The position numbers and the translations under genes were made by a program. The notes beneath the pieces are model-generated. The model made no database searches. It saw only the letters and a program-made list of their open reading frames with translations, and was not told the DNA's origin. A stretch of 40,806 nucleotides of DNA from Acidimicrobiia bacterium (GTDB taxonomy: Bacteria; Actinomycetota; Acidimicrobiia; IMCC26256; Chersky-534): positions 1 to 40,806 of the forward strand of contig JADGOM010000026.1 in assembly GCA_017882925.1 (NCBI GenBank), read 5' to 3'. The first letter of the stretch is position 1. Each line of letters opens with the position of its first letter. Below, in pieces: positions 1 through 40,806 of this stretch.

Positions 1-188
1 AACGCGGGGTCGACGAGCCAGTAGCGGGTGGGCATCGGCGTGCCGTCGCGCAGGAGTGGGACGTTGCGGATCACCATCGGTGCCCCACCGGCGCCGCGGA
101 CGACGACCTCGAAGTCGGCGCGCGGGGCGCGCCCGAGGAGCTGGGTGAGCTCGGCGACGTCGGCTGGACTGGGCACGGCGGTGGACAC
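1..188 (-). CDS. DUF501 family protein (5' part; runs off window start)
   Basis: Manual translation from GTG at 188: MSTAVPSPADVAELTQLLGRAPRADFEVVVRGAGGAPMVIRNVPLLRDGTPMPTRYWLVDP. The DGTPxPTxYWL motif and the position after eno-divIC match DUF501. Not in the ORF track. Confidence 0.85.
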   Translation of the reverse strand, partial: MSTAVPSPADVAELTQLLGRAPRADFEVVVRGAGGAPMVIRNVPLLRDGTPMPTRYWLVDPA

Positions 189-221
189 CGGCTCAGTGTA
201 CGGGGGCCGGAAACGACCGGG

Positions 222-584
222 TCAGCCCCGCGACGCGCTCGGCGGAGGCGGGGCCGTGGTCGTGGGCGCGGTGGTCGCGGGATCGCTGGGGATCACGACG
301 TAGGCCTGCTCGCCCGGCTTGACGAGGTGGTACTGCTCGCGGGCGAGCCGCTCGATCTCGGCGTCGGTCCCGAGCTTCTTCGCCTCCCGGTCGAGCTGCT
401 TTCGTTGGCTCCGCAGCAGCTCCAGACGGCTTTCCGCCTGGGCGAGATCGTGGCGCTGCGCGAGGTAGGAGCGCGTGGGGAAGATGAAGATGAACAGGAG
501 CGCGACCACGAGCAACGACGCGAGGACGATGTAGACGACCGCTCCCCTGCGCCGGTTCGGGATGTCGACGACGAGCGCCTCCAT
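222..584 (-). CDS. divIC: Septum formation initiator (DivIC/FtsB family)
   Basis: TM helix, coiled coil, then IERLAREQYHLVKPGE motif; directly downstream of eno. Start placed at ATG 584 (a nearby GTG is possible) rather than the ORF-track start at 761. Confidence 0.85.
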   Translation of the reverse strand: MEALVVDIPNRRRGAVVYIVLASLLVVALLFIFIFPTRSYLAQRHDLAQAESRLELLRSQRKQLDREAKKLGTDAEIERLAREQYHLVKPGEQAYVVIPSDPATTAPTTTAPPPPSASRG

Positions 585-594
585 CGGCTCGTCG

Positions 595-1899
<1,305 letters not shown>

Positions 1900-2110
1900 T
1901 CACTGTGGCTGCTGTGACTGGTGTGAAGACGCTAGTCCAACGCCAGATTGCGGTGTGGGACACGCTCCGTGATGTCGAGCGCGTCATCGCCGCCGCGTCA
2001 TCCAGCACCTGTCTCCCGCGCCGGCGTGGCAACCGGGTCGCGCGGCGCGTATGACCACGGTCCGTGACCACACGCGCGACGTCGCCTGAGCGACGCGCGA
2101 TCGGGGCGGA

Positions 2111-3637
2111 TCAGGCGGGATCGACGTCGCGCGCGGCGGCTCCGGCCCACAGCTCCGCGGCCCGCGCGAGGTCGAGGGTTGTGACATCAACTCCCAGTTC
2201 GTCCGCTATCGACTCGAACGCACGGAATCGCTGGATCAGCCGTTGCACCCAGGAGCGCAACGCACCCTCGGCGTCGATCCCGCGGCGGCGCGCGAGCAGC
2301 ACGAGGCCCCCGAGCAGCGCCCCGATCACGCGTGTATCTGCGTCTTCGTCGGATTCCAGGCTTTCAGCGAGGAGACGGGCGAACGCGGCTTCCTGCGCCG
2401 CCGCGGCTCCGGGGGCGACCAGATCCGCGATCCCGGCGGTCTTCGCCTTGCTCAGCAGCTTGTCGGCGTAGAGCAGGGCGGGAAGTCCGGGGGTGATGCC
2501 GGCGACGATCGAGCCGCTCCCTTTCTCGGCCCGCTTGATCTGCTCCCAGGTCTGGAGCACGTCGGCGCTCGACCGGCCGTCGACCGGCCCCGGGGCGACG
2601 CCGAAGACGTCGGGGTGGCGCCGGACGAGCTTGTCGTGGATGCCCTTCGAGACGTCGGCGATGGTGAACGCACCGCGCTCTCCGGCCAGGATCGAGTGGA
2701 AGACCACCTGGTAGAGCAGGTCCCCGAGCTCGTCGGCCAGGAGGGCGTCGAGATCCGGGTCGACCTCGGCCGGCGGCGAGTCGGGCGGCAGGCGCTCCAA
2801 CGCCTCGAGGGTCTCGTAGGCCTCCTCGACCAGGTACTTCGCCAGGGTCGCGTGGGTCTGCTCCGCGTCCCACGGGCAGCCGCCCGGGCCCCGCAGGCGT
2901 TCGGCCAGCTCGACCAGCCGCACGAACTCCGCGCCGACCCTCGCCCCACCGACGTCGACGAACACCGCGGTGAGGTGGTCGGGCTCGATGCGGCGGTCGA
3001 GGTCGACGAGCTCGAGGTGCGTGACCAGCTCGTCGGCGAGGCCGAGCCGCTGGAGGGCCACGACCGGATGCGTCGCCTCCACCACCTCGAGCAGCGCCAG
3101 CTTCACGTCGGACAGCACGAACCGCGAGTCGCACTGGGCGACGAGCATCGCCCCGCCCAGCCCGGCCGTACCGGCCGCGAACGCCCGGGCGTCGACGACG
3201 CGCGCCCCCGCCATCGGATCGACGCCGAGGCGGGCCCAGGCGAGATCGGCGAACGACAGGCCGGGCACGACCCGGACGTCGACCTCGCCGCGCGAACCCG
3301 CGGCCTGCAGCAGCGCGACGCTCTGCTCGGCCACGGCCGGGTTGCCCGGCACCGCGTAGACGACGTGCCCGTCCTCGCGGGCCGCGCCGACGAGGATCCC
3401 GGCCATCGTCGCGTAGGCCTCGGCGAGTGACGCCGCCCCGTCGTACACGGCGTCGAAGCTCTCGAGCTCGATGCCCTCCGCGGCCAGCTCCACGACCGCG
3501 GGATGGCGCGCGGTGCGCACGAAGCGGCGGGCCGCGGTCGTCAACGCGGCGCGGGCCGCGGGCAGGAGGAGATCGGTGCCGGCTGGTCCGAGACCGACGA
3601 CGGAGACGACGCCCGAGCCGGGGACCGGCTCGGTCAT
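2111..3637 (-). CDS. mazG: Tetrapyrrole-methylase-like/MazG nucleoside triphosphate pyrophosphohydrolase fusion (YabN-like)
   Basis: N-terminal VVGLGPAG...YAVPGNP...VVPGLSF methylase-like domain; MazG domain LRGPGGCPWDAEQTH, EEAYE, DELGDLL, KLVRRHP. Confidence 0.92.
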   Translation of the reverse strand: MTEPVPGSGVVSVVGLGPAGTDLLLPAARAALTTAARRFVRTARHPAVVELAAEGIELESFDAVYDGAASLAEAYATMAGILVGAAREDGHVVYAVPGNPAVAEQSVALLQAAGSRGEVDVRVVPGLSFADLAWARLGVDPMAGARVVDARAFAAGTAGLGGAMLVAQCDSRFVLSDVKLALLEVVEATHPVVALQRLGLADELVTHLELVDLDRRIEPDHLTAVFVDVGGARVGAEFVRLVELAERLRGPGGCPWDAEQTHATLAKYLVEEAYETLEALERLPPDSPPAEVDPDLDALLADELGDLLYQVVFHSILAGERGAFTIADVSKGIHDKLVRRHPDVFGVAPGPVDGRSSADVLQTWEQIKRAEKGSGSIVAGITPGLPALLYADKLLSKAKTAGIADLVAPGAAAAQEAAFARLLAESLESDEDADTRVIGALLGGLVLLARRRGIDAEGALRSWVQRLIQRFRAFESIADELGVDVTTLDLARAAELWAGAAARDVDPA

Positions 3638-4668
3638 CCGGCCGCGGGTGCGGTGGTGCTGGTGACCGTGCCCCCTGCCGGTGCGGTGGTCCCGGTGACC
3701 ACCCCACCCGGCTCCTGGCGCGTGGCCGGTGCCTTCGGCGGCGAGACCACGAACCCGCCGGCCGCGGTGTAGACGACCGACCCGTACTGCGAGTTGACGT
3801 GGACGTCGCCCTTGTAGGGCCGCTGGATGGCGATGAGCGCCTGGGCCTGGGCCGCGGTCTTGATCTCCTGGGCCAGAACGTCAGGGCCGAAGGGCTTCGT
3901 GGTCGCGACGTACGTCGTGCCGGAGACGGTGACCGGCTTCGACGGCTCACCCGCCTTGAGGCCGGCGACCGCGGCCGTGAGATCGGCCGGGATGCTCGAA
4001 TCGTTGGCACAGCCGGCCACGCCACCTTCGGCCGCGGTCGTGCGCTCGAGCGACTCGCGCTGCGCGACGTCGGAGAAGTCGGCGCCGCCCTTGATCTCCG
4101 CGACCACCGCGTTGCCCGTGCTCTCGTCGGGCACCTGGATGATCAGCAGGACGTCGGGACACTGCGCGGCCGACGGCGCGAACTTCTTCGTGTAGATCGC
4201 GGCGCGCTGCGCGGCGGTGGTGCGGGTGACCGCGACCTGGCGCGACTTGCGCGCGATCTCCAGCGTGCGGAACCAGGCCGGGAAGGCCCGGAACGTGGCC
4301 GCGCTCCCGAAGGCACCGGTCGCGAGCGCGCGGCCCTCGGCCCGGTCGGAGGCGCTCAGCGTGCGGCCATCGGCGACGAACTTGCGGTCGACGATCTTCT
4401 GGACGACGAGCTGGTTGAGCCAACTGGCGCCGATCGAGCTGCTCACGACGCTCTTGCCGCCGGAGAGCGTGCTCCCCTGCGCCTTGACCGCCGCCGCGAG
4501 GAGCTTGTTGTCCCGCAGGACGTTGAGCTCGCGGTTGAAGCTGCTGATCGTGATCGAAGCGTCCTTGACCGTGGCCGCCTCGCCGCGCGGCGACGTCGAC
4601 GAGCAACCGGCGCCGACCAGGGCGGCGACGAGGACGAACGCGCTGATTCCGAGAGAGGTTCGCTGCAC
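3634..4668 (-). CDS. PrsA/SurA-like foldase lipoprotein with degenerate parvulin domain
   Basis: Start GTG 4668 gives a signal peptide with lipobox VGAG-C; SurA_N-like region; GADFSDVA...GGVAGC...PSKPV parvulin remnants; Thr-rich tail; 4-nt overlap with mazG start. Confidence 0.72.
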   Translation of the reverse strand: MQRTSLGISAFVLVAALVGAGCSSTSPRGEAATVKDASITISSFNRELNVLRDNKLLAAAVKAQGSTLSGGKSVVSSSIGASWLNQLVVQKIVDRKFVADGRTLSASDRAEGRALATGAFGSAATFRAFPAWFRTLEIARKSRQVAVTRTTAAQRAAIYTKKFAPSAAQCPDVLLIIQVPDESTGNAVVAEIKGGADFSDVAQRESLERTTAAEGGVAGCANDSSIPADLTAAVAGLKAGEPSKPVTVSGTTYVATTKPFGPDVLAQEIKTAAQAQALIAIQRPYKGDVHVNSQYGSVVYTAAGGFVVSPPKAPATRQEPGGVVTGTTAPAGGTVTSTTAPAAG

Positions 4669-4694
4669 GGGGGGCAATCTACCGGGACGCGCGC

Positions 4695-5764
4695 TCAGCC
4701 GGACGAGCCGGGGGCCGGGGCGGTGGTGGCCGGAGCCGCGGTCGTGGTGGTCGTGGGCTTCGTGCCCGGGGCCTGCACCTCGATGCCGTTGGCCGTGGTC
4801 ACGACCTTGCCCCAGCGCTTGTCGATCTTGATCTTCGCCGCCGCGAGCTCTTTCGTGAAGGCCGCCGAGAACTTGGAGGCGTCCTCCTCCTGGATGGCCT
4901 GGCGGATCTGGCCCTTCTCGTTCGCGTACTCCATGTGCTGCACCTCGATCAGGTGCCAGGCGGTGGCGACCTTCACGGGGTCGGAGACCGTGTTGAGCGG
5001 CAGGGCCTCGGCCGCGGTCTGGAACCCGGCCACGAACTGCTTCTCCACCAGGCAGCCGAGCTCGCCCCCGACCGCACCCGAGGTCGTATCGGTGCTCTTG
5101 GCCTTGGCCAGGGCCGCGAAGTCGGCGCCCGCGTCGAGCTGCTTCTTGATCGCCACGGCCTCGGCCTTGGTCCGGGTCTCGATGTGGCGCACCAGCTTGC
5201 TGGAGGTGCACCCGCTCTCGAGGTCGGTCTTGTGCGCCGCGTAGTAGGCCGCCAGGTCGGCCTCGGTGGGCGGGCCGCCGCCCTCGGCCTCGATCAGCGC
5301 CACGAGCCGGGCCTGGCGGTCGATCAACAGGTTGCGGAACTTGGAGGAGAAGGCGTTGACGATCGCGACGCCCGCCTCCGGGGCCGCGGCGGTGCTGAAC
5401 TGCGACACGATCTGGCTCTTGGCCTGGGCCCGCTGGTCAGCCGTGAGCTTCAGCTTCCGTCGGGCGAAGTCCTTGTCGGCGACGGTCTGCTGGATCTCGC
5501 TGGTCATCCACGACGCCGCGATCGCGGCGTCGTACTTGTCGCTGCCGGTCTTGATCGCCTTGACGCCGTTGGTCTTGAGCTGCGCCGCCAGCGGCTTGTT
5601 GGCGGCCAGGGCGTCGAGCTCGGACGTGAAGGACCGGTTGGAGACCGTGGTGCCGTCGACGGTGAACGCGGGGCCGCCGATCGCGGCGGCCGCCGGGCCG
5701 GCCGCGAGCCCGACGCACATGCAGGCCACGAGAAGGGGCGACGCCCGGCGGATCCAGCGGAAGG

Positions 5765-5768
<4 letters not shown>
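4695..5768 (-). CDS. PrsA/SurA-like peptidyl-prolyl isomerase (parvulin), secreted
   Basis: ATG 5768 overlaps mfd stop (ATGA); signal peptide ending AAAA; VRHI...GADFAALAKAKSTDTTSGAVGGELG...VSDPV...WHLIEV parvulin motif. Confidence 0.8.
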
Positions 5769-9235
<3,467 letters not shown>

Positions 9236-9305
9236 GGTCGCCTTCGGGACGCGCGCGTCGGCCCGGAGGAACGTCTCCCCCGGGTCCCCCCGAGGGTACC
9301 GGCTC

Positions 9306-9914
9306 TCAGTTGCAGCGATTCATCGCGGCCTCGATGCCGTCGGTCACGATCAGCTCCACCGCGTCGGCCGCGCGCTCGATCGTGACGTCGACGGCCTCGC
9401 GGTCCGCCTTCGAGAAGCGCTTCAAGACGTGGTCCGCGCCCCGTTCCTTGCCGCCCGGCGGCTTCCCGACCCCGATGCGCACGCGGCTGAAGCCGTCGTC
9501 CTTGAGGTGCGCCTTGATCGAGCGCAGCCCGTTGTGCCCCGCGAGACCGCCACCGACCTTGAGCTTGAGCGCGGCGGGCGGCAAATCGAGCTCGTCGTGA
9601 ACCACGACGAGGTCGGCGACCGACACACCGAAGCGGCGCACGAGCGGGGCGACGGCCTCGCCCGAGTCGTTCATGTAGGTGATCGGCACCGCGAGCGCGA
9701 CGCGCTTCGGGCCGATGCGCACCTCGCACGTGAACGCGCGCTCCTTGCTCTTCTTCAGCCGCCCGCCGTGGCGCGCGGCCAGCAGCTCGACGACCTCGGC
9801 CCCCACGTTGTGACGGGTGCGGCGGAACTCGTCGCCGGGATTCCCCAGGCCGACCACGAGGAGGTCGGCCGGGGTCCCGGTGCGCTCGCCGCCGCGCGAC
9901 GGGCGCCGGAGCAC
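9306..9914 (-). CDS. pth: Peptidyl-tRNA hydrolase
   Basis: LVVGLGNPG, TRHNVG, TYMNDSG, VVHDELDL, GHNGLRSI motifs. Confidence 0.97.
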   Translation of the reverse strand: MLRRPSRGGERTGTPADLLVVGLGNPGDEFRRTRHNVGAEVVELLAARHGGRLKKSKERAFTCEVRIGPKRVALAVPITYMNDSGEAVAPLVRRFGVSVADLVVVHDELDLPPAALKLKVGGGLAGHNGLRSIKAHLKDDGFSRVRIGVGKPPGGKERGADHVLKRFSKADREAVDVTIERAADAVELIVTDGIEAAMNRCN

Positions 9915-9917
9915 CGA

Positions 9918-10574
9918 CTACTCGCCGGTGGAGTCGCCGCCGTCGCCTTCGGCGGCCTCGCCGGCCTCGGCCGCGGCTTCTGCAGCCGCCTCGGCCTCGG
10001 CCTCGCCGATGTCGACGCCGCGGGGTGCCACGACCTGGGCCGCGAGCTCGTCGCCGTCCTGCGTCGTGACGACACCACGGGGAAGGACGAGGTCGCGGAC
10101 GTGGATCTGGTCACCGACGATGAGCGCGGAGATGTCGTGCTCGATCGCGGCGGGGATGTCGGCGGGGAGCGCCTCGATCGACAGGGTGAACACCAGCTGC
10201 TCGAGCAGACCGCCGTCGAGCACGCCCACCGACTCGCCGGTGAGGTGCAACGGGACCTCGGCGGCCACCGCGACGTTGGCGGAGACCCGGATGAAGTCGA
10301 CGTGCACCAGGTCGCCCCGGGTGGGGTGGCGCTGGATCTGACGGGCCAGGGTCAGGACCTTCTTGCCCTCGAGCTCCAGGGTGATGACGGTGTTGGAGCC
10401 GCTGGCGCCACCGAGGATGCGACTCAGCTCACGGGCCGACACGGTGATGGGCTCGGAGCCCTCGTCGAGGCCGTAGACGACCGAAGGGACCAGGCCGGTG
10501 CGCCGGATGCGCCCCGAGGGCCCGGAGCCCAGGTCGGTGCGGGGTTCGGCGCTGAGTGTGTTGGTGTCGGCCAT
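9918..10574 (-). CDS. rplY: 50S ribosomal protein bL25/Ctc (long form)
   Basis: GLVPSVVYG, IQRHP, HVDF motifs plus C-terminal domain and acidic tail; ATG 10574 preceded by GAAGGA; prs-rplY-pth synteny. Confidence 0.95.
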   Translation of the reverse strand: MADTNTLSAEPRTDLGSGPSGRIRRTGLVPSVVYGLDEGSEPITVSARELSRILGGASGSNTVITLELEGKKVLTLARQIQRHPTRGDLVHVDFIRVSANVAVAAEVPLHLTGESVGVLDGGLLEQLVFTLSIEALPADIPAAIEHDISALIVGDQIHVRDLVLPRGVVTTQDGDELAAQVVAPRGVDIGEAEAEAAAEAAAEAGEAAEGDGGDSTGE

Positions 10575-10697
10575 GGCGCGAGTCGTCCTTCGTGGAGCTG
10601 GAGGGGGTGCCGCTGAGCAGGGGAACGAACCATTCTGGTCGGTCCGGGCGCCCGGTGCCACCCGGCCGGGCCCGGAGCGGCTCCGCGGCGGGGGGTC

Positions 10698-11684
10698 TCA
10701 GGTGTTGTCGCCCCGGAAGATCTCGCTCACCGATGTGTCCTCGAAGACCGCGTCCAGGGCGTCGGCGATGATCGGGGCGATCGACAGCACGGTGAGCTTG
10801 TCGAACGTCTTCTCGGGCGGGGTCGGCAGCGTGTTGGTGATGACGACCTCCCGCACCGGCGACTTCGTGAGGCGCTCGGCCGCGGGCCCCGAGAGCACCC
10901 CGTGGGTGGCCAGCACGTAGACCTCCTTGGCGCCCCGCTCCATGAGGAGGTTGGCGGCGGAGGTGACGGTGCCCGCGGTGTCGATGATGTCGTCGATGAG
11001 CACGCAGGTGCGGCCCTGGACGACACCGACGACGTCTTGGGCCTCGGCGACGTTGTGGGTGCCCTTCGGCCGCCGCTTGTCGATGAACGCGAGGTCGCCC
11101 TGGATGCCGGTGGAGTTGGTGAGGCAGTTGGCGAAGCGCCGGGCGAGCTTGCCGCCACCGGCGTCGGGGGAGACGATCGTGACCTCGCCCGGGACCTTCT
11201 CGCCCAGGTACTCGGCCAGCATCGGGACCGCGGTGAGGTGGTCGACCGGCATGTCGAAGAAGCCCTGGATCTGGCCGGTGTGGAGGTCGACGGTGATGAC
11301 CCGGTCGACGCCGGCCGTGGTGAGGACGTCGGCCACGAGACGGGCGGTGATCGGCTCCCGGCCCTCGGCCTTGCGGTCCTGTCGGGCGTAGCCGTAGAAG
11401 GGGCAGACCGCGGTGATCCGCTTGGCCGACGCGCGCTTCGCGGCGTCGATCATGATCAGCTGCTCCCAGAGCCGGTCGTTGATCGGGTCGCAGTGGCTCT
11501 GGATGATGAAGACGTCGGCGCCCCGGATGCTCTCGCCGTAGCGGCAGTAGATCTCGCCGTTGGCGAACGTCGACAGGACCACCTCGCCGAGCGGCACCTT
11601 CAGGCACTCCGAGATCTCCTCGGACAGGCCGACGTTGCCCCGGCCCGCGAAGAGCATCAGCTTCTTCTTGGTGATCAGCTCCAC
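10698..11684 (-). CDS. prs: Ribose-phosphate pyrophosphokinase
   Basis: FANGE, YGYARQDRK, DLHTGQIQGFF, VSPDAGG, DDIIDTAGT motifs. Confidence 0.98.
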   Translation of the reverse strand: MELITKKKLMLFAGRGNVGLSEEISECLKVPLGEVVLSTFANGEIYCRYGESIRGADVFIIQSHCDPINDRLWEQLIMIDAAKRASAKRITAVCPFYGYARQDRKAEGREPITARLVADVLTTAGVDRVITVDLHTGQIQGFFDMPVDHLTAVPMLAEYLGEKVPGEVTIVSPDAGGGKLARRFANCLTNSTGIQGDLAFIDKRRPKGTHNVAEAQDVVGVVQGRTCVLIDDIIDTAGTVTSAANLLMERGAKEVYVLATHGVLSGPAAERLTKSPVREVVITNTLPTPPEKTFDKLTVLSIAPIIADALDAVFEDTSVSEIFRGDNT

Positions 11685-11804
11685 TGGTGCCCGTTTCGTC
11701 GCGTCCGCCGGCCGCCCATCCTACGGTCAGGCCACCGCGGGCTGTCTCGGCGATTCACGGCGGGTGATCTCAAGCGCCCGCAGCGCGACGTCGATATGCG
11801 GGGC

Positions 11805-12167
11805 ATGAGCCCCGACGCGCCCCCCACCACGCCGACCTACACCTACGCGCTCCCCCTCTCGACCACCTTCGAGCTCATCGGCTACGAGGTCGACCACCAG
11901 GTCGGCCTGTGCTGGGGGATCGTGGTGCGCAGCGTGGGATTCGCGAAGGGATTCACCGGCTCCTTCAAGGCGCTCGGCGCCGGCGAGGTGCCGCAGTACA
12001 CCGAGGTGGTCGACTCGGCCCGCCACACCGCGATGGAGCGGCTGGTCTGGCACGCGCAGCAGCTCGGCGGCAACGCGGTGCTCGGCGTGCGCTTCGACTC
12101 GTCGGAGGTCGGCCAGGGCCTGGCCGAGATCGTGGCGTACGGCACCGCGGTCGTCGTCAAGGTCTAG
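11805..12167 (+). CDS. YbjQ/UPF0145 family putative heavy-metal-binding protein
   Basis: GEVPQYTEVVDSARHTAMERL...AQQLGGNAVLGVRFDS...EIVAYGTAV signature; start placed at ATG 11805. Confidence 0.88.
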   Translation: MSPDAPPTTPTYTYALPLSTTFELIGYEVDHQVGLCWGIVVRSVGFAKGFTGSFKALGAGEVPQYTEVVDSARHTAMERLVWHAQQLGGNAVLGVRFDSSEVGQGLAEIVAYGTAVVVKV

Positions 12168-12209
12168 CGAGCCGCCCGGGACCGGCACCGCAGTGTCGGC
12201 TCCCCCGCG

Positions 12210-13634
12210 TCAACCGCCGGGGTCGGCGTTGCGCCGGGCGGCGTCGCGCTGCTCGGCCCAGCCCTCGGTGTTGCGCGCGGGCACGCCCTTGGCCAGCGCG
12301 CCCGCGGGGACGTCGGCGGTGACGACCGCGCCCGCGGCGATGTAGGCGCCCTCGCCCACCTCGACCGGTGCGACCAGCACCGAGTTGGAGCCGGTGCGCG
12401 CGTCGGCCCCGATCCGGGTGCGGTGCTTCTCGCGGCCGTCGTAGTTGGCGGTGATGGTGCCCGCGGCGATGTTGGCCCGCGCGCCGATCTCGGCGTCACC
12501 GACGTAGGCGAGGTGCGGCACCTTGGCCCCCTCGCCGATCTCCGCGTTCTTGGTCTCGACGAAGCCGCCCACGTGTGCGTCGTCACCGAGGCGCGTGCCC
12601 GCGCGCAGGTGGGCGAAGGGCCCGACCGTGCACCGGTCACCGATCTCGGAGTCGCGCGCGACCGTGTTCTGCACCACGCAGTCTTCGCCCACGATCGTGT
12701 CGACGAAGTGGCAGTCGGGCCCGACGACCGAGTGCGCGCCGACGACCGTGCGGCCCTCCAGGATCACCCCGGGCAGCAGGCGCACGTCGGGCTCGAGCTC
12801 CACCGCGGCGTCGATGTAGGTGTCGGCCGGGTTGGTCATGCTCACCCCGCTCCGCATCCACCGGGTGTTGATGCGCTCGCGCATCACGGCCTCGGCCTCC
12901 GCGAGCTGCGCGCGGTCGTTGACCCCCATCGCCTCGGTGGGGTCGTCGGCGATGACCGCGGTGACCGCGTGACCGGCGGCGCGCAGGACCCCGACCGCGT
13001 CGGTGAGGTAGTACTCGCCCTGCGCGTTCTCGGGGCTCAGCCGGCGCAGCGCGGGGGTGAGCAACCCGCGGCGGAAGCAGTAGATCGAGGTGTTGACCTC
13101 GTGGATCCCGAGCTCCTCGGGCGAGGCGTCGAGCTGCTCGACGATGGCGGCGACGCGGTCGAGCTTGTCGCGCAGGATGCGGCCGTAGCCGTCGGGATCC
13201 TCGGCGATCGCGGTGAGGATCGTGGCCGCGGCGTCGGAGCTGCGGTGCTCGCGTGCGATCGCGGCGAGCGTCTCGGGCCGGAGCAGCGGCGTGTCACCCG
13301 GCACCACGAGGACGTCGTCCTCGTCGAAGTCGTCGGCGAAGGCGGTGAGGCCGGCGCTGGTGGCGTCACCGGTGCCGCGCTGCACGCGCTGCTCGACGAA
13401 CTCGACCGGCATCTCGGTGGCGAGCTGCTCCTGGAGGGTCTTGGTCACCCGCTCGGCGCCGTGGCCGACGACGACGACGATCCGCTGGAGCGGGAGCGCG
13501 GTGAGCGCGTCGATCACGTGCAGGAGGATCGGGCGGCCCGCGATCGGGTGCAGCACCTTCGGCGTGGACGACCGCATGCGGGTGCCTTCGCCTGCGGCGA
13601 GAACGACGGCGGAGAGCGGTCGGTACTGGCCCAT
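12210..13634 (-). CDS. glmU: Bifunctional UDP-GlcNAc pyrophosphorylase/glucosamine-1-phosphate acetyltransferase
   Basis: VVLAAGEGTRMRS, NAQGEYYLTD, hexapeptide repeats, NYDG; start ATG 13634. Confidence 0.97.
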   Translation of the reverse strand: MGQYRPLSAVVLAAGEGTRMRSSTPKVLHPIAGRPILLHVIDALTALPLQRIVVVVGHGAERVTKTLQEQLATEMPVEFVEQRVQRGTGDATSAGLTAFADDFDEDDVLVVPGDTPLLRPETLAAIAREHRSSDAAATILTAIAEDPDGYGRILRDKLDRVAAIVEQLDASPEELGIHEVNTSIYCFRRGLLTPALRRLSPENAQGEYYLTDAVGVLRAAGHAVTAVIADDPTEAMGVNDRAQLAEAEAVMRERINTRWMRSGVSMTNPADTYIDAAVELEPDVRLLPGVILEGRTVVGAHSVVGPDCHFVDTIVGEDCVVQNTVARDSEIGDRCTVGPFAHLRAGTRLGDDAHVGGFVETKNAEIGEGAKVPHLAYVGDAEIGARANIAAGTITANYDGREKHRTRIGADARTGSNSVLVAPVEVGEGAYIAAGAVVTADVPAGALAKGVPARNTEGWAEQRDAARRNADPGG

Positions 13635-13676
13635 TCGGCTCCTCGGTGCAGATCGTGCGGTCAGGTCCGCGGGAAG

Positions 13677-13747
13677 CTCGGGGGCGAGGTTTCGAACCTC
13701 GACTTGGGACTCCAAAGGACCCCGTGCTGCCGTTACACCACCCCCGA
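13677..13747 (-). tRNA. tRNA-Gln (anticodon TTG), CCA not encoded
   Basis: Cloverleaf: acceptor TCGGGGG/CCCCCGA, D arm GTGTAACGGCAGCAC, anticodon loop CTTTGGA, T arm CGAGG-TTCGAAA-CCTCG, discriminator G; upstream of glmU as in other actinobacteria. Confidence 0.95.
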
Positions 13748-13881
13748 TCGGGTGGCCTCGACGATAGCCCCGCGCACCACCGCCGCCGGGCCCCGCCAGG
13801 TTGCGAATCCGGGACCGGTTCCCTGCGTCCCGGGACGTGGAATCGACGTCGCGGCCGGGCAGCGGCTAATTTCCGCCGCAT

Positions 13882-13983
13882 ATGGGCTCACTGATCAAGA
13901 AGCGCCGCAAGCGCATGCGCAAGAAGAAGCACAAGAAGCTCCTGAAGAAGACGCGCTGGCAGCGTCGTCAACAGGGCAAGTAG
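13882..13983 (+). CDS. 30S ribosomal protein bS22 (AURKAIP1/COX24 domain)
   Basis: Manual translation [33 protein letters not shown], matching the mycobacterial bS22 pattern [21 protein letters not shown]; 33 aa, absent from the ORF track. Confidence 0.93.
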   Translation: [33 protein letters not shown]

Positions 13984-14003
13984 AGCCCCAACGGTTCTGC
14001 GGC

Positions 14004-14024
14004 GGCCGCCCCTCTGGGGCGGCC
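14004..14024. terminator. GC-rich hairpin, probable terminator between convergent bS22 and ispE
   Basis: GGCCGCCCC-TCT-GGGGCGGCC, a 9-bp perfect stem 20 nt after the bS22 stop; no U-tract. Confidence 0.55.
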
Positions 14025-14064
14025 TCGTCGCGTCCGGGCGGGGTCGTGACCGGACCGAGCCCGA

Positions 14065-14970
14065 TCAGGCGGGTTCCACGCCGCGGGCGACCGTGGTCCC
14101 GACGTGGGCGACCAGCCCGAGCTCCTGCGTGACCCGGGCCCGGGCGGCCTCCGCCTCGCCCGCGTCCTCGAACCACGCCCAGAGCGAGGAGCCGCTCCCG
14201 GCGAGCAGGAACAGCCGGCCCGCGACCCGCTCGACGTCGGCGCGGACGGCGTCGAGCCGGGGCTCGACCTCGGCGGCCGCCGGCTCGAGGTCGTTGGCGA
14301 GGTGCGGCACGAGATGGGCGACCGCCGGCGGCGCGGGCAGCGTGCGGTTCGAGGTTGGGCCGCCGAGCCGGTCCCAGGCGCCGTAGACGCTCGGCGTGGC
14401 GATCCGGAACGGAGGGACCACGGTGACGACGGTGACCGGCCCGTCGAGCTCCACCGGGTCGAGGCGCTCGCCCCGCCCCCGCATCCACGCCGCGCCGCCC
14501 TCGACGCAGAACGGCACGTCGGAGCCGAGCTCCGCGGCCACGGCGAGGAGATCGGCCGGGCCGACGGGGGCCGCGCCGGTGGCCGCTTCGTCCAGCAGCG
14601 ACCGGAGCGCGACGAGGGCGGCGGCCGCGTCGGCCGAGCCGCCGCCGAGCCCGCCGCCCGCGGGGATGTCCTTGTGCAGCCCGATGCGCACGTCGAGGTG
14701 GACGCCGGCGCGGTCGAACAGCGCGCGTGCCGCACGCGCGACGAGGTTGGTGTCGTCGGCGGGCACGAACGCGGTGGACCCGGTGACGCTCACGGTGACA
14801 CGGGTGCCGGGCCCGGCCGACACCACGTCGAGCGTGTCGTGCGGCACCGACACCGAGACCGTGAGCGCTTCGAGCTCGTGAAAGCCGTCCGGCCGGGTTC
14901 CCAACACGCGCAGCGTGAGCGTGAGCTTGGCGTTGGCGCGCACGCGCACCGGCTCGGGGTGATGCGTCAT
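14065..14970 (-). CDS. ispE: 4-diphosphocytidyl-2-C-methyl-D-erythritol kinase
   Basis: ANAKLTLTL, RPDGFHEL, KDIPAGGGLGGGSADAAA, LGSDVPF, NDLE, GSGSS; ATGA overlap with rsmA stop. Confidence 0.95.
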   Translation of the reverse strand: MTHHPEPVRVRANAKLTLTLRVLGTRPDGFHELEALTVSVSVPHDTLDVVSAGPGTRVTVSVTGSTAFVPADDTNLVARAARALFDRAGVHLDVRIGLHKDIPAGGGLGGGSADAAAALVALRSLLDEAATGAAPVGPADLLAVAAELGSDVPFCVEGGAAWMRGRGERLDPVELDGPVTVVTVVPPFRIATPSVYGAWDRLGGPTSNRTLPAPPAVAHLVPHLANDLEPAAAEVEPRLDAVRADVERVAGRLFLLAGSGSSLWAWFEDAGEAEAARARVTQELGLVAHVGTTVARGVEPA

Positions 14971-15800
14971 GGGGCCTCGACCCTCGCGAGCGCGGCCCAC
15001 TCGTCGAGGCCGAGGGTCTCGGCGCGCGCCCGCGGGTCGATCCCGGCCGCGGTCAACGTGTCGGCCGCGCCGTCGCCCAGCACCGCCTTGAGCGCCTGCC
15101 GCAACGTCTTGCGGCGTTGGGCGAAGCCGGCCCGCACGAGCACGAACATCCGGTCGACGGACGGCACGTCCACCGACGGGGCCGACCGCCGTTCGAGCGC
15201 GACCAGCGCGCTCTCGACCTTGGGCGCGGGCATGAACACCGTCGGGGGGACCGTGCCGACGACCTTCGCGGTCGCGTAGTACGCCACCTTCACGCTCATC
15301 GCTCCGTACGCCTCGCTGTTGACCGCCGCGGCCATCCGCTCACCGACCTCACGCTGCACCATCACGAGCATCCGCGTCACCGTCGGCGCGTGCTCGAGCA
15401 GGCGTACGACGACCGGGGTGGCGACGTTGTAGGGCAGGTTGGACACCGCGCGCCACGACGGGGCGTCGGCGAGGAGCGCGCCGAGGTCGATCTCGAGCGC
15501 ATCGCCCTGGGTGATGTCGACCATCGGATCGTCGCCGACCACGGCCCGCAGCACGGGGACGAGGTGGCGGTCGAGCTCGAGCGCCCGCACGTGCACGCCG
15601 GTCTCGCGCAGCGCGAGCGTCAGCGAGCCGATCCCGGGCCCGATCTCCAGCACGTCGTCGCCGGGCTCCAGCCGGGCGAGGCGGACGATGCGCCGCGCGG
15701 TGTTGCCGTCGGCCAGGAAGTTCTGCCCCAGCGCGCGGCTCGGGCGCACGTCGTGCTCGCGCAGCAGGGCGTTGATGGACCCCGGCGTGAGCAGCGGCAT
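14967..15800 (-). CDS. rsmA: 16S rRNA adenine dimethyltransferase
   Basis: LGQNFL, VLEIGPGIGSLT, NLPYNVATP, MVQREV, FAQRRKTL, RAETL motifs. Confidence 0.97.
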   Translation of the reverse strand: MPLLTPGSINALLREHDVRPSRALGQNFLADGNTARRIVRLARLEPGDDVLEIGPGIGSLTLALRETGVHVRALELDRHLVPVLRAVVGDDPMVDITQGDALEIDLGALLADAPSWRAVSNLPYNVATPVVVRLLEHAPTVTRMLVMVQREVGERMAAAVNSEAYGAMSVKVAYYATAKVVGTVPPTVFMPAPKVESALVALERRSAPSVDVPSVDRMFVLVRAGFAQRRKTLRQALKAVLGDGAADTLTAAGIDPRARAETLGLDEWAALARVEAP

Positions 15801-15875
15801 CGGGCGACGCTACCCCTCAGGTCCCGCGCCGGTGGCCGGTCGCGGCGCACCGCCGTCAACCCCGGATGCGGTTCC

Positions 15876-17402
15876 TCACCAGGTGAGCGTGACCGACGCG
15901 ACGCCCTGCGACCGGCTCGCGATCTTGTCGAACGTGTCGGGTGAGAGGTCGATGATGCGGCCCGCGGCGTATGGTCCGCGGTCGGCGACCACGCAGGTGG
16001 TGGACCGGCCGTTGGCCGTGTTGGTGACCGTGACCACGGTGCCCATGGCGATCGTCTTGTGCGCGCACGTCCCCGGGGCCGTGGCGTAGTAGGTGGCCTG
16101 GCCGCTCTCGGTGTGCCCGGTGCCCGACACCGCGGCGATGCTCGGCGCCCGGGTCGTGGCGGGCGCGGCGGCCACGACGCTGGCCCTGGTGCCGACCGCG
16201 ACGATCTTCGGCTTGGCCGCGAGGGTCACGGTGGTGCCGATCGGGGTCTCGGCAACGACCTGGCCGTCGCGGATCGTCTGCTGGTAGGTGACGGTCTCGG
16301 AGCCGTTGACGCCGTCCTGGAGCACCCGGTACTGGCCCTTGGCCAGCGTCGGGTCGAGCTTCTGCTGCGTGGAGTACGCGATCACGCGGGGCTCGCTGCG
16401 CTGGCCCGCGGCGACCCGGACCACGGTGACGGTACCGCCGACCGGCACCGGCTGATCGGCGGCCGGCGACACCTGGTCCTGCGCGCCGAGCACGATCCCG
16501 TTGTCGGAGAGGAGCTCACCGGTGGTGAGCGCGGTGGTGGCCATCGGCTGCGTACCGCCGTCGGCCACGACCGTGACCGGGCGGCTGCTGCGGAACACGA
16601 CCGGCGCGGTCGGGTCGAGGTTGGGCGTGCTCGCGGCGCCGATCGCGACCAGCGCGGGATCGACCTTCAACTCGGCCCGGAGGGCGGCGAGCGTCGTCGC
16701 GGTGGTCCACACGGCCTGCTGCTTGCCGTCGATGTCGAGCATGACCGGATGTGCGCGCTGCACCTCGATCAGCCCGCGCGCCGGGATCGACGCGTCGAGC
16801 GACGGTTGCACGCGGTCGAAGGGCCCGACCCAGATCTCGGCGTTGGCCAGCGCGTCGCCGACGGTGTCGGCGCTGCCGGTACGTATGCGCTGCCCGTCGA
16901 CGTTGATGTCGACCTCGTGGTGCGTGGGGAGCAGCAGCTTCCAGAGGATGGCCCCGACGATCAGCACGAGTCCGGCGATGATCGTGAGGCGGGTGCGGCG
17001 GCGCTTCGTGCGGGCCCGGCGCTCGGCGGCCCGGCGGCCGCGGCGGTCGGAGGCCCTCACTGCGGGGGCCGCACCGGCCCAGGTGGGGAGCTCGGGGAGC
17101 TCGACGAAGCCGACCAGCGCCGGCTCGACCCTCTCGACCGCCGACGTGCGCTCCTCGGGCTCGATCACGGGCGCGGGGGCGGTGGTGACGGCGCGGGCTT
17201 CCGGCGCGGCGGCGGCCACGACGTCGGCCGGCACGATGATCACGTCGAGGTCGGGCAGCTTGTGCAGGTCGGCCAGCGGCAGCCAGGCCTCCGGCACCGG
17301 CGCCTGTGCACGCGCCGGCGACGGCCGCACCGACCGCAGGGCGTAGTGCCGGGCCGCGACGGCGCGTCGACTCTTCGAGTCACGAAGCGCATGGCGCGCC
17401 AT
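15876..17402 (-). CDS. RpfB/YabE-like membrane-anchored cell-wall protein: DUF348 repeats + G5 + RlpA-like DPBB domain
   Basis: TM helix after an Arg-rich patch, three ubiquitin-like DUF348 repeats (INVDGQ, LDIDGK, VVADGG), G5 domain (DPTLAKGQYRVLQDGVNG...KIVAVGT), C-terminal CAHKT...TNTANGRS...DRGPY...RIIDLS. Between tatD and rsmA. Start uncertain (ATG 17402 or a later GTG). Confidence 0.85.
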   Translation of the reverse strand: MARHALRDSKSRRAVAARHYALRSVRPSPARAQAPVPEAWLPLADLHKLPDLDVIIVPADVVAAAAPEARAVTTAPAPVIEPEERTSAVERVEPALVGFVELPELPTWAGAAPAVRASDRRGRRAAERRARTKRRRTRLTIIAGLVLIVGAILWKLLLPTHHEVDINVDGQRIRTGSADTVGDALANAEIWVGPFDRVQPSLDASIPARGLIEVQRAHPVMLDIDGKQQAVWTTATTLAALRAELKVDPALVAIGAASTPNLDPTAPVVFRSSRPVTVVADGGTQPMATTALTTGELLSDNGIVLGAQDQVSPAADQPVPVGGTVTVVRVAAGQRSEPRVIAYSTQQKLDPTLAKGQYRVLQDGVNGSETVTYQQTIRDGQVVAETPIGTTVTLAAKPKIVAVGTRASVVAAAPATTRAPSIAAVSGTGHTESGQATYYATAPGTCAHKTIAMGTVVTVTNTANGRSTTCVVADRGPYAAGRIIDLSPDTFDKIASRSQGVASVTLTW

Positions 17403-17419
17403 CGGACGTTGTGCCGGCT

Positions 17420-17506
17420 CTGAGATCGGGTCCGCCTCCCGCTCAGGAGCGATGAGTTCCGCTCGCTGCCGGGCTCGAGACCGAACCCGGATTGCCGCGG
17501 ACCGTA
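17420..17506 (-). promoter_or_regulatory. Putative -10 (TACGGT) followed by a structured three-hairpin 5' leader
   Basis: TACGGT at 17506-17501; stems at 17490-17469, 17467-17448 and 17446-17420 read by eye. Confidence 0.45.
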
Positions 17507-17578
17507 GCGACCCTTCGCGGTGCGTCGCAACCTCGTGCCGCACGTGGCGCGGGGCGTACACGGTCTGACCAGCGACGA

Positions 17579-18358
17579 CTACGAAGAGTGAAGGCCGGTG
17601 AGGAGCGATTCCGTCGTGGCGCGCGTCGCGCGCGCGATGACGTCGACCGACTCGCCCATCGCCGCCGCGAGCGCGGCGCCCACGTCGGGGAGATACGCCG
17701 GGCGGTTCTCCCGCCCGCGGTGCGGGACCGGCGCGAGGTACGGCGTGTCGGTCTCGACGAGCACGCGGTCGAGCGGCGCGACCGCGGCCGCGCCGCGCAC
17801 GTCGGCCGCGTTCTTGAACGACACGATGCCGCTGAACGACAAGAACGCCCCCAGATCCAGGGCCATGCGGGCGATCTCCGCGTCGCCCGTGAAGCAGTGG
17901 AAGATCGTGCGCCGGGGCGCGCCCTCGGCGTTCAGAATCGCGAAGGTGTCGTCCCACGCGTCACGCGAGTGGATCACCAGGGGCAGATCGTGCTGGTGCG
18001 CGCGCCGGATCTGGGCCCGGAACGCGGCCTGCTGCACGTCGGCGGGCGAATGCCCGTAGTAGTAGTCGAGCCCACACTCGCCGACCGCGACGACACGCGG
18101 CTGTGCGAGCAGCTCCTCGAGTCCGTCGGCCTCGACGTCCCAGCGCGACGCGTCGTGCGGGTGCAGCCCGACCGCGGCCCACACCTCGGGCCGCCGCTGC
18201 GCAAGCTCGACCGCGGCGTGCGACGACTCGAGATCGGTCCCGACGCACACCAGCACGTCGACCCCCGCCGCGACCGCGCGGTCGACGACGACGTCGGCGT
18301 CCTCGTCCAACCCCGTGAGATGGCAGTGGCTGTCCGCCCACCGAGTCCGTGCGTTCAC
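17579..18358 (-). CDS. tatD: TatD family nuclease
   Basis: DSHCHL, GLHPH, VGECGLDYY, IHSRDA, FHCFTG, ETDTPYLAP motifs; present start lies inside the 47-bp palindrome. Confidence 0.96.
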   Translation of the reverse strand: MNARTRWADSHCHLTGLDEDADVVVDRAVAAGVDVLVCVGTDLESSHAAVELAQRRPEVWAAVGLHPHDASRWDVEADGLEELLAQPRVVAVGECGLDYYYGHSPADVQQAAFRAQIRRAHQHDLPLVIHSRDAWDDTFAILNAEGAPRRTIFHCFTGDAEIARMALDLGAFLSFSGIVSFKNAADVRGAAAVAPLDRVLVETDTPYLAPVPHRGRENRPAYLPDVGAALAAAMGESVDVIARATRATTESLLTGLHSS

Positions 18359-18392
18359 TGACTACCTATTAGGTAGTCAGTGAACGCACGGA
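18346..18392. repeat. Perfect 47-bp palindrome (23-bp arms, 1-nt centre)
   Basis: TCCGTGCGTTCACTGACTACCTA-T-TAGGTAGTCAGTGAACGCACGGA; no mismatches; much lower GC than its surroundings. Confidence 0.97.
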
Positions 18393-18401
18393 GGGTGCGG
18401 G

Positions 18402-19925
18402 TCACGGGGCGTCGACGCGGGGGAAGAGGGCGGTGCCCTTCTCGAGCGGGCTACCGGCGGGGAGGCCGCCCCAGGCCGCGGCGTCGGGGAGGCGGGCGTC
18501 CTCGGGCCGGCCGGGGAGCCCGAGCCGCGACCAGAGGGCCGCGGCCGCGTTCGGGATGAGCGGCGACGCGAGCAGCGTGACCACCCGCAGCGTCTCCAGA
18601 CAGTCGCCGACGACGGCCGCCACCGCGTCGGTGTCGCCGGCCTTCTGCCGCGCCCACGGCTGCTGCTCCTCGATGTAGGCGTTGGCCGCGCCGATCAGCT
18701 CCCACACCGCACCGAAGCCGTCGGAGAAGTTGTACGACTCGAGCTCGACGGTGAGCGTGGTGAACGCCGCCGCGGCAGCCTCCCGCAGCGGGCCGTCGGC
18801 CCGGGTCGCGGGCACGACACCCCCGCAGTAGTTGACCGCCATGTTGAGGACCCGGCTCGCGAGGTTGCCGAAGTTGTTGGCGAGATCCGCGTTGTAGCGG
18901 GCCAGCATCGCCTCGTAGCTGAAGTCGCCGTCGGGCCCGAAGCGCTGGTCGGCGAGGAAGAAGTAGCGGAAGCCGTCGACGCCGAAATCGGCGACGAGGT
19001 CGGCCGGCGCGATCTGGTTGAGCGCGGTCTTGCTCATCTTCTCGCCCCCCACGAGCAGGAAGCCGTGGATCGCCTCGCGGTGCGGGGGCAGCTCACCCGC
19101 CGACATCAGCATCGCGGGCCAGTAGACGGCGTGGAACCGGAGGATGTCCTTGGCCAGCACGTGGTTCACGACCGGCCAGTAGCGGTTGAACTGCTCGACG
19201 TCGGTGCCGTAGCCGATGGCGGTGCAGTAGTTGATGAGCGCGTCGAACCACACGTACGAGACGTGCTTCTCGTCCCACGGGATCGGTACACCCCACGAGA
19301 TCGACGTGCGGGAGACCGAGAAGTCGCGCAGCCCCTGCTTGATGAAGCCGATCGCCTCGTTGCGCTTCCCCGGGGGAACGATCGCGTCGGGAGTGTTCTC
19401 GTAGTACTCGAGCAGGCGGTCCTCGAACCGGGACAGCCTGAAGAAGTAGTTCTCCTCGACGACGAGCTCCACCGGCCGCAGGTGGATCGGGCACAACCCG
19501 TCGACGAGCTCCTCTTCCGTGTAATACGCCTCGCACGACACGCAGTAGCGGCCCTCGTAGGTGCCGAGCTCGATGTCGCCCGCGTCGTAGACCCGCTGGA
19601 GCATCGTCTGCACGGCCAGGTAGTGCCGGGGCTCGGTGGTACGGATGAAGTCGGTGTTCGAGATGTCGAGGAGCTCCCAAGCGTCACGGAAGGTCTGGCT
19701 CACGCGGTCGGCGAACTCGAGCGGGGTGAGACCCTCGCCCTCGGCCGCACGTTGGATCTTGAGGCCGTGTTCGTCGGTGCCGGTGAGGAACACCACGTCG
19801 TCGCCCCAGAGGCGCCGCCACCGGGCCATGGTGTCGGCCGCGATCGTCGAGTAGGCGTGCCCGATATGGGGGGCGGCGTTGACGTAGTAGATCGGCGTCG
19901 TGATGAAGAACGGCTGTCCGGGCAC
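18402..19925 (-). CDS. metG: Methionine--tRNA ligase (short form)
   Basis: ITTPIYYVNAAPHIGH, GTDEHG, CxxC...CPIH knuckle, YVWFDAL, KMSK; no C-terminal tRNA-binding domain. Confidence 0.98.
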   Translation of the reverse strand: MPGQPFFITTPIYYVNAAPHIGHAYSTIAADTMARWRRLWGDDVVFLTGTDEHGLKIQRAAEGEGLTPLEFADRVSQTFRDAWELLDISNTDFIRTTEPRHYLAVQTMLQRVYDAGDIELGTYEGRYCVSCEAYYTEEELVDGLCPIHLRPVELVVEENYFFRLSRFEDRLLEYYENTPDAIVPPGKRNEAIGFIKQGLRDFSVSRTSISWGVPIPWDEKHVSYVWFDALINYCTAIGYGTDVEQFNRYWPVVNHVLAKDILRFHAVYWPAMLMSAGELPPHREAIHGFLLVGGEKMSKTALNQIAPADLVADFGVDGFRYFFLADQRFGPDGDFSYEAMLARYNADLANNFGNLASRVLNMAVNYCGGVVPATRADGPLREAAAAAFTTLTVELESYNFSDGFGAVWELIGAANAYIEEQQPWARQKAGDTDAVAAVVGDCLETLRVVTLLASPLIPNAAAALWSRLGLPGRPEDARLPDAAAWGGLPAGSPLEKGTALFPRVDAP

Positions 19926-19930
19926 GCGCC

Positions 19931-19937
19931 TAGGCTA
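19931..19937. promoter_or_regulatory. Overlapping divergent -10 hexamers for metG and abrB
   Basis: TAGGCTA reads TAGGCT on + (toward abrB) and TAGCCT on - (6 nt before the metG GTG). Confidence 0.55.
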
Positions 19938-19987
19938 ACCAGACGGCATCGACCGCCCCCCGCCGTTTGGCGGGACGAGGAGCTCCC

Positions 19988-20239
19988 GTGAAGTCGCTCG
20001 GCATCGCGCGCAAGGTCGACTCGTTGGGCCGCATCGTCCTCCCGGCGGAGTTGCGCAAGCTCCTCGACATCACCGACGGCGACTTCGTCGAGATCTTCGT
20101 CGACGGCGACCACATCGTCCTCGCGAAGCTCGAGGAGCACTGCGTCTTCTGCGGGGCCATCACCGAGCTGCGCGAGTTCGAGTCGAAGCTCGTCTGCCAG
20201 ACCTGCGTCACCCGCCTCACCGGCACGCCGTCGGCCTAG
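19988..20239 (+). CDS. abrB: AbrB family transition-state regulator with C-terminal CxxC...CxxC
   Basis: MKSLGIARKVDSLGRIVLPAELRKLLDI closely parallels B. subtilis AbrB MKSTGIVRKVDELGRVVIPIELRRTLGI; CVFC...CQTC tail; SD GAGGAG; between rsmI and metG. Confidence 0.9.
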   Translation: MKSLGIARKVDSLGRIVLPAELRKLLDITDGDFVEIFVDGDHIVLAKLEEHCVFCGAITELREFESKLVCQTCVTRLTGTPSA

Positions 20240-21150
20240 CCGCCGAGCGGCCGGTCGAGGGACCCGCGCCCGCGGCCGGTCGAGGGACGCAGCGGGATCA
20301 CGAGGTCGTAGGCGCGGCGCTTCGGGATCCCGAACCGGCGGGCCACCGACGCCGCCGCGTCGCGCCCTGACGCGCCGGCCTCGAGCTCGGTGCGCAGCGC
20401 GCCGACGATGACGTCGTCATCGACCACCACCTCCACGACCGGAGCCGGCGCGATCACGAGCACGTACTCCCCACGCGGCGCGATCGCGCGCACGTGGAGC
20501 GCCGCGTCGGCGAGCGTGCCGCGCCACGTCTCCTCGTGCAGCTTGGTGAGCTCACGCGCCAGCGCCACCCGCCGGTCGCCCGCGCAGACCTCGAGCAGGT
20601 CGCCGAGCGTCGCGGGCACGCGGTGTGGCGACTCGAACATCACGACGGTGCAGTCCGCGGCGGCGATCGCCGCGAGTCGCTCGGCCCGTTCCCGGCCCTT
20701 GCGCGGGAGGAACCCCTCGAACGTGAAGCGCGCCGCGGGCAGGCCAGACAGCGCGAGCGCGGTGAGCACGGAGCTCGGGCCCGGCACGACCTCGACCGGG
20801 AGGCCGGCGTCGACGCACGCGGCCACCAGCCGCTCCCCCGGGTCGGAGATGACGGGCATGCCCGCGTCGCTCACGTAGACGACGGTCTTCCCGGCCGTCA
20901 CCGCGTCGACGACCTCGCGTGCCGACTCGCGCTCGTTGTGCTCGTGGATCGCGACCATCCGGCCCGCGGCCGGGATGCCCTCGTGCGACAGAAGCTTGCG
21001 GGTGCGGCGGGTGTCCTCGGCCGCGAGGACGTCGGCCGTCCGCAACGCCTCGACCGCGCGGGGCGACAGGTCGCCGAGGTTGCCGATCGGCGTCGCGACG
21101 AGGACGAGCCGGCCGGGCGGCACCGCGTCCGAAGGCCTCCGGCCGGTCAC
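20236..21150 (-). CDS. rsmI: 16S rRNA C1402 2'-O-methyltransferase
   Basis: LVATPIGNLGDLSPRA, AEDTR, SDAGMPVISDPG, FEGFLP, ESPHR, RELTKLHEE motifs. Confidence 0.97.
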   Translation of the reverse strand: MTGRRPSDAVPPGRLVLVATPIGNLGDLSPRAVEALRTADVLAAEDTRRTRKLLSHEGIPAAGRMVAIHEHNERESAREVVDAVTAGKTVVYVSDAGMPVISDPGERLVAACVDAGLPVEVVPGPSSVLTALALSGLPAARFTFEGFLPRKGRERAERLAAIAAADCTVVMFESPHRVPATLGDLLEVCAGDRRVALARELTKLHEETWRGTLADAALHVRAIAPRGEYVLVIAPAPVVEVVVDDDVIVGALRTELEAGASGRDAAASVARRFGIPKRRAYDLVIPLRPSTGRGRGSLDRPLGG

Positions 21151-21476
21151 TGCCGCACTTCGAGTGCGTCACCCGCGCGCAGGCTCCACCGGTCGAAGGC
21201 GCCCGCCTGGGCCTCGACGACGAACCGGGTGTGGCGCACGAGCGGCGCGATCCGCCACGGGCGCAGCGTGCACGTCCGCAGGACCCGGCCGTCGCGGTCG
21301 CAGAACGCGACGTCGAGCGGGAAGCGCATCCGGAGCGTGTGGACGTGACGGCAGGGCCGCAGGACGAGCGCGCCCTCGAACGAGTCGCGCCCGAGGAGGC
21401 CCCGCCGGCGTGACCTCCCGGTGTCGGCCACCTCTGCGGCCGCAAGCACGTCGCCGTCGCGCACCAGCCAGGCCAT
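21147..21476 (-). CDS. DUF192 family protein
   Basis: AEVADT..SRRRGLLGR, VHTLRMRFPLDVAF, VVEAQAG pattern. Confidence 0.85.
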   Translation of the reverse strand: MAWLVRDGDVLAAAEVADTGRSRRRGLLGRDSFEGALVLRPCRHVHTLRMRFPLDVAFCDRDGRVLRTCTLRPWRIAPLVRHTRFVVEAQAGAFDRWSLRAGDALEVRQ

Positions 21477-21480
21477 CGGG

Positions 21481-22539
21481 TTAGATGTTGAACCGGATCT
21501 CGAGGACGTCGCCGTCGGCGACCTCGTAGTCCTTTCCTTCGACCCGGAGCTTGCCCAGGTCCTTGGCCTTGTTCCACGAGCCGATCTCGAGCAACTCGTC
21601 CCAGTGGATGACCTCGGCCCGGATGAAGCCCCGCTGCAGGTCGGAGTGGATCACCCCCGCGCACTCGGGTGCCTTCGCGCCGGCCCGGAACGTCCAGGCC
21701 CGGCTCTCCTTGTCACCCGTGGTGAGGAAGGTGCGCCGGCCGAGCAGGTGGTACGCGGCCGCGGCGACGCGGGGCACGACACCGGCACCCAGGCCGAGCC
21801 CGTCGAGCAGCTCGGCCCGCTCCTCGGGATCGAGTCGGGCCGCCTCGGCTTCGAGCTGCACGCACACCGGGAGAGCGTTCGCGCCGAACGGTGCCGCGAT
21901 CTCGTCGGCCCGGTCGAGCTGATCGTCGCCGATGTTGACGACGACGAGCACCGGCTTGTCGGTGAGCAGGAAGATCGGCGCGAGGAGGGCGCGCTCGTCG
22001 GCGTCGAGATCCGAGCGGTAGAGCGGGATGCCCTCCCCCAGCGCCGCCTGCGCGCGCTCGAGCGCGGCGATCTCGGCCCCGAGGCTCTTGTCGCCCTTGG
22101 CCGCGCGCGACTGCCGGTAGTGGCGGGCCTCGACCGACGCGAGGTCGGAGAGCACGAGCTCCAGCTCGAGCGTGAGCAGATCCGACTCGGGGTCGGAATC
22201 GCCGGGGACCGACGGGTCCTCGAAGGCCCGCAGGACGAACAGGATCGCGTCGCAGTCGCGCAGCGCGCCGAGGAAGCGGTTGCCGAGGCCCTCGCCGCTG
22301 TTGGCCCCCTTCACCAGTGCGGCGATGTCGACCACTTCGACCCCGGTGTGGACGACCTTCTGGCTCTGGGACATCGCGGCGAGCAGGTCGAGCCGCTCGT
22401 CGGGCACCTGGGCCACGCCCTGGGCGCTCTCCATCGTGGAGAACGGGTGGGGGGCGACGAGCGTCTCACCGCCGGTCAGCGCGTTGAACAGACTGCTCTT
22501 GCCCGAGTTGGGAAGGCCGACGAGGCCGAGATGCTCCAT
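21481..22539 (-). CDS. ychF: Ribosome-binding ATPase YchF
   Basis: GLVGLPNSGKSSLFNALT, GEGLGNRFL, AGVIHSDLQRGFIRAEV, RVEGKDYEVADGDV...RFN. Confidence 0.96.
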   Translation of the reverse strand: MEHLGLVGLPNSGKSSLFNALTGGETLVAPHPFSTMESAQGVAQVPDERLDLLAAMSQSQKVVHTGVEVVDIAALVKGANSGEGLGNRFLGALRDCDAILFVLRAFEDPSVPGDSDPESDLLTLELELVLSDLASVEARHYRQSRAAKGDKSLGAEIAALERAQAALGEGIPLYRSDLDADERALLAPIFLLTDKPVLVVVNIGDDQLDRADEIAAPFGANALPVCVQLEAEAARLDPEERAELLDGLGLGAGVVPRVAAAAYHLLGRRTFLTTGDKESRAWTFRAGAKAPECAGVIHSDLQRGFIRAEVIHWDELLEIGSWNKAKDLGKLRVEGKDYEVADGDVLEIRFNI

Positions 22540-22707
22540 TGCCGCCAGGGTATCGAAGGGCCCTCACCGGTCCCGGCGGGCCCCGGGTCCGCGGAGACGC
22601 GCCCGACCGGCCGGGAGCACCGACCCGGCGGTCGGCTACGATCCTCCGGTTCCCGCACGCGTCGCCTGGCCGACGCGCGCACCGATTCCCGCCCTCGAGG
22701 ACCTCCG

Positions 22708-22794
22708 ATGAGCAAGAAGACCAAGAAGCGCAAGCTCCGGGCCCGCCGCAACAAGGCGAACCACGGCAAGCGTCCCCTCGTCGGCCGCCGGTAA
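22708..22794 (+). CDS. 50S ribosomal protein bL37
   Basis: MSKKTKKRKLRARRNKANHGKRPLVGRR*; the KANHGKRP motif is the bL37 signature; SD GAGGA and -10 TACGAT (22637-22642) upstream. Confidence 0.9.
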   Translation: MSKKTKKRKLRARRNKANHGKRPLVGRR

Positions 22795-22848
22795 TCCCGG
22801 GCGCCCGACCGCCGCCGCGTCCCGGCCGCGGATCGCCACCCCGGGCCG

Positions 22849-23628
22849 TCAGTCGGCCTTGCGGGTGAGCTGCACGGCCCGGTGATCCGACGTGAAGAGC
22901 CGTCGGGCGACACCCAGGCCGACGATCGACGTCGTCGTCGCCACCGAGGCGAGCACCACGTACATCACCGCGATCTGCACCCGAACCGCGTCGAGCGGGT
23001 CGGCCCCCGCGAGGATCAGCCCCGTCATCGCGCCGGGGAGGAAGATGATCCCCACCGCCTTGGTCGTCTCGATCTGCGGGATCAACGCGCTGCGGATGCT
23101 GGACCGTACGTAGGGCTGCGCGGCATCGTGCGCCGACTGGCCGAGCGCGAGCCGCGCCTCCACCTCGGGCCGCTTGTCCCGCAGCTCCTCGTAGACGCGC
23201 CGGCCGACCAGCACCGTGGCCGCCAGCGAGTTGCCGACGATGAGACCCGACAACGGAACCACCGTGCGGGCGTCGATCGGGAACACCTGCAGGCCGAGGA
23301 GCACCCCGAGCGTGACCGCGAGCGACGCGCTGAAGGCGACGAGCGCGAGAGGGAGCACACCCGGGACGTCGCGCGCGCGGAGCCACACGGTGAGCGACGC
23401 GAACACGACCATGCCCCCGACCCAGAGCCACGACCAGCCGAGAGACCGGTTGGGAGCGAGGATGAAGTGCAGCGCCACGCCGACCAGCACGAGTTGCACG
23501 GCCGCCCGCAGGCTGGACCACAACAACGTGCGTTCCACCCCGAGCCGCTGCCATGCCGAGATGCCGAGCGCGATCGCGACGAGCGCGGCGGAGATGCCCA
23601 GGCCGGACCAACCGATGTCGCTGTTCAC
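22849..23628 (-). CDS. fetB: ABC transporter permease, FetB/UPF0014 family
   Basis: RAAVQLVLVG, VPLSGLIVGNS, EVEARLALG, ALIPQIETTKAVGIIFLPGAMTGLILAG motifs. Confidence 0.9.
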   Translation of the reverse strand: MNSDIGWSGLGISAALVAIALGISAWQRLGVERTLLWSSLRAAVQLVLVGVALHFILAPNRSLGWSWLWVGGMVVFASLTVWLRARDVPGVLPLALVAFSASLAVTLGVLLGLQVFPIDARTVVPLSGLIVGNSLAATVLVGRRVYEELRDKRPEVEARLALGQSAHDAAQPYVRSSIRSALIPQIETTKAVGIIFLPGAMTGLILAGADPLDAVRVQIAVMYVVLASVATTTSIVGLGVARRLFTSDHRAVQLTRKAD

Positions 23629-24362
23629 GGCTCACCACGCTCCTCGGCGGTCGCCGCGCCGCCGAGGAAGTCCCGGACGGCCGGCGGGGCGGTGCTCGTC
23701 AAGGTGGCCGGCTCGCCCACATGGGCCACCCGCCCGCCGATGAGGACGATCACGTGGTCGGCGATGCGCGCCATCTGGGCGAGGTCGTGGCTCACCCACA
23801 GGATCGGGATGTCGTCGTCGGCGAGGCGCCGGGCCAACCGCTCCAGCCCGAGCGTCGCGGGCTGGTCGAGCGCGGACGTGGGCTCGTCCATCAGCAGCAC
23901 GTCGGGCTTCGTGGCGAGGGTACGGGCCAGGCACACGCGTTGCTGCTCACCGCCGGAGAGCTCGGTGGCCGGCCGGTCGAGGAACGCCGGATCGAGCAGG
24001 CAGCGGGCCAGGATCTCCGCCGCCTCCGCGTCGGGGAGGCCGGGCTGCGCGACCTGGAGGTTGTCGCGCACCGTGCCCGGGAACGGGGTGGGCTGCTGGA
24101 ACACCATGCCGACGCGCCGCCGGAGCGCGAGGACGTCGAGCGTCGCGGTGTCCTGGCCGTCGAGGCGCACGGTGCCGGCGTCGGGGACGTCGAGCCGGTT
24201 GCAGACCCGCAGGAGCGTCGACTTCCCCGCGCCCGACGGCCCGACCACGACCGTGATGCCGTGGGCCGGCACCGTGAGGGATACGGCGTCGAGCCGCGGG
24301 GCGGCCGCGGTCCTGCCGTCGACGCGGACCGCTTCGAACTCGAAGAGCGGGCGGGGGTCCAC
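23625..24362 (-). CDS. ABC transporter ATP-binding protein (FetA-like)
   Basis: GPSGAGKST, LSGGEQQR, LLMDEPTSALD, VSHD; GTG start at 24362; GTGA overlap with the permease. Confidence 0.9.
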   Translation of the reverse strand: MDPRPLFEFEAVRVDGRTAAAPRLDAVSLTVPAHGITVVVGPSGAGKSTLLRVCNRLDVPDAGTVRLDGQDTATLDVLALRRRVGMVFQQPTPFPGTVRDNLQVAQPGLPDAEAAEILARCLLDPAFLDRPATELSGGEQQRVCLARTLATKPDVLLMDEPTSALDQPATLGLERLARRLADDDIPILWVSHDLAQMARIADHVIVLIGGRVAHVGEPATLTSTAPPAVRDFLGGAATAEERGEP

Positions 24363-24364
24363 GG

Positions 24365-25165
24365 TCAGAGGCGATCGAGGAGCAGTGATTGCGTGGCGCG
24401 GCCGATCCGGCCCTGCTCGTCGTACAGGGCCGCCTCCGCGAAGCCCGAGCCGTTGGGACCGACGACGGTGTGGGCGTCGATGCCGACCCAGTCGGACACC
24501 GGCGGCCGCGCCACGGTGACCGTGAGGTCGGGGTTGATGAAGAGGTAGCCGCCCCAGGGCAGCGCGCTGCCCAGCCCGTTGGAGAAGTCGGAAGCGGCCG
24601 CGACGCGCGAGAACGGCGTGACCGGTTCCCCCGCGACCACCGCGTCGCGGAGCCGGAGCCACATCGCCGCCCGGCCGGGCCGGCCGAACGCGCCGTGGGC
24701 CAGCGCGACGTCGAACGCGCCGAAGAAGTCGACCGACCCGCCCCCGAAACCGGCGGAGTCGAAGGGCCGGGACTCCGCGGGACCGGGCTCCATCACGTCG
24801 CCGACCATCACCGCGTCGTCGACGGGCAGCGGGGCCTGGCGGATGCGGAGCGCGCGGGCGCGCACCACATCCGTCCCGCCGCCCCGAACCACCGCGTCGA
24901 GGAGTTGCACCTTCCTGCCCGGGCGCGTCAGCTCGACGTCGACGGTCAGGGGCTCGAGCGGCACCGGCCGCAGCAGCTCGATCGTGAGGCGACTCAGGAG
25001 GATCTCCGACCCGGGCTCGAAGCCGCCCAGCACGTGGGCCAGGAGCGCTGCCGGCGCACCGCCGTGCATCGCGTCCGGATCCCACGGGCCGCGGGTCAGA
25101 CCGCTCGGCACGAAGCGGCGGCCGTCCCGGGTGAAGAGCGGCTCGGCGACGGCGTTGGGATCCAC
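24365..25165 (-). CDS. Acyl-CoA thioesterase family protein (double hotdog)
   Basis: GPWDPDAMHGGAPAALL, RPGRKVQL, FINPDLTV, GRATQSLL pattern. Confidence 0.85.
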   Translation of the reverse strand: MDPNAVAEPLFTRDGRRFVPSGLTRGPWDPDAMHGGAPAALLAHVLGGFEPGSEILLSRLTIELLRPVPLEPLTVDVELTRPGRKVQLLDAVVRGGGTDVVRARALRIRQAPLPVDDAVMVGDVMEPGPAESRPFDSAGFGGGSVDFFGAFDVALAHGAFGRPGRAAMWLRLRDAVVAGEPVTPFSRVAAASDFSNGLGSALPWGGYLFINPDLTVTVARPPVSDWVGIDAHTVVGPNGSGFAEAALYDEQGRIGRATQSLLLDRL

Positions 25166-25280
25166 GCGCGCACGCTACCGAACCCCGGGTCCGCGAACCC
25201 GGGAACCGCGGCCCCGTCCGCGTCGTCGGACACTCCAGCAGGTGGGCCGCGGGCCCGCCGACGTCGCACAGGAGAACCCG

Positions 25281-26036
25281 ATGCATCCACGACTGGCCGG
25301 CGCGACCGCGCTCGGCGCCCTCGTCATCCTGGCCGCCGGTTGCGGCACCGCCGGGGCCACACCCGTCGACCGGGCCGCACCCTCGGCCCGAGTCGCCGCG
25401 TCGACGTCGACCAAGGGTGCGGGGACCATCGACGCGCGGGGCACCGGGATCCTCCAGGGGACCCCCAACGTCCTCGAGGTGTCGATCGGCGTGTCCACCA
25501 CCGCCGACACCGCCCAGGCCGCGCTGCAACGGGCCAACGAGGAATCAGGCCAGGTGATCGCGCGCCTGAAGGGCGCGGGCGTGGCCGCCACCGACATCCA
25601 GACCCGCGACTTCTCCATCTACCCGGGCTACGACAGCACCCGGAAGCGGTTCACCTACTCGGTCTCCAACTCGGTCGACGCGAAGCTGCGCGACCTCCTG
25701 AAGGCCGGCGCCATCCTCGACGACGTCGCCTCCGGGGTCGGCAACGACATCCGGATCCAGGGCGTCTCGTTCTCGTTCGCCGACAACAGCGCCCTCTTGG
25801 CGGGCGCGCGCACCGACGCGGTGGAGCAGGCCCACGAGCAGGCCCAGCAGCTCGCGCACGCCGCCGGGGTGAAGCTCGGCCGGGTGACGTCGATCACCGA
25901 GGACGACGGCGGTCTCACCACGCCGGCGGGTACCACGAAGCTCGCGCAGAGCGACGCCGCGGGCGCGCCGGTCCCGATCGAGCCGGGCTCGGAGTCGGTG
26001 AGCGTCGCGGTGCACGTGGTCTACGCGATCGGTTGA
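25281..26036 (+). CDS. SIMPL (DUF541) domain lipoprotein
   Basis: Lipobox LAAG-C; DIQTRDFSIYP, ARTDAVEQAHEQAQQLAHAAGVKLGRVTSITE, PIEPGSESVSVAVHVVY; SD AGGAG before ATG 25281. Confidence 0.88.
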   Translation: MHPRLAGATALGALVILAAGCGTAGATPVDRAAPSARVAASTSTKGAGTIDARGTGILQGTPNVLEVSIGVSTTADTAQAALQRANEESGQVIARLKGAGVAATDIQTRDFSIYPGYDSTRKRFTYSVSNSVDAKLRDLLKAGAILDDVASGVGNDIRIQGVSFSFADNSALLAGARTDAVEQAHEQAQQLAHAAGVKLGRVTSITEDDGGLTTPAGTTKLAQSDAAGAPVPIEPGSESVSVAVHVVYAIG

Positions 26037-26061
26037 CGGGCCAGGACCTAGAGTCCGCCGC

Positions 26062-26844
26062 GTGGTGGATGTCGTGCTCGTCGAGACCCGGGACCGCGTG
26101 CGGACGATCACGCTGCACCGGCCCGAGGTGCGCAACGCGCTCGACAGCGCGCTCCAACGTGCGTCGGCCGACGCGCTGGCCGCCGCCGACGCCGATCCCG
26201 ACGTCGACGTCGTCGTGCTCACGGGGTCGGACCCGGCGTTCTGCGCCGGGCTCGACCTGCGCGAGCTCGGCACCACCGCGGAGAACCTCGACCCGCGGAC
26301 CAACGACCCCGGCCGCCCCTCCAACCCGTTCACCGCGCTGTGGGCGATGCACAAGCCCGTCATCGGCGCGGTCAACGGACCCGCGGTGACCGGAGGGTTC
26401 GAGCTCGCGCTCGCGTGCGACTTCCTCGTGGCGTCGGAGCGGGCGACGTTCGGCGACACCCACGCCCGCGTCGGGGTCACGCCCGGCGGCGGCATGAGCG
26501 TGTTCCTTCCGATGGCGGTCGGGCTGCGGCGCGCCAAGGAGATCAGCCTCACCGGCAACTTCGTCGGCGCGACCGAGGCCGCGCGGATCGGGCTGGTCAA
26601 CCTCGTCGTGGAGCACTCGGAGCTGTTGCCCACCGCGCACCGGCTCGCGGCCGACATCGTGAGCAACGACCAGCACGCGGTGCGCAACCTCAAGGCGCTC
26701 TACGACCGCACCGCGGCCGTCGCGCCCGGCGACGGGCTGGCGATCGAGCAGGAGGTCTTCCGCTCGTGGCGGGTCGAGCCGGCCGAGGTGGCGAGCCGCC
26801 GCGAATCGGTCCTGCGCCGGGGCCGGGAACAGCAGGCGCCCTGA
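26062..26844 (+). CDS. Enoyl-CoA hydratase/isomerase family protein
   Basis: ITLHRPEVRNAL, AFCAGLDL, KPVIGAVNGPAVTGGFELALACD, DTHARVG motifs. Confidence 0.93.
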   Translation: MVDVVLVETRDRVRTITLHRPEVRNALDSALQRASADALAAADADPDVDVVVLTGSDPAFCAGLDLRELGTTAENLDPRTNDPGRPSNPFTALWAMHKPVIGAVNGPAVTGGFELALACDFLVASERATFGDTHARVGVTPGGGMSVFLPMAVGLRRAKEISLTGNFVGATEAARIGLVNLVVEHSELLPTAHRLAADIVSNDQHAVRNLKALYDRTAAVAPGDGLAIEQEVFRSWRVEPAEVASRRESVLRRGREQQAP

Positions 26845-27006
26845 GCCCGCCGCGATCCGAGCACCTGGTCGCGCCGGTCGCGAGACCTTCCGGAATCCGG
26901 CGTGATGCCCTGCGATCCGTGCGGGGTTCGTGGAAGAATCGACAGCCGGTACCTACCCTGAGTGGCGGGTCCGGCGCTCAGCGTCCGCCGGCAAACCCAG
27001 GACGGC

Positions 27007-29043
27007 ATGGCCTTCCCGAGAGTCACCTTCGCGATCTTCTTCCTGGTCGTCCTGCCGCTGAGTTGGTTCCTGATGCCCACCCTGCACCGGACCTACCGGT
27101 GCTTCGGGATGCGGATCCAGGGTGTGCCGTGGAAGCTCGCGATGCTCGTCGCGTCGTACGTGTTCCTCGGGTACTTCAGCCCGACCACGCGCGTGCTCAT
27201 CGTGCCGCTGCCCACCTGGTCGCTGATCCTGTTCGTCTCGACCGCCGTCAACTGGGTCCTCGGCCAGGGTCTGGGTTGGGCCCGCACCATCGACCGCGCG
27301 CGGGAGCCGGGGGCCGCGCGCACGGTCCTCACGCGCCCACGCGTCTGGCTCTCGGCCGCGATCGTGTTCAACCTCGGGTTCCTCGGCTACTTCAAGTACT
27401 ACGAGTTCTTCGTCAGTCAGGCCCACAACGCGTTCACCGACATGGGTCTGAGCTTCCCGCTCCCCGTGCTCTCGATCGCGCTGCCGGTCGCGATCTCGTT
27501 CTTCACGTTCCAGGCGATCAGCTACACCGCCGACATCTACCGCGGCACGTTCGACCCGGTGAACCCGCTCGACTTCGCGACCTACCTCGCGTTCTTCCCG
27601 CATCTCGTGGCCGGCCCCGTGGTCCGCGCGGCGGAGTTCATCCCGCAGATGTACGAGCGCCACGACCCGCGCCGGGTGGACGCGACGCGCGCGTTCGCGC
27701 TCATCGCCGGCGGCCTCTTCAAGAAGCTCGTCCTCGCCGACTTCCTCAACAACTCGATCGTCACCCCGGTCTTCACGTCGCCGGGCACGCACAGCTCGGC
27801 CGAGATCCTCGTGGGCGTCTACGCCTACGCGGTGCGCATCTACTGCGACTTCAGCGGCTACACCGACATGGCGATCGGCATCGCGCTCCTGCTCGGCATC
27901 AAGTTCCCGCAGAACTTCGACGCCCCCTACACCGCGGTCTCGCTCCAGGACTTCTGGCGCCGCTGGCACATGACGTTGTCGCGCTTCCTGCGCGACTACC
28001 TCTACATCCCGCTGGGCGGCAACCGCGAGAGCGCCGTCGTCCTCGGCCTGCGCAAGGTCGGGAGCCTCGTGGTCCCGGCGCGGTCGAACGCGCCGGCCGG
28101 GGGCGGGCCGGAAGACTCCCCCGGGGCGGTGCGCGAGCGCGCGCCCGCGGTCCGACCGAAGCCGGGTCGGGAGCCCGACGAGCACGGGCACCCGACCATC
28201 ATCTCGAGCTACGCCATCGCGGTCACGGTCGGCATGCTCTTCCTCACCGCGCTGCGGATGTTCGACATCGCCGACGTGTGGGCGTGGAACCTCCTGCTCG
28301 TGCCCGTGGTCTTCGGGCTGGTGGCGCGGGGCGCGGGCTCGCCCGGGAAGCGCACATGGACCGACCGGCCCGCGGTGCTCGGGCTCCTCGCGGTCCAGGT
28401 GCTGGTCTGCGTGAGCGCGCTCGTCGGCGGCCCGTCGGTGTGGTGGCTCGACTTCCTGCTCATCAGCGCGCTGCTGCTCGTCTTCGCCGCCTGCGACCTC
28501 ACGATCGTGGGCGTCGTCATCCTCGGCAACCTCCTCGCGACGATGGCGTTGGGCGGCATCTGGCACGGCCGCGGCTGGACGTTCCTGATCTGGGGCATGA
28601 TCCACGGCTTCGGGCTCGTCGGCGAGCACTGGCACCGCGAGCGCCGCAAGCTGCGCGGCCTCCCCGAGCCGAAGGACACGGTCCTGCGGCGCACGGGCGG
28701 GCGCCTGCTCACGTTCAACGTCGTGTGCTTCGCGTGGATCTTCTTCAACGCCGACTCGCTGTCGACCGCGAGCCAGATCATCAACCACCTCTTCACCGAC
28801 TGGCACTGGAGCAGCAGCTACACGCCGTTCGTCGACGACCCGCTCGTCACCGGCGGCGTGCTGCTGGCGATCGCCATCGGTCTCGGCGTGCAGTTCATCC
28901 CGCGGGAGTTCGGCGCCCGGCTGCTCGCACGCGCGTCGCGCCTGCACCCGGTGACCCAGGGCATCATGATCGGCCTGTTCTTCATCGTGATCGACACGCT
29001 CGGCCCGCGCGGCATCCCCGACTTCATCTACCAGCAGTTCTGA
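27007..29043 (+). CDS. MBOAT O-acyltransferase (AlgI/PatA-type) with a large internal insertion
   Basis: LPVAISFFTFQAISY, FFPHLVAGP, IYCDFSGYTDMAIG, FWRRWHMTLS, YLYIPLGG, GGIWHG, C-terminal FIYQQF; start ATG 27007. Confidence 0.93.
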   Translation: MAFPRVTFAIFFLVVLPLSWFLMPTLHRTYRCFGMRIQGVPWKLAMLVASYVFLGYFSPTTRVLIVPLPTWSLILFVSTAVNWVLGQGLGWARTIDRAREPGAARTVLTRPRVWLSAAIVFNLGFLGYFKYYEFFVSQAHNAFTDMGLSFPLPVLSIALPVAISFFTFQAISYTADIYRGTFDPVNPLDFATYLAFFPHLVAGPVVRAAEFIPQMYERHDPRRVDATRAFALIAGGLFKKLVLADFLNNSIVTPVFTSPGTHSSAEILVGVYAYAVRIYCDFSGYTDMAIGIALLLGIKFPQNFDAPYTAVSLQDFWRRWHMTLSRFLRDYLYIPLGGNRESAVVLGLRKVGSLVVPARSNAPAGGGPEDSPGAVRERAPAVRPKPGREPDEHGHPTIISSYAIAVTVGMLFLTALRMFDIADVWAWNLLLVPVVFGLVARGAGSPGKRTWTDRPAVLGLLAVQVLVCVSALVGGPSVWWLDFLLISALLLVFAACDLTIVGVVILGNLLATMALGGIWHGRGWTFLIWGMIHGFGLVGEHWHRERRKLRGLPEPKDTVLRRTGGRLLTFNVVCFAWIFFNADSLSTASQIINHLFTDWHWSSSYTPFVDDPLVTGGVLLAIAIGLGVQFIPREFGARLLARASRLHPVTQGIMIGLFFIVIDTLGPRGIPDFIYQQF

Positions 29044-30314
29044 TGGCGACGACCCGGCCCCGGCCCCGCCCGCAGCGCGACGAGCCCGACGGCACCGACG
29101 CGCCCGCGAACGGCACGGATGGGGACGGGCACCGCTCCAAGCGCGCCGAACGGGAGCCCAAGCCGCCGGTCACCCGCAAGCCCATGCCCGCGGGCAACGC
29201 GATCAAGGTCATCGTCATCGCGTTCCTCGTCGCCACGATCTTCAACGCGCAGGGCATGTGGAAGACGGCCCAGGGCCTCGACCTCGGCTGGAAGCGCGAC
29301 GTCGCCATCGACTTCATGCGCCCGTTCCACTGGGCGGCCGAGAACGTGTGCATCCCCTTCACCGGCGTCTGCATCCAGAGCGCCCGCGAGGCCGTGCAGG
29401 ACGCCTCCGGGCGGAGCGGCGACGACGACATCAACCTGTTCGTCGCCAAGCCGACGGCCACCACGACGGCTCCCGCCGGGACGACCACGCCCGCCGCGAC
29501 CACCGCCCCGGGCCAGACGACCACGCCGGGCCAGACCGCTGCCCCCGCGGTGACGACGGCCCCCTCGGCCAAGCTCGCGTTCTCGCCCCAGCACCCGCTC
29601 AAGGTCTGGATCGCCGGCGACTCGCTCTCGATCACCCCCGGCCAGTCGTTCCTCAACAAGGCGCCGGGCACGCAGGTGATGGACGTGAAGGGCCTCGACG
29701 GGCGCATCAGCACCGGGCTCGCCCGGCCCGACGTCTTCAACTGGTTCCAGCGGGTGAAGGACGGCGTGGCCCAGCTCAATCCCGACGTCGTGATCCTCAC
29801 CTTCGGCGCGAACGACGACCAGTCGCTGTTCGGCGGGGCGAACCCCATCGGGCCGCTCGGCTCCGACGCGTGGAAGGCGGAGTACGCGTCACGGGTCGGC
29901 GGGATGATGGACACGGTGATCAACGCCGGTCACAAGGTGATCTGGATCGGCATCCCGATCGTGGAGAACACCGGCCGCAACGCCCGGTACCAGATGCTCA
30001 ACAGCATCTACGCGGCCGAGGCGGCGAAGCGCCCCGGCAACGCCTTCTTCGTCGACACGTACCCGCTCTTCCAGGACTCGGCCGGCAACTACAACAAGTA
30101 CCTCACGGTCAACGGGCAGCAGGTCGAGATGCGCGCCCCCGACGGCATCCACTTCACCCGCGCCGGTGGCGACCGGATCGCCGACGCGGTGATGGCCGAG
30201 CTCGGCAACATCTACGACCTCACGTCGTGGAAGAACCCGACCACGACCACGACGGCCACCACCGCCGCGCCGGTGACCACCACCACGGCCACGACCACGA
30301 CCAAGGCGAAGTAG
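29043..30314 (+). CDS. Membrane-anchored SGNH/GDSL protein (DUF459/PatB-like)
   Basis: TGATG coupling to the MBOAT stop; one TM helix; IAGDSL, STGLARPD, FGANDD, DGIHFT blocks; Thr-rich linker and tail. Confidence 0.88.
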   Translation: MATTRPRPRPQRDEPDGTDAPANGTDGDGHRSKRAEREPKPPVTRKPMPAGNAIKVIVIAFLVATIFNAQGMWKTAQGLDLGWKRDVAIDFMRPFHWAAENVCIPFTGVCIQSAREAVQDASGRSGDDDINLFVAKPTATTTAPAGTTTPAATTAPGQTTTPGQTAAPAVTTAPSAKLAFSPQHPLKVWIAGDSLSITPGQSFLNKAPGTQVMDVKGLDGRISTGLARPDVFNWFQRVKDGVAQLNPDVVILTFGANDDQSLFGGANPIGPLGSDAWKAEYASRVGGMMDTVINAGHKVIWIGIPIVENTGRNARYQMLNSIYAAEAAKRPGNAFFVDTYPLFQDSAGNYNKYLTVNGQQVEMRAPDGIHFTRAGGDRIADAVMAELGNIYDLTSWKNPTTTTTATTAAPVTTTTATTTTKAK

Positions 30315-30366
30315 CCGCGGCCGAAACGGCGCCGGCGGCCGCGAGGGGCTCCGGTAGCCTCGGGGC

Positions 30367-31491
30367 ATGGCCGACGCCGACGTCCGCATCCCCACCGAGC
30401 TCCTCCCGAAGGACGGCCGCTTCAACTCCGGCCCGTCGAAAGTGCGGCCCGCCACCGTGGAGGCGCTGGCCGCGACCGGGCGCTCGTACCTCGGCACCAG
30501 CCACCGGCGCACGGGCGTGCGCTCCACCGTTGCCCGCGTCCGCGAGGGCCTCCGCGACCTGTTCTCACTGCCCGACGGCTACGAGGTGCTCCTCGGCAAC
30601 GGCGGCTCGAGCCTGTTCTGGGACGCGGCCACCTTCGGCCTGATCGACGACCGCAGCCAGCACCTCGTGTTCGGCGAGTTCTCGGCGAAGTTCGCCCAAG
30701 CGGCCGCGGCCGCCCCGCACCTCGCGGAGCCGGAGGTCATCGAGACCGAGCCCGGCACCCACCCGACCCTGCGGTACAGCGCCGAGGTCGACGTCTACGC
30801 GGCCACCCACAACGAGACGTCGACCGGCGTCGTGATGCCGATCGAGCGCCCCGCGGGAGCCACCGGCCGCCAGCTCGTGGTGGTCGACGGCACGTCGGCC
30901 GCGGGCGGGGTGCGCGTCGACCCGACCCAGTTCGACGCCTACTACTTCGCGCCGCAGAAGTGCTTCGCCGGCGACGGCGGATTGTGGCTCGCGCTGTGCT
31001 CGCCCGCGGCGATCGAGCGCATCGCCACGATCGGCGTCTCCGACCGGTGGACGCCGGCGATCCTGAGCCTGCCGATCGCGCTCGAGAACTCGCGCCTCGA
31101 CCAGACCTACAACACGCCCGCGCTGGCCACGATCTTCATGCTCGCCGACCAGGTCGACTGGATGCTCGGCCTCGGCGGTCTCGACGCGGTCGCCGCCCGC
31201 TGTGACGCGTCGGCCGCGATCCTCTACGGGTGGGCCGACGCGCACCCGCTCGCGCGCCCGTTCGTCGCGGCCCCCGCCGAGCGCAGCCCGGTGACCGGCA
31301 CCATCGACTTCGACGACTCCGTCGACGCGGCCTGGCTCGCGGCCTCGCTGCGCGCCAACGGGATCGTCGACACCGAGCCGTACCGGAAGCTGGGCCGCAA
31401 CCAGCTCCGGATCGCCATGTTCCCGGCGATCGATCCCGAGGACGTCGCCGCGGTCACCCGCTGCGTCGACTTCCTGCTCGACGCCCGCTGA
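30367..31491 (+). CDS. serC: Phosphoserine aminotransferase (actinobacterial type)
   Basis: DGRFNSGPSKVR, HNETSTGV, YYFAPQKCF, QTYNTPA, DTEPYRKLGRNQLR motifs. Confidence 0.95.
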   Translation: MADADVRIPTELLPKDGRFNSGPSKVRPATVEALAATGRSYLGTSHRRTGVRSTVARVREGLRDLFSLPDGYEVLLGNGGSSLFWDAATFGLIDDRSQHLVFGEFSAKFAQAAAAAPHLAEPEVIETEPGTHPTLRYSAEVDVYAATHNETSTGVVMPIERPAGATGRQLVVVDGTSAAGGVRVDPTQFDAYYFAPQKCFAGDGGLWLALCSPAAIERIATIGVSDRWTPAILSLPIALENSRLDQTYNTPALATIFMLADQVDWMLGLGGLDAVAARCDASAAILYGWADAHPLARPFVAAPAERSPVTGTIDFDDSVDAAWLAASLRANGIVDTEPYRKLGRNQLRIAMFPAIDPEDVAAVTRCVDFLLDAR

Positions 31492-31619
31492 GCCGCGGAC
31501 CCGGCGCCGGTCGGTGCGGTCGATCGATGGGGCATTCCCACGGTTCCGCCCTCGACAAGCCGCGCACGGCCCCCGTAGGTTGACGCCTTCGTCAGGTATC
31601 CGAGCTCCGGGGGGACGCA

Positions 31620-32339
31620 ATGCTCTTCATCCACGAGACCCATGCCGTCATCGGTCCGAAGGAGCTGGAGTTCGAAGCCACGATCCGCGACGACTACATG
31701 GCGACGCTCGCGGCCGGTGAGGACGCCCGCCTGCTCTACTTCCTGCACCTCTCCCACGGCGGCGGGCTCGCCTACCGGGTCACCACCGTCACCGCGGTGA
31801 AGGACGGCGCCGCCTACGGCCGCCTGGCCGAACGGTTCCGCACCGGCGACCTGCGCGAGTGGGCGGCCGAGACCGACAAGCTCCGGCACACCGTTGCCGC
31901 CAAGATCATCGTGCCCGCCCCCTGGTCGCCGGTGCAGGACATCGACCTCGCGACGGTGCCCACCGACCCGAAGGGCGACCACGAGCTGAGCCTCTTCATG
32001 GAGGACAGCGCGTGGCCGTACGAGGGCAAGCTCGACGACTACCTCGCCAAGGCGCAGGCCCAGTACGCGCCGTCGCTCGAGGAAGGCCGCCACTTCAAGG
32101 GCAAGTCGATGCTCGAGCTGCAGATGGTCTTCCAGACCGCGTGGGGCGCCGCCCCCCGGCGCCGCGAGGTCATCCTCTGGCAGAAGGTCGTCGACCTCGA
32201 CCGGCTCAAGCCGCTGATCATGACCGAGCTCACCGCCGAGCAGCGCGCCCCGGGCACCTGGATGAACGACGCGTTCGAGGTGCGCGACGACTGGGAGAGC
32301 CGCCTGCTCCGCACCACCAGGTGGTCGCCCTGGTACTAG
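31620..32339 (+). CDS. Hypothetical protein, probable tandem NIPSNAP-like alpha/beta-barrel domains
   Basis: Two similar halves (LFIHE...DDY / LFMED...DDY); ends SRLLRTTRWSPWY; typical codon usage; candidate promoter TCGACA-N18-TAGGTT upstream. Confidence 0.6.
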   Translation: MLFIHETHAVIGPKELEFEATIRDDYMATLAAGEDARLLYFLHLSHGGGLAYRVTTVTAVKDGAAYGRLAERFRTGDLREWAAETDKLRHTVAAKIIVPAPWSPVQDIDLATVPTDPKGDHELSLFMEDSAWPYEGKLDDYLAKAQAQYAPSLEEGRHFKGKSMLELQMVFQTAWGAAPRRREVILWQKVVDLDRLKPLIMTELTAEQRAPGTWMNDAFEVRDDWESRLLRTTRWSPWY

Positions 32340-32391
32340 GCCGACGCGTCCCCGCCGCGCGTCGCGCGGCGGGGAGCTGCGCCCGGCGCGC

Positions 32392-33207
32392 CTAGAGGAA
32401 CCGGGCCGCGAACTGCTCGATGCGGGGGCGGCCGGTGCCGGGCCAGCCGACGACGAGGTACTCGAAGCCGAGCCCCTCCCACTCGTCGATCGCCGCGGCG
32501 ACATCGTCGTCGGAGCCGTCGAGCGAGAGCGACGACGCCCGCTTGATCGACGCCGGATCGCGGCCGTACTCCAGCGCGAGCTCGTCGAGCCGAGCGCTCT
32601 TGCGGGCGAGATCCGCGGGTGATCCGAAGCAGTGCCACACGTCGGCGTGCCGGGCGACGATCGGCAGCATCTTGCGCTCGCCACCCGCGCCGATCCAGAT
32701 CGGCGGGTGCGGGACCTGCACCGGCCGCGGGTGCATCGTGGCGTGCTCGAGCCGGAAGTGCTCGCCGGCGAATGACGCGTCGTCCTCGGTCATGAGCAGC
32801 TTCATCACCTGGAGGGCCTCCTCGAAGCCCTCGATGCGCTCACGCGTCGGCGGGAAGTCGAAGCCGAGCGCGCGGTGCTCGCCCTCGAACCACGCCGCGC
32901 CGAGCGAGAGGTCGACCCGCCCGTGCGACGCGTGGTCGACGGTGATGACCTCGCTCGCCAGCAGCGACGGGTGCCGGTACGTGTAGCCGGTGACCAGGAG
33001 GCCGAGGCGCACGCGCTCGGTGACGCCCGCGAGCGCGGCGAGGGTGGTCCACCCCTCGAAGCAGTTGCCGGGCCCCTCGCCGTACATCGGCTGGAAGTGG
33101 TCGAAGCCCCAGATGCCCTCGAAGCCGAGCGCCTCGGCGAACCGGGCCCGGTCGGCGATCTCGTCCCATTCGAGGCGCTGCTGCGCGAGGTCGAGCCCGA
33201 ACCGCAT
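32392..33207 (-). CDS. LLM class F420-dependent oxidoreductase
   Basis: WGFDHF, EGWTTLAALA, YRHPSLLA, VDHASHGR, PPIWIGAGGERKML motifs; SD GGAGGAG. Confidence 0.9.
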   Translation of the reverse strand: MRFGLDLAQQRLEWDEIADRARFAEALGFEGIWGFDHFQPMYGEGPGNCFEGWTTLAALAGVTERVRLGLLVTGYTYRHPSLLASEVITVDHASHGRVDLSLGAAWFEGEHRALGFDFPPTRERIEGFEEALQVMKLLMTEDDASFAGEHFRLEHATMHPRPVQVPHPPIWIGAGGERKMLPIVARHADVWHCFGSPADLARKSARLDELALEYGRDPASIKRASSLSLDGSDDDVAAAIDEWEGLGFEYLVVGWPGTGRPRIEQFAARFL

Positions 33208-33258
33208 GGTGCTCCTCCCGATCGTCGTGGGTGCGCGCCGGAGCCGGGCCCCGGTCGC

Positions 33259-34056
33259 TCAGTCGTCCTGTTGGAGCAGACCGCCCCAGCCCTGGGGCGG
33301 CGGGTCGAGCTTCCAGAACTGCTCCGGAGCGGGCGTGTCGAGCTTCTCGAGGATCGCCCAGTCGTGGTCGAGGGCGAGGATCTGCGACGTGTAGTGAGCG
33401 AAGGCCGCCCGCTTGCGCTCCTGCCCGGGGTCGACGCGCGGGCACACCGGCGTGGGCCAGATCCCCTTGCGGAACAGCTGCGACACCCGCCAGGCCAGCA
33501 TGCCGGGAATGTGCTTGTAGCCGTTGTCCTCGTAGCAGAACCAGGGAACGTCGGCGAAGCGGTCGCGGACGAGCATCGCGGCCTGGTGGGTGACGTCGTG
33601 ATCCGGGTTGGCCAGGCCGAACGGGATGAACACCGCGGTGGGATCGAGATCGCGGATGGTCTGCTCGAGCGTGTCGACGATCGCCGGCGCCTGGACCCAC
33701 TCGGGGCGCTCGAGGTACTGGTGCTCGGTGAAGTCGAGCCAGACCCAGCGGGCGCCGAGCTCGGCGAGCGCGGCGGCGTCCTCCTTGCGCCGGGCGACGA
33801 GCACGTCGTCACCGGGCACGAAGCCGGCGATCTGGTCCCAGTGGGTCATCGGGTCGGGATACTGCTCGAGGGGGCCCGAGAAGACCGTGACCACCGTGGC
33901 CCCCGGGTGCGCGGCCATGAGCTGGCTGCAGCCCAGCACGGCGTCGTCGAGGTGGGGCGAGACGACGACGATCCGCTCGAGGACCGCCTCCGCCACCATC
34001 CCCCAGCCCCGGAGGGGGGTGCCGACGTCTTCCGGTTCCGCTTCCAGGTCCGCCAT
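33259..34056 (-). CDS. PIG-L/LmbE family deacetylase
   Basis: VVSPHLDDAVLG, RRKED, NPDH, K..A...YTSQ motifs. Confidence 0.85.
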   Translation of the reverse strand: MADLEAEPEDVGTPLRGWGMVAEAVLERIVVVSPHLDDAVLGCSQLMAAHPGATVVTVFSGPLEQYPDPMTHWDQIAGFVPGDDVLVARRKEDAAALAELGARWVWLDFTEHQYLERPEWVQAPAIVDTLEQTIRDLDPTAVFIPFGLANPDHDVTHQAAMLVRDRFADVPWFCYEDNGYKHIPGMLAWRVSQLFRKGIWPTPVCPRVDPGQERKRAAFAHYTSQILALDHDWAILEKLDTPAPEQFWKLDPPPQGWGGLLQQDD

Positions 34057-34115
34057 GCGGGTCAGCTTGGCATTTTTCGCCCGGACCCGGTGCGGCCCGC
34101 CAGCCGAGGGTCGAA

Positions 34116-34132
34116 TACCACTCTGAGTGGTA
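34116..34132. promoter_or_regulatory. Perfect 17-bp palindrome, candidate transcription-factor operator
   Basis: TACCACTC-T-GAGTGGTA in an AT-richer divergent intergenic region. Confidence 0.55.
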
Positions 34133-34225
34133 AGTGATTGACGGCGAGCGCGAAGCCCCCGCGGCTAACTTGCTCCTCAGGTTGGGGCCGGACACGGACG
34201 CTGGGTGCCCCGAGGGCGGAGCGGC

Positions 34226-35005
34226 ATGGATTCACCACGCGAGCCACGCATCAACGCGTCGCACGGACTGCTCGCAGCGCTGGTGGGGATCGTCGGCCTG
34301 CTCGCGCTCTTCGCCCTGATCGCCAACCCCGGCATCTACCGGAAGGCCAACTCGGGCGACGTCGCCCGGGCCAAGCGGGCCGCCCGCCTGCTGGCCTCCG
34401 ACGCGACCACGACCACCACCCGCGCCTCGATCCTGAGCGGCGACGTCGTCGACCCGCGGGCCACCGCGCCGGCCCCCGACACCGGGACCACCGGCGCCAC
34501 CGCCACGCTCTCCACCATCTCGAACACCTCGTCGATCTCGCCGGCCGGCTTCCTGCGGGCCATCGCCGGCACGCTCACGAGCGGCACCCACAACTCGGGC
34601 TCCGGCTCCCAGCAGGCCGCTTCGGGCACGACCACCACGAGCCGCAAGGGCAAGAACGCGAACGCGCGCATCGGCGACAACCCAACGAGCGCGGGCCCAA
34701 CGAGCGCGGGCCCAACGAGCGCGGGCCCCACGTCCGGCACCTCGGGCGCGTCCGGCACCGTCGACCCCACGACGACGACGAAGAAGCCGACCACCACGAC
34801 CGCCAACACCACCACGACGACCAAGAAGCCGACCACGACGACGGCCGACACGACCACCACGACGGCGCCCCCCACGACCACCGCGCCGCCCACAACGACG
34901 CAGCCGCCCACCACCACCGCGCCGCCCACCACCACTGCGCCGCCGACCACGACCACCGCGGCGGCGTGCGTCCCGCTCGTCGACCCCAACTGCCCCATCT
35001 TCTGA
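34226..35005 (+). CDS. Membrane-anchored Thr/Pro-rich (mucin-like) hypothetical protein
   Basis: Single N-terminal TM helix, long T/S/P/A-rich stalk, C-terminal CVPLVDPNCPIF; SD GGAG before ATG 34226. Confidence 0.75.
   Translation: MDSPREPRINASHGLLAALVGIVGLLALFALIANPGIYRKANSGDVARAKRAARLLASDATTTTTRASILSGDVVDPRATAPAPDTGTTGATATLSTISNTSSISPAGFLRAIAGTLTSGTHNSGSGSQQAASGTTTTSRKGKNANARIGDNPTSAGPTSAGPTSAGPTSGTSGASGTVDPTTTTKKPTTTTANTTTTTKKPTTTTADTTTTTAPPTTTAPPTTTQPPTTTAPPTTTAPPTTTTAAACVPLVDPNCPIF
34681..34725 (+). repeat. Perfect 15-bp tandem repeat x3 (in-frame PTSAG)
   Basis: CCCAACGAGCGCGGG three times without mismatch. Confidence 0.95.
34865..34954 (+). repeat. Imperfect 18-bp coding repeat x5 ((A/Q)PPTTT)
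   Basis: Translation APPTTT APPTTT QPPTTT APPTTT APPTTT with synonymous variation. Confidence 0.85.
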
Positions 35006-35059
35006 CGCCCGCACCGCGGCCGTGGCAGGCTGCCCCTCCGGACCGACCGAGGGGGACGC

Positions 35060-35851
35060 ATGGGTCTGCTGGACGGTGAGACCGCCATCATCACCGGTGG
35101 CGCGTCGGGCATGGGCCGCGCGACGGCCCGCCGGATGACCGAAGAGGGCGCGAAGGTCGCCGTCTTCGATCTCGACGGCGAGGGCGCGCGGAAGGTCGCC
35201 GACGAGATCGGCGGCTACGGCTACGGGGTCGACGTCGGCGACGCCGACGCGATGCAGGCCGCGGTCGACGCGGCCGCCGAGGAGCTCGGCGGGCTCTCGA
35301 TCATCTACAACAACGCCGGCACCATGGCGTTCGCGCTCACCCACGAGATCTCCCCGGCCGACTGGGAGCGCGTCGTGCGGGTCAACCTCCTCGGCCCGTA
35401 CCACGGCATCCGCGCCGCCGTCCCCTACATGATCGAAGCCGGCCGCGGCAACATCGTGAGCACCGCGTCGATCAGCGGGGTGCGCCCCGCGGCGGGCGAA
35501 GGCCCGTACGCCGCGTCGAAGGCCGGGGTGATCGCGCTCACGGCCACGGCCGCGCTCGAGTACGGGCCGATGGGCATCCGGGTCAACTGCATCTCGCCCG
35601 GGACGATCCACACCGGCATGACCGACCCGCTGCTCGCGTGGAAGGAAGGCAACGACTTCATGCGGGAGAAGACCCCGCTCGGGCGCATCGGCGCCCCCGA
35701 GGACATCGCCGACACGGTGGTGTTCCTGTGCTCGGACGCGGCCCGCTACATCACCGGCCACAACCTCGTGGTCGACGGCGGGGTCCTGCTCCACGGGTCG
35801 GGGGTCGACGGGCTGCTCGGGTTCGCCGACGGGCCCAAGACGCCCGTCTGA
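35060..35851 (+). CDS. SDR family NAD(P)-dependent oxidoreductase
   Basis: TGGASGMG, NNAG, YAASK, IRVNCISPG, YITG motifs. Confidence 0.95.
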   Translation: MGLLDGETAIITGGASGMGRATARRMTEEGAKVAVFDLDGEGARKVADEIGGYGYGVDVGDADAMQAAVDAAAEELGGLSIIYNNAGTMAFALTHEISPADWERVVRVNLLGPYHGIRAAVPYMIEAGRGNIVSTASISGVRPAAGEGPYAASKAGVIALTATAALEYGPMGIRVNCISPGTIHTGMTDPLLAWKEGNDFMREKTPLGRIGAPEDIADTVVFLCSDAARYITGHNLVVDGGVLLHGSGVDGLLGFADGPKTPV

Positions 35852-35892
35852 TCCCGTCCCGGCGCGCGCGACGGCGCCGGTACCATCGGCCC

Positions 35893-37308
35893 ATGTCTTC
35901 CGATGCGCCGGGTCCGAGCTCCCCGCCGGCGATGGACGTCGCCGATTCGCCGCTCGAGCTCATCGGCAACACGCCGCTCGTGCGGCTGCGGCGCGTCGGC
36001 GCGGGCCTCGCGTGCGATCTCATCGCCAAGCTCGAGTCGGTGAACCCCGGCGGCAGCGTGAAGGACCGGCCCGCGGTCGCGATGATCGACGCGGCCGAAC
36101 GCGACGGGCTGCTGAAGCCGGGCGGCACGATCGTGGAGCCCACGTCGGGCAACACCGGTGTGGGGCTCGCGATCGTGGCCGCGCAGCGCGGCTACCGGTG
36201 CGTCTTCGTGATGTCGGACAAGATGAGCGAGGAGAAGGTCGCTCTGCTGCGGGCCTACGGCGCCGAGGTGGTCGTCTGCCCCACCGCGGTCGCGCCCGAG
36301 GATCCCGCGTCGTACTACTCGACCGCGGAGCGGCTCGTCCGCGAGATCCCCGACGCGTTCCGACCCGACCAGTACTCCAACCCCGCCAACCCCGAGGTGC
36401 ACTACCGCACGACCGGGCCCGAGATCTGGCGGCAGACCGCGGGCCGCATCACGCACTTCGTCGCCGGGGTCGGCACCGGCGGCACCATCACCGGGATCGG
36501 TCGCTACCTCAAGGAGCAGAACCCGTCGGTGCAGATCGTCGCGGCCGACCCCGAGGGATCCGTGTACTCCGGCGGCACCGGCCGGCCGTACATGGTCGAA
36601 GGGGTGGGCGAAGACTTCTGGCCGACCACGTTCGACCCCACGGTCGTCGACCTCACGATCGCGGTGACCGACGCGGAGTCGTTCGCGGCGGCGCGCCGCG
36701 TCACCCGTGAAGAGGGCCTGCTGATCGGCGGGTCGTGCGGTACCGCGGTGCACGCGGCGCTGGTCGTCGGCGCCGACGCCGGGGCCGACGCGGTGATCGT
36801 CGTGCTCCTGCCGGACTCGGGCCGCAACTACCTGTCGAAGATCTTCGACGACCGCTGGATGACCGACTACGGCTTCCTCCGCGCCGCCGAGGGCCCCTGC
36901 GCGGGCGACGTCGTCGAGGCGAAGAGCGGCGCGATCGCCGATCTCGTGCTCGTCGCGCCGACGGAGACGGCCCGGCGGGCGTCGGAGCTGATCCGCGAGC
37001 TCGGCGTGTCGCAGGTGATCGTGAGCGTGTCGACCGAGCTGCCGCTCGCCGAGAAGGAGGTCGTGGGCACGGTGCACGAGCTCGAGCTCATGGAGCGGCT
37101 GTTCGCCGACCCGCAGGTCCTCGACCAACCGGTCGCCGCGATCATGGGCCCGCGCCTGCCGATGGTCGGCATCGGCGAACCCGTCTCGCGGCTGGTGCAG
37201 AGCCTCGAGGTCGCCAGCGCGGTGCTCGTCCTCGACGGCGGGCACCCGGTCACCGTCCTCAGCCGCTCCGACGTGCTCGCGTTCCTCGGCGCGCGTACCG
37301 AGCCGTGA
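35893..37308 (+). CDS. cbs: Cystathionine beta-synthase with C-terminal CBS domains
   Basis: IGNTPLV, NPGGSVKDR, EPTSGNTG, GVGTGGT, YMVEGVGEDFWP, PDSGRNYLSK; start ATG 35893. Confidence 0.93.
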   Translation: MSSDAPGPSSPPAMDVADSPLELIGNTPLVRLRRVGAGLACDLIAKLESVNPGGSVKDRPAVAMIDAAERDGLLKPGGTIVEPTSGNTGVGLAIVAAQRGYRCVFVMSDKMSEEKVALLRAYGAEVVVCPTAVAPEDPASYYSTAERLVREIPDAFRPDQYSNPANPEVHYRTTGPEIWRQTAGRITHFVAGVGTGGTITGIGRYLKEQNPSVQIVAADPEGSVYSGGTGRPYMVEGVGEDFWPTTFDPTVVDLTIAVTDAESFAAARRVTREEGLLIGGSCGTAVHAALVVGADAGADAVIVVLLPDSGRNYLSKIFDDRWMTDYGFLRAAEGPCAGDVVEAKSGAIADLVLVAPTETARRASELIRELGVSQVIVSVSTELPLAEKEVVGTVHELELMERLFADPQVLDQPVAAIMGPRLPMVGIGEPVSRLVQSLEVASAVLVLDGGHPVTVLSRSDVLAFLGARTEP

Positions 37309-38453
37309 GCACGGACCCCGGCTTCGAGACCCGGGCTATCCACGCCGGGCAGGACCCCGATCCCGTGACGGGCGCGGTGGTGACCCCGATCTCGCTGGCG
37401 TCGACGTTCGCGCAGACGGCCGTGGGCGAGCACGCCGGGTTCGAGTACGCGCGCACCGGCAACCCGACCCGCGCCGCGCTCGAGACCTGCATCGCGTCGC
37501 TCGAGGGCGCGGCGCGCGGGTTGGCGTTCGCCAGCGGCATGGCCGCCGAAGACGTCGTGCTGCGGACGTTGCGGGCCGGGGACCACGTCGTCATCGGCAC
37601 CGACGCCTACGGCGGCACCTTCCGCATCGTCTCGAAGGTCTACGAGCCGATGGGCGTCACGTGGACGTCGGTCGACCTCACCGATCTCGACGCGGTACGG
37701 GCCGCCATGCGCGCCGAGACGCGCCTCGTGTGGGTCGAGACCCCCACCAATCCGCTCCTCACGATCGTCGACATCGCCGGGCTGAGCACGATCGCGCACG
37801 AGCACGGCGCCCGGTGCGTGGTCGACAACACGTTCGCCACCCCCTACCTCCAGCGCCCACTGGACCTGGGCGCCGACGTGGTGGTCCACTCCACCACGAA
37901 GTACCTCGGCGGTCACTCCGACGTCGTCGGCGGCTTCGTGGCCACCAGCGACCACGAGCTCGCGGCGGAGCTCGCGTTCCTGCAGAACGCGGTGGGCGCG
38001 ATCCCGGGGCCGCTCGACTGCTACCTCGTGCTCCGGGGGGTGAAGACGCTCGCGGTGCGCATGGACCGGCACTGCCAGAACGCGCGAGCCGTCGTCGCGC
38101 TCCTCACGGAGCATCCCCGCGTGGCCAAGGTCCTGTACCCGGGCCTCCCCAACCACCCGGGCCACGACATCGCGCGCCACCAGATGGCCGACTTCGGCGG
38201 CATGGTCTCGTTCCTGGTGCGCGGCGGTCGGGACGAGGCGATCGCGCTCGTCGGCCGGACCCGGGTGTTCACGCTGGCGGAGTCGCTCGGCGCGGTGGAG
38301 TCGCTCATCGAGCACCCCGGGCAGATGACCCACCTCTCGGCCGCGGGCTCGCCGCTCGAGGTGCCCGACAACCTCGTACGGCTCTCGGTGGGGATCGAGA
38401 CCGCCGGCGACCTGGTGACCGATCTCGCCCAGGCCCTCGACTCGCCCGACTGA
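37305..38453 (+). CDS. metB: Cystathionine gamma-synthase/gamma-lyase
   Basis: GTGA overlap with cbs; ETRAIHAGQ, YARTGNPTR, ETPTNP, DNTFATP, HSTTKYLGGHSD, AESLGAVESL motifs. Confidence 0.9.
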   Translation: MSTDPGFETRAIHAGQDPDPVTGAVVTPISLASTFAQTAVGEHAGFEYARTGNPTRAALETCIASLEGAARGLAFASGMAAEDVVLRTLRAGDHVVIGTDAYGGTFRIVSKVYEPMGVTWTSVDLTDLDAVRAAMRAETRLVWVETPTNPLLTIVDIAGLSTIAHEHGARCVVDNTFATPYLQRPLDLGADVVVHSTTKYLGGHSDVVGGFVATSDHELAAELAFLQNAVGAIPGPLDCYLVLRGVKTLAVRMDRHCQNARAVVALLTEHPRVAKVLYPGLPNHPGHDIARHQMADFGGMVSFLVRGGRDEAIALVGRTRVFTLAESLGAVESLIEHPGQMTHLSAAGSPLEVPDNLVRLSVGIETAGDLVTDLAQALDSPD

Positions 38454-38478
38454 GGCCGGCCCGGGCCGCGGGCGCCGG

Positions 38479-39966
38479 TCAGGAGTCCTTGAACGTGTTG
38501 ACCCGGTGGTCGGTGAAGCGGTCGACGGGCGAAGCCCCCGAGTCGCGGGCGGCGTGGGTCCAGTCGGGCTGCTTGCCCCGGAACGTCTCGTCGAAGCGCG
38601 CCACGCCGTCGACGATGTCGACCAGCTCGGCGATGAGCTCGGGCTCGCGGGCCGCCGCGGTGCCCGCGACGTGGGCGTCGAACGCGGCGGGGAACGCGGC
38701 CATCAGGCTCGCCACCACCACCTGGTGCTGCGTGGCGAGCGAACAGCGCGCACCGGTGATCACCGAGTCGAGCCGGCGGCCGATCTCGACCTTGTCCTGT
38801 TGGAGGTCGACCCGGGTGTCGTCGAGCGTGGCGAGCGAGTGCAGGCGGTCGGAGATGATGAGCCCGTCCTGCTTGCACGGCGTGCACTGCCCGCACGACT
38901 CGACCGCGAGGAAGCGCGACACGCCGGCCGCGACCGCCACCGGGTCGAAGGTGTCGTCGTAGACGATGAAGCCCGCGGAGCCGAGGCCGCTGCCGATCGC
39001 GGCCAGGCCCTCGTACGAGAGCGGCGCGTCGAGCTGGTCGGCGGTGATCACCGGGTTGGACACACCCGGGAGGACCGCGGTCAACGTGCGGCCGGGCAGC
39101 ACGCCCCCACCGATCGTCTCGATCACCTCGCGCAGCGGGGTCCCCATCGGGAACTCGCCCACGCCCGCGTGCTGCACGGCCCCGGTCACGGTGCACACCA
39201 TGGTCCCCGGCGACTCCCGGGTGCCCTCGGTGCGGAACCACTCGGCCCCGCGCCACACGATCCGCGGGACGTTGGCGATGGTCTCGACGTTGTCGACGAG
39301 CGTGGGGGCGGCCTCGCTGTGGGTGGCGCCCGCCATCTCCACGTGGGCCGAGAGCCCGCTGCCGCTGTTGACGTCGCCCGCGGTCTCGACCACCTCGTCG
39401 ACGCCGCGGCGGAACGGCGGCGCGATGCGCGGGAACGGCGCCCGGCCGTCGAGCGACTCGAGCAGCGCGGTCTCCTCGCCGTAGAGGTACTCCGACGGCC
39501 CGGTGTGGATGCTCATCGCGATGCCGTCGGCCCAGCCCGCGGCGCGGATCGCGTCCATCGCCGCCTCCACGCGCGCGATCTCGGGCCCGAACGACGACTT
39601 CAAGGCGATGATCACGGAGTCGGCGCCGACGACGACGGCGGCGATGAGCGCGCCCTCGATGATCTCGAACGGGTTCATCCGCAGCAGCGTGCGGTCCTTG
39701 AGCGTGCCGGGCTCGCCCTCCGCCGCGTTGACGACGACCGTGGCCGGGTTGTCGGGCGAGCAGTAGTCCGCGACCGTGCGCCACTTCCGCCCGGTGGGGA
39801 ACCCGGCACCGCCGCGGCCGCGCAGACCCGAGGCCTCGAGCTCCGAGATCACGTCGGCGGGCACGGCGGCCCGGGCGGCTTCGATCCCCCGCCCGCCGCG
39901 CTCCGCGAGGTAGTCGTCGAACGTCTCGACGGGGTGGGGCGGAAGCACGCGGTGCACGATTGTCAT
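38479..39966 (-). CDS. Stand-alone NuoF-like flavo-iron-sulfur protein (complex I 51 kDa + SLBB + 4Fe-4S)
   Basis: LRGRGGAGFPTGRKW, EGEPGTLKDR, GEETALLESLDG, NVET, ESCGQCTPC...C motifs. Confidence 0.88.
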   Translation of the reverse strand: MTIVHRVLPPHPVETFDDYLAERGGRGIEAARAAVPADVISELEASGLRGRGGAGFPTGRKWRTVADYCSPDNPATVVVNAAEGEPGTLKDRTLLRMNPFEIIEGALIAAVVVGADSVIIALKSSFGPEIARVEAAMDAIRAAGWADGIAMSIHTGPSEYLYGEETALLESLDGRAPFPRIAPPFRRGVDEVVETAGDVNSGSGLSAHVEMAGATHSEAAPTLVDNVETIANVPRIVWRGAEWFRTEGTRESPGTMVCTVTGAVQHAGVGEFPMGTPLREVIETIGGGVLPGRTLTAVLPGVSNPVITADQLDAPLSYEGLAAIGSGLGSAGFIVYDDTFDPVAVAAGVSRFLAVESCGQCTPCKQDGLIISDRLHSLATLDDTRVDLQQDKVEIGRRLDSVITGARCSLATQHQVVVASLMAAFPAAFDAHVAGTAAAREPELIAELVDIVDGVARFDETFRGKQPDWTHAARDSGASPVDRFTDHRVNTFKDS

Positions 39967-40071
39967 GGTCTCTCCCGTGTCACGGAACCGGTGGATCTGT
40001 GGTGCTCAGGTTGCCAGAGCCCGGCCGCACCCGACGAACCTCCTGGCCGGGCCGCCGCGGCGAACCCGACG

Positions 40072-40806
40072 CTAGAGGTAGTCGTGGTGGAGCAGGTCGT
40101 TGGTGGCGAACCAGCCGGGCACCGCAGGCAGGAAGTTGGCGACGATCTGGTCGAGGAGGACCGCCGCGACCGCGATCTCGGTGGGAACTCCGGCGGCGGT
40201 GAGCGCCCCCGACATTCCGACCGAGGAGACCGCGGTGCCGCCGCCCGGGATCGGGATCATGGACGCGATGGTCGAGATGAAGATGTTCATCGCCAGCAGG
40301 GTCCAGTAGTTGATCGAGCCGCCGAACGCCCAGATGCAGATCTGCATCAAGAACGCGTACATCATGGCGTTGACGGCGTTGCCGACGAGCAGGAACGCGA
40401 CCCGCCGGGGCGACCGCGCCGCGGCCCACATCGTGTTCATCGCACTGACGACCGGCGGGAGCGCCGTCTTGCGGAGCTTCGGCACCCCGAGGATCAGGCC
40501 GACGGTGACCGCGATCGCCAGCACCGCGATGAGCACGACGTCGACGATGCTGCCGACGGGAATCGATCCCGCGTGCAGGGCCGTGGGCGAGAGCGCCACC
40601 GCGATGACCAGCAGGATGACCTGGGCGAGGATGTTGCCCGCGTTGATGAGCAGCCCACCCGACGCGACCGCCGACGCGAGGTCGACGCCCTGGCGCTGGA
40701 GGAACCGGATCTGCGCGGCCATGCCGCCGACCGCGGGGATCGCCAGGTTGGAGAACGACATCGAGAGCTGGAGCTCGCTGGTGCGCCAGAGCGGCAGCGG
40801 GATGGG
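40072..40806 (-). CDS. Lysylphosphatidylglycerol synthase TM/flippase-like membrane protein (3' part; start outside window)
   Basis: Frame open to the window edge; PAVGGMAAQIRFLQRQG, PIPGG, LTAAGVP..IAVAAVLL pattern of UPF0104-type membrane domains. Confidence 0.7.
   Translation of the reverse strand, partial: PIPLPLWRTSELQLSMSFSNLAIPAVGGMAAQIRFLQRQGVDLASAVASGGLLINAGNILAQVILLVIAVALSPTALHAGSIPVGSIVDVVLIAVLAIAVTVGLILGVPKLRKTALPPVVSAMNTMWAAARSPRRVAFLLVGNAVNAMMYAFLMQICIWAFGGSINYWTLLAMNIFISTIASMIPIPGGGTAVSSVGMSGALTAAGVPTEIAVAAVLLDQIVANFLPAVPGWFATNDLLHHDYL

Follow-up and report, generated by a model that had tools for sequence, protein, structure and literature searches.

Results

A perfect palindrome and a relay ORF lie between metG and tatD

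The window analyzed here comprises positions 1-40,806 of contig JADGOM010000026.1 of an Acidimicrobiia bacterium (assembly GCA_017882925.1, 80% complete, named G000). A metG-like and a tatD-like gene succeed each other on its minus strand, with the following features at and around their junction.

18402..19925, minus strand: metG-like gene, 507 aa, matching tRNA-synt_1g (E = 2.2e-102) and Anticodon_3
18355..18405, minus strand: relay ORF of 16 codons plus stop, with a GTGA overlap at both ends
18346-18392, strand not applicable: 47-bp perfect palindrome with 23-nt arms around centre base 18369
17579..18358, minus strand: tatD-like gene, 259 aa, matching the TatD_DNase profile (PF01026)

As described in an earlier note on this DNA, the arms of the palindrome (18346-18368 and 18370-18392, 23 nt each with a 1-nt spacer) are 100% complementary. 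With up to 3 mismatches the arm occurs within the window at these two places only (0.00 expected from 100 shuffles), and the palindrome carries stop codons in all three frames of both strands. The minus-strand RNA of 18320-18420 (101 nt) was predicted to fold with −59.3 kcal/mol (z = −7.66), and none of 200 shuffles gave a fold as stable. No intrinsic terminator, defined as a GC-rich stem followed by a T-tract, was found among positions 18100-18700, and Rfam gave no match near the palindrome at E values up to 10 and chance-level matches elsewhere. A resemblance of the arms to parS-like sites or DtxR boxes was considered and dropped, as half-site order and spacing did not fit.

The metG stop codon TGA (18404-18402) lies 9 nt before the onset of the stem, and the ORF ends in GTGA, such that GTG 18405-18403 overlaps the stop. 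This old coupled GTG is out of frame with tatD and its frame stops inside the palindrome, and deletion of 18346-18392 sets it in frame with tatD, both as stated in the earlier note. It opens the relay ORF, which crosses the palindrome and ends at TGA 18357-18355, and this TGA overlaps the tatD start in a second GTGA; metG and tatD are thus still linked by two GTGA overlaps. The 16-codon relay ORF with its TGA overlapping the new GTG is new here.

The tatD start, GTG 18358-18356, is located inside the distal arm of the palindrome. Because an in-frame TAG stands two codons 5′ of this GTG, no other canonical start in frame with tatD is available before the conserved W-x-D-S-H-C-H; in line with the earlier note, the sole canonical start for TatD thus lies in the palindrome. 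The TatD_DNase domain is full length, with residues 9-253 aligned to profile positions 2-252 of 253 (E = 1.8e-79; 267.2 bits vs a cut-off of 27). The probability of the relay chain arising by chance is 0.092 by spacer shuffling and 1 in 3 by phase, so the relay of the window is not significant alone and may be a chance survivor. Since the relay and the in-frame restart are one condition, the 1-in-3 chance of frame restoration given in the earlier note was correct, and what it missed was the relay TGA overlapping the new GTG.

The contig continues for ~18 kb and ~22 kb on the two sides of the palindrome, with conserved metG-tatD order. Positions 18130-18413 are also covered by a 284-nt contig from a run of another study (X4), which differs at 2 positions, among them the centre base itself (18369 T>A). 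This independent contig, together with the presence of the same palindrome type on many further contigs of the genome, indicates that the palindrome is not an assembly artefact. Among the contigs of four runs, which were few and covered the palindrome thinly, none joined across an empty metG-tatD site. One run contig breaks at the palindrome centre. Among the sequencing runs listed as containing this stretch, none was from RNA.

The junction is empty in the sister species and relays recur in other lineages

In the only sister species (G001), the metG-tatD junction lacks the palindrome, and a GTGA stop/start overlap is in frame with tatD. The copy in G000 is therefore an insertion, as the earlier note had supposed when it suggested a search for an empty site in sister genomes; the site is likewise empty in all order relatives examined. 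In the ancestral tatD reading frame, which was coupled through GTGA, the palindrome follows after 13 nt. The two junctions share 77% identity, and at this divergence the filled and empty sites could not be aligned to read a footprint or a target-site duplication. A metagenome scan with TatD for closer strains returned a best match of 64% identity, with no near relative and no population allele.

G001 and most relatives use overlap coupling at this junction without an evident Shine-Dalgarno (SD) sequence, and 48 of 90 parsed junctions contain a chain leading from the metG stop codon to TatD. Among 11 long out-of-frame spacers at the metG-tatD junction, 6 contain a relay ORF. Relays are also found in lineages L024, L028, L035, L105 and L119 (shuffle probabilities 0.006-0.12), where they cross inserts at the same junction that are unrelated to the palindrome.

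The palindrome belongs to a dispersed hairpin family

G000 contains 77 hairpins of the fixed geometry GCGY-N29-RCGC, counted with at least 9 of the 11 next inner pairs required, and 25 of these are of the GCGTTCAC type. The metG-tatD copy is a solo member of the GCGTTCAC...GTGAACGC hairpin type and its only perfect palindrome. The earlier note's view of the palindrome as an inserted copy of a dispersed element is thus borne out. Searching with the arm at up to 5 mismatches gave 28 matches vs 0 for the reversed control; the matches come as palindromes, in some cases with one arm only within the mismatch limit. The extended motif RTGCGY-N29-RCGCAY gave 64 matches at spacing 29 vs 3-14 at each of 12 other spacings.

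With genes taken as crude GC3-based ORF calls, 61 of the 77 hairpins have a predicted stop codon no more than 30 nt away on one side or both (8.7% of random positions), and for 20 of them this holds on both sides (0.28% of random positions). The arms pair at 11.8 of 14 positions within one copy vs 6.85 of 14 between different copies, and at four orthologous sites of G000 and G001 (C168, C237, C2 and C6) the hairpins have different stems with compensatory changes.

The GCGTTCAC pattern is restricted to 2 of the 151 genomes of the order, with 19 sites in G000 and 10 in G001. All 10 copies of G001 belong to the CACAGAC subtype; the CACTGAC subtype of the window copy was seen in this species only. 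In a separate pattern search, a control with N6 instead of N5 gave 0 matches in G000 and G001. When the 58 arms at 29 GCGTTCAC-type sites were inspected, the window arm was the only clear opener of a long coding-like ORF (259 aa, GC3 0.93), while 6 others open candidate ORFs that are 60 aa or longer (GC3 0.82-0.99). With one clear case among 58 arms, the idea that the family generally provides starts was rejected.

An AbiEi-like/Vsr-like nuclease gene is bracketed by hairpins across the order

The earlier note had also suggested looking for a flanked transposase or nuclease gene. The Y1 transposase of RAYT type (PF01797) was found neither in G000 nor in any of four further hairpin-bearing genomes (G001, G054, G121 and G015), whereas the control genomes gave matches. 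Throughout the order, hairpins instead bracket genes for an AbiEi-like/Vsr-like nuclease. In 32 such loci, 37 of 38 long hairpins lie at the gene ends, counted in two sets (12/12 and 25/26 long hairpins in 12 and 20 loci, respectively). Both nuclease paralogs of G000 are hairpin-flanked on both sides, and the hairpins flanking them are of the two most abundant types in this genome. A 322-aa AbiEi-like/Vsr-like protein is encoded at G000:C129:1886-2851. DUF2017 and phosphoribosyltransferase genes adjoin the nuclease gene in G000, and an adjoining AbiEii (DUF1814) toxin gene is absent.

The nuclease matches DUF559 / REase_MTES_1575, a Vsr-like PD-(D/E)xK type (39.7 bits vs a curated cut-off of 38.2; 26.4 vs 20.6). 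Among 26 sequences, the catalytic-type positions D252 and E263 do not vary, and H270 is conserved in at least 90%. By fold it matches AbiEi (6y8q) and I-Bth0305I (3r3p), and also 1cw0 and 3hrl; the Pfam AbiEi_4 match stays below the cut-off (17.6 vs 25 bits), a sequence search of the PDB gave no match, and no Rfam match reached the gathering score in 14 nuclease loci. The DUF559-type protein family is widespread and has no assigned function.

In 8 other genomes, the two genes that here border the inserted nuclease unit are immediate neighbours. Units are found at orthologous places in G000 and G001 and hence show no sign of recent movement. The gene occurs in 127 of 151 genomes, and its presence does not predict hairpin richness: G041, G099 and G120 are hairpin-rich without a nuclease match at 1e-5, and in G043, G010 and G019, which have many nuclease copies, the RTGCGY-N29 motif is not in excess. 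Comparing gene presence with hairpin richness over the 151 genomes was accordingly uninformative.

Our literature searches found no paper describing the hairpin-nuclease association, nor one connecting REP-like hairpins with proteins of the DUF559, MTES_1575, Vsr-like or AbiEi kinds.

Discussion

From the observed palindrome, its family, the empty sister site, the reading frames and the overlaps, we propose that a dispersed hairpin was gained at the metG-tatD junction, that the relay ORF keeps a route to TatD open, and that the hairpins have a nuclease partner; on balance this explanation is probably correct. A solo hairpin copy would have been gained after the split from the sister species, in the one of three insertion phases that keeps the route. 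The ancestral GTG 18405 would then open the 16-codon relay through the palindrome, ending at the TGA that overlaps GTG 18358, and TatD would arise from two successive termination-reinitiation steps. Ribosomes on the relay would open up the 23-bp stem, in which the tatD start is otherwise hidden, making this start reachable with no need for SD-driven entry into the stem. Judged from the sequence, the relay ORF is presumably translated and TatD still made. The hairpins, mostly placed just after stop codons, keep their stems paired through compensatory changes. We further hypothesize that the nuclease, with its AbiEi-like DNA-binding domain, recognizes, spreads or homogenizes the hairpins, which would give it a mobilizing role.

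Alternatively, the insertion may have silenced tatD so recently that the gene is still intact, with the in-frame GTG and the relay being a 1-in-3 coincidence. The window copy being the only perfect one of its type fits a young age, and the shuffle probability of 0.092 is not small, but the ORF has its full length and encodes the whole TatD domain, and relays recur at this junction in other lineages. The contig of the other study, moreover, has the same palindrome at the same place and differs at 2 of 284 positions, which indicates that the allele has persisted across populations. Silencing is therefore considered unlikely.

It also seems unlikely that translation starts de novo at GTG 18358, with AGGTAG as the SD sequence as the earlier note proposed, while the hairpin serves as a gate of thermometer-like or RNase-dependent type and the relay has no role. 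An AGG does stand 6 nt before the GTG, and RNase III cuts perfect RNA duplexes such as one of 23 bp, a cut by which the start could be freed; however, AGGTAG is a weak anti-SD match, both it and the start are paired in a stem within the fold of −59.3 kcal/mol, and the coupling in G001 and most relatives has no evident SD.

Very improbable is an origin of the hairpins in place, as ordinary gene-end terminators or RNA-stabilizing stems, with the window copy being of local origin. The four orthologous G000/G001 sites with different stems and compensatory changes, as well as the position of most copies after stop codons, would suit such an origin, but it does not account for near-identical copies at unrelated sites, the length fixed at N29, the empty site in G001 and the other order relatives examined, or the missing T-tract in 18100-18700. 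A dedicated operator or recombination site of the locus, or a fold-back assembly artefact, which the perfect symmetry might suggest and which the earlier note had listed along with a nuclease site, is practically excluded by the 77 family copies, mostly at gene ends, the long contig flanks with conserved gene order and the independent spanning contig.

Extending the preferred explanation, we tentatively consider that Actinomycetes harbour selfish elements of a class not yet described, with the hairpins as their non-coding partners, a reading that is possible though we would not bet on it. The autonomous unit of ~1 kb would consist of a hairpin, a gene joining an AbiEi-like palindrome-binding domain to a Vsr-like homing-type nuclease, and a second hairpin, and its product would recognize the fixed-geometry stem GCGY ... 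GA..ACC-loop-GGT..TC ... RCGC. Solo copies would be seeded or homogenized by cleavage and copy-repair, with the nuclease taking a RAYT-like part as an unrelated enzyme. They would be "translation-aware", in that stops in three frames and a GTGA restart would let them persist inside stop/start overlaps.

The junction provides a concrete, testable case of how a gene may survive a strong hairpin in a translational coupling junction, by a relay between two GTGA overlaps, a solution that is also met with at the metG-tatD junction of other lineages. The repeat-nuclease partnership across an actinobacterial order would parallel REP-RAYT with an AbiEi-like/Vsr-like protein instead; if it holds, it would explain the tens of conserved hairpins per genome and give the DUF559-type family a role.

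Among known systems, the MIRUs of mycobacteria are intergenic operon repeats with small ORFs that are joined to the gene on either side by overlapping stop and start codons. The relay ORF with GTGA overlaps at both ends is alike, as are tandem units in L035; MIRUs are tandem direct repeats, whereas a single palindrome is present here, and the likeness drawn is one of organization.

REP/REPIN elements and RAYT transposases are known from Proteobacteria, and no literature joining REPIN, RAYT and Actinobacteria was found. Like the hairpins, they are short palindromes repeated tens of times, mainly outside genes and soon after stop codons. Also shared are a nuclease-type gene flanked by repeat copies and gene units at orthologous places, here in G000 and G001. 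The hairpins differ in being single stems of 41-47 nt rather than doublets, and the flanked gene encodes an AbiEi-like/Vsr-like nuclease. Given no Y1 transposase in five genomes, no REPIN doublets (the G000 copies are single, with the length fixed at N29) and no readable target-site duplication, membership of REP, REPIN or MITE elements, as proposed in the earlier note, is not established. Isolated arms flanking a transposase-sized insert, as looked for in a MITE test, were not found; IS copies are often missing from MAG assemblies.

E. coli REPs located up to 15 nt from a stop codon cause ribosomes to stall at termination, with reduced expression of the gene upstream, according to PMC12306157 (its reference 17). 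The stable stem 9 nt after the metG stop is comparable and could cause stalled termination rather than reinitiation, with the difference that a downstream coupled gene is also involved here.

The C-terminal ~100 residues of the nuclease match the catalytic domain of I-Bth0305I, a Vsr-like EDxHD homing endonuclease (3r3p; E = 5e-4, TM 0.77 on target, rmsd 2.9), with acidic and histidine residues conserved. Unlike I-Bth0305I, the nuclease is free-standing, not lodged in an intron or intein, fused to an AbiEi-like module and hairpin-bracketed. Having no adjoining toxin gene in G000, it also differs from the AbiE type IV toxin-antitoxin system. Its N-terminal ~195 residues nevertheless match the antitoxin AbiEi (6y8q, E = 1.7e-4), which, as stated in PMC7319586, binds inverted repeats in its own promoter.

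The palindrome at the metG–tatD junction and the start of tatD

Features of the junction
18402–19925, minus strand: metG-like ORF with class I Met-tRNA synthetase domains, ending in GTGA
18346–18392: perfect palindrome, two 23-nt arms with 1 base between them
17579–18358, minus strand: tatD-like ORF, whose first codon, GTG, lies in the distal arm of the palindrome

The 47-bp perfect palindrome that the earlier note had described between metG and tatD was confirmed. With up to 3 mismatches, its arm matched no other place in the window (0.00 expected, 100 shuffles), and the RNA fold of the region reached −59.3 kcal/mol (z = −7.66). A fold-back artefact of assembly was dismissed because an independent 284-nt contig from another study (X4) spans the palindrome, covering 18130–18413 with 2 differences. 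The window contig carries ~18 kb and ~22 kb of flanking sequence with conserved gene order. One of the 2 differences is the centre base, 18369, which is T in the window and A in the near-identical X4 contig; this fits a single-base substitution or an inversion of the entire palindrome.

The replacement start for tatD proposed in the same note was supported. The Pfam TatD domain begins at residue 9 of the product, and a TAG closes the frame two codons 5′ of the GTG at 18358; therefore, no canonical start other than the palindrome GTG precedes the conserved W-x-D-S-H-C-H of TatD. Frame restoration was also reproduced: with 18346–18392 left out, the GTG overlapping the end of metG shares the tatD frame.

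Probable insertion in the lineage of the window's genome

The metG–tatD junction of the sole congener (G001) provided the empty site that had been proposed as a check: the palindrome was absent and the GTG of GTGA, overlapping the metG stop, was in frame with tatD, supporting insertion. The simplest reading is that the palindrome was gained in the lineage of the window's own genome (G000). The two junctions share 77% identity, a divergence too great for an insertion footprint to be read. Among 90 parsed junctions from relatives in the order and metagenome contigs, 48 showed a stop/start overlap reaching TatD, directly or via relay ORFs.

A relay ORF through the palindrome

The old GTG at 18405 starts a 16-codon ORF running through the palindrome (the relay ORF), and its TGA (18357–18355) overlaps the new GTG (18358–18356), forming a second GTGA. 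On both strands, each of the three reading frames of the palindrome contains a stop, and one entry frame alone reaches the relay TGA. An insertion in this phase also places the GTG in the tatD frame; therefore, the chance per insertion is 1 in 3, and the earlier estimate holds for relay and in-frame restart together. The spacer-shuffle probability of the window relay chain was 0.092, which taken alone is not significant.

Relay chains over unrelated inserts were observed at the same junction in two loci of one genus, L024 and L028 (shuffle P 0.006 and 0.020), at L035 (P 0.006), and at L105 and L119 (P 0.12 each). A relay was present in 6/11 long out-of-frame metG–tatD spacers. We infer that selection maintains metG–tatD coupling and that inserts persist where a relay exists. 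Ribosomes translating the relay ORF would open the palindrome stem, so that the buried tatD start would not need to be entered from solution; a putative 'rescue' of tatD via the relay is plausible. None of the sequencing runs that contain the stretch was of RNA.

The inserts at L024 (genome G035) and L028 (G017) belong to another hairpin family, with outer stem CGTTTGTGC...GCACAAACG and an ATA-type loop; the inner stems differ between these two species and two relay ORFs cross each. At L035 (G015), a ~59-nt unit is tandemly duplicated, and GTGA ends each unit, giving two serial relay ORFs; these units resemble MIRU.

A dispersed hairpin family of fixed length

The dispersed palindromic family suggested earlier was recovered when copies were counted in the G000 assembly (291 contigs, 80% complete). 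Allowing up to 5 mismatches, the arm gave 28 matches vs 0 for the reversed control, mostly palindromic pairs with arms 1 nt apart, and a scan for long palindromes (at least 19/22 pairs) found 66, most of them sharing one architecture. The motif RTGCGY-N29-RCGCAY occurred 64 times at spacing 29 vs 3–14 times at each of 12 other spacings (23–35), showing that hairpin length is fixed. The looser GCGY-N29-RCGC with at least 9/11 next inner pairs yielded 77 hairpins, 25 of them of the GCGTTCAC type, which includes the window copy.

Over 14 inner positions, the arms of one copy agreed at 11.8 and those of different copies at 6.85, and several stem positions carried three or four Watson–Crick pair types across copies; therefore, pairing is kept, and not sequence alone. 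Stem positions 6, 7, 10 and 11 are conserved as G, A, A and C.

Based on crude GC3-based ORF calls, a predicted stop codon lay within 30 nt on at least one side of 61/77 hairpins vs 8.7% of random positions, and on both sides of 20/77 vs 0.28%. The window copy, 9 nt past the metG stop, is typical in this respect. In many G000 hairpins (e.g., C11:637 and C204:16440), the TGA ending an adjacent gene falls within the outer stem TGATGCG...CGCATCA, on a single strand or on both, which suggests that the element provides stop codons to convergent genes.

Coupling across family hairpins between co-directional genes was also seen in G000 at C199:2007, where the ATG of the hairpin shares bases with the TGA of the upstream gene (TGATG) and the ORF crosses the stem to enter a 272-aa ORF, and at C224:9804, where a chain of TTGA, GTGA and ATGA leads into a 390-aa ORF. 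Start supply as a family trait was rejected: among the 58 arms of 29 GCGTTCAC-type sites, the window's alone clearly starts a long coding-like ORF (259 aa, GC3 0.93). Six more arms start ORFs of at least 60 aa (GC3 0.82–0.99), which may be antisense frames or chance.

Some other G000 palindromes lie outside the family. Two unrelated ones, C182:37678 and C256:8172, both contain AATACCTGTCCA.AC and resemble operators for a common regulator; another long one (ACGTCCGAGCAAGTGGTGGCT...) occurs twice, 63 nt apart, between gene ends (C71:1148 and 1211).

The GCGTTCAC pattern was found in 2/151 genomes sampled from the order, with 19 sites in G000 and 10 in G001. A one-genome-per-species scan returned only the G001-equivalent record and a single odd match. 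All 10 G001 copies are of the CACAGAC subtype; CACTGAC, that of the window, was seen only in G000. Outside the genus, a single 35-nt palindrome with shorter spacing fits the pattern in a Promicromonosporaceae MAG (L125), perhaps by chance or as a distant relative. G000 and G001 hairpins at 4 orthologous sites (C168, C237, C2 and C6) have different, mutually compensated stems, fitting both replacement or conversion between copies and in-place evolution.

A nuclease-type gene flanked by hairpins

Nuclease-type genes of G000
C129:1886–2851: nuclease-type gene, 322 aa, family hairpins on both sides, last codons entering the 3′ hairpin
C219:12167–13099: its paralog, with hairpins of the second most abundant type at both ends

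Pfam DUF559 and REase_MTES_1575 matches of the 322-aa protein exceed the cut-offs. Across 26 sequences, 14 positions are invariant, including D252 and E263, and at least 90% of the sequences retain H270. In the confident predicted structure (pLDDT 91.3), the first two thirds of the chain match the AbiEi antitoxin (6y8q), and the last third matches the catalytic domain of the homing endonuclease I-Bth0305I (3r3p, TM 0.77 on target), as well as Vsr and NGO0050. AbiEi is reported to bind inverted repeats (PMC7319586), and Vsr-like homing endonucleases have been described (PMC2677866, PMC3239194).

In two order-wide sets of 12 and 20 loci with a homolog (1.5 kb each side), long hairpins lay at the gene's ends in 12/12 and 25/26 cases, respectively; in the 20-locus set, both ends carried a hairpin in 10 and at least one end in 15. 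The two flanks of one gene resemble each other, and their sequence varies between genomes. The stretch separating the 5′ hairpin from the start of the nuclease gene is similar in the two paralogs (C129:1878–1920 and C219:12140–12180; GT.G.TGTCACA...GCCGATC) and could serve the unit as promoter or operator.

DUF2017 and phosphoribosyltransferase genes neighbour the unit in G000 and G001 and are directly adjacent (gaps 125–229 nt) in 8 other genomes; only 2/30 loci have the nuclease gene between this pair. By this gene order, the hairpin–nuclease–hairpin unit appears to be itself an insertion.

Solo copies are dispersed elsewhere, too: in family f18, the arm gave 37–67 matches vs 8–17 for the control. 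RTGCGY-N29-RCGCAY was in clear excess (at least 20 matches and at least 3× control, a criterion chosen post hoc) in 23/151 genomes, and the nuclease gene family was present in 127/151. Nuclease gene presence did not predict hairpin richness across the 151 genomes, arguing against a simple partnership, as do the units at orthologous places in G000 and G001. The nuclease–hairpin association is well supported, and the mechanism of the partnership is putative. These counts across genomes include unpublished genomes (G054, G075, G092, G118, G125 and G141), and one locus, L139, derives from G075; no conclusion depends on unpublished genomes alone.

Comparison with known systems

The observation is confirmed, and insertion with a replacement start is supported. 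The REP/REPIN/MITE-like label was not established. A Y1 (RAYT) transposase was not found in G000, G001, G054, G121 or G015, and the element fails on both the RAYT and the REPIN features; MITE features were absent or unreadable. In the part of the literature outside subscription journals, no paper tied such nuclease/AbiEi-type proteins to REP-like hairpins. In E. coli, REPs lying no more than 15 nt from a stop codon are reported to stall ribosomes (PMC12306157). The window element works like a REP and, at the metG–tatD site, like a MIRU-type relay.
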